Source: an uncultured Planctomycetia bacterium (GTDB lineage: Bacteria > Planctomycetota > Planctomycetia > Pirellulales > PALSA-1355). From it: a DNA stretch of 64,000 bases. The stretch's first letter is position 1, and every line of letters starts with the position of its first letter. The stretch spans positions 672,638 to 736,637 of the forward strand of contig CAWECK010000001.1 in the NCBI GenBank assembly GCA_963807715.1. Reading direction: 5' to 3'. A program made the translations under genes and the position numbers. Below the pieces are notes generated by a model. It saw only the letters and a program-made list of their open reading frames with translations. It made no database searches and was not told where the DNA came from. Shown here one piece after another: positions 1 through 64,000 of this stretch.

Positions 1-1141
1 ACGTAATTTTCGACACGGTCTGGGAAGCCCTCGAAGAGGAAGTCGGCCATGAAAACCTGAGATTCCCCAAAGAGATCATCCTGCTCGGCGGAGCTCCCGG
101 CGCGGGCAAAGGCACTCAGACCAGCTTCATCATGCATGCCCGCGGGTTGACTCGCCCGGCCATCGTGATCAGTGATCTGCTCGTGACACCCGAAGCGCAG
201 AAGATCAAAGATCAGGGAGGCATGGTCGGAGACAAGGAGGTCATCGGCATCCTGCTGAGAAAGCTGTTGCATGCGAATCTACGCGACGGAGCGTTGCTGG
301 ACGGATTCCCGAGAACTCGCGTGCAGGTGGAATGTCTGAAACTACTGGTCGACAAAATCAACCAACTTCACAATGAATTCGAGAACACGCCGCTGGCGAT
401 CCATTTCCGCAGGCCCACGATTCATGCCATGGTTCTGTTCGTCAGCGAGCGCATCAGCATCGAACGGCAGATCCTACGCGGGATCAAGATCGCGGCCCAT
501 AACAAGGAAGTCGAAGAAACCGGCGTCGGGCAAATTGATCGAATTGCGGTCTACGGACCTGAGCGAAGACACCGCGCGACGCAGGTACCGCGTCTTCAAA
601 GAGCAAACCTGGGATGCCTTGCAGTCGTTGCAAGGATCTATACCATTACCACTTCGTCAATGCGGAAGGCCCGATCGAAGAGGTCGAGGCGAACATCCTC
701 GAGGAATTGCAGTATCAAAGTTCACTCGAACTGGAGCCCCGCACCTACGACCGGCTGAGCCCCCTGCCCCTGGCCGAAGAGATCATCCTCCATGCCCGCC
801 AGGAACTGGTGCGACGCCTCGACAGCTACGAGCTGGAGCACACCGACCTGTTCGTGCGCATCGTCGATATCATCAAGACGAAGTTCATGCCGATCGTCGC
901 CCGCCACGCCCTCTCAGGTCGAGCCATCGTGAACTCGGAAGACCCCATGTTCGACGATCCATTGGCCCTGTGCATGCTCATCGACATTTTTTCCGAACGA
1001 GGCTTCCACGCCGTCGTCGACAAGCACATCCAGGAAATTCCGGAACGGGTGGACCTCGTAAACGGCCAAATTCACCGGCGAATCAAGGCGGTGTACCGCG
1101 TGCAAATCAACTTCAAAGGATCTGAAATCCGCCGCGGCTAA
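1..1141 (+). pseudogene. Adenylate-kinase-family (NMP kinase) protein with a ~190-aa C-terminal extension. The 5' end lies outside the window. Two frame changes as assembled.
   Basis: Frame 3 from nt 3 reads 'EIILLGGAPGAGKGTQTSF...LLDGFPRTRVQVE', matching the adenylate kinase P-loop G-x-P-G-x-GKGT and the 'DGFPR' motif. Sensible sequence continues in frame 1 (~530-640, 'LIELRSTDLSEDTARRRYRVFKEQTWDALQSLQ'). It then continues in frame 2 (ORF 614..1141, 'YHYHFVNAEGPIEEVEANI...'). Stop TAA at 1139-1141. Confidence 0.6.
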
Positions 1142-1427
1142 GTATCGTCTCGCCACAGGCGACATTACGCAGCCTGCCGTGAAACGAAGAGGTTTTTTAT
1201 ACGGAAGGCAGGAAAAGAGGAAAATGAATTGGGAGAACAGGAAGCGTTGCGCAGTTGGCGGCCTCCGGCGTAGGCCGACTGTTTGAAATGGCGCGGCCTT
1301 CGATTATGGTTATTGGCAGGTCTCGCCCCCTCGGTTCCCGAACCGACGGCGAACGAAGCCCGCCAGGCACCCCGGTACGTGTCGCGCACAACTATCAACG
1401 CCGATTCATTCATAGGAAGCTTTGATC

Positions 1428-2797
1428 ATGACCAACATCCCACGTCGCGATTTCCTGAAGACTTCGGCCCTGCTGGGCGGCGCCGCCGCGCTGGCCGCTC
1501 CGGCGATTGCTCGGGCCGCGGCCAGCCCCAACGATCGGTTCCGCGTCGCCGTGGTCGGGCTGGGAGGCCGCGGCCGCGTCTCGCATTGCGGTGCGCTGCT
1601 GGAAATGGCCAAAGAGAACGTCGAGATCGCCGCGCTGTGCGATTGCGACGAAAGCCGCATGCAGCTCGCGGCCAATCGTTCTGTGAAGAGAAGTCGGGCA
1701 AGCGGCCGGCGACCGTGGCCGATTATCGGCAGCTTGCTGGAAGACAAGATCGATCGACGCCGTGGCCCTGGCCACTCCCAACCACTGGCACGCCCTGCAA
1801 ACGATCTGGGCCTGCCAGGCCGGCAAGGACGTCTACGTCGAGAAGCCGGCTTCGCACAACATCTTCGAAGGCCGCAAGATGATCGAGGCGGCCCGCAAGT
1901 ACCAGCGCATCGTGCAGCACGGCACGCAATGCCGCACCAGCCCCAAGATCCGCGAAGGAATCGAAAAGCTCAAGGCGGGGGCGATCGGCCGCGTCTACAT
2001 GGCGCGGGGCATCGCCTTCAAGGTCCGCGCCGGCGGCCGCCGCAAGGCCGAAGCCGGTTCCGTCGGGGATGAACTGGGACCAGTGGGTCGGCCCGGCCCC
2101 GATGGAGCCGTACAACAAGCTGGCCATCGGCCGCTGGCGGTTCCTGAAGAACTACGGCAACGGCGAGATCGGCGACCAGGGCGTGCATCAGCTCGACATC
2201 ATCCGCTGGGGGCTTGGGCCTGGAAACGCATCCCACCAAGGTCCAATCGATGGGCGGCCGCTTCGCCCATCCCGACGACGACGAAGACACGCCCGGCAAC
2301 CAGGTCTTCGCCTGCGAGTATCGAAGGCAAGGAGCTGATGATCACCTTCGAGACCCGCGATTGGTACACCAACTCCGAGGCCGGCATGGGAATCGAGTAT
2401 CCGTTCGTCGATCACCGGAACGTGGTGGGCGTGATCTTCCTCGGCAGCGAAGGCTACATGATCTTCCCCGACTACAGCAGCTACTACACGTTTCTCGGGC
2501 GCGAAGCGCGAACCCGGGCCCAGCGGCTCGGTCGACGGCAGTCCGATGATGGATCTCGACCAGTTCCAGAACTGGGTCGCCGCCGTTCGCAGCCGCAAAT
2601 ATCGAGGACCTGACGGCCGACATCGAGCAAGGGCATCACAGTTCCTGCCTGGCGCATTTGGCGAACATCGCCTACGCCACCGGCCGGACCTTGAACTTCG
2701 ATCCCGCCGAAGGAAACGTTTCCCGGCGATGACAGAGGCCAATCGGCTGCTCACCCGCGATTACCGTTCGCCGTACGTCGTGCCCAACAAGGTCTGA
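1428..2797 (+). pseudogene. Gfo/Idh/MocA-family oxidoreductase with twin-arginine signal, heavily frameshifted as assembled
   Basis: ATG 1428 follows GGAAG. N-terminus 'MTNIPRRDFLKTSALLGGAAALAAPAIARAAA' is a Tat signal, then a Rossmann 'RVAVVGLGGRG'. Family motifs 'TPNHWHALQTIWACQAGKDVYVEKP' and 'EGRKMIEAARKYQRIVQHGTQ' sit in ORF 1762..2613. The readable protein hops between ORFs 1422..2072, 1283..1882, 1762..2613, 2069..2338, 2214..2549 and 2546..2797, at least 6 frame changes. Stop TGA at 2795-2797. Confidence 0.7.
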
Positions 2798-2838
2798 CAC
2801 CCCGACGTTTTAAGCCACGAAGTAACAGAGAAAGGCGA

Positions 2839-3958
2839 ATGATGAGCGAAAAGCGGGTTCGGGTGGGCGTCGTCGGTTTGGCGTTTGGCGCCGAGTTTAT
2901 TCCGATCTACCAGCGGCATCCCGGCGCTCGCGTGCAGGCCATTTGCCAGCGGAACGAGGAGAAGCTGAACCACATCGGCGACCAGTTCGGCGTCGAGCAG
3001 CGGTATTCGAAGTATGAAGATCTGCTCAAAGATCCGCAGATCGACTTCGTACACATCAATTCGCCGATTCCCGATCATGCCCCCATGTCGATCGCCGCCC
3101 TCAAGGCCGGCAAACACGTCATGTGTACGGTGCCGATGGCCACCACGATCGAAGAGTGCCAACAGATCTGCGAGTTGGTCAAGTCGACCGGCCTGCGATA
3201 CATGATGGCCGAAACCGTGGTCTACAGCCGCGAGTTTCTGTTCATCAAAGAGATGTACGAGAAGGGAGAGCTGGGCAAGATCCAGCACCTGGCCGCCTCG
3301 CACCCGCAAGATATGGACGGCTGGCCCGGACTACTGGGAACGGATGATCCCAATGCATTACGCCACGCACGTCGTCAGCCCTTGCTTGGGCCTGATCAAC
3401 GGTCGCGCGGAGTACGTATCGTGCTTCGGCTCGGGCACGGTGCGCGAGGACATCCAGAAGAAGTCGGGCAACAAGTTCGCGGTCGAAAGCTGCCACATCA
3501 AAATCAAGGATTCCGACGTCACCGCCCACATCTGGCGCATGCCTGTACGATGTTGCCCGGCAGTACCGCGAGAGCTTCGACGTTTACGGCACGAAGAAAA
3601 GCTTCGAGTGGACATTGATCGAAGGCGAGCCACACGTGCTGCACACGGCGAAGAAGCCCGAGCTGGAAATCGCGCCAAGGTGGAAGTGCCCGACTTCGCC
3701 CATCGGTTGCCGGAACCGATCCGCCCATTTACCCGCAGCATTCAAGACGCCGAACACCTATCGTTTGTGCAGGGAGGCGGCCACGGCGGCTCGCATCCCC
3801 ACATGGTTCATGAAATGGTGAGCGCCCTCATCGAGAACCGCGATCCTCGCCCCAACGCGACAACCGCCGCCAATTGGACCTGCGTGGGTATTTGCGCTCA
3901 TCAGTCCGCTTTAAAGGGTGGCGAAATCGTTCGCCTGCCGGCGTTTACCCTGGGTTGA
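2839..3958 (+). pseudogene. Gfo/Idh/MocA-family oxidoreductase (cytoplasmic type), frameshifted as assembled
   Basis: 'MMSEKRVRVGVVGLAFGAEFIPIY...ALKAGKHVMCTVPMATTIEEC' gives the N-terminal NAD-binding domain (ORF 2839..3618). It continues in ORF 3344..3958 ('IPMHYATHVVSPCLGL...') with a detour through ORF 3615..3821 ('IEGEPHVLHTAKKPELEIAP'), at least 3 frame changes. Confidence 0.7.
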
Positions 3959-4317
3959 GGTCACGCACAAGACTGCGTGCGGTCGCGCTGGCTTCGGTAC
4001 GTGCGGAACGTGACTTGCCGACACGTTTTCCACCGTGTTCGCGCGCACCAGCATCAAGAGCCGATCTCTTAGCTGACTCATTGCTTGCCGGCAAAACGGC
4101 GCCGCTTGCCCGCCAACCGCCGTACGACGTTGCGCCTCCGAATGCCAGCGACTGCTTGACTCAGTTCGCTTTGCTGAGACAATCGCTGCGGCCCAGGCAT
4201 TCAAGGTTCTTCAGGGAGGATGCAGGACCGAAAGAATCAAACGATCACCTCTTTCCATTCAACCGGCGTTCTGCCCACTTGAGGCCGGGTAAAGCCCATC
4301 ATCTTGCAGGAAGCGAT

Positions 4318-4399
4318 TTCTCTTCGTATTTGCGGCAGGCCAGGCGGCCCCCGTCGCGGGTTGCGACGCCACTGTGTCGAGAATCGGAGAAAAACTGTC
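4318..4399 (+). promoter_or_regulatory. Conserved 5' leader/promoter-proximal region of triple-C1q-like gene copy A, duplicated at 5925..6003
   Basis: About 80 nt upstream of the start codon are near-identical between the two paralogs: 'TTCTTCGTATTTG.GGCAGGC..GGCGG.CCCCGTCGCGGGTTGCGACGCCA.TGT'. The region includes a small hairpin GTCGC-GGGTT-GCGAC and a GGAGA Shine-Dalgarno. Sequence further upstream is not conserved. Confidence 0.4.
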
Positions 4400-5771
4400 A
4401 TGAAAAAACTATTTCCCGGTATCGTTGCCCTTGTCGCGGCCCTGCTGTTTGCCGCGTCGGCTGAGGCAGGCCCCTACGCCCAACTTTCCAGTTCGGAGAA
4501 CCAACTGGGTAGCACGACCCCGAAGGTGGTCACGCTTAACCAGGAGGATGCCGTCAAAGGCATCTCCAACGACAAGGGGGTCGTCACCTTCAAGGAAGCC
4601 GGCACCTATTTCGTGATGGCGGCCGCCCAGGTCGGCAGCGCCGGCGGCAACGGCAAAGGAACCGTGCGGTTGTGGATGCGGCAGAACGGCCAGGAAGTCG
4701 CGAACTCGAATACCGAGCAAACGATCATGCCCGGCTTTACCGCGGTTCTGGTCTGTCAGGGGGTCGCGGAAATCAAAGCCGGCGACAAGCTGGAACTGGT
4801 CTTCGCAGTAAGTACGGCGGGCGAAAACCTGGGGCTGATCGCCTCGAAGCCCGAAGGGCGAACCGGTGGTTCCGAGCATGATTTTCTCGGCGTTCAAGGT
4901 CGATGATCAGGCGTATGCCCAACTTTCCAGCTCCGAAACGCAAACGGCTGGCGCCGCGGGCAAGCTGATCAAGCTCAACAACACCGACGCCGCCAAGAAC
5001 CTCGAGAACAAGCAAGGGGTCGTCACGGTCAAAAACGCCGGAACCTACTTCGTGATGGCCGCGGGCCAGGCCGGCGGCACCGACCCGAACGGAAAAGGCC
5101 GCGTCCGGCTATGGGTGCGACAGAATGGGCAGGACGTGAGCAACTCCAACACCGAACAGACCATCACCCCGGGCTTTACCGCGGTGTTGGTATGCCAGGG
5201 AATTATGGAGTGCAAGGCTGGCGACAAGGTCGAACTGATGCAGTCGGCCAGCGGCACCGATGTGGGCATGGTCGCTTCGGCCCCCAAGGGCGAGTCGGCG
5301 ATTCCCAGCATGATCCTCTCGATCGTCAAGGTGGCCGACGATGCCTATGCCCAACTCTCCAGCGGGCAAACGCAAGCCGGTTCGACCAATGGGCAGGCGA
5401 TCTCGCTCAACCAGACGGATGCCGCCAAGAACATCGAAAACAATAAAGGAACCATCACGATCAAGCAGAATGGCTTTTACTTCGTGATTGCCGCCGGCCA
5501 GGTTGGCAGCACCGACAGCAGCGGCCAGGGATCGGCGCGGCTCTGGCTGCGGCAGAACGGCAAGGACGTCGACAACTCCAACACCGAGCAGACCGTCACG
5601 AGCAAATACACGGCCGTGCTGGTTTGCCAGGGGGTCGGAGAAGCCAAAGCCGGCGACAAGCTGCAACTTTGCCAGTCCGCCAGAGGCTCCGGCGTGGGCA
5701 TGATCGCCTCAGCGCCGCAGGGCGAACCGGCCATTCCCAGCATGATCTTCTCCCTCGTGAAAGTCGATTGA
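4400..5771 (+). CDS. Secreted protein with three tandem C1q/TNF-like (BclA C-terminal-like) domains, copy A. One extra base (c at 4859) shifts the frame as assembled.
   Basis: ATG 4400 with GGAGA 9 nt upstream. Signal peptide 'MKKLFPGIVALVAALLFAASAEA|GP'. Three ~144-146-aa repeats each run 'YAQLSS..Q...LN..DA.K......G..T.K..G.YFV.AA.Q.G....G.G..RLW.RQNG.DV.NSNTEQT....TAVLVCQG....KAGDK..L......G.G..AS.P.GE...PSMI.S..KV'. The Tyr codons of the repeat starts are at 4475, 4914 and 5346. ORFs 4304..4906 and 4866..5771 join if the c at 4859 is removed (copy B has GGGGAACC where A has GGGCGAACC). Confidence 0.65.
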
Positions 5772-5801
5772 GAAACTGGGAAGATTCCGCGGGCAGCGCG
5801 G

Positions 5802-5856
5802 GCTAGTGGCATGCCTTGTCAGAGCCTTACCGGTGCTTGATTAGCGTGCCACTAGC
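5802..5856 (+). terminator. Possible stem-loop downstream of copy A (10-bp perfect stem, 35-nt loop, no T-tract)
   Basis: 'GCTAGTGGCA' at 5802-5811 pairs with 'TGCCACTAGC' at 5847-5856, 31 nt after the stop codon. The large loop and missing U-tract make a terminator role uncertain. Confidence 0.2.
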
Positions 5857-5924
5857 TATGCCGCGCGGAGGCTCAAAGGCGTCTTTCCCGAGAAACACTG
5901 GCGGAGCCAGTGGCACACGGCGGT

Positions 5925-6003
5925 TTTTCTTCGTATTTTGTGGCAGGCTGGCGGTCCCCGTCGCGGGTTGCGACGCCATTGTCTCAAAGTTCGGAGAATA
6001 ACC
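5925..6003 (+). promoter_or_regulatory. Conserved 5' leader of triple-C1q-like gene copy B (paralog of 4318..4399)
   Basis: Aligns with 4318..4399 with a few substitutions or indels. GGAGA lies 6 nt before GTG 6004. Confidence 0.4.
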
Positions 6004-6069
6004 GTGCTGAAAAAACCAGCTCTGGGCATCGTTGTCTTTGTCGCCGCCCTGATCGTTGGGGCGACGTCG

Positions 6070-6080
6070 GAGGCAGCCCC
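6070..6080. repeat. Left copy of the 11-bp target-site duplication GAGGCAGCCCC
   Basis: Identical 11-mer directly abuts both IS ends (6070-6080 and 7628-7638). Confidence 0.75.
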
Positions 6081-7627
6081 GAATGGCACTTAGATTCTTG
6101 TAATGCCTTTAGCCATATTGCGTTTGATCTCGGCGCGGGGCTTTGTCATCCAGTCATAGTGATTGCGTCGCAGCTTTTTCATGCGAGGCTCGTAACGATC
6201 GGGTCGGTCGGCAACTCGATGGGTGGCGATGGCATCGAGCAGGTTTTGGTAGACTCGGAAACGATATGCCGGGTCATGAGCGGTCCGAAGCTCAATCAAT
6301 GGCTGAAAGGCTTCTAGCGTTTGCAGAGTTCCTTTGAAGCTGATGGTCCGTGGCTCGGCATGATGGCTGGAAGCGGCTTGTGCCATGATTGTGCGGATGA
6401 GATTGTAGGCCAGGACATGCGCCCAGACCTCCTTATGCACCAACTCGGGCGTTTTGCAGCGTAGGTGGTGCATTTGCATGGTCGACTTGATGGAACGTAG
6501 ATCGAGTTCGTTGTTCCACCGTGCGCGATACAGAGTCGCCAGATCGTCTTTGGTCGTTTGCTGCGGGTCCAGCAATGTCGTCACCACAACAATGACCTTG
6601 GTCCGGAATCCAGGTTGCGCGACTCGAATCCTCGCTTCTCGAATGGTGATGCACTCAGGGAGTGATTTGTAGGTTTGCCAATCCAGCGAACGAATCGACG
6701 TCGGCTTGAACCAGCGAACGATGTGGTCATCGTCGCCAAGGCGCTCTCCACGTCGAAAGTCCGGTTTGCGGTTGGCTTTGTTTAGGCGACTGACCAAATC
6801 TACGCCGCGCTGTTGGAGCAGCAAAATGTTCGTCCAATTCGCCATCAGACAATCCGCGAGCAGAACATCTCTGGGATCAAGCACGTCCCACAGTCGGCGA
6901 AGTAAGCTGACTTCGCCTTGTCCTTTGCCGGCATATCGGCAAAAGCCGAGACTCACGATTGCCCCACAAGACAACGAAGTAATGGCCCCGATTCGCGCGA
7001 GGGGAAAGCCTAGGCCCGGCTTCTGATTGTAGACTTGCGGATAAGCCTGTTGATTCTCTGGAGTATCCGGCATGGTGACGGTCGTGCCGTCGAACATGTA
7101 CACCCGTCTCCCTTTCCACAGCCAATAATGATCGGCCTGGGCATTCAAAACGCGTCCGACTAAACAGGCGACGGCGGAGAAGAACTTCTCTGGCAACCTT
7201 TTTCTGGCTTGGCAGTAGGCACCCGTGTTGGCTGAGCAGGCTGGCTGCCCTCGGGACACTCGATGGGCGATCAATCGAGCCACAGCGGCTCGGCATGAAT
7301 GATCGGCGCTCAACACCTGGTTCAGAAAAACCCACAAGGTGATGAGTGGCGAAAATATGCGATCCTTCCAAGGTGCCTCGATTGACGCCAGTGCTGGCGC
7401 AATCGTTGCTTCAGAAAGGGCTGTCGCAAAAGGCAGGTTGCCATCTTGCAGAAACTGACGCCTCAGGAATTTCATCTGTTGTCGAACAAGTCCGCGATTA
7501 CAATACCGCATTCTTGGGCCTCCTTGCCGTTGATGGATGTCGTTGACAAACAACCATCTACGCAAGCGAGGCCTTTTTGCCTATGTCACTTCAACCCAAG
7601 CACTTGCTCCATATCTATGTGCCATTC
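6081..7627 (-). mobile_element. IS4-family insertion sequence (1547 bp) with imperfect terminal inverted repeats
   Basis: Left end is 'GAATGGCACTTAGAT'. The reverse complement of the right end is 'GAATGGCACATAGAT' (14/15 match). A single transposase ORF fills the element and its stop codon lies inside the left IR. It is flanked by an 11-bp direct repeat. Removing 6081-7638 restores an intact signal peptide in the host gene. Confidence 0.85.
6090..7565 (-). CDS. IS4-family DDE transposase
   Basis: Intact 491-aa ORF. It contains 'YRARWNNELDLRSIK', the Y-x2-R-x3-E-x6-K signature of IS4-family transposases. Candidate DDE aspartates are in 'VYMFDGTTV' and 'VLLADCLM'. The true start may be an internal Met ('MRYCNRG' or 'MKFLRRQ'). 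Confidence 0.9.
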   Translation of the reverse strand: MRRWLFVNDIHQRQGGPRMRYCNRGLVRQQMKFLRRQFLQDGNLPFATALSEATIAPALASIEAPWKDRIFSPLITLWVFLNQVLSADHSCRAAVARLIAHRVSRGQPACSANTGAYCQARKRLPEKFFSAVACLVGRVLNAQADHYWLWKGRRVYMFDGTTVTMPDTPENQQAYPQVYNQKPGLGFPLARIGAITSLSCGAIVSLGFCRYAGKGQGEVSLLRRLWDVLDPRDVLLADCLMANWTNILLLQQRGVDLVSRLNKANRKPDFRRGERLGDDDHIVRWFKPTSIRSLDWQTYKSLPECITIREARIRVAQPGFRTKVIVVVTTLLDPQQTTKDDLATLYRARWNNELDLRSIKSTMQMHHLRCKTPELVHKEVWAHVLAYNLIRTIMAQAASSHHAEPRTISFKGTLQTLEAFQPLIELRTAHDPAYRFRVYQNLLDAIATHRVADRPDRYEPRMKKLRRNHYDWMTKPRAEIKRNMAKGITRI

Positions 7628-7638
7628 GAGGCAGCCCC
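7628..7638. repeat. Right copy of the 11-bp target-site duplication GAGGCAGCCCC
   Basis: See 6070..6080. Confidence 0.75.
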
Positions 7639-8986
7639 CTACGCGCAACTGTCCAGTTCGGAAAACCAACTGGGCAGCACGGCCCCGAAGGTCGTCAAGC
7701 TTAATCAGAACGATGCGGTCAAAGGCATCTCCAATTCGAACGGCGTCATCACGTTCAAGGAAGCTGGCACCTATTTCGTGATGGCGGCCGCGCAGGTGGG
7801 CAGCGCCAACGGCAAGGGCAAAGGAACCGTGCGGCTATGGATGCGGCAGAACGGACGGGATGTCGCGAACTCGAACACCGTGCAAACGATTGTCCCCGGC
7901 TTTACCGCGGTTCTGGTCTGTCAAGGAGTCGAGGAAATCAAAGCTGACGACAAGCTGGAATTGGTTTACTCGGTGAGCACGGCGGGCGAGAACCTGGGGA
8001 TGATCGCCTCGAAGCCCTATGGGGAACCGGTGGTTCCGAGCATGATCTTCTCGGCGTTCAAGGTCGATGACAACGCGTATGCCCAAATCTCTAGTTCCGA
8101 GACGCAAACAGCCGCCGCCGCGGGTAAGCTGATCACGCTCAATAGCGCCGACGCCGCCAAGAATATCGAGAACAAGGCAGGGGTCGTCACCGTCAAAACC
8201 GCTGGAACCTACTTCGTGATGGCCGCGGGTCAAGTTGGCGGCACCGCTCCCAGCGGAAAAGGCCGCGTCCGGTTGTGGATACGACAGAACGGACAGGACG
8301 TGAGCAACTCCAACAGCGAACAGGCCATCAACCCGGGCTTCACCGCCGTATTGGTCTGCCAGGGAGTGATGGTCTGTAAGGCCGGCGACAAGGTCGAACT
8401 GATCGAATCGGCCAGCGGCAGCGGAGTGGGCATGGTCGCTTCGGCGCCCAAGGGCGAGTCGGCAGTTCCCAGTACGATCCTATCCATCATCAAGGTGGCC
8501 GATGACACCTTTGCCCAACTCTCCAGCGTGCAATCGCAAGCCGGTTCGTCCGAAGGGCAGTTGATCACGCTCAATCAAACCGATGCCGCCAAGAATGTCG
8601 AGAACGCGAGGGGCACCATGTCGATGGCGATTAATAAAGGCACTGTCACGATCTGGCAGGACGGCGTTTACTTTGTGATTGCCGCGGGACAGGTCGGCAG
8701 TACCGACAGCAGCGGCACGGGATCGGTGCGGCTGTGGTTGCGGCAGAACGGCAACGACATCCGCAAATCCAACACCGAACAGACCATCACCAGCAAATAT
8801 ACGGCGGTGCTGGTTTCCCAGGGGGTCGGCGAAGCCAAGGAAGGCGACAAACTGCAACTTTTCCAGTACGCCAGAGGTTCCGGCGTGGGCCTGATCGCCT
8901 CGGCGCCCAAGGGCGAGCCGACCGTTCCCAGCATGATCTTCTCTCTCGTGAAAGTCGATTGAGAAGCGCCGATCGCTATTTCCGGC

Positions 8987-9871
8987 TCACGGCTTCTGGT
9001 TAACAGCCGGCTGCAAGTGCCGATCGAAGAACTCGAACAGGGCCTTGTCCGCCGCTTCCTGGTCGGCCCCTTTAAAACCATGCCCGGCGCCAGGCAGGGT
9101 CAGCAACTCGGCTTCCACGTCCGAGGCCTTGAGGCGATCAACCAGCCATACCGCCTGCTCGTGCGCGACGTACTTATCCTCGGTGCCATGAATGCACAGG
9201 GTCGGAGCGGCTTGCGGCGTCACCCAATACAGCGGGCTGGCCAGGATATGCTGGTGCCGGGCCTGCTCCAAATCGCCCCCGAGAAACAGCGGCAGCACCT
9301 GGGCCGCGTCGACGCTCTTGCCGTAGGATTTTGTGAAGTCCGAGGGACCGTAGACGTTCACGACGCAGTGGACGGCGCTGGAAACCCCGGCGTTGCCGCC
9401 GGTCCCTTCAAATTGCTGCACGCCTTCGGTGACGGCGAGGAATTGGGCAAGGTGGCCGCCGGCCGAACCGCCTGTCACGCCAATCCGAGCGGGATCGATA
9501 TGGTATTTGGCCGCATTGGCCCGCAACCAGCGCACCGCCGCTTTGACGTCATGCACCGCGGCCGGAAAAGGATACTTGGGAGCCAGCCGGTAAGTAACCG
9601 TCGCGGCAACGTACCCGCGAGCCGCCAATTTTTTGCAAAGCCCGTCGTAGCCCTCGCGTTTGCCTGCCCGAAAACCGCCACCGTGAATGCACAGGACCGC
9701 GGGTAACGGTCCGTCACCGCCTTTGGGCCGTGCGAGGTTCAGTTGCAGATGCTCATCGTCCGGATTGGCATATTCAATGCCGCTCTCGAAAACAATCTCC
9801 ACCGGTTCGGCCGCCAGGCTGCGCGAATTCCAACCAAGCACGCCGCCCAGCAGCGCGCAAACGATAAACAA
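8987..9871 (-). CDS. Secreted alpha/beta-hydrolase fold-3 esterase/lipase (HSL-like)
   Basis: Has the oxyanion motif 'CIHGGGFRAG' and nucleophile elbow 'GVTGGSAGGHLA' (G-x-S-x-G). C-terminal 'HGTEDKYV' and 'GAGHGF' fit the Asp/His region. The ORF-track start at 9871 is a TTG. An ATG at 9906 in another frame ('MSFTKSGWLLAR') would give a better signal peptide if one T were missing near 9872-9876, so the 5' end is uncertain. Confidence 0.8.
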   Translation of the reverse strand: MFIVCALLGGVLGWNSRSLAAEPVEIVFESGIEYANPDDEHLQLNLARPKGGDGPLPAVLCIHGGGFRAGKREGYDGLCKKLAARGYVAATVTYRLAPKYPFPAAVHDVKAAVRWLRANAAKYHIDPARIGVTGGSAGGHLAQFLAVTEGVQQFEGTGGNAGVSSAVHCVVNVYGPSDFTKSYGKSVDAAQVLPLFLGGDLEQARHQHILASPLYWVTPQAAPTLCIHGTEDKYVAHEQAVWLVDRLKASDVEAELLTLPGAGHGFKGADQEAADKALFEFFDRHLQPAVNQKP

Positions 9872-10117
9872 CGAGCCAACAACCAGCCTGATTTCGTGAA
9901 TGACATGGGCACCATTTCTATGGGGGAGAAAATTTCTTGTCCGGAAACAACGAGCGACCAGTTCCTGGCCGCAGCACGTTCGCCAAGCTTTACGGGAAGC
10001 ACACGTTCACCGGCCCTAGAACCCGGAGACGCGTCGTAAATGAATTGTCAGCCCGGCTGTCGCCAGCCGAAATGGTAATCCAGACTAGGTGAACGCTCTC
10101 GGCATCGCAAGACAAAG

Positions 10118-11403
10118 TCAATTCGCTTTGGCTACATACCACGGGGTATCGTCTACTTTGAGATAATGTTGGATGACTTCAGGCGCGGTCACTTCGGGAA
10201 AGTTTGGCTTGCTGCCGTTGTGCATCACATCCACCAGCACGCGACGTCCGTCGTCGAGCACTACTTCATTCCACACATGCGGAGACCCGGGCGGACCGTT
10301 GCTCGCGTAATTGCCGCGAACGAGGGCCGCGCTGAGGCCGGCTTCATCGGCGAGGATTTTGAATAGCAAGCGAGCGGTGGCGGCAGACGCCGGCCTGGCA
10401 TTGGTCCATCCAGTCGCCGATGAGCAACTGGCTTGTTCGTAGAATTCTTTTTCTAAGTTGCTCGGTGGTCTGGACCACCCAGCGCAGGCCGCCTGGCGGA
10501 GTGGTTTCTTTATCGATGCGGGCGGCAAGACGCTGGATGCGCTCAAGCGTGGGCATTCCCCGCAGGTCGGGCGAGCTGGCAAAGGCCAGATCGTCTGCCA
10601 ATTCAACGTCGTGGGACCGGTCCACCAGGAGGATTTCGCGGCCCGACGTGGCGTACCCCTGGGTGTCGAGTGCCATGTGGCGTCCACCGTCGATGTACCC
10701 ATCCGGAATCTTCACGCCGGGACCCACGTAGTGCTGCTTGTTGAACAGGTTCACGACCTGTTGTGCATCGGCCGTGACTTCTGCAGCTGGGCGAGTCGGC
10801 AGGCAGGGTCTTGATCGCGAGGTCAAAGAACAGATCGCTGCTCTTCGCGGCGCCTTGGTGGACTTCAACAGCCAACAAGTTTTTCTGTCCCGAACGGACC
10901 GCGTTCGATGGCACGCGCAGCCGTGAATAGAAGCCTTCGTCGTTGTTGCCGAGCACTCTCAGCGCAAACGTGCTTGAACTTAGCGGTCCTTTCGGCATGT
11001 TCTCGCGGCCAATTTCCTGGCCATTGAGGTAGATGACAGCGCCATCGTCTACAGAGAACAAAATGACGAGACTCTCTCCCGGTTTGATTTCAGGCAAATC
11101 GAATTCACAACGGAACCAGGTAGTGATTGCCTGGTGTGTCGCGTCGGCGCCGGAGCGCACTTGCGTGCCCAGTTGCGGCTCGCCGTAACCAAGTGGAGCT
11201 TTGCCTGACTTCCATTGCGAATCATCGAAGCTGGGCTGGTTCCATTCCGCCTCGGGTTCGATTCCGCCGTCCAGGTACTTCCAGACCGTGGCGTTACCTG
11301 CTTTGAGCAGGGTACGGGCCGGGAGCGGCACCGACTGAAACGCAACAACTGCCATCAGCAGCACGACGACAAGACGAAGCGACTTACGACTTGGAGCCTT
11401 CAT
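10118..11403 (-). pseudogene. Secreted protein with an N-terminal beta-sandwich (carbohydrate-binding-like) domain and a C-terminal transglutaminase-like cysteine-protease core. Two frame changes.
   Basis: ATG 11403 opens 'MKAPSRKSLRLVVVLLMAVVAFQSVPLPA' (signal peptide). The protein continues through ORFs 10603..11469, 10344..10868 and 10118..10702. A Cys-His-Asp arrangement is seen in 'AGVCRH', 'SPHVWNEVVLDDG' and 'VLVDVMH', as in transglutaminase-like folds. Confidence 0.5.
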
Positions 11404-11565
11404 GGAGTAAACCGACATTTCCCATTTAAGTTTTGCCTGAAGCCGCCCCAGGCCAGCACCGGCGGCCATTTTACCACCGGAGTGCGCCCGCGTGTATTCT
11501 CTGAGCGAGACAGGGCCAACACTTTGCTTAGATTACTCTAAGCTCATCTGATTCTCAGCCGATCT

Positions 11566-12885
11566 TCAGCTCAGATTGGGCATGCCGCCATCGCCGCAGT
11601 AGTCGGGATTGCCAAACCGTTTGATCTCGTGACCAAAGGCGTGAGCCAGCGACATCAACAGCCGGTTGTGCGGCAGGTTGGGAAACTTGACGGAGCGGCC
11701 CATGCGGAAGCCGAGCCCATTGCCGACCAGGACGAACGGGATGTTGTCGAGCGTGTGCGAGTTCCCTTTGCCCAATTCGTTGGTCCACACGATCAACGTG
11801 TTGTCCAACAGGCTGCCGCCGCCCCCCGGCTCCGGCGTGTCGGCCAACCGCTCGGCGAGCTGGACGATCTGTTCGCAATACCAATGATTGATTTTGGTGA
11901 GCTTGGCTTGCGCCGCTTCCTTCGAATCTGGTTCGTGCGACAATTCGTGGTGTCCTTCTTCGACCCCCAGCCAGTGCATCTTGGCGCCGCCTACCGAATT
12001 CGTGAACTGCAACGTTGCGACCCGGGCGAAATCAGCCAGGAAACTGTTCACCATCAGGTCGATTTGCATCTTCGCAATGCGCGGCATGTTGTCGTTTTCT
12101 TCCTTGACGCCGGGCTCGATTTCGGGCACGGCGTGTCCGAGATCGTGCCCGCTGGCGGCTTGCATCTCGCGCTCCATCTTGCGGACCAGCGCGGCATGTT
12201 CATCGAGCAGTCGCCGATCCGCCTTGCTCACCAACGGCGCAATCTTGTTGAAGTCGTCTTGGACCTCGTCCAACACGCTATGCAGACGCTCCTGGTCCTT
12301 GACGCGTCCGTAGAGCTTGCCGAACATTTGATAGGGATTGTCGATCGGGGCAATCGGCTTATTCGGGCCGGAATAGACCATGCGGGTCCATGTGTCGGCC
12401 CGATCGGGCACCATCACGCCGAATTCCAGCGAGCCAAACCGGGTGCGCGTTTCCGCGTTTTGCTGAAGATAATTCGCGATTTCCTGGTCGATCGAAATGC
12501 CGCTCGACCAACCGGCCGGCGTGTCGGAGCCGCCTTGAATGTTTCCCGGGAACAGTTCGATGCCCGTGAGCAGGCAGCCGATGCCGCGCATGTGGTTGTC
12601 GCCGTCGCCGCGGACCTTGTCGCAAACGCCATGCAGCACCAGGGTCCGGTCCCGCAACGGCTCGAGCGGCGTCAGGCTCTCCTTGAAAGTGAACTGCTCG
12701 CCTTCCTCATCCGGCCAAAAGGTTGTCGGCACCACGCCGTTCGGACTGAAAACGATCACCAATCGCTTTTTGCGCTGCTGCTGATTGGCAAAGCCCAGGC
12801 TGGGCAGATTCAACACGAACGGAACCGTCGCAGCGCCCAAGCCAAGGCGGCGAATGAATTGGCGTCGGCTGGTGTACTGTGCCAC
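11566..12885 (-). CDS. DUF1552-domain protein (Tat-signal), intact
   Basis: GTG start 12885 lies 8 nt after AGGAG. '[26 protein letters not shown]...[19 protein letters not shown]' and 'HHELSHEPD' match my recollection of the planctomycete DUF1552 family. That family is normally paired with a DUF1592/DUF1588 gene, as here. Confidence 0.8.
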
Positions 12886-12946
12886 GTGGTAGGCTCCTGA
12901 TTCTCAAGGACGCTGGAGAGAAGTTTTTAATAGTCGTTGGCCGACG

Positions 12947-15310
12947 TCACTGCCTGCCGTGCAGGGCTGTTGCCACCATGATCTCGACCATCAATTTACG
13001 AATATTGAACTCTTGTTGCGCGAAACGGCGCTGTAATTCAGGCAGCGTCTCCGGCCCGTAGGCCAAGACGGGTTGCTTCACCAGATAGTGAAATAGTTGT
13101 TCGATGAAGGCCTCGTGGGTCTCCTCGCTCGTAGACAGAAACTCGGCCAGTTCGCGCACATCGGAAAATTTAATCACGTCGCCGGTCCGAGTGAGATAGG
13201 TTCCCGTGGCATCGATCGGCCGCCCCTTCTCCTCGTCGCGATATCTGCCAACCGCGTCGAAATGCTCGAATGCAAAACCCAGAGGGTTGATCATGCGATG
13301 GCACGACTGGCAGGACTGGGCTTCGGTTTGCAGAGTGACTCGCTGCCGGGTTGTCAGATCGGCGTGCAGTTCCGGCGGCAACGGGGCCACGGCTTCCGGC
13401 GGCGGGCGCAGCGATCGGCCCAGGACGCTCCGCGCCACGAACACGCCACGATGAATCGGCGAGCTGGTCGCGGTATAGGCATAGCCGGCCATGAGGTACG
13501 GATGGGTCAGCACGCCGGCCCGTTCTCCCGACTGGAGAGACACTTTCTCGAACGGCGCATCGGCCGCCAGGTTCGCGGCGTAAAACTTCGCCAGCCGGCC
13601 GTTGAGGTAGAGGGAATCCGCCAGCAGCAATTGACGGAAGTCGGACGCCTCGCTCCATACGACGTCTTCCAGAAACAGGTCGAGGGCCGTGTGCAGGTCC
13701 GAGACGACCGCATCGTCAAAATCGGGAAACCGCTTCGAGTCTTTCGACAACTCCTCGAATCGATCGAGCCGCAGCCATTGCGAAAAAAAGTCGTGCAGCT
13801 TGCCGTGCGTGCGCATGTCGTCGACCATGCGCGTGGCCTGCCGTCGCACCTCGTCCGGTTTGCTTAACTTGCCGGCCACGGCCGCCCGCAACAACTCGTC
13901 GTCCGGCAGCGAATCCCACAAACTGTACGAAAGCCGGGCCGCCACGTCGTAGGCATCCCCCTGGCGCTGATCCAATTCGCGGTACAGAAAGCGGGGCGAC
14001 ATCAGCGTCAGCAGGACCACACGCTTCAGCGCCGTCTCCGGATCGGACACCTCTTGAAACTGCCGATCGATGAAGTCCCGCTTGAATTCGTCGTCCAGCG
14101 GGCGGCGCAGGGCGCGGCTGGCGAAGCGATAGGAAAACTCGCGAAGTTTATCGGCTCGATCGGCCCCGACGGCGGGCGCTCCGACAATTCGCCAACGTTC
14201 GCGCCGACATAATCGGCGGCTTCGAGCGCCGCATCGGTAACGGCCTGGCTCCAGGCCTGCGAAATCGAAGTGCCCCGTTCATAGCCCATGCTCCGATCAT
14301 CCGGTGGAAATCGGGTTTGCACGACCAGCGTGGCCGGAGAATTGACGGGCGACAAATACCGGGCCGCGATGATTTCCGACTCGCGGTGCGGTATCGTCCA
14401 TTTCAAGGCAACACGCGCCGTCTTCTCTTTGGCTTTCTTGGTTTTGAAAAAATCCAATCGTAGCGGATACGTTCGACCACCCAACAACCAAACAGTCTGT
14501 CGAAATTCCAGATCGTTGCCCGACCGCACGCCGGCATCGATTAGCGGGTGACTCTGATCGTTGACCCACAGAAATGCGCCGTTTTCGGTCTCCAGAATAA
14601 ACTCATACTCGCCAGTTTCCGGCGCATAAATGGAACCCTTCCATCGCAACCCGAATTCCTCGGGCTCAATCTCGCCAGGCACCGGACTATCGGCGCCAAA
14701 ATCGAATTGCACTACCGGATCGAGCCGTTCCAGCTTGCGTTCTTTGCCGTTGAACTGGCGCGACTTGAAATACTCTCCCTTGAGTCCGCGTTGGTTGTCC
14801 CAGCGGCCGCCGCGGAACTTGGCCATCAAGTCCGACACCGTGTGCCGGTATTGGCGCACGGTCAGTCGCGACAGCTCGATGCGAGCCGGTTGGTTGCGCC
14901 TGGGCTATGGGTGAATAAAACGCATCGTAGATATAGGCGGCTACTTTGCGAGCGTCCTCTCCGACGCATTTTCCGGGAGCGTCTTCCGGCATCGTCTTTT
15001 CGATCAGCTTGGTCAGTTCGTCCAGCGACCGATCGCCCGCCAACGGCTTGCCGTGCAGGTCCTTGACACCCTCCCCTTTCGCTCCGTGGCACCTTGCGCA
15101 AAGCTCCCGGAAAACATCGGCTCCGGTCCGCTCGTCGGCGGCGGATGCCGGCGCCGTCAATAGCCAGATCATGCCGCAGAGCAACGACAGCCAAGTCAGC
15201 CCGGCGCGAGCCCGGCGCCGCGGTCCGCGGGCAACTGCTCTCCATGAAGTCAAGCGGAACGTGCTGGTGTGACGCAGAGCGCAGGATTCCATTTCAAAAC
15301 TAGCGGCCAA
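12947..15310 (-). pseudogene. Cytochrome-c / PA14-like / DUF1592-DUF1588-DUF1585 family protein (partner of DUF1552). Two frame changes.
   Basis: The N-terminal fragment (ORF 14687..15310) has the heme motif 'CARCHGAKGEG'. The middle fragment (14026..14859) has a PA14-like 'GLKGEYF...GEYEFILETENGAFLWVND'. The C-terminal fragment (12947..14050) has 'LTHPYLMAGYAYTATSSPIHRGVFV...SCQSCHRMINPLGFAFEHFD', which is DUF1588-like. Confidence 0.7.
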
Positions 15311-15613
15311 TCGATTCAGAAGCCTTTAGATTACTCGGATTCGTGGCTCTTGTCATGGGCAGCCGGGGTGGCGCGTAAAGGGGGCGTCGGGCCGGCAATT
15401 TCGCCCCGCCGGCTGCGGAAACCGCCCGGATACCGCACGAAAAGGAGGCGTCGGAACCTGTCAGCCGGACCGTCAGTGCACCCTAATTTCCGCCCCGTCA
15501 AGTCTTTGTGCATCCTCGCAAGAGCGGGGTGCATGGGTTAAGCTGTGGTGACGTGGACGGCACTGCCTGCACCGCTCCGCTCGACAGATTCATGGGAAAG
15601 CCTAGGGTGGCCT

Positions 15614-16912
15614 ATGAAAACAGGATCTAAGCTGCAAGGGATCTGCGGATTGCTGCTCGCACTGATGATTGCCCAGTCGGTGCTCGGCGGAGATCTTGTG
15701 GTTGGCATGTCGGCGGCTTTCCACGGCTCTTCCCGCGGGCTGAGCATCGAGCTTTATCGCGGATCCTTGGCCTACTTCGAACACGTCAATCAGTCGGGAG
15801 GAGTCCACGGCAGAAAGCTCCGCATCAAAGCCTACGACGACGGCTACAACCCAATTCCCGCGATCGAAAACACGCTTCAATTGATCGAGAAGGACGACGT
15901 CTTTCTCCTGTTCGACTATATGGGCTCGGCCACTGTCGCCCGGGTGCTGCCGCTCCTCAAAAAATTTCACGATAACGAACGGCAAGTGTACCTGTTCTTC
16001 CCGTTCACCGGGGCCGAACCGCAGCGCCAGTTCCCATACAATGCGTTTGTCTATAATTTGCGGGCCTCCTACCACCAGGAAACGTCAGCTCTCGTCGAAC
16101 ATTTCCTGGCAATCGGCCGCACGAAGATTGCCGTTTTTTACCAGGTCGATGCTTACGGTCGCAGCGGTTGGGACGGCGCTCGCCGCACCCTGGCTCAATA
16201 TGACGAAAAGGGCCAGCGATTGCCGGACAGCGAACCGCGCGATTCCAAAAAACGGCTGAAAATGGTGGCCGAAGCCAGTTACGTCCGCAACGCGGCATTC
16301 GAGGCAAGCTTCCAGCCGCAAGTCGAGATCTTGCGCAAGGCGGACCCAGACGCCGTGATCTCCGTGGGAACCTACTCGGCTTGCGCGGCCTTCGTGCGGG
16401 ACGCGCGCGATGCGGGCTGGAATGTTCCGATCGCCAATCTTTCGGGAGTCGACAGTGAAAACTTGCTCGCGCTGCTCGTTAAGGCTGGGCAGGCCAGCGG
16501 CAAAGATTACCTGGGCAACCTCATCAACTCCCAGGTCGTACCCAGCTACGATCTCGAATCCTTGCCGGCGATCTGCCAGTATCGCGAGCTGATGACCCGT
16601 TATCGTCCGGTCCCGCCGCCTGAACTTCTCGACCAGCCTTACACGGCCCCGCAATACAGTTACATTAGTTGCGAAGGCTTCCTGAACGCGAAGGTGCTGG
16701 TCGAGGTTCTGAGTCGGCTCGGGCCGAATCCACGACAATCTCGCATTCAAGAAGTCGTCGAAAGCCTGACTGATTTTGACCTGGGAATCGACGTACCGGT
16801 CAGTTTTGGACCGCTCAGACACCAGGGCATGGACAAGGTGTACTGCACGGTGGTCGTCGGAGGACGCTTCGTGCCACTGGTGGAGGAAGATTGGCAGCAA
16901 TGGCGCAAATGA
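15614..16912 (+). CDS. Periplasmic binding protein, type-1 (LivK/branched-chain amino-acid-binding-like), intact
   Basis: ATG 15614. Signal peptide 'MKTGSKLQGICGLLLALMIAQSVLG'. 'VVGMSAAFHGSSRGLSIELYRGSLAYFEHVNQSGGVHGRKLRIKAYDDGYNP' is the typical PBP1 N-lobe. Its stop TGA (16910-16912) overlaps the ATG (16909) of the downstream kinase in an ATGA overlap. Confidence 0.75.
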   Translation: MKTGSKLQGICGLLLALMIAQSVLGGDLVVGMSAAFHGSSRGLSIELYRGSLAYFEHVNQSGGVHGRKLRIKAYDDGYNPIPAIENTLQLIEKDDVFLLFDYMGSATVARVLPLLKKFHDNERQVYLFFPFTGAEPQRQFPYNAFVYNLRASYHQETSALVEHFLAIGRTKIAVFYQVDAYGRSGWDGARRTLAQYDEKGQRLPDSEPRDSKKRLKMVAEASYVRNAAFEASFQPQVEILRKADPDAVISVGTYSACAAFVRDARDAGWNVPIANLSGVDSENLLALLVKAGQASGKDYLGNLINSQVVPSYDLESLPAICQYRELMTRYRPVPPPELLDQPYTAPQYSYISCEGFLNAKVLVEVLSRLGPNPRQSRIQEVVESLTDFDLGIDVPVSFGPLRHQGMDKVYCTVVVGGRFVPLVEEDWQQWRK

Positions 16913-19900
16913 AGTTTTCCAGACTTTTCACCAAAGCGCTCCTGGTGCTTGGTGCTCATCTTTGGGCTCGCTACCGCGGCAACTGCCGTCTTTTCGGCCT
17001 GGATCGTCGAAAGGAATCTGGCCGAACAGTTCGAGAGCAAAGGCAAGGCCATCGCCAATGGCATCGCCAGTTCAGCGGTTGAAAGCCTGCTGTACCGTGA
17101 CGCCGCCAGCATTCAGGCGATGGTCGATCAATACCTGGCAGAGGGCAAGGTTCGAGGCGTCTTTTATATCTTTGTCGTCGATGCGCGAGGCGATATCGTC
17201 TCGCACACCTTCTCGCCGGGAATTCCGCCGGAGATGCTCTCCCTGAAGGGAGACCGGTACGAAACCGTCGTTTGCCACACCACGATCGACGGCAAGGGGA
17301 ATTACATGGACATCGCCGTCGCCGATCCTGGCCAGCGAAATCGGCATGGTCCACGTCGGCATGGACTACCGGTTGATTCGGGGAGCCGTCCAGGCAGCCG
17401 TGTTCCAGCAGACGGCGCTCATCGGCTCGATATTTCTGTGCAGTGTGCTGGCAGCTTTTTTGTTGATGAACCGGATTGCCGAACCACTCGACAAACTCAC
17501 CCGCTGCGCCAATCAACTGGCGGCCGGCAACGCCAACTCCGCCGAACAAGGCGCCGTCGACTCGCAGCTCCTTTCCGCAATCGAAAGAACCGATGAGGTG
17601 GGACATTTGGCCCGCGCCTTTCGGCACATGGTGCGCGAAATTGCCGGCCGCGAGCGAAGCATCAAGGCGGCGGAAGAAGCCTTGCGCCGCAGCGAGACCC
17701 ATTTTCGTTCACTCATCGAAAACGTGGCCGACGTCATCTGCAAACTCGACGGCGCCGGCAACCTGCTTTACGCCAGTCCGTCGGTCCAGACCCTGCTCGG
17801 CATTCCACCGGACGCTTTACAGCAGCTAAACCTGTCCGGCTTCGTCCACGAGGATGATCGCAGGGCTTTCGCGCAGGCGTTGGGACAGGCCATTCAGCGC
17901 CCGGGGGCCAGCTTCACCGTGGAACTCGGCTTGCACCATCGAGACGGCTCGGACCGGGTCGTCGAAGCGATTATCCACAATCTCTTGGCCGACGCCGCGG
18001 TGCAGGGCGTAATCGTCAACTTGCGAGACATCACGCAGCGCAAACAAACGGAAGAACTGCGGCAAGCCAAGGAGGTCGCCGAGGCGGCGAACCGGGCCAA
18101 GAGCGAGTTCCTGGCGAACATGAGCCACGAGCTCCGCACGCCCATGAACGGCATTATCGGCATGACCGAATTGGCCCTCGACGCTCCGCTCAGTCCCGAA
18201 CAGCGCGAGCATCTGGAGCTCGTCAAACTCTCCGCCGATTCGCTGTTGGCCATTATCAACGACATCCTCGACTTCTCCAAAATCGAAGCCGGGCGGCTCG
18301 ACATCGATCCGATCGACTTCGACCTGCGAGACAGCATCGGCGATACCATGAAATCGCTCGGCGTGCGGGCCCACAAGAAAAACCTCGAACTGGCCTACTC
18401 CATCGCCTCGGACGTGCCGGAGGTGCTCGTTGGCGACCCAGGCCGGCTGCGCCAGATCTTGATCAATCTGGTCGGCAACGCGATCAAGTTCACGGAGCAG
18501 GGCGAGGTCGTTGTGCTGGTCCACTTGGATAGCATCACCAACAGCGACACCTGTTTGCATTTCTCCGTTCGCGATACGGGCATCGGCATCGCTTTGCAGA
18601 AGCAGCACGTCATCTTCGAACCGTTCATCCAGTCGGACAGTTCGACGACCCGCAAATACGGCGGCACGGGTTTGGGATTGGCAATTTCCTCGCAATTAGT
18701 AGTGCTCATGAAGGGCCGCATCTGGCTGGAAAGCGAAGTCGGCTGCGGCGCAACCTTTCATTTCACGGCCAACTTCGGGCGTTCAAGTGTCCCAGCGGCA
18801 AGTTTGCGCCGCATTCCTTCGGCAAATGTCGCAGGTCTGTCGGTGCTGGTCGTCGACGACAATGAGACCAATCGACGCATTCTGGTCGAAATGCTGACGA
18901 ATTGGCATATGAAGCCTGTCATGACCGACAGCGGCGACGCAGGCGCTCGTTGAACTCCAGCGGGCTGTCGACCGCGGCGAGCCGTTCGCCTTGGCGATTA
19001 TCGATTTCATGATGCCCGAGATGGACGGCTTCAAATTGGCCGAACGGATCAAACGTCACCCGGCGTTCGCCTCCACCGCCATCGTCATCTTGTCGTCGAG
19101 CAGCCAACCCGGCGACGGAGCCCGCTGCCGTCACCTGGGCATTCAGGCGTATCTGCTGAAACCGGCAAAGCAATCGGAATTGCTCGAAAGCATTCGACTT
19201 TGTTGCGGGCCTCTGACCGATCAACAGAGCCCCGCGGCGGCCGGAGACTTAGTGGCCGGCCCCGAGCGGGCACTACGGATCTTGCTGGCTGAAGACAATG
19301 CCGTCAATCAACGATTGGCCATTGGATTGCTGGTGAAACACGGTCATACGATCGTCGTGGCCGGCAATGGCCGGCAGACGATCAACGCCTGGGAGCGGGA
19401 GCCCTTTGATTTGATACTCATGGATGTGCAAATGCCCGAGCTGGATGGTTTTGAAACGACAGCCGCCATCCGCGCGCGTGAAGCGCCCGGCAACCGCATC
19501 CCGATTATCGCGATGACGGCGCATGCCATGAAGGGAGACCGCGAACGCTGTCTGGCCGCCGGCATGGATGGGTACGTCGCGAAGCCGATTCAGACGCGAG
19601 AACTGTTCGAAGCAATTCAAGGCCTGAACGTGGTGAACCCCGCACCGGTGGATCCGCCGACACGGTCGATCACCGCGGAGCCGTTCGATTTCGCGAAGGC
19701 GCTTGTCGCCGTGGAAGGAGATCAGGCGCTCCTGAGCGATCTGGCAGGCATCTTCATGGACGAATCCAGGCAACTATTATCGCAAGCGAAGGCGGCCATC
19801 GAGTCTCACAACGTCAAGGACCTGTACGTTGCCGTCCACACGCTCAAGGGATCCGCAAGCGTCTTCTTCGCGCAGAGGGTCGTTGCAACCGCCTTCATCC

Positions 19901-20034
19901 TGGAAACCGTAGCCGAACAAGCGGACTTCCTCAAGGCGGAATCCGTCTGCAAAGCGCTGGACCACGAACTGACCAACTTGCGGACCGCCCTAGCCGCCAT
20001 CGTGCCATCGCGCTCCGTGACAAAAGCTCTGTAA
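16909..20034 (+). pseudogene. Hybrid sensor histidine kinase: periplasmic sensor, HAMP, PAS, HisKA, HATPase, REC, REC, HPt. About 3 frame changes as assembled.
   Basis: 'MKFSRLFTKALLVLG' (frame 1), then ORF 16949..17596 (sensor domain), then ORF 17346..18953, then ORF 18991..20034. The third fragment carries the H-box '[18 protein letters not shown]', N-box '[12 protein letters not shown]' and G-box 'RDTGIGI...[10 protein letters not shown]', then '[14 protein letters not shown]'. The last fragment carries 'IIDFMMPEMDG', a second receiver 'ILLAEDNAVNQRL...LILMDVQMPELDG...KP', and HPt 'VAVHTLKGSASVF'. Confidence 0.8.
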
Positions 20035-20079
20035 CGCAGAAACGGAAATGATCCGTTTTGCCGGGCTCGGCCGCTTGGT

Positions 20080-20436
20080 TCACGGAGCTGCGGAGCTTCC
20101 AATCGCTGCCATCGGTTCCGCGTGGCCGTTATCTTCACAAACAGGATCCAGTGGCAAGGCTCCGACTTGCTCGTTGCCCGCCTGCGGCAGCGGATGCCGG
20201 AAAAACTCCGCCACCGCGCAACCATAGATGGTTGCGAGCACGCTGAGATCACTGGCAAACGGTTCTCGCGACGTGCAGCCTATCCCTCGCTCCCATGCCA
20301 GAAGCGTTCCGCGTGTGCAGGCCAGTCCCCTTAACGCGAGCAAAGCGGCAGCTCGAGTGGCACTCATCCCGGATCTATGGCGTGCTGCCTTAAGTTCTAC
20401 GGCAAGCAATTGCCTTCGTTCTAGGTTATAGGACAT
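20080..20436 (-). CDS. XRE-family helix-turn-helix transcriptional regulator
   Basis: ATG 20436 follows 'GAGGGGAG' plus 5 nt. 'LLAVELKAARHRSGMSATRAAALLALRGLACTRGTLLAWERG' fits an HTH_XRE pattern. The ORF track extends to 20481 but that stretch has no ribosome-binding site. Confidence 0.6.
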   Translation of the reverse strand: MSYNLERRQLLAVELKAARHRSGMSATRAAALLALRGLACTRGTLLAWERGIGCTSREPFASDLSVLATIYGCAVAEFFRHPLPQAGNEQVGALPLDPVCEDNGHAEPMAAIGSSAAP

Positions 20437-20452
20437 TGAAACTCCCCTCGGT

Positions 20453-20470
20453 TGGTATGCGTGCATACCA
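20453..20470. promoter_or_regulatory. Candidate operator palindrome TGGTATGC-GT-GCATACCA upstream of the XRE gene
   Basis: 8-bp perfect inverted arms with a 2-bp spacer, 17 nt upstream of the XRE start codon. This geometry is typical of autoregulated HTH repressors. Confidence 0.3.
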
Positions 20471-20545
20471 TGGCAATGCACGTCGTTCCTAAATCCGTGA
20501 ATCGATCTCCCTACGATTCTTTTGACAGCTTCCGCTGGATGACTT

Positions 20546-20980
20546 TCAAATCGAGGAATTTTTCAACGTGTTGATTCGCCTCACGATGTGTTGGCTTTCC
20601 TGCGCGGTCCGTATCGCGGTTAAAAGCTCGGCGTTGCTGACCCCTTTGACCAGGTAACCAGCGGCTCCCAGCGAAACGGACCGTTCGACAAAATGCGATT
20701 TTTCATGCGCCGAGTAGACCAGCACCGGCAAACTCGGCTTTTCGCGCTTGATGTGCTCCAGCACGTCAAACCCGCTTTGGTCGGGAAGGCCGATATCCAA
20801 AAGCACAACGTCCACGTCAAGCTCCAACGCCAAGCGAATGGCAGACTCACCGTCTTCGGCTTCGCCGACGATCTCGATTCCGGCCTCCCCACAGACCAAT
20901 CGAAGTCCTTCCCGGATCAGGTCGTGGTCGTCCGCGATCAAAATCCGGAGGGCTGGCTCGTACGATTGAGGCCTGTTCAC
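20546..20980 (-). CDS. Stand-alone response-regulator receiver domain (NarL/FixJ-type REC, no output domain)
   Basis: Probable GTG start at 20980 after GGAG. 'LRILIADDHDLIREGLRLV...VDVVLLDIGLPDQSGFDVLEHIKRE..PVLVYSAHE...GAAGYLVKG' gives the DD, phospho-acceptor D and K signature of receivers. The protein ends ~20 aa after the REC domain. Confidence 0.75.
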   Translation of the reverse strand: MNRPQSYEPALRILIADDHDLIREGLRLVCGEAGIEIVGEAEDGESAIRLALELDVDVVLLDIGLPDQSGFDVLEHIKREKPSLPVLVYSAHEKSHFVERSVSLGAAGYLVKGVSNAELLTAIRTAQESQHIVRRINTLKNSSI

Positions 20981-21309
20981 GACTCGACTCCGATTACGAA
21001 CCTCGTATTTTCCGTTAAACGTCCGAACGAGGCTTCGCAGGCGAGCGGCAGCACTACCAAGGACATCCAGCCTGATTATTGCGATCGGCACGATGAAACA
21101 AATCAGGCAATCCATCATTCCGGCATGGCGGATTCCGCCACCTCACATTCCCACGACAATTGCCCGACTGCGACGACTGATCGCCTAACTCCCCTTTTCG
21201 CAATGAATTGCGGGCCAGCACAGGGGACTGACGATGACGCGAACCCGCTGATAAAATAGAACTCGCGAATCGGCGCCGATGGGCGTCATTCTTGGGCGGA
21301 GGGTACTTC

Positions 21310-24300
21310 GTGGCTGCAAAGAAACCAAGCAAACGCGCTGCTCGCAAATCCGCGAAAAGCGCGGCCCCCCCTCCACACCCGAGCGACGCGGCGGAAGCCG
21401 ACTCTGAAAAGGCGCCGAGCGGTCACCACTATGAACCCGGCTTTCCCGTGGTCGGCATGGGCGCCTCGGCCGGCGGTTTGGAAGCCTTCAAAAGATTTTT
21501 CTCCGCGATGCCCGCCAACAACGGGATGGCCTTTGTCGTCGTTCCGCATCTCGATCCCAAGCAAAAAAGCCTGATGGTCGAATTGCTGGCCAGGCACACG
21601 GCCATGAAGGTTTGCGAAGTCACGGAAGCGACGCAGCTCGAACGGGAACACGTTTACGTGATCCCGCCGAATCATTTCCTAGCCGTCGAGCATGGGCAAT
21701 TGCATTTGACCGCGCCCCGGGAAACCCGCGGCGCAACGGTGGCGATCGATGCTTGCTTTCGTTCCCTCGCTGCCGACCAGGCGGATTGGGCCGCGGGAAT
21801 CATTCTTTCAGGCACTGGCAGCCACGGAGTCTCGGGCTTAAAGGAGATCAAGCTGGCAGGTGGCCTGATCATGGCACAACAGCCGGCGACCGCCGAGTTC
21901 GAACAGATGCCCAGCAGCGCCATAGCGACCGGCATTGTCGATTACATTCTTCCGCCGGAAGAAATGCCGGCGGCACTGATCAAATTTTTCGAGCATGCGA
22001 AACCGGCCAACGGAGCGGCCGCCAGCGTCGCCGAACAGGAGAGTCCCCAACTGCTGGCGGCCATTCTGGGGCTGTTGCGGTCGCGCACCAAGTACGATTT
22101 CAGTTGCTATCGCAAGAACATGTTGCTGCGCCGCATTGAGCGGCGAATGGGCCTTTGCGGAATCTTCGGTCTCTCTGCGTACGTCGATTTTCTGCGGTCA
22201 CACTCCCAGGAAGTCATCGCGCTGCGCAAGGACTTGCTCATCGGAGTCACGGCCTTCTTTCGAGAGCCGGAAAGCTTTCAAACGCTTGACCAGTTGGTCA
22301 TCCACGAACTGATCGGGCGCATGCGCGACGATGTCCCGTTGCGAGTTTGGGTGCCAGCCTGCGCAACGGGGGAAGAGGCCTACTCGATCGCCATGCTGTT
22401 AATCGAAGGCTGTGCCACGGCCAAGCAGACGCCCAACTTTCAAATATTCGCCACCGACGTCGACGAAGATGCGCTGGATTTCGCCCGCAGGGGCCTCTAT
22501 CCGGCAAGCATCGCCGACGACCTCTCGCGGCAGCGGTTGCAGAGATTTTTCGTACCCGCGGACGAGAACCACTATCAAATCAACAAGCAATTGCGCGAAT
22601 CGATTCTCTTTGCTCCCCAAAACCTGACCGTCGACCCCCCCTTCTCCAGGCAAGATTTCGTAAGCTGCCGCAACCTGCTGATTTACCTCGAGCCCGAAGT
22701 TCAACACAAAGTCATCACGCTGTTTCACTTCGCGCTCAAGGAAGGTGGCTACTTGGTCCTGGGACCCTCGGAAACGATCGGCCGTGACACCGACCTTTTC
22801 GAAACCATTTCAAAAAAGTGGCGCGTGTTTCGCCGGATTGGTCCGGCTCGGCGCGACCGGCTCGAGATTCCGAACTTCGCCGGCGAGCGGCCCCGATTGC
22901 AATTCGTGCGCCGCGAGCCTGTCGCTCGGAATCCGGCCGGCTTCAGTCAACTGATGCAGAAGTTGCTGGTGCAGGAATACGCCCCGGCCTCGGTGCTCAT
23001 CAACCGCGCATTCGAAGTCTTTTGCCTGCACGGCGCCACGTCCAACTACCTGGAATTCCCTTCCGGAGAGCCGAGCAAAGACCTGCTGGCTTTGGCGCGG
23101 CCAGGTTTGCCGATGAAAATTCGATCGGCCGTGAATTATGCCGTCCGCGAAGGACAATCGGTCGCCGACGAAACAGCGCGCGTCAAACGAAACGGCACTC
23201 ACGTGCCCTGCACAATCACCGTCAAGCCCTTGCAGAATGCCAAGGACGCCGAGGGACTATTGCTGGTGACGTTTCAGGATCGAGGCGTCGCGGAGGCTGC
23301 CACTGGGCCCGCGACGCATCCAGCCGAGCCACTCGAAGAACAACCCTCGGTCGTCAAACTTCTGGAAGACGAATTGCGGACCACCCGGGAAGAACTGCAA
23401 AGCACCATTGAGGAGTTGGAAGGATCCAACGAGGAGCTCAAAGCGTCCCAGGAAGAGTTGATGTCGATGAACGAAGAGCTGCAATCGGCCAACGAAGAAC
23501 TGGAAACTTCCAAGGAAGAGTTGCAGTCGTTCAACGAGGAATTGACGACGGTAAACAGCCAACTTGAAGAGAAGATCATGCAGTTGGAATCGGCCACCAA
23601 CGACATGACGAATTTACTGGCCAGCAGCGAAATTGCCGTGGTATTTCTCGACGCCGAGCTGTGCATCAAGCGGTTTACGCCGCCAACTGCCAAGCTGTTG
23701 AATTTGCTCAAGAGCGACCTCGGCCGGCCCTTCCGCGATATCTCCCCCAAGTTTACCGATCCGCATTTGTTGGATGATTGTCACCTGGTGCTGGAGAATG
23801 TGATCCCCGACGAGAAAGAGGTCTGGACCGAAGTCAAACATCATCCCTCCAAGCGCGGCGACGCCGCCGAGTATCGGCGGCGCTGGTACCTGCGCCGAGT
23901 CCTTCCGTATCGCGCGAGCGATCAATGCATCGACGGGGTGGTCATCACGCTGGTCGATATCACCGATCGCATGGAGCGCGAAGCGCAGACCCGCCGATTG
24001 TTGACCGTGCTGCGCGACTCGAACGACGGCGTGACGGTGCAGGACATGGACGGGCGAATCACCGATTGGAATCGAGGAGCCGCGCGGATGTACGGCTATT
24101 CCGAAGCCGAGGCCTTGGCCATGAATATCCGAGAGCTCATCCCGCCCAATGGCCAGGCGGCCTACCTGGATCGCATCAGACAGATTGCCCAAGGTCAGCC
24201 GACGGATCCTTTTGACATCCAAATACTGACGAAAGACGGCCGACTGCTCGACGTCTGGCTTACGGCCACACCCTTGCTGGACGAAAACGGCGGTGTGGTT

Positions 24301-25470
24301 GGACTCGCCACAACGGAACGAGACATTACCGACCGCAAAAAAACCGAGCAGGAACTGCGCCAGCTCAACCAGGAATTAGAACAACGCGTGGCCGGACGCA
24401 CCGCGCAGCTTACCGCCGCCAACGAAAAGCTGACCGCCGAAATCGTCGAACGCAAGCTCGCGGAAACCGCGCTGCGCGAAAACGAAGAGCGATTGGCCGC
24501 CATCGTAAAGACGGCCGCCGACGCAATCATTACCATTCGCGACGATGGGACGATCGAAAGCTTCAATCCGGCAGCCCAGCGCATGTTCGGCCATTCGGCT
24601 CAGGAAGCCATCGGGCAGCCCGTCAATATCCTCGTTCCTTCGGCCTACCGGGAAGAACGCGGCGACTTCCTGTCCTATTTCCTGCAAATCGGTCAGCCGG
24701 GCACTGTCGAAGTCGGCCACGAACTCATGGGCCTACGCAAGCAAGGCAAGGTCTTTCCCATCGACCTGGCCGTCAGCGAGGTCCGCGAGGGCAGCCAACG
24801 GCTCTTCACCGGGATCATCCGCGATATTTCCGAACGCAAGGAACTGCAAAAACAGGTCCTGCAAATCGCTGAAGACGAGCAGCGCCGCATCGGCCAGGAC
24901 CTGCACGACAACACCCAGCAAGAGCTCACCGGCTTGGGGATGATCGCACACGGGTTATTCGAAACGTTGAGCACAAAGGGCTTGAATGAAGCCAAAATGG
25001 CGGCCAGGCTCTCGGAGGGAATTGGCCGGGCGCTCGAGAATGTCCGCAAGCTCTCCCGCGGACTGGTCCCCGCGGAGGTCAGTGCCCACGGGCTCACGTT
25101 GGCCTTGGCCGATTTGGCCAAGCGCTCCGGCGAGTTGCAGCCGATCCGTTTTACTTTCCAATGCGACGAGACCGTGGAAGTGAAGGACGACATTGTCGCC
25201 ACGCACTTATACCGCATCGCCCAAGAGGCGATCACGAATGCCCTCAAACATGCCCAAACCGACCACATCACGCTTTCGCTCGCCAAAACCGACGGTCAGA
25301 TTACCTTGGAGGTGCATGACAACGGGCGCGGCATCGATCCTTCGCAAACCGGAAGCTCGGGGATCGGCCTGCAAGTAATGGCCTTCCGGGCCGGGTTGAT
25401 TGGCGGGTCGCTGCGAGTCAACCCGGCGGCGCAGGGCGGGACGCTGGTCACTTGCAAAGTCAGTAGCTGA
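21310..25470 (+). CDS. CheB methylesterase - CheR methyltransferase - coiled coil - PAS x3 - HisKA_3/HATPase sensor kinase fusion, intact
   Basis: GTG 21310 lies 7 nt after GGAGG (ORF-track TTG at 21292). CheB-like 'FPVVGMGASAGGLEAFKRFF'. CheR-like 'YDFSCYRKNMLLRRIERRM...VWVPACATGEEAYSIAMLL'. Heptad region 'EELQSTIEELEGSNEELKASQEELMSMNEELQSANEELETSKEELQSFNEEL'. PAS modules follow. NarX-type H-box 'EQRRIGQDLHDNTQQEL' and 'ITNALKHAQ...DNGRGI' complete the kinase. Confidence 0.85.
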   Translation: MAAKKPSKRAARKSAKSAAPPPHPSDAAEADSEKAPSGHHYEPGFPVVGMGASAGGLEAFKRFFSAMPANNGMAFVVVPHLDPKQKSLMVELLARHTAMKVCEVTEATQLEREHVYVIPPNHFLAVEHGQLHLTAPRETRGATVAIDACFRSLAADQADWAAGIILSGTGSHGVSGLKEIKLAGGLIMAQQPATAEFEQMPSSAIATGIVDYILPPEEMPAALIKFFEHAKPANGAAASVAEQESPQLLAAILGLLRSRTKYDFSCYRKNMLLRRIERRMGLCGIFGLSAYVDFLRSHSQEVIALRKDLLIGVTAFFREPESFQTLDQLVIHELIGRMRDDVPLRVWVPACATGEEAYSIAMLLIEGCATAKQTPNFQIFATDVDEDALDFARRGLYPASIADDLSRQRLQRFFVPADENHYQINKQLRESILFAPQNLTVDPPFSRQDFVSCRNLLIYLEPEVQHKVITLFHFALKEGGYLVLGPSETIGRDTDLFETISKKWRVFRRIGPARRDRLEIPNFAGERPRLQFVRREPVARNPAGFSQLMQKLLVQEYAPASVLINRAFEVFCLHGATSNYLEFPSGEPSKDLLALARPGLPMKIRSAVNYAVREGQSVADETARVKRNGTHVPCTITVKPLQNAKDAEGLLLVTFQDRGVAEAATGPATHPAEPLEEQPSVVKLLEDELRTTREELQSTIEELEGSNEELKASQEELMSMNEELQSANEELETSKEELQSFNEELTTVNSQLEEKIMQLESATNDMTNLLASSEIAVVFLDAELCIKRFTPPTAKLLNLLKSDLGRPFRDISPKFTDPHLLDDCHLVLENVIPDEKEVWTEVKHHPSKRGDAAEYRRRWYLRRVLPYRASDQCIDGVVITLVDITDRMEREAQTRRLLTVLRDSNDGVTVQDMDGRITDWNRGAARMYGYSEAEALAMNIRELIPPNGQAAYLDRIRQIAQGQPTDPFDIQILTKDGRLLDVWLTATPLLDENGGVVGLATTERDITDRKKTEQELRQLNQELEQRVAGRTAQLTAANEKLTAEIVERKLAETALRENEERLAAIVKTAADAIITIRDDGTIESFNPAAQRMFGHSAQEAIGQPVNILVPSAYREERGDFLSYFLQIGQPGTVEVGHELMGLRKQGKVFPIDLAVSEVREGSQRLFTGIIRDISERKELQKQVLQIAEDEQRRIGQDLHDNTQQELTGLGMIAHGLFETLSTKGLNEAKMAARLSEGIGRALENVRKLSRGLVPAEVSAHGLTLALADLAKRSGELQPIRFTFQCDETVEVKDDIVATHLYRIAQEAITNALKHAQTDHITLSLAKTDGQITLEVHDNGRGIDPSQTGSSGIGLQVMAFRAGLIGGSLRVNPAAQGGTLVTCKVSS

Positions 25471-25522
25471 TATGCCATGACTTTCTTTCCCGCACGACAG
25501 CAGCCCTACTCGGAAGAACTGC

Positions 25523-26185
25523 ATGACGAACTCACAGCAACTGGCGAGAATCCTCATCGTCGACGATCACCCGCTGGTTCGCGAAGGCCTGGCGGCCCGT
25601 ATTTCGGCCCAGCCGGACATGCAGGTCTGTGGCGAAGCCGATGATGTAGCCCAGGGATTTGCCAGCTTCGTCGCCGAGAGTCCCGACCTGACAATCGTTG
25701 ACCTGTCTCTGAAGACTGGTCATGGCCTGGACCTGATCAAAGAAGTTCTTGTCCACACTCCCAAGGCCAAGATCCTTGTCATTTCGGCCTACGACGAAAC
25801 ACTCTACGCGGAACGAGCCTTACGAGCGGGCGCCATGGGTTACATTGGCAAAGAGGAATGCCGTGAGAGCGTTATAAGTGCCATCCGCGCCGTGCTCGAG
25901 GGCCGGCGCTATTTGAGCCCGGACATGACCCAAAGACTGGTGGGCCAGGCGATCGCAGGCCGCGACTCGACGCCCGCCACGCCTCTTGTGAAGCTTACCG
26001 ATCGCGAATTGCAGGTCTTCCAACTCATTGGGCAAGGGTTAACCAGCGGCGCCATTGCCAGGCAGCTCCATCTAAGCTCCCACACCATCGACACCCATCG
26101 CGAAAAGATCAAGCTGAAACTCAACTTGAAAAGCGGCGCGGAATTGACGCAGCAAGCCGTGCAATGGGTGCTGGAAAACCGCTGA
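25523..26185 (+). CDS. NarL/FixJ (LuxR)-family response regulator
   Basis: REC domain 'ILIVDDHPLVREGL...DLTIVDLSLKTGHGLDLIKE...ISAYDE'. LuxR HTH 'LTDRELQVFQLIGQGLTSGAIARQLHLSSHTIDTHREKIKLKL'. It lies 52 nt downstream of the HisKA_3 kinase. Confidence 0.9.
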   Translation: MTNSQQLARILIVDDHPLVREGLAARISAQPDMQVCGEADDVAQGFASFVAESPDLTIVDLSLKTGHGLDLIKEVLVHTPKAKILVISAYDETLYAERALRAGAMGYIGKEECRESVISAIRAVLEGRRYLSPDMTQRLVGQAIAGRDSTPATPLVKLTDRELQVFQLIGQGLTSGAIARQLHLSSHTIDTHREKIKLKLNLKSGAELTQQAVQWVLENR

Positions 26186-26399
26186 ACCGCGATACGCGAA
26201 CCGCCGCCCATTCGCACCTCGACCATGGCAGCCTTCAAATTCATGGAAAATCCCGGACGAAATTACCCCTTGATTCCCTCTTGTTTGCAAAGCCGCAGCA
26301 TGGGAAACTTAGGGTCCCGCCTGCGGGTGCCGATAAACACATAGGTGTCGGGGCGCTTCGTACCAACCAGCCAAGCATCGCTTCTGAGGATTTCGTAGC

Positions 26400-27815
26400 A
26401 TGGGCGAGATCGTTCGCGTATGTCCGGGTCCGGTCACTCGCCGCTCGGCGTCTAAGTTTGGTGCCCTGGGCCTGGGGGGATTGGGCCTAGGAGATCTGCT
26501 CCGTTTGCGGGCACAGGCTTCGACAGGCTCGAGCCACAATGATCGATCGGTAATCTTTGTCTGGTTGCCGGGTGGGCCGCCACACATGGAGATGTACGAC
26601 TTGAAGCCCAACGCGCCCAGCGAATATCGGGGCGAGTTTCGACCGATCCGCACCACGGTGCCCGGCATGGAGGTGGGCGAGCTCCTGCCGCTCCACGCCA
26701 AGGTGGCCCATCGCTTCAACATCATTCGATCGATCGCCCATGGCTTCGCCGATCACGGCGGCGGTCATAAGCGGTTCATGACCGCCCGCGATCCGAAAGA
26801 GCCGACCGGCTTTGTGAACGACTTCCCGGCTGTCCCGTCGCAGATCGCGAAGGCGGTCGAGGACCGGAAGCGGGGCGTGCCGAATTATGTCTGCGGCTGC
26901 GACGGGGGACGTCAGCAAATCGATACCTTCTCGTTCGGCAGCGCTTACCTTGGTAATTCAACGCATCCCTTCACGGTGCCAGGCAACCCGGCCGATCCGG
27001 CCTTCAAAGTGGAGAATCTCGCTCCGCTGAAAGGTTTGGAAGAGCGGGTCGACGACCGCGTCGGCCTATTGCGGCAGTTCGACGCATTGCGGCGCGGCAC
27101 TGACAAGAACCGCGAATACGAAGGGATGGACGAGTTTAATCGCCAGGCCTTGGAACTAATCACCAGCGACAAGGCCCGACGAGCGTTCGACCTATCGCAA
27201 GAGCCGGCCGCCATGCGCGACCGTTATGGCCGCCACGCCTATGGACACCGCGCCCTGCTGGCCCGGCGGCTCGTCGAGGCCGGCTGTACGTTTGTCACGA
27301 TGGTCATGGAGAACCCGATTCCCGGCGAAACGCTGCCGAACAACGTGAGCTACAACTGGGACTCGCACGCCGTCAATTGCCATCTGTTCGAGGACGCCAA
27401 AGTACGCTTCCCCTATTACGATCAGGCCGTCACCGCGCTGATCGAAGACCTCTATGCTCGCGGCCTCGACCGCAAGGTAATGCTGGTCGTGACCGGCGAA
27501 TTCGGCCGCACGCCACGGCTGAGCTATGCCAAGGGCACGGCCAACGGCATTATGCAGCCGGGGCGAGATCATTGGGCCAATGCCATGTCGATGATCGTAT
27601 CCGGCGGAGGCATGCGGACCGGGCAAGTGATCGGCGCCACGAACTCGAAAGGGGAGTATCCCACCGAGCGTCCGATGACGCCCAACGACCTGTGGGCCTC
27701 CATGCTGCATTTCCTTGGCATTGATCCCGAGCGAACATTCTTGGATCATGCCGGCCGCCCCATGCCGATCCTTCCCTTCGGCCAGCCAATCTCTGAATTG
27801 GCCCCGGTGGCCTGA
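26400..27815 (+). CDS. DUF1501-domain protein (sulfatase-like fold), intact
   Basis: 'VTRRSASKFGALGLGGLGLGDLLRL...SVIFVWLPGGPPHMEMYDLKP' together with 'LVVTGEFGRTPRL...GRDHW' and 'GGGMRTGQVIGATN' are the family hallmarks as I recall them. Confidence 0.85.
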   Translation: MGEIVRVCPGPVTRRSASKFGALGLGGLGLGDLLRLRAQASTGSSHNDRSVIFVWLPGGPPHMEMYDLKPNAPSEYRGEFRPIRTTVPGMEVGELLPLHAKVAHRFNIIRSIAHGFADHGGGHKRFMTARDPKEPTGFVNDFPAVPSQIAKAVEDRKRGVPNYVCGCDGGRQQIDTFSFGSAYLGNSTHPFTVPGNPADPAFKVENLAPLKGLEERVDDRVGLLRQFDALRRGTDKNREYEGMDEFNRQALELITSDKARRAFDLSQEPAAMRDRYGRHAYGHRALLARRLVEAGCTFVTMVMENPIPGETLPNNVSYNWDSHAVNCHLFEDAKVRFPYYDQAVTALIEDLYARGLDRKVMLVVTGEFGRTPRLSYAKGTANGIMQPGRDHWANAMSMIVSGGGMRTGQVIGATNSKGEYPTERPMTPNDLWASMLHFLGIDPERTFLDHAGRPMPILPFGQPISELAPVA

Positions 27816-27874
27816 CGCCAGCCCTTCGGGTAATCCATGTGCGGGCAGGGTGATCCGTGTATGTGAGCGTGTGC

Positions 27875-27970
27875 GTGTGGCACGCTCTGAGCCTTGCGAA
27901 GGGCGTGGTGGCCACGGCCATGCGATCGCCACTTCACCACGCCCTTCGCAAGGCTCAGAGCGTGCCACAC
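27875..27970. repeat. REP-like palindromic element: 36-bp perfect inverted repeat with 24-nt loop (family copy 1)
   Basis: 'GTGTGGCACGCTCTGAGCCTTGCGAAGGGCGTGGTG' (27875-27910) is the exact reverse complement of 27935-27970. It sits 60 nt after the DUF1501 stop. A related copy is at 30457..30552. Confidence 0.85.
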
Positions 27971-28052
27971 CGGCAATCTTCTTGACTTAGCCCATCGCAG
28001 GGCGCACGATTGGCCTACGATCGCTTCACACCCCACCGCCAGGATACTTTTG

Positions 28053-30414
28053 ATGTCCCGCCTTTCATTTCGCCCCTTCGCGCCGGTGCCGCTGGTTGGC
28101 CTTTGCTCCTTACTTCGCGCACTTTGCATCGTCCCGGCAAATGCCGAACAGCCCGGCGCGATTCCCGGCAGCCAATTGCTCGCCGGCCCCGACGACCGGT
28201 CGGCCGAAATGATGGACGGCCTGCACCGCTACATCGAACGCAAGATCGCGCGATTCGGTCAGACAGCGAGCCCAATACTGGCATCGCGATTTCAGTTCTC
28301 GCGAGGCCTACGAGAAGTCGATCGAGCCGAATCGTGCGACGTTTCTAGAAGATTATCGGCGTGGTCGACGAGCGGTTGCCCGCGCGGCTCGAGCGGTTCG
28401 GCGACGACGACAATCCGGCCCTGCGTGGCCGATACCGACGGGTACAAGATCTACCAGGTGCGCTGGCCGGTGCTCGACGGCGTATGGGGCGAAGGGCTGT
28501 TGCTGGAACCCAAAGGAAATCCAGCGCATTCCGTCGTGGCCTTGCCCGATGCCGATCAAACTCCCGAACAACTTGCCGGGCTTGCGCACGGCGTTCCGCC
28601 CGAGTCGCAATTGGCTCGCCGCCTTGCCGAGCATGGCGTTCAAGTTCTGGTGCCGACGCTTGATCGACCGCTCCGACGAATGGTCGGGCAATCCGACAGA
28701 TCGGCTGGACGAACCAGCCGCATCGCGAATGGATTTATCGCCAGGCCTACCAGATGGGCCGGCACATCATCGGCTACGAAGTGCAAAAAGTCCTGGCCGC
28801 CGTGGATTGCTTCCAAGCGCACGGTGGCAACGCGACCAAGATCGGCGTGGCCGGCTATGGCGAAGGGGGCCTGATCGCCTTCTATGCCGCGGCCGCGGAC
28901 CCGCAGATCGACGCCTGCCTGGTGAGCGGCTATTTCGACGACCGCTCGCCGGCCCTGGGAAGAGCCGCTGTATCGCAACGTTTGGAGCCTATTGCGCGAG
29001 TTCGGCGACGCCGAGATCGCTTCGCTGATCGCCCCGCGCAGCCTGGTGATCGAATACAGCCCCGCTGCCCAACGTCTAGGGACCGCCCGCGGTGCGACCC
29101 GGGCGGCGAAAGGCAGCGGCCGATCGGCGCGATCAACCACGCCGGAATGGTCGCGCGTGCAGGCCGAATTCAAACGGATGGCAATCGCTCGTGCCCGCAG
29201 AACATTACGTTCCGCGAACACTTATTAGCGGCGCAGACGGGCAGCCGGTCGAACCGTTTTCGCAGCCGGCGGTCGAGTCGTTCGCGGCTTTGCTTTCGGT
29301 GCCGGACCCCTTGAAGCTATCCGACGCCAGGCCAGTCGACGGGTCGCGACCAAATTCGATGCCCGCGAGCGTCAGCGGCGCCAGGTGAAGCAATTGGAAG
29401 ATCACGTGCAGCGACTGGTGCGCGGCGCGGACGCAATCCGCGATCGCTTCTATTCGGTGCAAGTCGATCCCAAACAGCCGTCGCTCGAGCAGTTCGTCGC
29501 GAAGATTCCGCAAGTGCCGCAAATACCTGTGGGACGAACTGTTCGGGCGGCTCGACGACCGGCTGCTGCCCGCTGAACCTCCGGTCGCGGCAGGTGTACG
29601 ATCGGCCGCAATGGATCGGCTACGAGGTGGTGCTCGACGTTTATCGAAGACGTATTTGCCTGGGGCATTTTGCTGCTGCCGAAGGATCTGAAGCCGGGCG
29701 AGCGGCGGCCGGTCGTGGTTTGCCAGCATGGCCGCAACGGCGTGCCGCGGGACACGATCGAGGGGGACGACACGGCCTATCACGATTACGCCGCCAGCTG
29801 GCCGATCGCGGGTTCATCGTTTTCGCGCCCCACAATCCGTATCGGGGCGAAGATCGCTACCGGTTTCTCAGCCGCAAGGCGAACTCGGTCAAGGCTTCGC
29901 TGTTCTCGTTCATCCTGGCGCAGCACGAGCAGATTCTGAACTATCCTGGAATCGCTGCCGCAGGTCGACTCCAAGCGGATCGCGTTCTACGGATTGAGCT
30001 ACGGCGGCGAAACGGCCGTGCGCGTGCCGCCGCTGCTGGAGCGCTATTGCCTGTCGATCTGCTCGGCCGACTTCAACGATTGGGCTCGCAAGGTCGCCTC
30101 GACCGACGCCCCTTACAGCTTCATGTTCACGATCGAATGGGAAATGCCCTACTTCGACCTGGGCACGCACGTTCAACTACGCCGAGATGGCGTCGCTGAT
30201 GTTGCCGCGGCCGTTCATGGTCGAGCGTGGCCACGCGGACGGCGTCGCGCCGGACGAGTGGGTGGCCTACGAATATGCCAAGGTCCGCCGGCTGTACGAC
30301 CAGCTCGGCCTGGGCGACCGGACCGAGATCGAGTTCTTCAACGGCCCGCACACGATCAACGGCAAAGGAACGTTCGAGTTCCTGGAAAAGCACCTGCGCC
30401 CAGTGACGAAATAG
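28053..30414 (+). pseudogene. Secreted two-module alpha/beta hydrolase (dienelactone-hydrolase / acetyl-esterase-like), many frame changes
   Basis: ATG 28053 opens 'MSRLSFRPFAPVPLVGLCSLLRALCIVPANA' (signal peptide). Readable segments are spread over ORFs 27894..28874, 28549..29028, 28754..29314 ('HIIGYEVQKVLAAVDCF...KIGVAGYGEGGLIAFYAAA'), 29594..30199, 29670..29939 ('RRPVVVCQHGRNG'), 29994..30725 ('SYGGETAVRVPPLLERY') and 30187..30414 ('RPFMVERGHADGVAPDEW...'). The nucleophile elbow is 'GLSYGG'. Confidence 0.6.
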
Positions 30415-30456
30415 TAGGCTATGGCCCCTGCGACGCGCGTGTGGCACGTCACGCGC

Positions 30457-30552
30457 GTGTGGCACACTCTGAGCCCCGCGAAGGGTGTGGTGAAGCGGCG
30501 CACGCATGGCCATGGCCGCCACGCCCTTCGCTGCACTCAGAGCGTGCCACAC
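30457..30552. repeat. REP-like palindromic element (family copy 2, imperfect), between convergent genes
   Basis: 'GTGTGGCACACTCTGAGCCCCGCGAAGGGTGTGGTG' (30457-30492) pairs imperfectly with '...CCACGCCCTTCGCTGCACTCAGAGCGTGCCACAC' (to 30552). It is preceded by a 15-nt direct repeat 'ACGCGCGTGTGGCAC' at 30433 and 30451. The right arm ends 4 nt from the stop of the minus-strand gene. Confidence 0.8.
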
Positions 30553-30556
30553 GAAG

Positions 30557-31897
30557 TCAACTCCATTTCGGTTCCCAGCCCGCCCGATACGGCTTGGTCA
30601 GCAGCGCATTGGCCGCGGTTGAGTTGCTGATCTTCAGGTTTTCGGCGTCCCACTTCAAAATCTCACCGGGGACCCGAATCGCAACGGTGCCCAGCAACAC
30701 CGCCTCGGTCAAGGGTCCGGAGTAACCGAAGTGCGACGTGGCCGTCCCTTCGCCGCGGCACGCGTCGGCCCAGGAAACGTAGTGGTCGCGGGCCGGCACC
30801 GTCTCGATCTTGAATTCCGCGAATTTGTCGGCCGGAAGCAACTGTGGAGCCGCGACGTGCGGAATTAGCAGCGATCCCTTTTCCCCTTTAAGCACTGACC
30901 CAGATGCCGGTAGTTTAAAATCAGCCGGGAGTCCGAGTTGATCGAGGGCCGGCTTAGTTCCTTCCCCTTCATACCAGGTAAGCTTGAGAGGGCCGGCCGC
31001 GGTTCGCTGCGTGCCGGGGAACTCGTAATAGACCGTTGCCGACTTCGTCCACACTTCGTGATTGATCGGCGGCGCTTCGGCACGAATGGTCTGGGGCGCC
31101 GTCAGCTCCAGGGCCATGAAAACCGGGTCCATGATGTGGCAGCCGAAATCGCCCAGTTGGCCGTTGCTGAAATCCTGCCAAGCACGCCAGTTGAAGGGAT
31201 GATAGATCTTCGTCTTATACGGCCGCTCCGGCGCCACGCCCAGCCACTCGTTCCAATGCACTCCTGGCGGCACCGGGTCAGCCCCCGCGGGCCGATCGGC
31301 TTCCAGCAACCAGCCCATCTTGCCGCTCTGCCAGGAGTGAACTTCCTGCACTTTGCCGATCGCGCCGTCATGCACCAATTTGACGGCCGTTCGATAGGCG
31401 GAGTGAGACTGGATCTGGTTGCCCATTTGCGTCACGACGCCGGCCCGCTTGGCGGCCAACTGCATTTGCCGCGCCTCGAACACGGTATGGGTCAGCGGCT
31501 TCTGGCAATGAACGTGCTTGCCAAGTTGCATGGCGGCCAGCGAAATCGGCGCGTGCATGTGATCGGGTGTCGAGACGATGACGGCGTCGAAATTCGGGGC
31601 ATCGTCGAGCACTCGCCGAAAATCGGTATAGCGCTGAGCCGCAGGATACTTTTCCGCGGCGCGGCCCAAATTCTGTGGACCCTCGTCGATGTCGCAGATC
31701 GCAACAACCTCAACCAGCGGACTCGCGGCAACCCCGGTGAGGTCCGACCAGCCTTTGCCTCCGGGGCCGATGCTGGCCACGCGCAGCCGGCTGTTGGCCC
31801 CCGCGGCTCGCACCCAAGAGGCAGCCGACAACGAAAGGCCAGCGCCGGCGACAAGCGAGGTTTGCAAGAAATGTCGACGAGTTGTGCGTTGGGGCAT
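30557..31897 (-). CDS. Gfo/Idh/MocA-family oxidoreductase with Tat signal, intact
   Basis: ATG 31897 opens 'MPQRTTRRHFLQTSLVAGAGLSLSAASWVRAAGA', then 'LRVASIGPGGKG'. 'VIVSTPDHMHAPISLAAMQLGKHVHCQKPL' is the family motif. The ORF track extends to 31996 without support. Confidence 0.85.
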   Translation of the reverse strand: MPQRTTRRHFLQTSLVAGAGLSLSAASWVRAAGANSRLRVASIGPGGKGWSDLTGVAASPLVEVVAICDIDEGPQNLGRAAEKYPAAQRYTDFRRVLDDAPNFDAVIVSTPDHMHAPISLAAMQLGKHVHCQKPLTHTVFEARQMQLAAKRAGVVTQMGNQIQSHSAYRTAVKLVHDGAIGKVQEVHSWQSGKMGWLLEADRPAGADPVPPGVHWNEWLGVAPERPYKTKIYHPFNWRAWQDFSNGQLGDFGCHIMDPVFMALELTAPQTIRAEAPPINHEVWTKSATVYYEFPGTQRTAAGPLKLTWYEGEGTKPALDQLGLPADFKLPASGSVLKGEKGSLLIPHVAAPQLLPADKFAEFKIETVPARDHYVSWADACRGEGTATSHFGYSGPLTEAVLLGTVAIRVPGEILKWDAENLKISNSTAANALLTKPYRAGWEPKWS

Positions 31898-32006
31898 GGG
31901 GCGGTCTCCGGTGGGAATAGAGAGGGCGGGGTTAACCTGAAATCCTATCAACCTGGGGGATGACGCGATGCAGTATCGAACAAAAATGGGTTGCAAGCAA
32001 TCAGTC

Positions 32007-33383
32007 TTACTTCTTCGCCGACTGATGGACCTGTTTGACGATAGCCTCTTCGACTTCCGGGGCCCAGCTTGTCGGCAGGCCGTAATAAATCATGGCCGTC
32101 GCTCCTTCGTAGCCTCCTTCCAACAGCACGCGGCGCGAAGGGATGTATGCCATAACGTCGTTGCTATAGCCGGCGACCCAAGTCGAGCCAGGTCCAAGCT
32201 CCTGCTTCAACCGCAGGGCAAAATCGACCACGACTTCGCCCCCCAACAGCACCCAACGCAATTCGGGCCCCAGATGCCAGACCTGAACCGGATAAGGATA
32301 CGTCTGGCTCAAGGGCTTGCCGGCGTCAATCTGAGCCAGCAGCATGTTGGCACGACTGCCCTCGTATTTGTTCTTTGAGGCCCGCTGATTCTCCAATTCC
32401 TCGCGCGAGGGGAGGGTCGCCAACGGAAGATCGATCTCGTCGTAGCGGGTCGTCAAGTCTCCGGAAAGACGATTCATCGGCTGGGCCAAAACTTCGTCGA
32501 CGGCCACCGCCAGCCGATGCCCATACGACTCGGCCAGTTCAACCGTCTTGCGTGGCAGCGGGTTTTGATCGGCGCCGCAGCCGGCCCAGAACAAGGCCAG
32601 CGCCCCCGGATGATTCTTTTCCAATTCGGCGGTGGCGAAGCCCGGGTAATCGCCGCACCATTGGTAGAAGCCCAGTGTTGTCGAGTGGCAGGCATAGCCG
32701 GCGGCCACGGCCACGAGCTTCCCTTCGGCGTCTTTCACCGCCAGCACCGGCACATCGTGATCGAACGGCCCTTTGAGCTCCTGCTTCTGCTCACGCAGCG
32801 CGGGCACCTCGGCCTCTTTGTTGGTGCGGCGATTCACGGCGAAATCGGCGTGACCTTGTCCCCAGGACAATTCGCAGGGAGCGATCTTGTTTAACGCAGC
32901 ACCGACCACCGCGATCAACTTCTCTTCGAGTTGCCGGGTGTAATCCCGCACGAGTTGCCGTTGGGTGTCATCCAAGTCGTACATCGGCATCAGATTTCGG
33001 CCAACGACCGGACCGCAATGGGTATGCGACACGTTCAATGCGACGTCGGCACGCTTCAGCCCATATTTGCTTTCGATGCCGTCACGAACCGCCCGCGAAA
33101 AATCCCGGTCGATGCCCACCAGATCCATCGTCACCAGAACCGCTCGATGCCCCTGGGGATCTTCGATCGCCAGAGCTTTTGCCCACAGCTCGGTCAATTT
33201 GCCTTCAGCCGGATGATTCCTCGCGCCATAGCCCGACATCCACATCAGCTTTTCCGGCGTGATGTTCTCCTTGGCCGCGCCGGCTTTCCAACCGGCGGCC
33301 TGCAAGACGCCGCTCAGCGCGGCCAACAGCGCGGCTACGACACCCAACGAACGAAGTGCTTGATTCAGGGCAGCGCGAGTCAT
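32007..33383 (-). CDS. Neutral/alkaline ceramidase-like hydrolase (secreted), intact
   Basis: ATG 33383 opens 'MTRAALNQALRSLGVVAALLAALSGVLQAAG'. 'AGAAKENITPEK..WMSGYGARNHPAEG...LWAKALAIEDPQGHRAVLVTMDLVGI...NVSHTHCGP' matches the ceramidase N-terminal domain pattern as I recall it. Confidence 0.65.
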   Translation of the reverse strand: MTRAALNQALRSLGVVAALLAALSGVLQAAGWKAGAAKENITPEKLMWMSGYGARNHPAEGKLTELWAKALAIEDPQGHRAVLVTMDLVGIDRDFSRAVRDGIESKYGLKRADVALNVSHTHCGPVVGRNLMPMYDLDDTQRQLVRDYTRQLEEKLIAVVGAALNKIAPCELSWGQGHADFAVNRRTNKEAEVPALREQKQELKGPFDHDVPVLAVKDAEGKLVAVAAGYACHSTTLGFYQWCGDYPGFATAELEKNHPGALALFWAGCGADQNPLPRKTVELAESYGHRLAVAVDEVLAQPMNRLSGDLTTRYDEIDLPLATLPSREELENQRASKNKYEGSRANMLLAQIDAGKPLSQTYPYPVQVWHLGPELRWVLLGGEVVVDFALRLKQELGPGSTWVAGYSNDVMAYIPSRRVLLEGGYEGATAMIYYGLPTSWAPEVEEAIVKQVHQSAKK

Positions 33384-33473
33384 GATTTGATCCCTTGGGC
33401 AAACATTACAAAAAGGATTTTTCATCAGGAAGGCAAGAAAGTAAAAAAGCAAATGGAAAGAGGCCGCTTGTGG

Positions 33474-33616
33474 CAAAGCCCAGGGATTGCATCCCTGGGT
33501 ACTCAAATAACCGGGTACTCAAATAACCGGGTACTCAAATAACCGGGTACTCAAATAACCGGGTACTCAAATAACCGGGTACTCAAATTACCCAGGGATG
33601 CAATCCCTGGGCTTTG
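33474..33616. repeat. Composite repeat: 26-bp perfect terminal inverted repeats flanking six direct 16-bp units (GGGTACTCAAATAACC)
   Basis: Left arm 'CAAAGCCCAGGGATTGCATCCCTGGG' (33474-33499) is the exact reverse complement of the right arm (33591-33616). Units start at 33497, 33513, 33529, 33545, 33561 and 33577; the last has one A>T change. Each arm is itself a hairpin (CCCAGGGA-n5-TCCCTGGG). The element lies between the stop at 33662 and the start at 33383 of two minus-strand genes. Confidence 0.9.
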
Positions 33617-33661
33617 GTAAGTGCGTTTTCCTCTCTTTCTCCTGTCTTCCTGCATTACTTC

Positions 33662-36600
33662 TTATTTAATGGCCATCAGGTACGCGATCACGTCGGCCAG
33701 GCTTTGGTGATCGAGTTGCTTTTCCATCCCCTCGGGCATGAGCGAAAGGCCCGTACTCCGCAATTCCTCGATGTTAAGCCGCAGCACCGTGTCGCTGGCT
33801 CCTTCGGCCCGTTTGAGCGTGACGCTGGTGGCCGTTTCGGCGGCGATCATGCCAGAGATCGTGCGGCCGTCGTCGGTCACCAGTAAATAGCTGACGTACT
33901 GCGGATTCACCTCGCGGCTCGGATCCAGCACGTTCAACAAGATGGTTTCCACGCCGCGGTTCTTGATGCTGGCCAAATTCGGGCCGATCTCATGTCCGAC
34001 GTTGTCGGCACGATGGCAAGCAGCGCAAATCTTCTGAAACACAACTTTCCCGCGGCTGGCGTCGCCGGACATGCTCAACACGGGTCGATAAGCTTCGACC
34101 ACGTCTTGCCGCCGACCAAGCTTGACATCGGCCAGCAAGCGAGTCGCACGCTCGCGAAGCTGCGGATCGGAATAGTTGGTCAAGGCTTGCACTCGGGCTG
34201 CCTCCAGCTCACCCGCTTGGAAGGTTCCTTTTTCGATCGCGTCGAGCAAAGCCGATACCCGTTCGCGACGTGCCACCAGTGCCTCGCCTCCCAAAACGCG
34301 CATGCGCGGACTCAACGCAGGCCAAGCTTCCAACAAAAGCGGACCTATTGATGGATCATTAAAGCGACTCAGTGCGGTGAGTGCGGCTTGTTGCACTTCT
34401 TGCGGCTGGCGCTGATCGAGCAACTTGACGAGCAAATCCCGCCCGTCGGCGAACGACCCCAAGACCAGCATATCGATCGCGTCGACCCGTTGCTTGAGCG
34501 GCCCCTTGTCCTCCGTCGCCGCGGTGCGGGCATTGGCGAGCAAATCGTTCAGGATGCGGGTGGCATTGACCGATGCATCCGCCGGGAGCACGTCCTTGAG
34601 CGACCGTCCCTGGCGGGCCAGGCCTTCGATTGCCGCCCGAACGCCGGCCCTTGCCAGGGAAGTCTCATCCTTGGGCAGCCGATCGAGAGCCTGTAAAACG
34701 CGGGCCAATTCCGTCTCCTCCGAACCCGCGGCCCCTTTCTTGGCAGCCGAGCCTGCCTGCGCGACAGGCTCAATAGCAACGTGCGGCCCGTCGGCTCGCG
34801 GCGGAAGGTCGCATCTCCGATCAAATCGACGAACACATCGCCGGCATGGTTTCGCAGCGAACTTTGAATCGCCAACCGCATCCACGAGTTGCCGGATTCG
34901 CGGCGAGCCAGAGCCGTAAGCGCCGGACGGCCTCCTGGCTTTGCAGTTCGCCCAGCGTGAATGCCAATTGATAGCGAACCTGCAAGTCATCGTCGCCCGC
35001 CATCGCGACAAGTTTCGCGGTGGGGTTCGGCGTCGTCTTCGAGTCTGCGCCGACCAACCGTTCCGAAAGCCGGATGGCATGCCGGCGCACGTCCGGATGG
35101 TGATCGTCCAGCGCGCGGGCAATGATATCCGCCGACAGGCCATTCATACCGGCTAGCGCGTACAGGGCATGCATGCGTCCCAGCGGGGAAACCGAGTTCG
35201 CGGCGAGCCTCGTCAGCGGCTCGATCGCTGCCTGATCCTGCCGCTCGTACAACAACCGCGCAGCCGTTTCGCGATGCCAGGCATTCGCGTGAGCCAACGT
35301 GGCCACAAGTTCCCCGGTCGTGGCGCTGCCGAGTCGCGGAAGTTTCGGCTGCACGAAACCCTGCTCGGGCACCACGCGATAGATTCGCCCTCGATCTCGA
35401 CCGCTGGTCAGATCGAGATGTTTTTTGATCATCGGCGGCAGACTGTCCGGATGCTCGATCACTTCCCGGTACACGTCCACGATGCACAACGACCCGTCTG
35501 GCGCGTTGGCGAACTGGGCCGGCCGGAACCAGATATCGCTGGACGCCACGAATTCGCTCTCTTTGTCCATCCGGCTGGCGACGAACTGCAAGCCATCCAA
35601 GGCCAGCTTCTTGCGATGCACCAGGTTGCTACCCACGTCCCCCACGATCGCGATGCCCCGGAGATCCTCAGGAAGAGCGTTGCCGCGATAGATCGTCACG
35701 CCGGTCGCCCCGGTGAAGTACCCGGCCGCGCGGCCCCCGCCTTCAACCAACCCCTTCACGGCTCCCGAAACCCGCAACCGCGTCCGTACGATCCGCCACG
35801 GTTCGATCGGGCTTGTGCGATAGACTTCCGCCTGCGGACCGTCGGCGGCGATGCTGACGCGCGCCGCCGGTGCCGATAAATAAGGGTTCCGGGCTAGGTA
35901 GCGGTCTTCGAACATCACCTGCTGGATATGGTCGCTATTGGAGCAAACGAATTTATGCCCCCAATCGTCAAAGCTCAGCCCGTGCTGGGCGCCGCCGCTG
36001 GTCGCCGTCATTCGCAGGCTGCGCGGATCAAAGCTGAAATCGCGGCCGCGCACCGAGAGGGGCTCGGCATCTTCGTGGGCCAATTGCCGAATCGTGCCGC
36101 CCGAAGAACTGGTCGCTCCTTCGATGCGATTGTCCAGCGTCCAGGCCATGCTGTTCATCAATCCCTGGACATTGCTGCGGCCGAAGCCGCTAAACACGAC
36201 GCGGCGAATGTCGGCGCGGCCATCGCCATTGGTATCCTTGCAATAGAAGATATCCGGAGGCACGCCAATAAAAATGCCGCCGTCGTAGCAGGCTACGGCC
36301 GTCGGCCAGGATAGTTTGTCGACATAGACGCTGCTCTTATCGAAGCGACCGTCGCCGTCGGTATCTTCCAACAGGCGGATTTCTCCGAGAAAATCGTCCT
36401 TCTGTTCGGAATAGTCCCGCATTCCCACGACGAACATCCGGCCATTTTCATCAAAAGCCATCGCCACAGGGCTGGCTACCAGGGGTTCAGCGGCCACTTG
36501 CTCGACGCGAAAACCCGGCTGGACCTTGAAGGTGCTCAGCGCCGCGGCTGGCTCGACAGGCGGAATCCGCGGCAACTCTTTGGAAAAATCTTCTTCAGCC

Positions 36601-36674
36601 GCGGCTTGGCCATGCACGGTCGCCGGCAATACGCCCCACGACAGGGCGGCCAGCAGTGGTAGACAACGAAACAT
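33662..36674 (-). pseudogene. PVC-type membrane-bound-dehydrogenase-domain / HEAT-repeat / c-type heme-binding protein. Two frame changes.
   Basis: ATG 36674 opens 'MFRCLPLLAALSWGVLPATVHG' (signal peptide). 'FKVQPGFRVEQVAAEPLVASPVAMAFDENGRMFVV...DTDGDGRFD...DTNGDGRAD' is the beta-propeller dehydrogenase domain (ORF 34821..36707). HEAT-like repeats cross ORF 34549..34881. The C-terminus (ORF 33662..35143) has 'GKVVFQKICAACHR...LSLMPEG', a CxxCH heme domain. Confidence 0.75.
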
Positions 36675-36805
36675 CCAGACAGACAGGACAGGCTTTGGAT
36701 AGGCCAAGGGACACCTGCGTGGATTTTTGGTGGAACGTAAAGGCGGGAGAATTCTGAAGCTAAGCCTAACTTGCGCGTCGGCGACCGGCTAGCTGCGCGT
36801 GCAGG

Positions 36806-39023
36806 TTATTGGAGCTTCGGGGGCTGGCGCAACTGGAACTGTTTTGCGTTCCACCCGAGCGCTGAGGATACTTCGGCCGGGTATTCCCAGCCGGTCTTTT
36901 CGTCGTCGGACTTTTCTTGGTAAATCCGCACCTTCGAACGCTCCGTCGCCATCGCAACGGCGCTCGGCGTGTCGAGGTACCGGAGCACGTTGAGGAAATA
37001 CGGCCCGTCGCGGTGTGAGCGCGGTAGATTCCAAAGATCCAGCCGAGCAATCTTCGGCTCGAACAGCGAAGCATACAAGGCCACGCCGGCCATTTGCCGA
37101 TTGCTTTGCAGCCACAGGGGCACGTCCTTTTCAGCAGGCAATTCGCGCACGGCCTGCACGGCTCGCCGCACGTCCCAGACCTGCATCCCTTCGAGCGTCT
37201 GGCCCAGCAGCATGAACCGGCGGCGATGCTGGATCTGTTTCTTGTCCGAAGGATCCCAAGCCGTCGGCCCCACGCCGCGCGGCGCCACGTAGGCCATTGT
37301 CCACTTGAACGACTTGAACATCTGCTCCATTTCGGCGAATTCCTTGCCTGCGATTTCGCCGCCGGCGACTTCGCCGCCGTTCGCCTCGGTCGGCTTCCTC
37401 TTTCAATTCCTCGGCAAATGCCGCGCGCATCGTGGAGAGCCAGCGGTTCCATTCTTCAGCGTCGAGCACGTTCAGCACGGTCAGATCGGCCTTGTCGGGC
37501 TTGCCGGCGTTTTCAGTTTTTTCTGCCTCACCGGCTTTTTGCAGGCCGGCCTGCTGGGCGGCACGTTGGGCGATGTAGAGTCGCAGGCGGATCGGTCCCT
37601 GGCTGGTGAAATCGTAAGCGGCCAGGCGGACTCCGCGGCGCTCGACGGCAAAGGCTTCTTTCACGTCCAACGATTCCGTAACACTCGGCCAACCGCGAAA
37701 GCATTTTTCTTGCAAGTCCTTCAGCGCCTGATCGCGGCTTGCCTCCCAGGCCGAAGCGCTCTCGGGCACGTTGGGCGCCGGAGCCTGCGCGGTGAAGGTC
37801 TCCTGGATCTTGGTATTGATCTGATCCGCGGGCAATTCCTCAAACACCTTCAATTGCTCGGGCTCGAACAGCGGCACCGCGGCGACCTCGATCTTTGGCT
37901 CTTCTCCCTTTAAGAAGCGATTGAACCAATGAAAGGCCGCCACCTGGAGTTCCTGAATATCCTTATGCGGCCCTTCGCTGATCTGCAAGCCGAAGTTCTT
38001 GTCGGCCCCGTACAGCCGATAGATCTTGCGCACCTGTTGATGAATCCGCTCGATCCCTTCCAGGGGGAAGATGCCGTCTTTGTCGGTATTCGACAGCAGC
38101 AGCGGCCGTGGCGCAACCAGCGCCGCCACCTGGGCATAATCCCAGCGATACGTATTCACCATGAACATGCAGTCGCAATGGCCTTCGACGGTGCCATCGA
38201 CGACGTGGTTTTCCAGATCGGCGATGCCGGCCACCGGCACGGCGACCTTGATCCGCTCGTCGAGGGCCGCAATCCACCAGCTATACGCGCCGCCGCCCGA
38301 GCGGCCCGTCACGCCGATCTTCTCGCCATCGACCTCCGGCCGCGATTGCAGATAGTCGAGTGCTCGAATGCAGTTCCAGGCCTCGACGCCGGCCGGCGTA
38401 TAGCCACGGCAATTCCACCACCACATGTTTTCGCGATAGGTGCCGTGGTGCAGCCCCTCGATCTCGCCAAGCTGCAGCGTATCGATGATCAGGCAAACGT
38501 AACCGTGACGGGCAAACCAGCCGGCATGGTGCTGATACTTCGTCTTGCTGCCGTAGCTGACGCCGTCCTTCTTGAGTGTTGCCGTGGCCGCAGACATAGA
38601 GGACCGCGGGAGCCGGTTTTGTCAGTCCCTTGGGAAGGTACAGGTTGCCGGTCACATACAGGCCGGGCCGCGATCTGAAAATCAACCTTTTCGACCGTGA
38701 ACTGCTCGTGATCGACGCGTGCCGGTCGTGGCCGCATTCAGCGGCGTCCGCTCCGGCAGCGGATCGAGGCCGAGCATTTCGAACAGTTGCTGCCGGTAAC
38801 GGTCGCGGCGGCTGGTCCAATCTTCGAGCGTGTGGATGTCGGCCAGCGACGCCTTGGCCAGTTTGGCCGTTTCCTGGCGGAAGTATTCGGCCAGCATCTG
38901 ATCGCCACGCCGCGTATCGGGCTTCGCCGCGTCGGGTTTCGCCGTTTCGTCGGTCCGCAACGGCAAGGCCGTTCCCAGCAAGGCAAGGCCAAGACCGATA
39001 GCCCTGATCGCGAACGGTTTCAT
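36806..39023 (-). pseudogene. Secreted acetyl-xylan-esterase-like alpha/beta hydrolase, several frame changes
   Basis: ATG 39023 lies 5 nt after AGGAG and opens 'MKPFAIRAIGLGLALLGTALPL'. 'FRSRPGLYVTGNLYLPKGLTKPAPAVLYVCGHG' lies in the tail of ORF 38281..40422. The core with 'KIGVTGRSGGGAYSWWIAALDERIK' (G-x-S-x-G) is in ORF 37131..38597. The C-terminus is in ORF 36806..37330. Confidence 0.65.
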
Positions 39024-39047
39024 TTCGACTCCTGAAGGGAGTGATCG

Positions 39048-40422
39048 TTAAAAAAGTTCTCGCAGAGGCATTGCGTCGCCGTCCACCAGGTATTGAGGCC
39101 GGCCGTTCAGGTCGGTCAGCGCCGTGCGCCGATAGTCGATTCCCAAATTGTGGTACAGCGTGGCAAACACCTCGCCGAACGTTACCGGCCGCTCGACGGC
39201 TTCCCCGCCCAGCCGATCGGTGGCACCGATGACCTGGCCCGTTTTCATGCCTCCGCCAGCCAGCAGCGCGGCCGAAACGCGCGGCCAATGGTCGCGGCCT
39301 ACCTGCTTGCTGATCTTCGGCGTGCGGCCGAACTCGCCCCAGGCGATCACGGTCACGTCCTTGTCGAGTCCCCGGGCATGCAGATCTTCGACCAGCGCGG
39401 CCACGGCGTTGTCGAATACCGGAAAGTCTTCCAACTCCCGTTTGAAGATCGAGTTGCCCGGTCCGCCATGCCAATCCCACTTGCTGTAGTTGACCGTCAC
39501 GACGCGGCAGCCGGCCTCGACCAGCCGGCGTGCCATAAGCAAGCTTTGCGGCACCCGTGGGGCACCGTTTCCGTCCATGTGGATCGTTTCGTCGCCGGTG
39601 TCCATAGCGGGCGACGATCCGCGGGTCTTCCTTGGACAGGTCGAGCGCATCGACGAGCCGCGACGAAGTCAGCACGTCGAACGCCTGTTGACCGAACTGG
39701 TCCATGGCGCTGCATCGATCCGCTGGCGTCGCGGTCGCGGCGCAGGCGGTCCATGCTGGCCAGCAGCAGTCTTGCGGTCGCCGAGCCGCCGGGGCGTGAT
39801 CCCCTGCAGAACCATGTCCTCTCGGTTCGGATCCCAGGCCGGCCGAAGCGGCGTTTGGCCGACGCCCAAGAAACCCGGCCCCAGGCTCGTTGTAGGGGCC
39901 GTGGGTGCAGGTATAGCACAGGCTTACGAACGGCGGGACGCCACGCCGCGCTTGGCCCTGAAGCTTGGAGACCGACCGAGCCAAACTGCGGCCAACCGCC
40001 GGCCGGAACGCCCCGTTTGGGATGATGCCCGGTGATAGCATTGGTAGGCGTTGTGGTCGTCTTGCGCAGTCGACAATCGAACGGATCGGCACCAGCTTGT
40101 CCATGATCCCGGCCAATTGCGGCAGGTGTTCACAGATTTCGATGCCCGGCACGTTGGTCTTGATCGGCTTGTGCGGGCCGGCGATCTCGGAGGGAGCGTC
40201 GGGCTTAAGATCGAACATGTCCTGGTGCGGCGGGCCGCCGACCAGGTAGATCATGATCACGGCCTTTTGCGAATTGCGAATGCCGGCGTGCGCTTCGGCT
40301 CTGAGCAGGTCTGCCAGCGAGAGGCCGCCCAGACCAAGGCTTCCCATCCGCAGAAAATCGCGGCGCGTCAGGCCGTGGGGGTGCGGTTTGCCGTTTTGCG
40401 GCTGGCTCAAATCAAACGCCAT
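39048..40422 (-). pseudogene. DUF1501-domain protein, several frame changes. It sits 24 nt upstream of the esterase-like gene.
   Basis: ATG 40422 opens 'MAFDLSQPQNGKPHPHGLTRRDFLRMGSLGLGGLSLADLLRAEA...VIMIYLVGGPPHQDMFDLKP'. The C-terminal half is in ORF 39048..39650 ('IAWGEFGRTPKISKQVGRDHWPRV...GGGMKTGQVIGATD'). The middle is only readable by switching frames. Confidence 0.75.
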
Positions 40423-40609
40423 GCAAAATCCCCCAGATCAAGAGATAGCGTCACCGCTGGCGCAGGCGCTGTGCCCCCCTATCGAAGCGTTTCTGAATCC
40501 ATTGAAACTGTAGCAGATGCCGCCGCTTACATCAATAACCGCTGATGTGTGCGGGCCGCCCTACCCCGCCCGCTCCGCGGTTGGCATTTTCAAGAAAACG
40601 CCTCCTCGT

Positions 40610-40639
40610 TTGACATTTCCAACGACGCATGGCTATACT
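40610..40639 (+). promoter_or_regulatory. Sigma70-like promoter candidate (TTGACA - 18 nt - TATACT) for the DUF1501 gene at 40764
   Basis: TTGACA at 40610-40615 and TATACT at 40634-40639, in the divergent intergenic region ~125 nt upstream of the ATG. Planctomycete promoter consensus is poorly defined, so this is tentative. Confidence 0.3.
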
Positions 40640-40763
40640 CGGGACGCATCAGCGTGTATTTATTAACGTGGTGTGTTCTTACAGCGTAGCGCCCCTGCCT
40701 ATTGGGCAAGGTTGCGCTGTGTCGCGGTCGGCAGGCTCTTTTAGCAAAGTGGAGGCTGTTTCG

Positions 40764-42240
40764 ATGCTTAGGATTCCCGGTCAATTGGCCAAGGACGTGT
40801 GCGACAGCCACGTGCAGCCCACGCGTCGTGATATCTTACGGGTCGGCGGTTCGGCCCTGCTCGGGCTGACCCTGGGCGACATCTTCCAAGCCCAACATGC
40901 CACGGCGGCAGAGGGCAAAGCCGGCGGCGGTGGCCCAGGCTGGAACAAGGCCAAGAGCGTGATTTTGGTCTACCTGCAAGGTGGACCGAGCCATCTCGAC
41001 TTGTGGGACCCCAAGGAAAACGTGCCCGACAACGTCCGTAGTGTATTCAAGCCCATTTCCACCAAAACGCCCGGCGTGCAGTTCACGGAACTGATGCCTA
41101 AGCTGGCTTCGGTGACCGACAAGCTCACGGTACTCCGCACGATGAGCTATACGCCGGTGGGACTGTTCAACCACACGGCCGCCATCTACCAGATGCACAC
41201 GGGCTACACGACCGACAAAGTCAGCCCCTCGGGACAGCTCGAACCTCCCACGCCCAAGGATTTTCCGACGTTCGGCTCGAACATCGTGCGGATCAAGCCT
41301 CCCACGGTCCCGATGCTGCCGTTCGTCATGCTGCCGCGCCCGCTTGCAAGAGAGCAACGTGGTGGGCAAAGGTGGCACCGCCGGCTTCCTGGGCCGCGCC
41401 TTCGACCCCTACATTCTGTATCCGCCCGGCGCCGACACCGACAACAGCTCGCTCGACAAAATCAAGCTCGACGATTTGAATCTGCGGCCCGAGGTTTCCA
41501 CGGCCCGGCTGGAACGGCGAGCCCGCCTGCGGGAGCTGATCAACGACGGCATGCCGGAACTAGACAAAGCGGTCGCCAAGTACGACCTCAACGAATATTA
41601 CGAAAAGGCCCTGTCGCTGATCATCTCGGGCCGCGCCCGCGACGCTTTTGACCTGCGATTAGAACCCGATTCGGTGCGCGACCGCTACGGCCGCACAACT
41701 TTCGGGCAAAGCTGCTTGATGGCCCGGCGGCTCGTCGAGGCAGGCACCCGGGTCGTCGAAGTCATCTGGCCCAAGGTGGCCAATTCGGACAACCATTCAT
41801 TCGATGTCCATGCCGGACTGTCGAAGCGGATGAAAGACATGAGTGCCCCGATGCTCGACCCCGGCCTGTCGACGTTGATCGCCGACCTGGACGAACGGGG
41901 TCTGTTGGACGAGACGCTGGTCGTGGCCGTGGGCGAATTCGGACGCAGCCCGCAGCGCGGCGTGAGCACCTCCGGCAACAGCAACCAGGACGATGGCCGC
42001 GATCACTGGCCCTATTGCTACACGGGCATACTGGCTGGCGGCGGCATCAAGCGCGGCTTCGTCTATGGCAAATCGGATGCGACCGGCTCAGCGCCGCTGG
42101 AAACACCCGTCCATCCGACGGAACTGCTAGCCACGATTTATCACGCGTTGGGAATCAACCCATCGACGATTGTTTTCAACCACTTGAACCAACCGCGCGA
42201 GCTGGTAAAAGGCGAGGCTGTCACAACCTTGTTCGCCTAA
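40764..42240 (+). CDS. DUF1501-domain protein, one frame change near 41345 as assembled
   Basis: ATG 40764 lies 8 nt after GGAGG. '[22 protein letters not shown]...[21 protein letters not shown]' (ORF 40629..41651) continues in ORF 41344..42240 ('[13 protein letters not shown]...[28 protein letters not shown]'). Confidence 0.8.
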
Positions 42241-42284
42241 AGCCAGCCCGAGCACCCCTGTCCCACCATTCCTCCTGTCATCAA

Positions 42285-42323
42285 GCACAAGCCCCGTTCC
42301 CCACGGGGTTTGTGCTGTTTTTT
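42285..42323 (+). terminator. Rho-independent terminator after the DUF1501 gene
   Basis: 12-bp stem 'GCACAAGCCCCG'/'CGGGGTTTGTGC' (one G-U pair), 7-nt loop 'TTCCCCA', followed by 'TGTTTTTT'. It starts 45 nt after the stop at 42240. Confidence 0.75.
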
Positions 42324-42608
42324 AAGCCCTCCCAACCCCAACGGGGTCGCGCCATGACAGCGCAGAACGCCCCCTGGGGCATGCTGCAAAAGTAGCTTTT
42401 GCCGCGAAAAACCGCTGTCTTAGCTGTCGCTCCTCGTGACAGCTATGGCGAATTGCGAATTTAAGGACAGTCTCGAAGCGAGGTAACCGATTTGAGGGGA
42501 TATCTGCCGCGCCAACGGTCATGGAATCCGGGCTTTGCCAAAAGCGTGCTCGGCGCTTGAGCCTTACTCGTGAAAAACCAAAGTCTCGCTGGGTTCTAGA
42601 GGTCCTTA

Positions 42609-44922
42609 ATGCCAAAAGAACTCCTGCTCAAGCATCGCAATGCTCTCGTCGGCGGCTTGCTTAGCGCAGGCTGCCTGGGCTGGTGTTTTTTCGTCGATCT
42701 CGAAATGGGGCCCGCCCAATTCTGCCGAGTGCTAACCGGACTCGTGGCTCTTTGGCTGCCGATCGGCAGCCTGGTCTATTTGCTGTTGCGCGACCGCTGC
42801 TCAGATACCTTGACGCGTTGCACGTTGAGCGCCTCGGCCTCCTACTCGCTAACTGCCCCGGTGTACACCTTCTTCGGCGTGTGTGACCTGAAAGTGCCCG
42901 GGTTCCAGTCGGTCTTTTATGTCGCCCAGGCGCTAATGCTGGCCGGCGTTTTTGCTTATGGGGTGTGGCACAAGCAGCCGTGGCGGACCACCGAGCTCGT
43001 GCATGCCTGGCGGAAGCCGGACTGGGTGCTGATCGTGTTGATCTCGCTCAGCCTCCTGGTGACCGCTCGCTATAAGACCATCTACGAGCACCTGGAGAAC
43101 CAAACCGTTCGGGTGATCGGTTCGGGCGACTGCACTTATATGACCTCGTGCGCTTACGAACTCGGCCGGCGAACACCCGCCGCACAGCAGTCGGTCCGGG
43201 CCGGAATCAGGAGCGCGCCTACCACATGTATCCGCATCTCACGGCCATGCTGGTTGCCCGTTACTCGGGCGAGCCGGACATTTACCTGGCCATGACGCAT
43301 TACAACTTTACCGTCGTCGAGATCCTGCTCTGTCTGACGTTCTTCTGCCTGGTGCGCCGCGTAACGGCTAGCCGGGCGGCGGGCTATTCGGCGGTCGCGG
43401 TGCTCTACATTCTTGCGATTCCCCTGCCGCCGGTCGGCCCGCATTTCTTGAATTACTTTTATTTCAACTTCTACCCGCATGCCACCAGCAATATTGAACC
43501 GTCCATCTACTGCACTCCGCAGACGTATGTGGCACTGCCGGTGATCTTTGGCGTCTGTTGTGCGTGTTGCAGTTTTCCGTGCAACTTTCTCATCGGCGAA
43601 AAGTCGGAGCGGTGGCGGTGCTGGCCGGGCTGATGGCCGCCGTGCTGATCCGGTTCCGGGTCCAGGCGTTCGTGATCTTTTTTCCGGGCGTGCTGCTGCT
43701 GCTGGGCATCGCGCTGGTGGTTACGCGCAAATGGGTATTCGCGGCGGCCGGCGCATTGGCGACTTTGGTGGTGGCGGCGCAAGTGTTGGAGATGAGGCTG
43801 CCGCTGTATTATCCGGAGTCGGCCAGCCTCCTCATCCAGAACAATTTCCTGGCCCGCGAGTGTCCTTTCATGAACGAGTGGCCGGGAGCCGCCCTGCTCC
43901 GCCCGATGTTCGCTTACTGCCTGTCTCCCGAAGTCTTCGATTGGACGTGGCAAATCGTCTGCCTCGGGCTGTTTGCGCTGCTCAATATGGCCGGCATCCC
44001 CCTGGTGATCGTCAGCCTGTTTCATTTTTTCCGCCGACGCACCTGGCAAGCGGATACCTGGGCATACTCTGCCATGATCGCCTGGCTGGTGATCGGCACC
44101 GTCATCGGCGCCACGTGCCTCTGCACTCCTTACGACACTTATTCGATTGGCGGACAGAGTCTGTTCCTCATCGGCTGGTACCTGTTGCCGCTGCTGGCAA
44201 TTGGCGTCTGCCAGGCCGAGTCGTTACTGCCGCGCCGCCTTTCGCCCTTAAGCGGATACGCGGCGGTTGCGGCCGTGCTGCTGATTCTCGTGGCCAGCTC
44301 GTGGCAGCGTGTGCGTCCCAACTCCAGCTTGCAATCCACGAGCAGCAGCGGACCGATCCTGAAAAGCGAGGAGTGGTTGGGCATGGCTTACATGCGCAGC
44401 CACTTGCCGGCCGACGCCGTTCTGTTGACTCGCACCTCTCACCACCCGACCTGCACTGCTCTGATCAGTGGCATCGCCGGGCGCGCCAGCTTTCTGGAAT
44501 ACGCTCCCATATGCGGCCCTCTTGCCGGCGGCCTTCAGGACCAATGGGACGGCCGCATCGAGCGCATCGACCGGGTCTGGGACGCCGATGACGCCGACGA
44601 CTTTGCGACGGCCGTGCTCGATACGGGCGCCACGCACCTGATCGAATACGCGGATCATCCCCTGGAGTTGCATCCCGGCGATTGTCTCGAACCATTCTGG
44701 ACGAGTCCGACGGGCGCAGTACGGGTGTGGACTTTCCATGCATCGCCGTCGGCAAGGCTGGCTGCCCGTCTTACTCGCCAAAGATCCGATCCGTCGGGCG
44801 AACCCTATCGAACGGTTGGAGTTCTCTCGCAAAATCCAATCGCGGCTCCATCGACCACAAGCCGCCTTGGCGATACCGCCCGTGCCCCGGCCATTCCAGC
44901 CGCCGGCCAATCCGCGCATTGA
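42609..44922 (+). pseudogene. Large polytopic membrane protein (GT-C glycosyltransferase / polymerase-like?), two frame changes
   Basis: Hydrophobic segments run throughout ORFs 42609..43295, 43148..43633 and 43558..44922, for example 'LVALWLPIGSLVYLLL', 'AVAVLAGLMAAVLIRF' and 'FVIFFPGVLLLLGIALVV'. A soluble C-terminal ~200 aa follows. The function assignment is a guess from topology only. Confidence 0.4.
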
Positions 44923-44935
44923 GCCAAGCCATGCG

Positions 44936-45844
44936 CTAGTTCGAGTCGGAATCATCAGGCTGAGGCGCCTTCGCCTTGGCTGGATCGTCCCAGGAGATCT
45001 TGCAGTTCGGCAGGGCACTTTTCAGGGCGGCGACACCGGCAGCGGTGACTGGGGTACTTTTGACGCTCAGGCTTTTCAGGCTCTTGCAATCTTCCAGCGG
45101 CGACAGGTCGGAAACTTGCGTACCGTAGCAAGCCAGGAATGTCAGCGGCATCCCCTTGAGCGGTGATAGGTCCGACAACGCCTTCGTGTAGCCGCACCGC
45201 AACTCCGTCAGAGGCATCCCTTGGAGCGGTGAAAGGTCGGACACCTGTGCGTTGCCGCAATTCAGGGATTTCAGCGTCATCCCTTGCAGCGGTGACAAGT
45301 CGGATAACTTACTGTTGGTTGAATAGGGCTTGCCGCTGCACCGCAGAACGGTCAAGCCCACCAACGCTCGCACCGGCGAAATGTCGGTCACGCCGGTGTT
45401 GACAAACCCGAACTCCGTCACCACGCCGTTTTCGATCTTGGGCGTCCCGATTCCATTGCCTTTCGCATCGACACCCGTCACCTTCCCATCAAAGCCCGGG
45501 TTTAATTCCACCAACTTCGTGGCGACGGCTTCCACCTGCTTCTCGGCCGGCAGCTTTTGCGTCTCGGCAACCCACGCTTGAAACTCCGGCGTGTTCCAGG
45601 CCTTGGCCACCTCTCCCTTTGCGAGAGGGCCGGGGTGAGGGTCTTGGGGCGGCGTTGGCGTCACCCCATCGGCAAATTTGCCCCGGCCGGTGACCTCATG
45701 CACGGTAACCGTGTGGAATGTCACGTTGTGAGCGTAGACGCGCAGGCCCAATCGCCGCGGGTCGGGTAGCTCGTCGCGTTGAAACTTGCTCCGGCTCAAG
45801 CAGCTGCATGTCCCCTTTCCAGCGCTGCAATTCTTGCCCATCAA
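44936..45844 (-). CDS. C-terminal fragment of the giant kinase locus: 'NTPEFQAW' linker plus leucine-rich repeats
   Basis: 'WNTPEFQAWVAETQKLPAEKQVEAVATKLVELNPGFDGKV' followed by repeated 'LSDLSPLQGM.LT.L.C' LRR units. It ends 'ALPNCKISWDDPAKAKAPQPDDSDSN*'. The first ~25 aa of the ORF are out of frame relative to ORF 45696..46628. Confidence 0.65.
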   Translation of the reverse strand: MMGKNCSAGKGTCSCLSRSKFQRDELPDPRRLGLRVYAHNVTFHTVTVHEVTGRGKFADGVTPTPPQDPHPGPLAKGEVAKAWNTPEFQAWVAETQKLPAEKQVEAVATKLVELNPGFDGKVTGVDAKGNGIGTPKIENGVVTEFGFVNTGVTDISPVRALVGLTVLRCSGKPYSTNSKLSDLSPLQGMTLKSLNCGNAQVSDLSPLQGMPLTELRCGYTKALSDLSPLKGMPLTFLACYGTQVSDLSPLEDCKSLKSLSVKSTPVTAAGVAALKSALPNCKISWDDPAKAKAPQPDDSDSN

Positions 45845-46979
45845 GCAGGGCGGCCAATGAGTCGCGGCGCACTTCCAGTTGCAAGCGGTGGCGTTGCCCG
45901 TTCTTCAAAAACGACGTCTCCTGCCGCAAGCTTTCGGGCGACTCGGCGAGCCCCTTATTGTCGATGCGGCCGAAGCCGCACCACACCTCTTTTCCTGCTT
46001 CCTTTTCATCGATGACCCACTCGATGGCGTGCCCGCCTGCGACGAGGAGCGCATCGACGTGGTTTAAATCTCCGTCGGTGGGCGTGAATTCGACGGCCAG
46101 GTCGTATTCCTCAGGGGGAGCGTAGGGCAATTGCAGCCTGGGGACGCCGTTCTTGGTATCCTGGACCAGGCCCTTCTGGACCGCGAGTCCGCCGGCGGTC
46201 ATGGCCCACTCACCGGCAACCGCGTCGCGCTTCACGTCGACCAGCGGCAGCAGATCGACGACGCGGGCACCCTCATCCGGCCTGCGGCCACCTTCTCCCG
46301 GAGGAAGAAGGGTTGCGGCGGCCGAGTCGGCCAGGGGCGTGTAGGTCAGCTTGCTGATGTGGAACACGCTCGACGTAGTCAGCATCAATCGCCCGGGCAA
46401 ATGTTTGCTGGGAACTGCTTCAGCGGGATGAAGCGACTGCGCATTGCCGCGCCAATCGACCACGGTTAGGTCGTCACATACCGCGCGGACGCTTTCCGGG
46501 GTCACCTCGACGACGATCTTCGCGGGCTTGCCGGGCTGAAAGATTGCGGCTTTATAGGGCTGATCCCCAGGTCGGTTCCCGTCAACCTTGTCGAGCTTCG
46601 AAACGCGTGGATTATAGCCCTCCAGCACAGCCGCACATCGTGTCCACCAACGGGGAGGTAAAAACCAAGCATATCGGTTCCTCCCGTGCGCTCGGCCAGC
46701 AGTTCGAGACGATACGCCGCTGCCGGGTCGACGGCCAATTCAAGCGAATTGTGCCGCACCTTTTGGGCTTATCAGCACGCCGTTTTCCTTCTTCCACTCC
46801 CCCTTGCTCGCGTGTTTGGCCGGATCGATCAGAGCCAGCGCGTCGAGCGTGGCACCGGCACCGCTGGGCAAGCCAGCAGTGGCACCGGGCTTCGCATCCA
46901 GCGGCGTGTAGGTCAGTTTGCTGACTCGCACTAGGTTGTTGTTCCCCCGATCCACAGGACGCCGGCCGGCACGCCCCAA
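45696..46979 (-). pseudogene. Middle fragment of the giant kinase locus: two concanavalin-like (DUF1080/LamG-like) modules, frameshifted
   Basis: Readable across ORFs 46740..46979, 46502..46759 and 45696..46628. Each module ends with '(V/I)SKLTYTPL'. 'KGEWKKENGVLIS' and 'AGEWAMTAGGLAV' resemble the 'W..edG.l' start of DUF1080-type domains. It is continuous with the upstream ORF if one base is added or removed near 46945. Confidence 0.5.
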
Positions 46980-49135
46980 CTATCGTTATCGCCGCTGAGC
47001 GAGGCCGCGTCCCCGTGCCAATCGATGATCCCCTTGCCATCGCACTCGACCCGCACGCTGCCGGGCGTAACGAGAATCGCCACGGCGACCGGCTTGCCCG
47101 TCTCGAACACGCGTCCGTTGTATCGCGACGCGTTGCCGCCGCTCCCTTTGCCATCAATGAGACTCAGCCCGGAGAAAGCGTTGCCCGTTGCGTCGAAGCT
47201 CAGGGTGACCTCGCGGTCGCGAACCGGCAGACCGACGACCCAGCCGTAACTGCCGTCGAGCTTCTCGACGGTCGCTTCCAGGCGATAGGAAGCGGCCGGT
47301 TTGATCGGCAGTTCCAGGCTCGACTTGCCGCTCTTGGAATTGACCAGCCCCCCGTCTTCCTTTTTCCACTTGCCTTTGCGGGCGTCCCTCACCGGACCGA
47401 TCAGGGCCAGCAGGTCGATTGGTCCAGTGGCCGGCGCGGCGAGTTGCGTCTTGCCGGCCAGCACGGCGATTTCCCCTTCGGTCGGCGTGCTCGACGGCTG
47501 GTTCGGCTGACCGGCAATTGCTTTGGCCGGATCGTCCCAGTCGATTTTGCAATTGGGCAAAGCTTTTTGCAGGGCGGCGACTTGGGCGGGGGTGACTTTC
47601 CAGGATTTTACATTCAGCGAGGTGAGCGTCTTGCTATCTTCAAGCGGAGAGAGGTCGGATACCTTGGTTCCTTGAAAGTTGAGCGCCGTGAGCGGCATTC
47701 CCTTGAGCGGCGAAAGGTCGGATAATTTGCTACAGCCCTTGCAAGTCAGACTCGTTAATTGCATCCCCTGGAGTGGCGACACGTCGACGACGGGATTGGA
47801 TGTGATATCGAGAACCGTCAGCGGCAATCCCTTGAGAGGCGAAAGGTCGGAAACCTTGTTGCTGCGGAATTGCAGAAACGTGAGCTTCATATCCCGCAAT
47901 GGCGTCAGGTCGGCGAGTTGCCCGCCGTTAAGACCATCCATGCGAACGACTTGCAACCCGGCCAATGCCCACAGGGGTGAAATATCCGTCACCAAGTCGG
48001 TGGTAATCCTGATCCCGGTCACCACACCCTTTTCGATCTTCTTTTCGTCGATCTTCCCATCAAACCCTGGGTTCAGCTCCATCAGCTTCTTCGACACCGC
48101 CTTCACCTGCTCCTCGGCAGGCATCGCATGGACTTCCTTCACCCACGCTTGGAACGCTGGTGTGTTCCAGGGCTGGTTGGGCTGGGTGGAGGCTGTCCCC
48201 GTGGCGAGTCGTGAGTCGGCTGTGGAGTCGGCGGCACGTACGGGTCGAAAGCCGTAGGTGCTGCTACGGTGCGACGGCGTGTAGTTGTTGCGATACGCGC
48301 TGCGACAGTGGGACGCGTCGTTGTTCCAGTTGCCGCCACGGATCACGCGATAGGAGCCGGAATCTGGGCCGTTTGGGTCGTTTGGCAATGTCCTTTCGTA
48401 CCATTTTTCGTCGTAGAAATCTTGGCACCACTCAAACATATTGCCGTGCATATCGTGCAGCCCGAAAGCGTTCGCGGGTTTCAAACCGACAGGCCTGGCA
48501 CGGCCGTTGCTGTTCTTTTTGTACCAGCCGTACTCGGCCAGTTCTTGATAGTCGTCGCCAAACGAATACTGCGTCGTCGTGCCGGCACGGCAGGCGTACT
48601 CCCACTCGGCCTCGGTTGGGAGCCGATAGCCATTGCTCTTGGCCACCGCGAACCAACTTCCCGAGCCGTCCGAGCGGTAGCAAGGCGTGCGCTGGTCCTG
48701 CTGGCTCAGCCAGTTGCAGAAGGCGCAGGCGTCGTTCCAGGTGACTTGCGACACGGGCGATTCGTCAGTCACGGCATAGCCGGGCGACTTCCAACTTAAC
48801 CCTCGATCTTTCTCACCGATCTTATCACTGAGCACTTTCTCGCTGGAGTTACCGAATCCATATTGCTCGGCCTCGGTGACGTACTTGCTCGCATCGGCGA
48901 ACTTATTGAACTCACCCACGCTGACTTCGGTGGCGCTCATCAGAAAAAGCTTGGTGATGACGACCCGATGCTGCGGTCGTTCGGCCTTTTCGATGCGGTC
49001 CTTCGTGCCCTGATAGGCTTTGATTTCCTCGGCCGCTTTCAGCGCCGCTTCGACCTGCTCGTCGGTGCTGCCCATCAGGAACTCGCCGGGCGGGATCAGG
49101 ACCATCTTCATGCCGACGCGGATTGACTGTTTCAA
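46931..49135 (-). CDS. Extracellular fragment of the giant kinase locus: FGE-sulfatase (SUMF1-like) domain, LRRs, concanavalin-like module
   Basis: Intact 734-aa ORF. 'MKMVLIPPGEFLMGS...HRVVITKLFLMSATEVSVGEFNKF...GYRLPTEAEWEYACRAG...GLHDMHGNMFEWCQD...RVIRGGNWNNDASHCRSAYR' is the FGE-sulfatase fold. Then 'WNTPAFQAWVKEVHAMPAEEQVKAVSKKLMELNPGFDGKI' and LRR units 'VSDLSPLKG.PLT.L'. Confidence 0.8.
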   Translation of the reverse strand: MKQSIRVGMKMVLIPPGEFLMGSTDEQVEAALKAAEEIKAYQGTKDRIEKAERPQHRVVITKLFLMSATEVSVGEFNKFADASKYVTEAEQYGFGNSSEKVLSDKIGEKDRGLSWKSPGYAVTDESPVSQVTWNDACAFCNWLSQQDQRTPCYRSDGSGSWFAVAKSNGYRLPTEAEWEYACRAGTTTQYSFGDDYQELAEYGWYKKNSNGRARPVGLKPANAFGLHDMHGNMFEWCQDFYDEKWYERTLPNDPNGPDSGSYRVIRGGNWNNDASHCRSAYRNNYTPSHRSSTYGFRPVRAADSTADSRLATGTASTQPNQPWNTPAFQAWVKEVHAMPAEEQVKAVSKKLMELNPGFDGKIDEKKIEKGVVTGIRITTDLVTDISPLWALAGLQVVRMDGLNGGQLADLTPLRDMKLTFLQFRSNKVSDLSPLKGLPLTVLDITSNPVVDVSPLQGMQLTSLTCKGCSKLSDLSPLKGMPLTALNFQGTKVSDLSPLEDSKTLTSLNVKSWKVTPAQVAALQKALPNCKIDWDDPAKAIAGQPNQPSSTPTEGEIAVLAGKTQLAAPATGPIDLLALIGPVRDARKGKWKKEDGGLVNSKSGKSSLELPIKPAASYRLEATVEKLDGSYGWVVGLPVRDREVTLSFDATGNAFSGLSLIDGKGSGGNASRYNGRVFETGKPVAVAILVTPGSVRVECDGKGIIDWHGDAASLSGDNDSWGVPAGVLWIGGTTT

Positions 49136-50812
49136 CTGTCGTGCCGAGATGCTTGGCCCAGGCGGCTTGATGGGCCTTGGCCTGGGCAGCGTCGAAGGGG
49201 GCTTTGGCGGGCATGGGCGCTCCTACCCCCTCTCCATCCGGGAGAGGGCCGGGGTGAGGCAGCTTCGAGGTTGCCAACGCACCCTCATCCGGCCGCGACC
49301 GACGCTTAGCCGCGTCGGTGCCCGCACCTTCTCCAGCAGGGAGAAGGGGTTTTGTCACGGCCGGCGGCGGATCGGTGGCCATCTCCACTTTGCTGCCTGG
49401 CGGAACCTCGACGCGGCCAGTCTCCTTGCCGTCCTTGTCGCGCACGATGATCCAAATGCCCAGCAGCAGCACGAGCAGCGCCCCGGCCCCGCTGGCCGCG
49501 ATCAGCTTCAGCGGCGGTTTCTTGCCGCCGCCTCCCTTGGCCTGCGCGCCGGCCGAGGTCGGCCTCCGTTTTGGGATCGGTCTCGGACTCGTGGCTGGCG
49601 TTCGTGATGGTTTGGCTCCGGGAAGCGGCGATCCCTTGCAGCAGCCGGTTCCCCATCATTTCGGTCAGATTGTCGTCGCCCATGGTGGCCGTCGCCGAGC
49701 CGGGGCCGGAAGCGGGCACCGCTGGCGCGGCCGGTCTGGCAGCCGGCCTGCGTCAAGCCGCTGTTCGAGAAGGAGGCCGTCGCGCCCGGATCGCGGCAGG
49801 CTTCGAGCGCGGCCACCAGTTCGGCCGCGTGCTGGTAACGGTCGGCCGGGTCCTTGGCCATCATCTTTTTGAACACGGCATCGACCGCCGGCGGCACATC
49901 CGGCGCAGCTTGCACAGGTCGGGGATCGGCTTTTCGCGATGGGCCAGCAACTTCTGCACGAGCGATTCTCCGCCATAGACGTTTTCGTCCAACAGCAACC
50001 GATACATCGAGCAGCCCAGGCTGTAGATGTCGCTGCGGGCGTCGGCATGACGCGTGTCGAAGGCTTGTTCCGGGGCCATGTAATCGACCGTGCCCATCAC
50101 CTGGCCGGACTGCGTCAGCCCTTCTTGAGCCGCGCCCGCGCCCGCTTCCAGGGCCTCGAAGCGGGCCAGGCCCATGTCCAGAATTTTGACGACCCCTTCC
50201 TTGTCGAGCAGCAAGTTGGCCGGCTTGATGTCGCGATGGATGACCCCTTTGCCATGGGCGTAGGCCAGTCCGCGGGCGGCTTGCAGGATGTAGTCGGTCA
50301 CCTGATTGACGGTCAGCTTGCCGGCCGCTTTGGCGACGTGGGCCAGATCTTGCCCGTCGACGTGTTCCATGACCAGGTAATGGATGCCCCGCGCCTCGCC
50401 GGCATCGTAGGCGGTGACGATGTTCGGATGGATGAGCCTGGCGGCGGCTTCCACCTCGCGCTCGAAGCGCTTGATCGAGTCTGCGTCTTTGGTCAATCGC
50501 GGCCGGCAACAGCTTGATGGCGACGATCCGCTTCATCCGCCGATGCTGGGCCTTGAACACCTGCCCCATGCCGCCGGCCCCGATCTTGCCCAGCAACACA
50601 TAGTCGCCCAGGACCAGCGGCGTGGTGCTGCCGCCGAGGATTTCCTTGGCATGAAACGGGGTGATCTTGCCCTGGTCGACCAGCAACTTGGCAAAATGCC
50701 TGGTCTGACTTGGGGCGCGCGTCGGCTGGCAAGGCTTCCAAAAGGCTTTCAAGTCGGCCTCGGACATAAGTCCCGAGGCGACGACCGCTTTGCCAAAATC
50801 ATCAGTCGTCAT
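49136..50812 (-). pseudogene. N-terminal fragment of the giant kinase locus: Hanks-type Ser/Thr protein kinase domain, linker and single TM helix, frameshifted
   Basis: ATG 50812. '[29 protein letters not shown]' carries the G-loop and VAIK (ORF 49508..50812). The catalytic core '[15 protein letters not shown]...KILDMGLAR...[10 protein letters not shown]' is in ORF 49861..50496. A TM-like 'LIAASGAGALLVLLLLGIWIIV' lies near 49440-49510. 'AQAKAHQAAWAKHLG' leads into the FGE domain. Confidence 0.75.
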
Positions 50813-51205
50813 GGCCGCCTGATCTCTTCGCTTTGGTGTGGCAAAACAAGTAACCGATGATACCGGCCCAGGGCGGCTGATAAAACTAGCCAGGGGGCGG
50901 AGTCAAAACATTTTTCGGATCTGCCGGGGCTCGGAGCGGCGGCATCGATCCTGAAGCGGGATTTTCAGCGCCTGGCGGCTCGGTTTCTACCGCCGCCGCT
51001 CGATCTCGGCCGCCTTCGCCGCCAAGTAGCCCAGGACCGGCAAATGGGCTAAACGCCCCCGGCTATTTACTCAAACCGTGACAAGCGTGATAAAGAACGT
51101 GCCGCCCGGCACGAAAAAGCGGCGATCTTCCGACCTGTTTGCCCGGCGAAGTCCACACGCGATTCTTCCAAGCACACTTTCCAGGCAGAATCGTCCTCGA
51201 CCACG

Positions 51206-52274
51206 ATGGATGTCAGCAACGCCATGCCCTCCCCTGCCCTTGTCACTCGCCGCGGCTCGCTCAGGCTCATCACGGCCGTCGTCGTCATTGCGATCGGTGC
51301 TCTTTCCACGCGATTCGCACAGGCGGAAGCTGCTCCCGGCGAAGGTTGCTTTGTTTTCAGCTACTTCAAAGGCAACGGCGCAGACGGACTGCACCTCGCC
51401 TGGAGCCGCGACGCTCTGCATTGGGAACCGCTGAATGATGACCAGCCCCTGACGTCTCCCTCCGTGGGCGGAAAGCTCATGCGTGATCCATCCATCGTGC
51501 GCGGTCCCGATGGGGTGTTTCACATGGTATGGTCGACCGGTTGGTGGGATCTGGGATTCGGCTATGCCTCGTCCAAGGATCTCATGCACTGGAGCGAGCA
51601 GCGCTTCGTCCCCGTCAATAAGGAGGTTGCAGTGCGAAGACACTTGGGCGCCCGACCTCTTCTATGATGCCCCGACGCGGCAGTACGTGATTCTATTCTC
51701 GACGACCATTCCAGGCCGCTTTCCGGAGACCGATGAAGGCGGAGACCACAATCATCGGCCTTACTGGATCACCACGCAGGACTTCTTGTCGTTTTCCGCG
51801 CCGGCTTTGGCCTTCGATCCCGGTTACAACAGCATCGACGGCACCCTGCTCTCGATCAACGGCGGACTGACTCTGATCTACAAAGACGAGCGGCCTGGCC
51901 ATAAGCGCCTGCATGCCGTCACCGCGTCAGCCTTCGGAAAGCCCTGGTCGCCGCCAACCGGGCCGATCCTCGAGCGCGACTGGATCGAAGGGCCGACCGT
52001 TTTGAACACCGGCAAGATGTGGCTGCTCTACTTCGACTGCTACCGCGCAGGGCACTACGGCGCCGCGGAAAGCCAAGACGGCATTCACTGGACGGACATC
52101 ACTGACAAACTGAAAATGCCGCGCGGAGCCAGGCACGGCACGGCCTTGGCCGTCACCCCCGACATTCTGGATCCGCTACGGAAGCTGAAGCCCGTCTCTT
52201 CCCCATCCAAGCAGCCAGCGCCTCAAGCGCTCCGTCAACCGCCAGGCAGGTCCAGGCTCGCCCGTGCCAGATGA
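51206..52274 (+). CDS. Glycoside-hydrolase family 43-like beta-propeller protein (secreted), one frame change near 51630
   Basis: 'LMRDPSIVRGPDGVFHMVWS' (ORF 51206..51667). 'TWAPDLFYD', 'IEGPTVL' and 'GARHGTAL' (ORF 51483..52274) fit the Asp, Asp, Glu catalytic layout of GH43-type five-bladed propellers. Confidence 0.6.
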
Positions 52275-52454
52275 GCCAGGCACGGAAGTAACCGACCTGC
52301 ACGACCAGGCTTAGATTGCGCCACCTGTCGCGTACATTTTACGGAAAATTAGGTTCTGGCAGCTAGCATGCCGCGGCGGCGGAATTATAATCCACGAAAT
52401 GCCAATTCCTGTCTTCTTCCGGCAGGATCAGGGCTAACTGGCTAAAAATGGAGA

Positions 52455-53313
52455 ATGCGTGGCATGCGTAAAGCGGTCATTTCTCTACTTGTCGCGCTGT
52501 GCGGCTGTGCCATCGCGCGGGCTCAAAATCCTCTCGATGACGTCTACAACTGGCGCGAGCCGAAGGCTACCACCGACCCGAGCGCCGTCAAGAAGTGGCC
52601 CCCTTACTACAAACCGACGCCGATGCTCCCCGAGCACCAGGTCAAATACGCCAATGGCTGGTGCACGGTCCGCACAACGGCCAACTTCCGCGCTACCCCG
52701 ACGTACACGATCGAGGACGATGAAATCATCGACGTCAACAAGCTGCCGGAGACGAAGTTCACCGGCAAGATCGTGGCCACCCGCCCTGGCCAACTGCTAG
52801 TACGCAATGAGGCCAAAGAACAATTTGAAGTGACCATTCACCCTGACCCGCAGCTTTCCTTTGTCGCAATCCGCGGAGATGTGAAGCCGGAGGCCCTGAA
52901 GTCGGGGATGTTTGTTCGCTTCTCGGGCAAGGTCGACCAGCATGGCGAAGCGCGGGAAGTCGAGGAACTGGAACTGATCGCTCAGTGCGAAGAAGCTCCA
53001 ACGTCGACCGTTCGCGTCGACGAGCGGCAGGTGTTCGTTGCCCGCTACGCCAACCGTAAAGGGGACCAATTGAGCCTGCGAACCAAGTGCGACAGCGTCC
53101 CCCGCCTCTCGGTCAAGCTACCCGACGCCGAACGCATGGGCCTGCGCCAGCGATTACCTGCTGGCCGCCGAGGGAGATGAAGTCAGCCTGAAGGGAAGAC
53201 TCTATCACCCCGCCACCGATAAGCCGGCCGGCGACGAAATTTTCGCCGCCGAAGTGAAAATCAAGCTCGCCAAGCCCGTCGCCAATGTCACCAAAGGGCG
53301 GCGAAAGACCTAG
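52455..53313 (+). CDS. Secreted or lipoprotein-like hypothetical protein, one frame change near 53130
   Basis: 'MRGMRKAVISLLVALCGCAIARAQNP' (signal peptide; the second Met at 52464 has better SD spacing). ORF 52455..53180 continues in frame 1 as '...ASDYLLAAEGDEVSLKGRLYHPATDKPAGDEIFAAEVKIKLAKP...' to TAG at 53311-53313. I recognise no family. Confidence 0.45.
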
Positions 53314-53402
53314 CCAAGCGCGTCAGGCACGGGAACGCCTGGCCACCACGGCCTTCCGTCACGTTCGGGCCAAAACCCAAACGCGGAATCAGCGAACGCC
53401 CG

Positions 53403-54919
53403 TTAGGCAGCTTTTCGGCGTTGATCCTGCGCCGCAGGCGCCGCGAACGGAATTGCCACCAAGACGCGATCTTCCTCGGTCGCCTCAACCGCCTCCACGC
53501 TCGCCGCCTTGGCCCGGCAGTGAAGGATATAACCGCACATGCCCATCGTGATCAAGCAGACCCAAGTCAGATGGCCATAGGCTTGCAATTGCACGTGGGC
53601 CGCTCGACCAATAATGTCTCTGCCGGCGATTCCGTTGCAAAGCAAGAGCCCCAGCCCAGCGCCAACCCACGGATCGCGTCGACGGTAGAGAAAGTCCACG
53701 CAGCAGAAGCAAATCGGCGCCAGCAAGAAACAAAAGTGTTGCACGCTGCTCATCGGGGATAGCAGCAGCATGCCGCACAGCACGGCGCCGCCTTGGCCCA
53801 GCGCCGAGAACGTCTGCTCCTCGTTGTTCACTCCGCGCGTTCGCTTTGGCCATGTGCAAAAAAGCAACAACCCCACGACGCATAATTCGGCCCCGATCGT
53901 CACGATTCGCAGACCCGCGGGGCTGAGGTCGATCAAGGAGACGTCCCATCGCCAACCGGGGACGTTCTCCACGCGTGTGAACAGCCGGGACAGCGTGCCG
54001 GGAAGGCTTTGATTCAACTCATTCCACGAGGCCCAAGAGCCGGAGACGTCGGGCACCGCGCCGATATTCACGTGGGCGATGAACTTCTGATACCACGCGC
54101 CAACCCACAGGCCACCCTCGCGGTTCGGAAACAGCAGGTCCGGCAGCAAGGTGGCGAGAACGGCCAGCGCGACCATCGACGCCGCGGCGCGCCACTGTCG
54201 TTGCCAGAGAAACACCGGCAGAAACAATAGCGGCGTGGCCTTTGCCGCCGCCGCCAATCCGGCAAATGCGCCGATGCGGGCGCTTGACCCGCCGGCCCAG
54301 GCGGTCATGGCCAACATCGCAAACAGATAAACCCAATAGTCATGACCTTGATAGGCCAATTGCATAAGCTCATAGCGCGTCGTGAGCAGCCCGACGGCGC
54401 CGATGGCCACCCCGGAGCGCAACGATACGTTTGACTTTCGTCAGGCCGGCCTTCCACGGGAATGACCGGCCGGACCAATCGAAAGGTCATCCAGACGATG
54501 GCCGCCAGCAGGCTGAGGTTCATCATGCTCCACGTCGCCCGCGCCACGCGATCGGGCAAGAACGTTAGCGGCGCGTACGGCAGGACCATGAATGGCGGAT
54601 ACGTGAAACTCGGCGGATCGTTGGGGCAATAGAATTGCTCTCCCCGCAAAGCGTGCTCGGCCGCCTTGCGGTAAATCCGATTCTCGCCAGTGCGTTTGTC
54701 GGATGCCGTGATAAGAACAGACAGCAATGCCAGGCAGGTCAGACCGAGGGCCCAAAATGCGATCGTTCGCAGTCGCGATGGCGAGTAAGCAGACGCGGCG
54801 GGTTGGAATATCCGCAGCGTGTCGGCGCTCGCGAGATCAACTTCGTGCCGTGATCCTGTCACAGGCGGCGTGGCGCTCCGGATCTTGGACCATCGCTGAA
54901 GATCCAGGTTTGAATGCAC
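53403..54919 (-). CDS. DUF2029 / GT87-like membrane glycosyltransferase, one frame change near 54420
   Basis: Polytopic membrane protein across ORFs 54305..54919 and 53403..54422. 'FYCPNDPPSFTYPPFMVLPYAPLTFLP' resembles the conserved first loop of GT87/PimE-like mannosyltransferases. The start codon is uncertain (GTG at 54919). Confidence 0.5.
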
Positions 54920-55230
54920 GAGCGTAGACCCAAGGGCCAGGTGTTGGCGCGTCCAGAACTTTGAGGAGCACCTCTAAACGGGCCGGATACTTGAAGAATC
55001 GACGGGCGCCAACGATAAATTCATCCCGAGCGTTGCAGGCGTTAAAGTTTGACATGTTAAGCTAGCAGTCGAATGGCTAGTTGGGACAGAAGGACGGGAA
55101 GGGCGCGAGGAATGTCAAGTTCTTTGCATTGCAAACCCGTAGATTCTTTTTTTGACGACATTTTCTTGTGTGGCGAACCGTCCGGCCTTAACGCGAACGA
55201 GGTTTCGCCGCAATTAGCGACGAATGCCGT

Positions 55231-55304
55231 CTCCGCGATCTCCGCGCCTCCGCGTGATCTGCTTCAACTTGTTTTGTTCACGCGGAGGCGCGGAGATCGC
55301 GGAG
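55231..55304. repeat. 27-bp perfect inverted repeat with 20-nt loop (intergenic palindrome)
   Basis: 'CTCCGCGATCTCCGCGCCTCCGCGTGA' (55231-55257) is the exact reverse complement of 55278-55304. The loop is 'TCTGCTTCAACTTGTTTTGT'. It lies between the GT87-like gene start and the 3' end of the FAD-oxidoreductase gene. Confidence 0.85.
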
Positions 55305-55465
55305 GCGAGAACGACCACGACCCAAAGGTGCGCGTGGTGCCAGCACTCGTGCTCTTGTTCACCATTGGGTTGCGGCCTTACGTGCCGCGCTAGGTCCTTT
55401 GCGACCTTTTGTTCAAGAATCGTTCCCATGGATGACGGGCGACCATGCGCAGACCAATCGCCGGC

Positions 55466-57541
55466 TCACGGTGCCGGGACCAGTTGCACTGCGTCGACGA
55501 TGACATAGCCGTCGCAGCCGTCGTTCGAGATGACGATCACGGCCGGCCGATCGGCGTCGAAGTGGAACGTGCCCACCGGCTGGAACAACTTGTCGATCGC
55601 CGGCGTTTGCTGCTCGTTGACGCGCACGGTTTGCTGGACCGTCTGCCGTGGCGATCGTCACCGGCACATTAGTCGCCCGGTTTGGCAGGGCCGAATAGGC
55701 GATGCGGACTTCGTAGCGGCCCGCGGTTTTCACCGGCAGCTCGAAGCGGGCTTCTTTGTGGCCGGGCGGATGCAGCTTGTCGAACTTGTCGTGCGAGTAG
55801 CCCACGCCGACGTAGCTGGAGAAACCGTGCTGGTGGCCCATTCGCCCGTGAACTTCGCCTGCCCGATCATCCGCCACGATGCCGGGCAACTTGCGCGGGT
55901 CGACTGCCGCGTGCGATTTGGGCCCGGTCCACTCGAGCACCTGCTTGTCGGCCAACAGCCGCTCGCGCAGTTTCCGCGGATTGACTTGCTGGACCGTCAC
56001 CTGCTCGTCGATCGCCTGGCTGGCGGCTGTGGCCGATGACTGGCCCAGCACCATGAATACCGGTTCCATGCGAATCGAGCCGTAAGCGATGTGCGTGGCC
56101 GACAGGCAGATCGGCACCAGCAGGTTCGAGCATTCGGCGGCCTTCGGAACGATCGACTTGATAGGCGACCGGGTACGGCACGAAGCCGTGGACCTGCACG
56201 TCCCCTTCGTTGCTGGCGTAGCCGTCCTTGACGTAGCGCTGCGTGTTGTGCGAATCCATGCCGTAGGCTCCCATGCCGACCGGGTCGGGGGCCGTTTCGT
56301 GAACCGCGGCAATTGTGCTCGGTCATCACATAATCGGAGATCATGCGGCGGGCCTCGCGTACATACAACTGGTGCGGCCAGTTGCCGGTGTCGCTGAATT
56401 CGTCCTTCGATAACCCCCAATTACTGATCTGAGTCCGGATTTTCTCCGGCACGCGCGGATCGTTGGCCAGAAAATACATCAAGCCTTGCTGGTACGTGAC
56501 GTGCTCGTTCCAAATCCGCTCTGCGCGTGGCATAGTCGCCGTCGGGATAGTCGTAGTTCATGCCGATGTTGTCGGTCGAAAAGCCGCCGTTGTTGTTCGT
56601 ATCGGTCTTGTGATTCGGCATCGGCTGGTTGTTGCCGAGCACGTCCCACGTGCCGGCCTGGATGTAGCGCAGCAGCAGTTCGTAGCGCAGCGGGTCGTAG
56701 CCGTGCGGCTTGGGCCAGGCCACGCGATTGGCCGGATCGTCGGTCATGCACATGCGAAAGTTGTAGGCCTGCACCCGGTGGTCCCCTTGGCCGTGCTCGC
56801 CCGGCGACCCGTCATGGATGCCCGGCAACAGCCCGCTGGCGGGATTGCCCGGCTGAACGTAGGGATCGACCGGCCGATTGAACTGATGCGACTTTGACCC
56901 GAGCTGCACGCCATCGAGCGTTTCGTCGTATTGGCTGGTTGCCCTCGCGGCCCACGGTATACGAGCAGCCGGCCTTGGCCATCAGGTCGCCTTCGTAGCT
57001 GGCGTCGATGAACATCTTGCCCCGATAGGTCTGGCCCGATTCCATCGTGATCGAAACGATCCGCAGGCCGTCTTTCGCGACGCCCCGCTTTCAAGTCGAG
57101 CCGCTGACCGAAGACCACCGGCACTTTCGCCTCGGCCAGCATCGCGCGGAAGGATTTCTTCGGCGGCATGGGGCTCGAAGGTCCACATGGTGTCTTCGAT
57201 GCCGCGATGCCGCTTGCTTGTTGTATTCGTCGCGGGTCTCCTGCTTCCAGGCCTCGGGGCTGCGCGTAGTATTTCGCGACCCGCTGATAAAACTCGCGAG
57301 AGAGGCCGCCGATCGCCGCTTTGTTGCCGATGTCGGACGCCCCCAGCCCGCCGCTGGTCAATCCGCCGATATGCTGCCGAGGCTCGATGAGCACCACGCT
57401 CTTGCCCATGCGGGCGGCCTGCACGGCGGCGGCGGCTCCGCCGGCGGTCCCACCGTAAACGACGATGTCAACTTCCTGCTGGGCGGCGGCCACGGTGGAC
57501 AGCAGCAGGGAAACTACGAGACCAGGGAGTAAGCGAGTCAT
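55466..57541 (-). pseudogene. Secreted FAD-dependent oxidoreductase with C-terminal carbohydrate-binding-like domain, many frame changes
   Basis: ATG 57541 opens 'MTRLLPGLVVSLLLSTVAAAQQEVDIVVYGGTAGGAAAAVQAARMGKSVVLIEP', a signal peptide plus dinucleotide-binding motif. Readable pieces are in ORFs 56744..57541, 56421..56909, 55997..56533, 55867..56274 and 55413..56420. The last frame ends '...DGYVIVDAVQLVPAP*' with its stop at 55466-55468. Confidence 0.6.
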
Positions 57542-57794
57542 AGGATCGGTTCCGCGAGCCGAGGGATCGGATGGAACCGTCTAATTTAACCACAAAAACG
57601 AGGCGAGGCGACGCCGGGGGTAAAAAAGTTAGCCAGCCTCAGGCAGCCACGGTGATCCGGCCGCGGGGCAGCGGAAGCACCGCTCGCGGTCCTGGTGCCA
57701 TCGCTCCGTGCGGCGTGATAGAATCCGCATAGCGAAAACAGCCCCGGCGTTGGCGTCGCAATGCACTCCTTCAATTCCTCCCAGGCGACCTCTT

Positions 57795-59716
57795 ATGAAA
57801 TCAATCTTCATCTCCCTGTGCTTGGCTTGCTCGGCAGTGGCATTGCTGCCGGTCGTCTCGGCGGCTGCCCCCGCGGCCAGTCAGAAACCGAACATTGTGT
57901 TGATCTTCATTGACGATCTGGGCTACGGCGATATCGGTCCGTTCGGCTCGACCAAGAACCGCACGCCGAATCTGGATCGCATGGCGCACGAAGGGATGAA
58001 ACTAACCAGCTTTTACGCCGCGCCGGTCTGTTCCGTTTCTCGCGCAAGTCATCACCGGTTGCTACGGACAACGCGTTTCGATTCCCGGCGTTTTCGGGCC
58101 CGCCAACCGCCACGGCATTAATGCCGCCGAGCACACCGTGGCGGAACTGTTGAAGGATCAAGGTTACGCGACCATTTGCATCGGCAAGTGGCACCTCGGC
58201 GATCAGCCCGCATTTCTGCCGACGCGGCACGGCTTCGACGGATACTTTGGCATTCCATACTCCAACGACATGCAGCGCAAATCGACGGATACCGGGAAGC
58301 GGGTCGTGCCGCTGGTGCGCGACGAGCGCGTCATCGAACTGCTCGGCGACGAAGATCAAAACCGGATCGTCCAGCGTTACACGGACGAAGCGCTGAAGTT
58401 TATCCGCGACAATCAAACTCGGCCTTTCTTCCTTTATCTGCCGCACACGGCCGTGCACGTGCCAATTCATCCCGGAGACAACTTTCGCGGAAAGTCCAGC
58501 AACGGAGAATTCGGCGACTGGGTCGAGGAAGTCGATTGGAGCGTGGGACGCATTTTCGAGGCGCTTGCGCGAAGCGAAGCTGGACGACAACACCCTCGTG
58601 ATTTTCAGCAGCGACAACGGCCCCTGGCTCAAACAAGGCAAAGACGGAGGCGAGGCGGGCCCGCTGCGCGGCGGCAAGACGTCGACGTTCGAAGGTGGCG
58701 TGCGCGTGCCGACTTTGGCCTGGTGGCCCGGTAAGATCGCTGCCGGGAGCGCGTGCGACGCCATTGCGGGAAATATCGACTTTTTGCCGACCTTCGTGAC
58801 GCTCGCCGGCGGCAGCGTGCCCTCGGACCGCAAGATCGACGGCCGCGACATCTCGCCGCTATTGCTGGGAAAGACGCAAGATTCGCCGCACGAGGCCCGG
58901 TACTACTACAAGAACTACAAGCTGGAAGCCGTCCGTGTCGGCCCCTGGAAACTTTCGCTGGGCACCCGGACGGAAGACGTGGCCAATTCGCAGATCGAGG
59001 GAGTCTCGCTTTACAATCTCGACCAGGACATCGGCGAACGGACCAACATCGCCACCGAACACCCCGAGGTGGTCAGCCGCTTGCAACGACTCATCGACAA
59101 AATGGCCGCCGAACTGGGCAATGGGAAGCCGGGTCCCGAAGTACGACCCGCCGGAGAAGTGGAACCAGCCGCGACGCTTTATCCCAGCGACGAGCCGGTC
59201 AGAAAGAAGCCGGCCAAAAACGTCGTGATGCTCGTGGCCCCCACGATCGGCGAAACGCTACGCGGCGAAGCTGCGCCGCAAGTGGAGAATCAAGCTTTGG
59301 AAATCAGTTGCGAAGTCGAACCGAAGTCAGCCAGCGGCGTGATCGTCGCGCAGGGAGGCGCCTCGGCCGGATACGCAATTTATCTGCAAGCGGGACGCGT
59401 CAACTTCGCCGTTCGCACAGGCGGTCAAACCGTCACGAACATTGCGGCCGCGGACACGCCGTCAGATCGCATTTTGATCGAAGCCCGGCTGGCGATCAGC
59501 GGCGACATGACGCTCTCCGTTAACGGCAAGCCGGCCGCCGCGGGCAAAGCCCCCGGTGCTCTGCCGCACCAACCAGGAGAGGCCTTTTGCGTGGGGCACG
59601 ACGACGGCAGGCCCGTCGGTGATTACGACGGGGCGAAACGATTTGACGGCACGATCAAACAACTCAAGATCGTGGCCGGCCAGGGAGCTTTGCCAAGCGA
59701 ACCGGTTAAGCCCTGA
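57795..59716 (+). pseudogene. Arylsulfatase-family protein with C-terminal LamG-like domain, two frame changes
   Basis: ATG 57795 opens 'MKSIFISLCLACSAVALLPVVSAAAP' (signal peptide). 'PNIVLIFIDDLGYGDIGPFG' is the metal-binding DD motif. The active-site region reads 'PVCSVSRA' where the canonical motif is C-x-P-x-R. 'GKWHLG' is in ORF 58138..58734 and 'VIFSSDNGPW...GGKTSTFEGGVRVP' in ORF 58565..59716. Confidence 0.8.
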
Positions 59717-59902
59717 TGCTTGCTGAAACGTGATACTACGGCAATATGCCTGGGAACCGGCGCCGGGTGCTAGAACTAGAACGGGCTCAGTTATTGACCG
59801 GAAACCGACCGAACGATGCACAACGTGGACTGGACAAACCGCCAACGCTTACTGGCCTAAACTCTGAAACCAATCGCGTTAGTCGTACTGAATGGATGAA
59901 TA

Positions 59903-60650
59903 ATGAGTGTCTTTTTAAGAAAGATTCGCGTGGCCCTGACTCCAAGGACCTGGCTGCTAAAAACGACCCTTTCGAACGGGGCAGTGATTTATGGGAAAAA
60001 CCAAGCCGGCTTCGGCGGGCGCGGGATTTTCATTTTCCGCGATGCCCTCGAACCGGAGCTCGAGCACCTCGACCAACTCCTGCCGCCGGAAGGAGTTTTG
60101 ATCGATGTGGGAGCCAACACGGGGGTGTATTCACTCAAGGCGGCGAAACACTTCGGTCCCAAGGGTATCGTCGTGGCCATCGAACCGTTTCCGGACGTGT
60201 TGGCCACCTTATTGCATAGCGTCCAGGCTAACGCTTTCACCAACGTGCGATTGAGGAACTTCTCGCCGGGGAGAAGACCGGCGCTCGACCCTGTGGCTGA
60301 ACATGGGCCACCCGAATATGTTCAGCCTGCTTAATCGCGATGCGGGAGCTTCGTGCCTCTCGACCCTCACCGTGGCGCTCGATGATCTGTTTGAATGGGA
60401 AGGCCTTTCCCGGTTGGACTACTTGAAGATTGACGCGGAAGGCGCCGAGGAGCAGGTCCTCGCCGGCGCCAGGCGGATCCTCGCCCGATTTCGGCCTATC
60501 ATCCAAGCCGAGGTGCTGCTCCGGGATGCCTCCGTGAGCCTGCCGGATTACTCTGTTTTTGCCGCGGCCGGGAGCCCAAATAAAATTTGTATTCCCAACG
60601 AAAGCGCCCACATCGGCTTACCCAAACAATGGGGCTGGAGCCAGCTCTAG
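59903..60650 (+). CDS. FkbM-family SAM-dependent methyltransferase, one frame change near 60260-60300
   Basis: 'VLIDVGANTGVYSLKAAKHFGPKGIVVAIEPFPD' (ORF 59903..60334) and 'LDYLKIDAEGAEEQVLAGARRIL' (ORF 60303..60650) are FkbM hallmarks. Confidence 0.7.
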
Positions 60651-60698
60651 CGCGCCGCATGCCGGCAAATCTCGCGTTGGGAACCGCAGCTGGGACGG

Positions 60699-61352
60699 TT
60701 AAACGGCCATGCGCGGTCGGAAAACGCCGATATTCCAGGTAATGTTCTTACTATTGGTGACGGTTTGTTTTTGGATGCATTCGTAATCGGAGGTGAGGTT
60801 TTCCCAGAAACGGCTATAGCGCCGCGGGGCATTACCAGGATGGTAGGCCGACACCACAAAAACGCCCCCTTCGGCCAATCCGGACTCCAGGTTTTGCAGC
60901 ACCTTCAGAGGACGCCGTAAGTAATAGAGGCATTCGTTCAGCACGATGACGTCAAAGCGTTCGTCTGGCTGATACGTTTCGGCATCCGCCACTTCAAAGC
61001 GGACCTCAGGATGCAGTAGCCGCGCCCGGTCGATCGCTGTACTCGCGATATCCAGACCGAGAAACCGGGCCGGCGTAAATCCCATTTGCTGGAAATGTTC
61101 CAGCAGGATTCCCTCGCCGCAGGCCATGTCCATGATCGATGGCTGTGGCCGGCTGAAACAAAACGAAGCCAAGATTTGGTAGCGCTGGCTTTCTTCCGGG
61201 CTTCGCATGAAGTCCCATTTGCCTTGTGCGTAGCTTTGGCTCCAACTGGCTCCTTCATAGCGGCGGCCCCAGCCCAGGCGGTGGCCCCAGATTCGCCACT
61301 GAAGCCCCCTGACTGTGTGCAAGACTCTGGTTAGCAATTTATCGGTCGTCAT
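60699..61352 (-). CDS. Class I SAM-dependent methyltransferase, intact
   Basis: Motif I 'IMDMACGEGILLEHF', then 'FDVIVLNECLYYL'. 217-aa ORF starting at ATG 61352. Confidence 0.75.
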   Translation of the reverse strand: MTTDKLLTRVLHTVRGLQWRIWGHRLGWGRRYEGASWSQSYAQGKWDFMRSPEESQRYQILASFCFSRPQPSIMDMACGEGILLEHFQQMGFTPARFLGLDIASTAIDRARLLHPEVRFEVADAETYQPDERFDVIVLNECLYYLRRPLKVLQNLESGLAEGGVFVVSAYHPGNAPRRYSRFWENLTSDYECIQKQTVTNSKNITWNIGVFRPRMAV

Positions 61353-61519
61353 CTAAGCGGCTTTAAAAACAACCCGTCACGTCACTCTATCTTCTATGGG
61401 TAAAGTATAGATTGGCTGCTTCTTATGAACAACAAGGCATCTGGCCAGGGGGTTGCCAAGGGGATGGGTAAAGGCGTGATGCTTGGAACAACGCAATTCT
61501 TACGGCATTAAAGGCAAAT

Positions 61520-62539
61520 TTAGGGCAAAATCAGAACTTTGCCGTCGGTCATATGGTCGACGTACTGTTTTAGCCCATCGGCTACCTGAGGCAAGCTGAG
61601 CCGGCGTTGCACCTGGGTCTTGATGCGACCGTCAATTAGCAGACGTTGTACGTGATTGGCTGCCCACAGCGCATTCAATGTCCCGCGCCGTTTCAGCCAC
61701 TTGCCGAGAAAAAAGCCGGTGACGGTTTTGTTGCGGAAGATAAGTTCGAGGGGACTTATTTCTCCGCAGGCTTGCTCGGACAGTCCCCCGTAAACAAAGA
61801 CCGTTGAACCCGAAGGCATGGCGTTTAACAGAATTCCGGTCATGGGTCCGGCAACAGCGTCAAACGCGGCGCCGGCCTGCAAGTCGCCGCAGATTTGCTT
61901 GAGCCGCTCCGGAAAATCGGCCTCTTCCGAGTTGAGGACGTGTTCGGCTCCGAGGGATTTGAGCAAGGCCGCTTGAGCCTCGCGGCGGACGACGGACACT
62001 AGCGGATAACGCAAGTCGGCGGCCATGGTGATCAGCATGCGGCCGAGTTGGCTTGCCCCGGCGGTTTGGACTGCCGCGCGATATCCGTGCCGCCGGGCCG
62101 AGTCCAGCAGCCCCACCGCCGTCATCGGATTGATGATCAGACTCGCTCCCTGTTCGATACTGAGCTGACGCTTGAGTGGAATGCATTGCGCCGCGTCGGT
62201 CAGGCAGTATTCCGCCCAGGTGCCGCCCTGATCGTCTCGCGCCGCGCAGGCGACCCGTTTGCCTTTGAGCCAAGCGGCAAGCAGGCCGCCGCCACTGGCG
62301 ACAACGTGGCCCGCTCCTTCCCAGCCCGGCACCGTGGGCAAGGTTTTCCGAACGCCGTATTTGCCTTGCAGGAACATAAGATCTGACGGATTGCAGGGAG
62401 CCGCCTCGATCTTCACCAGCACCTGTCGATGCCCCGGCGTCGGCACCGGTCGCTGACCGACACGGAGACTGCCGATGGCCTCGGCGGCCGTCTCGTGGTG
62501 CGCGTCCAGAACGATGGCCTGCATTTGCTGTGGGATCAT
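61520..62539 (-). CDS. Medium-chain dehydrogenase/reductase (quinone-oxidoreductase-like), intact
   Basis: ATG 62539 lies 8 nt after GGAGG. 'MQAIVL...PGHRQVLVKIEAAPCNPSDLMFLQGKYG...PGWEGAGHVVASG' gives the GroES-like domain. 'AVQTAGASQLGRMLI' is the Rossmann motif. Confidence 0.8.
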   Translation of the reverse strand: MIPQQMQAIVLDAHHETAAEAIGSLRVGQRPVPTPGHRQVLVKIEAAPCNPSDLMFLQGKYGVRKTLPTVPGWEGAGHVVASGGGLLAAWLKGKRVACAARDDQGGTWAEYCLTDAAQCIPLKRQLSIEQGASLIINPMTAVGLLDSARRHGYRAAVQTAGASQLGRMLITMAADLRYPLVSVVRREAQAALLKSLGAEHVLNSEEADFPERLKQICGDLQAGAAFDAVAGPMTGILLNAMPSGSTVFVYGGLSEQACGEISPLELIFRNKTVTGFFLGKWLKRRGTLNALWAANHVQRLLIDGRIKTQVQRRLSLPQVADGLKQYVDHMTDGKVLILP

Positions 62540-62562
62540 TAGAGCAGCCTCCAAGCGGTAGC

Positions 62563-62676
62563 CGTAGGTCAGGCACTCCCGTGCCTGACATTCGTGCGAG
62601 AGTTCGTCATTCACCGGCAATGCCCGGCATGTTTGCCCAGCTAAGCGACATCAGGCACGGGAGTGCCTGACCTACG
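62563..62676. repeat. Nested palindrome: two inverted 26-bp arms, each itself a hairpin, separated by 62 nt
   Basis: 'CGTAGGTCAGGCACTCCCGTGCCTGA' (62563-62588) is the exact reverse complement of 62651-62676. Each arm folds as GTCAGGCAC-n4-GTGCCTGAC. A degenerate single arm 'TCAGGCACGGGAACGCCTGG' occurs at 53323-53342. Confidence 0.85.
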
Positions 62677-62681
62677 ACTGC

Positions 62682-63293
62682 TTAACCCGCAAGCCGTACG
62701 TCATAACTCCATTGAACGGTGCGCGTGCTGGTGCTAGTGTCCGCGCCGTCGCGAGCGGCTATGGCGATCTCGCCGGCGCGGCTGGCAGCATGCTTATCGA
62801 GCGGATGTGGCAAGAGCAAGCGCCATCGCTGGCCGGTTGTTTTCGCTTCGAGGAGCAGTTTCGGTAATACCTCGCCTGCGGCTGGCGTCCCGCCGTTCTT
62901 GGATTCCGCGATAATCGTGCCGCTGGCCCGGTAACGGCTGCCCAACCATTTCGGCTCTCCTGCCAGGCGGCACGCCACCTCGAACAGCAAACCGCTGGTC
63001 GCTGGATCGCACAGTACGCTAAGCGACCAATGGCTTTTGCCGGCGCGGCCAACCAACAAGGCCACGGTGCGGCCATCGGCACGAGGTTCCACATGGCACT
63101 CTTGCAGCGGCGGACTGGCTGGCCAGGCGTCGTCTGGCCGGCCTTCCACCGATTCCAGAAATGCCGGCGCTGCCCCGGTCGCTCGTGCGTCACCGGGGGC
63201 CAAATCCAGGCGATGGCCGTAACGATCTCCCTGCCACTGGAATACCAGTTGCAAGCGGCCGACCGGGATGAAAATCTGATCTTGGACAGGCAT
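62682..63293 (-). CDS. Hypothetical protein
   Basis: ORF 62682..63401. The likely start is ATG 63293 ('[31 protein letters not shown]...'). I recognise no motif. Coding is supported only by length and by GC-rich third-position usage similar to neighbouring genes. Confidence 0.4.
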
Positions 63294-63474
63294 AGGGGAG
63301 CGGCAGTTCGAGAATTTCCGAGCACCGGGCGTAGGAGCGGGGATTTTCCGCCGCCGAGCGTTCGGCTCGACACGCTCTGGGCTAAGTGTAGCGGATGCCA
63401 AGAGGTGTTTCGACTGGCCGGCCTTCTGCTATGTTTCGTTGTCGCCCCTTATCCCCTGTGCTAGGGTCCTTCGC

Positions 63475-64000
63475 ATGACTGACCGCGCCGATCGCGCCTG
63501 GACATCCTTGAACCGCCAGATCGTAGCCTGCCAGCGCTGCCCGCGATTACTGGAATATTGCCGCCAGGTCGCCAGCGGGCGGCGCGCGGCGTATCGCGAT
63601 TGGACTTACTGGGGAAAGCCGGTGCCTAATTTCGGCGATCCGCGGGCCCGGCTGCTTATCGTGGGGCTCGCGCCGGCTGCTCACGGCGCGTAATCGGACC
63701 GGCCGGATGTTCACCGGCGATCGGAGCGGCGAGTGGCTCTATCGGGCGTTATACAAAGCCGGCTTTGCCAGCCAGGTGGAGTCGCACGCACGCAACGACT
63801 CGCTCGTGCTGAGGGATTTCGCGATCACGGCCGTCTGCCATTGCGCGCCGCCGGACAACAAGCCGCTTCCCGCGGAACAACAGAATTGCAGGGTCTGGCT
63901 GGAAAGCACCTTTTCCATGCTGCCGGCGCGCGTGGTGCTGGCGCTGGGCCAAATCGCCTGGCGCGCCGCGCTTGGCGAGGCGCGCGAGCGCGGTTGGCAT
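63475..64000 (+). CDS. Uracil-DNA glycosylase, family 5 (UDGb)-like, 4Fe-4S type. One inserted base (t at 63691) shifts the frame. The 3' end lies outside the window.
   Basis: '[11 protein letters not shown]' provides the Fe-S cysteines. '[13 protein letters not shown]' followed in the next frame by '[17 protein letters not shown]' reconstitutes the 'GLAPA.HGANRTGR.FTGD' motif of family-5 UDGs once the t at 63691 is removed. Confidence 0.7.

Follow-up and report, generated by a model that had tools for sequence, protein, structure and literature searches.

The head of complement C1q is made of three different gC1q modules, A, B and C, whose genes lie next to each other and whose order was used when the three were joined into a single-chain construct (PMC4774423). 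In that engineered protein 3-residue linkers of the Gly/Ser type were sufficient to connect the modules, because the termini of each module are located at the trimer's base (PMC4774423). Natural proteins with several gC1q domains in one chain are known from molluscs, where they act as secreted pattern-recognition lectins (PMC5519582, PMC10672478); one of them, HcC1qDC6, is 444 aa long with C1q domains at residues 24-159, 167-302 and 305-443, and the paper that describes it has no occurrence of the word 'trimer' (PMC5519582). In bacteria, the N-terminal domain of BC2L-C (BC2L-CN) and the Photorhabdus protein PLTL are trimers whose glycan-binding pockets lie between the protomers (PMC12914763). 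Our literature searches returned no description of a natural single-chain trimer of the C1q/TNF superfamily and no report linking Planctomycetes with C1q or BclA. An earlier note on the DNA analysed here, made from the sequence alone, did not recognise three such domains in one secreted chain as a described bacterial family; this stands in so far as we found no bacterial description in the literature, but the architecture itself is already known from molluscs (PMC5519582) and from engineered constructs.

The window, which is the whole stretch of 64,000 nucleotides analysed, carries on its forward strand a gene at 4400-5771, gene 1, whose product is probably a natural single-chain pseudo-trimer, a reading that leans on the predicted structure and that we hold with still greater confidence for its structural part taken alone. 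Gene 1 starts at ATG 4400, encodes a 23-residue prepeptide followed by three head-to-tail repeats and stops at 5769-5771, giving a restored product of 456 aa once one base is removed. The repeats stand back-to-back with 143-146 aa each, or 146, 144 and 141 aa when counted from Tyr, and all read on the forward strand: repeat 1 at 4469-4907 (residues 24-169), which holds the extra base, repeat 2 at 4908-5339 (residues 170-313), and repeat 3 with the stop codon at 5340-5771 (residues 314-456). Each opens with YAQLSS, the Tyr codons (TAC/TAT) lying at 4475, 4914 and 5346 exactly as the earlier note had placed them, while its figure of about 50% identity was too low, since the repeats are 60-65% identical in pairwise comparison with alignment scores 32-40 SD over shuffled controls. 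The shared skeleton that it quoted can be seen in the three-way alignment, in which YAQLSS, G-YF, LW, NG-DV-NSN-EQ, KAGD and P-GEP-PS are kept in all three repeats. Its further suggestion, that each face of the trimer could diverge freely, is hardly borne out in bacteria: the conserved residues are the same in all three repeats, and position-specific divergence is minimal, the differences being two residues inserted in repeat 1 and a single E/E/Q column. Conservation is lowest in segment 36-41, which lies between strands one and two, and in segments 81-86, 110-113 and 138-143, and by analogy with the gC1q topology these variable segments would sit at the apex. Conserved residues D50/D196/D340, together with the NSN loops, are candidates, and candidates only, for a C1q-type apical Ca2+ site on the trimer axis.

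Export of the protein is indicated by its first 23 residues (4400-4468, forward strand), which read MKKLFPGIVALVAALLFAASAEA and are followed by GP. This prepeptide is built like a Sec/SPI signal peptide, with an MKK n-region, a hydrophobic core (KD 3.25) and an A-x-A type site, and contains neither a lipobox Cys nor a twin-arginine motif. Among the signal peptides of 53 bacterial orthologs, which are 19-27 residues long, position -1 is Ala in all but one (52/53) and position -3 is A, S, V, L or C; in the AF2 model the prepeptide of gene 1 is a low-confidence helix apart from the beta domains. The cleavable signal peptide proposed in the earlier note, with the cut between AEA and GP, is plausible, as one of Sec type, by these sequence rules and this conservation. 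The mature protein begins two residues ahead of the first strand, and the chain terminates at the last beta strand of repeat 3. A collagen-like Gly-X-Y stalk is absent from the protein, and Gly-X-Y repeats are confined to distant relatives, P0136 for example.

The fold of the gene 1 protein was predicted with AF2 from an alignment of 69 full-length homologs and with high confidence (pLDDT 94.7, pTM 0.91), the run having been made on one chain, so that inter-chain alternatives lie outside what the model can show. Each repeat forms the same series of beta strands, the HMM envelopes of the repeats are contiguous, and in the model the two junctions leave 5 and 4 residues between the last strand of a repeat and the first strand of its successor. 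When the model was compared with the PDB by Foldseek, the top six full-length matches, over about 460 columns, were all engineered single-chain trimers. The proteins matched were 4zch (APRIL-BAFF-BAFF), 5kca (Cbln1), 5hzf/5hkj (C1q head) and 4dou (adiponectin), with TM-scores of 0.65-0.72 on the query and of 0.70-0.80 on those targets that have 400-420 residues (0.39 on 5kca, an entry of 807 residues), at a sequence identity of 9-16%. Individually, 5hzf gave TMq 0.72, TMt 0.80 and an rmsd of 4.1, 4dou a TMt of 0.78 and 4zch an E of 7e-21. Single repeats matched the BclA C-terminal domain, F-BclA, BxpB, 4-1BBL, RANKL and TNF in the PDB, with 3tyj/9h38 (BclA C-terminal domain and F-BclA) as the best single-domain match (TMt about 0.77). 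A rotifer homolog, P0083, modelled separately, led to the same result (pLDDT 91.9, pTM 0.89, 4dou TMt 0.81), and the single-domain matches of both models, at probability 1.00 and TMt 0.6-0.8, included BclA, F-BclA, 4-1BBL, RANKL, TNF, C1QL and Cbln1. The models place the repeats in the C1q/TNF superfamily at the level of the fold, each as a beta-sandwich jelly roll of ~140 residues. They also arrange three protomers about a threefold axis with the N- and C-termini at the base, an arrangement read from pTM 0.91/0.89 and from full-length superposition (TMt 0.70-0.81), not from direct inspection of coordinates. The AlphaFold and Foldseek comparison that the earlier note had called for thus supports in silico both the C1q/TNF/BclA-type jelly roll and the intramolecular pseudo-trimer that it had predicted from the repeats. 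For the protein itself, the intramolecular trimer, a binding function and the location of the binding surfaces are what we infer.

Sequence profiles, which the earlier note had also suggested, hint at this relationship but stay under the Pfam gathering cutoffs. The Pfam family BclA_C (PF18573) matches repeats 2 and 3 over profile positions 2-107 of 128, with 19.5 and 19.0 bits (E 1e-3 and 1.3e-3) against a cutoff of 38 bits, and does not match repeat 1; across the family it attains E<=0.01 for 25 out of 85 repeats (best 1.1e-5), and among Pfam families the repeats touch this one alone. Pfam C1q (PF00386) gave no match at E<=10 to the protein or its repeats, a precomputed match to this profile being present in one homolog only, the eukaryote-like P0103, and Pfam TNF (PF00229) matched as a fragment, with 16.1 bits over 22 residues against a gathering cutoff of 23 bits. 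Matches of the full protein to the Pfam families FAA_hydrolase, Lsr2 and PPC were set aside as sub-threshold noise. Comparison of the repeat profile by hhalign with an adiponectin gC1q sequence returned a probability of 2.4%. A search of PDB-chain sequences found nothing significant for the protein and, for the repeat profile, 5hba_A as the best match at E 1.1, and NCBIfam holds no family for the gene 1 protein.

The number of domains per protein is uniform close to gene 1 and varied further away. A word-indexed search returned 111 clusters, in which nearly all full-length proteins have 445-490 aa and three repeats; the best-matching homologs are from MAGs of Planctomycetia and Gemmataceae. 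In the survey of Planctomycetota that the earlier note had recommended, about 60 full-length orthologs have exactly three domains, as do the Planctomycetota loci in species-representative genomes. The one-repeat profile reached much further, to 4101 clusters (797 at E<=1e-10). The best 150 of these are mostly one-domain proteins of 155-200 aa, with 1, 2, 3 or 6 matched stretches and a single case of 4; this last protein has 424 aa, too short for four full domains, and looks like one in which a domain was matched in two pieces. In the species-representative genomes, one domain behind a signal peptide is the form found at loci of Nitrospira, Xanthobacteraceae, Acetobacteraceae, Gammaproteobacteria, Methylococcaceae, Legionellaceae, Parachlamydiales and Parcubacteria. 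The sole recurrent neighbour of the one-domain loci outside a single genus is Hsp20 (4/23 loci), which is too weak a signal to use. Genuine two-domain proteins adjoin a one-domain paralog, as '1+2' at locus L041 and as '2+1' at L045/L046; L041 and L045 keep the same D1-D2-D3 order and break it at different junctions, and downstream of the pairs lies a dCache-nucleotide cyclase gene that is translationally coupled. The earlier note would have given up the pseudo-trimer had homologs usually carried one or two repeats and oligomerised conventionally, and the counts do not refute it in this sense: the close homologs have three, the two-repeat genes stand beside a one-repeat gene, and distant homologs with one repeat fit an ancestor that was a homotrimer. 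In P0124 the repeats share 58-66% identity among themselves and no more than 40% with others, and the protist-type P0117/P0118 are similar, which suggests separate triplications, with concerted evolution as the alternative. A closed unit of three is therefore a recurring theme across the homologs.

Gene 1 is preceded by a conserved 5′ leader (4313-4399, forward strand), in which a 6-bp hairpin, CGTCGCGGGTTGCGACG, occupies 4352-4368 and a Shine-Dalgarno sequence, GGAG, lies at 4386-4389. The leader is 76% identical to 5920-6080, ahead of a paralog, so that roughly 90 nt are common to both copies. Within the window the hairpin is found at 4352 and 5959 only; it also recurs ahead of orthologs from six further genomes (L001, L003, L005, L009, L010 and L012), with one compensatory change from G-C to A-U among the orthologs. 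An Rfam search of 4100-6100 returned nothing relevant and no match for the leader, and a scan for sigma-70 promoters and intrinsic terminators near gene 1 found nothing above shuffles. The paralog, paralog 2, is 82% identical to gene 1 and lies 1.8 kb downstream, and the repeats of the two genes correspond by position, with 81-87% identity on-position vs about 60% off-position. Its leader and 5′ end (5920-6080, forward strand), with a GTG start at 6004 and the signal peptide VLKKPALGIVVFVAALIVGATSEAAP, are cut at 6080 by an IS4-type insertion sequence of 1547 bp on the reverse strand (6081-7627; transposase gene 6090-7565, DDE_Tnp_1 PF01609, E 5e-15), and the remainder, with three repeats, continues at 7628-8962 on the forward strand, without a signal peptide since the insertion. 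The element ends in 15-bp terminal inverted repeats, GAATGGCAC(T/A)TAGAT, and is bounded by two copies of GAGGCAGCCCC, the 11-bp target duplication (6070-6080 and 7628-7638). We take the insertion in paralog 2 to be real, and copy 2 to be inactivated by it.

The reading frame of gene 1 is broken as well, frame A running from 4400 to 4906 and frame B from 4866 to 5771. Alignment against the paralog and two orthologs identifies exactly one surplus base, GGG(C)GAA, as a 1-nt insertion in gaaGGGCgaa at 4854-4859 of the forward strand, and removal of any one base restores ...KPEGEPVVPSMIF... to the protein. We also weighed a programmed frameshift at 4854-4859 and rejected it, as there is no slippery run, the orthologs are in frame there and the frameshifts of relatives are at different places. 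Between gene 1 and paralog 2 dN/dS is 0.24, with 0.23 before and 0.25 after the frameshift site, values that show gene 1, as judged from coding sequence, to be under purifying selection. The extra base is likely, though not proven, to be an assembly indel, because dN/dS is equal on both sides of it, because other, unrelated genes of the window are also split across frames (for example a GFO_IDH_MocA Rossmann domain at ~1760 and a DUF7133-HEAT-cytochrome c gene near 35000) and because the frameshifted orthologs are all from long-read 'MFD' MAGs.

These same observations bear on whether the locus is a functionless relic in which both paralogs are pseudogenes, one frameshifted and one interrupted by the insertion sequence. 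The need to remove a base before gene 1 can be read through, the separation of gene 2 from its signal peptide by an element with an intact target duplication, and the frequency of frameshifted or truncated relatives (P0108-P0110, L009, L010, L012) all agree with decay, which the like dN/dS on either side of the frameshift would confine to a very recent event. Since unrelated genes of the window are likewise split, the split orthologs all belong to MAGs whose origin points to indel errors, and dozens of orthologs are intact, we consider a relic unlikely, though deserving of some weight. Far less probable, to the point that we give it hardly any credence, is that gene 1 encodes a phage-derived receptor-binding tip, carried as cargo or as the remnant of a prophage, instead of a cellular secreted protein. 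The fold is common to many phage and giant-virus proteins, some of them compact and three-domain; among the predicted viral structures of BFVD, Foldseek found such compact three-domain proteins similar to the gene 1 product, for example from Mimivirus AB-566-O17 (TMq 0.81) and a 425-aa phage 'C1q domain-containing protein', and there is a weak PHROG match to phrog_25635 (E 6e-18 for P0001, 4.5e-07 for repeat 3 of the window), which for both falls in the C-terminal part of the profile. A phage tip is, however, hard to reconcile with a cleavable Sec signal peptide that is kept in 53 orthologs, with a protein that has neither a shaft nor an N-terminal anchoring domain, or with a gene-specific 5′ leader conserved across genomes. 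Phage genes are absent nearby, the neighbours in the window being oxidoreductases, an esterase and the planctomycete-typical PSD/PSCyt, DUF1552, DUF1501 and DUF7133-HEAT-cytochrome c genes, of which PSD/PSCyt/DUF1552 are planctomycete-specific. Among 15 planctomycete loci the orthologs have no conserved neighbours.

The repeats might instead trimerise between chains, as stacked homotrimers or by domain swapping, and so build rods, lattices or a surface layer. The same domain does cap fibre-like and collagen-like proteins with long spacers that must trimerise between chains (P0136, P0155, P0231, P0111), the BFVD matches to tail fibres and collagen-repeat proteins agree with this, and an AF2 run on a single chain is blind to such an option. 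In gene 1, however, the repeats are connected by just 4-5 residues and both termini are on the same face of the fold (PMC4774423), so that stacked trimers would need a linker spanning the whole domain, for which P0136 has its long collagen-like spacers. The pTM of 0.91 describes a well-defined compact arrangement, and the occurrence of '1+2' and '2+1' pairs, with no 4- or 5-domain forms among the best 150 of 4101 clusters, points to a closed set of three, all of which makes assembly between chains improbable.

We propose a model for the gene 1 product as a single-chain pseudo-trimer that most reasonably fits these observations. The protein, of about 45 kDa, would be exported by Sec and fold into three jelly rolls about a pseudo-threefold axis within one polypeptide, the inter-repeat connections of 4-5 residues, which correspond to the short linkers of the engineered C1q head, being enough to close the trimer. 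Covalent linkage would make assembly independent of concentration and of dilution after export, and would fix the order of the three positions. The result would be a soluble head with three near-equivalent binding sites, after the manner of the C1q head, the tips of BclA and of phage fibres, and the TNF-like lectins, and by analogy with these a binding or lectin-like role for the protein has roughly an even chance of being correct. The ancestor of the family may have been a one-domain secreted homotrimer, which would have become a single chain either by triplication or by gene fusion via 1+2 / 2+1 intermediates.

Three-domain homologs are also found in eukaryotes. The bdelloid rotifer Adineta steineri has about 20 annotated ones, 36-40% identical, and further three-domain homologs lie on eukaryote-like contigs of a metagenome. 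The gene for P0083 is intronless, has a host-like GC of 38% (GC3 29.5%) and is flanked by genes whose spans exceed their coding lengths, and between the three positions of the rotifer proteins identity has fallen to 32-41%. These observations fit a horizontal transfer between bacteria and rotifers, after which the genes expanded. Every stage is still extant, from one-domain genes and the 1+2 and 2+1 pairs to genes with three domains and a rotifer gene model with six. Taken jointly, one may read the family as one in which homotrimers became single chains repeatedly, the three-domain version passed between bacteria and bdelloids by horizontal transfer, and the positions diverged strongly within a large rotifer family; we offer this joint reading tentatively and put it at somewhat less than an even chance. 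If it is true, the domain family is a natural model for the passage from symmetric oligomers to asymmetric single-chain receptors or lectins, and the rotifer copies are possibly pattern-recognition molecules.

Single-chain forms of TNF, C1q and adiponectin are an important device of protein engineering, and evolution would appear to have reached the same solution. A widespread natural version supplies native, optimised junction sequences, and the graded series from one domain through split pairs to a single chain can be used for studying the fusion of homo-oligomers and the breaking of their symmetry. Furthermore, the searches define a large uncurated family (about 4100 clusters) of secreted bacterial C1q-like proteins, and the expanded, host-adapted bdelloid family is a candidate for inter-kingdom transfer of an immune-type recognition module.

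Set against the known systems, the gene 1 protein shares a different feature with each. The C-terminal domain of BclA and F-BclA of Bacillus spores is likewise a bacterial, extracellular and trimeric tip domain, but in BclA a single domain follows a collagen-like stalk and the trimer forms from separate chains, whereas gene 1 encodes three domains per chain and no stalk. BC2L-CN and PLTL, as bacterial TNF-type jelly rolls, are a functional model for the predicted head, although they have one domain per chain and no sequence motifs in common with gene 1, and they are not among the top-ranked structural matches listed for it. The adjacent genes of complement C1q A, B and C find an analogy in the '1+2' and '2+1' pairs of L041 and L045; complement C1q has collagen stalks and assembles as a hexamer of heterotrimers (PMC4774423), and nothing of the kind is indicated for gene 1. 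The mollusc proteins HcC1qDC6, HcC1qDC5 and CfC1qDC-2 resemble the gene 1 product in length and in having a signal peptide ahead of three tandem, minimally spaced C1q domains, but they are from animals and carry true Pfam/SMART C1q domains. Finally, the single-chain trimers 4DOU, 5HZF/5HKJ, 4ZCH and 5KCA have, like the gene 1 protein, three jelly-roll protomers in one chain with very short linkers; they are man-made, whereas the gene 1 protein occurs in nature and has junctions that belong to its conserved sequence.

In both window paralogs, the main three-repeat gene (4400-5771) and the downstream copy that an insertion sequence divides (paralog 2), the 5′ leader carries a conserved hairpin, CGTCGCGGGTTGCGACG, located at 4352-4368 and 5959-5975 respectively, some 30-35 nt 5′ of the start codon. 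The same hairpin precedes orthologs in six further genomes, with one compensatory change, and has no match in Rfam. This leader hairpin may serve as a regulatory or mRNA-stabilising element.

The interruption of paralog 2 is due to an IS4-type element (6081-7627) with a 491-aa DDE transposase, 15-bp inverted ends and an 11-bp target duplication, present as a single copy within the window and placed precisely at the junction between signal peptide and mature protein. Unrelated genes in the window also appear divided between reading frames (1422-2613, 2839-3958, 33662-36707 and 37131-40422): for example, a GFO_IDH_MocA Rossmann domain appears broken at ~1760, and near 35000 a DUF7133-HEAT part appears separated from a HEAT-cytochrome c part. 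Several such frame-split genes suggest either that indel errors are frequent in the assembly or that pseudogenes are many. Particular loops of repeat 3 accept insertions, as seen in homolog cluster P0053 (544 aa), where ~85 residues lie between a strand ending AAGQIGDE and one starting KGTVRFW, and at 8480-8520 of the window, where paralog 2, together with its close relatives, carries the nine residues ARGTMSMAI ahead of the GT-T strand.

The three domains need not be encoded by a single gene. In a low-GC bacterial lineage they are split over an adjacent, overlapping gene pair (locus L041, 4535-6011; L045, 4001-5516; also L046), divided as one plus two domains in one genome and two plus one in another, with the order D1-D2-D3 unchanged. 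After either kind of pair the next gene, translationally coupled, encodes a dCache_1-adenylate/guanylate cyclase sensor, and this arrangement hints at a secreted trimer that acts together with a periplasmic sensor. Among homologs of one domain, a gene for an Hsp20 small heat-shock protein lies within ~1-4 kb at 4 of 23 loci (L017, 6664-7140; L023, 4619-5089; L025, 3436-3906; L030, 6770-7315), three of them Nitrospira-type and the other gammaproteobacterial, which makes for a weak link.

Three-domain homologs also form an expanded family in bdelloid rotifers (Adineta steineri CAJNOI010000072.1, locus L040, 8001-9473; clusters P0083-P0105; L047 and L048), with 36-40% identity to the bacterial protein. 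Their genes have no introns, resemble the host in GC (38%; GC3 29.5%) and reside on large, eukaryotic contigs, and the three repeats have diverged to 32-41% identity with one another. The presence of this family in bdelloid rotifers is likely the outcome of inter-kingdom horizontal transfer. One rotifer-type protein, P0112 (972 aa), has six domains arranged as a tandem pair of three-domain units, and represents either a true fusion of adjacent paralogs or a merged gene model; its tandem units are the counterpart of the tandem gene pair in the window.
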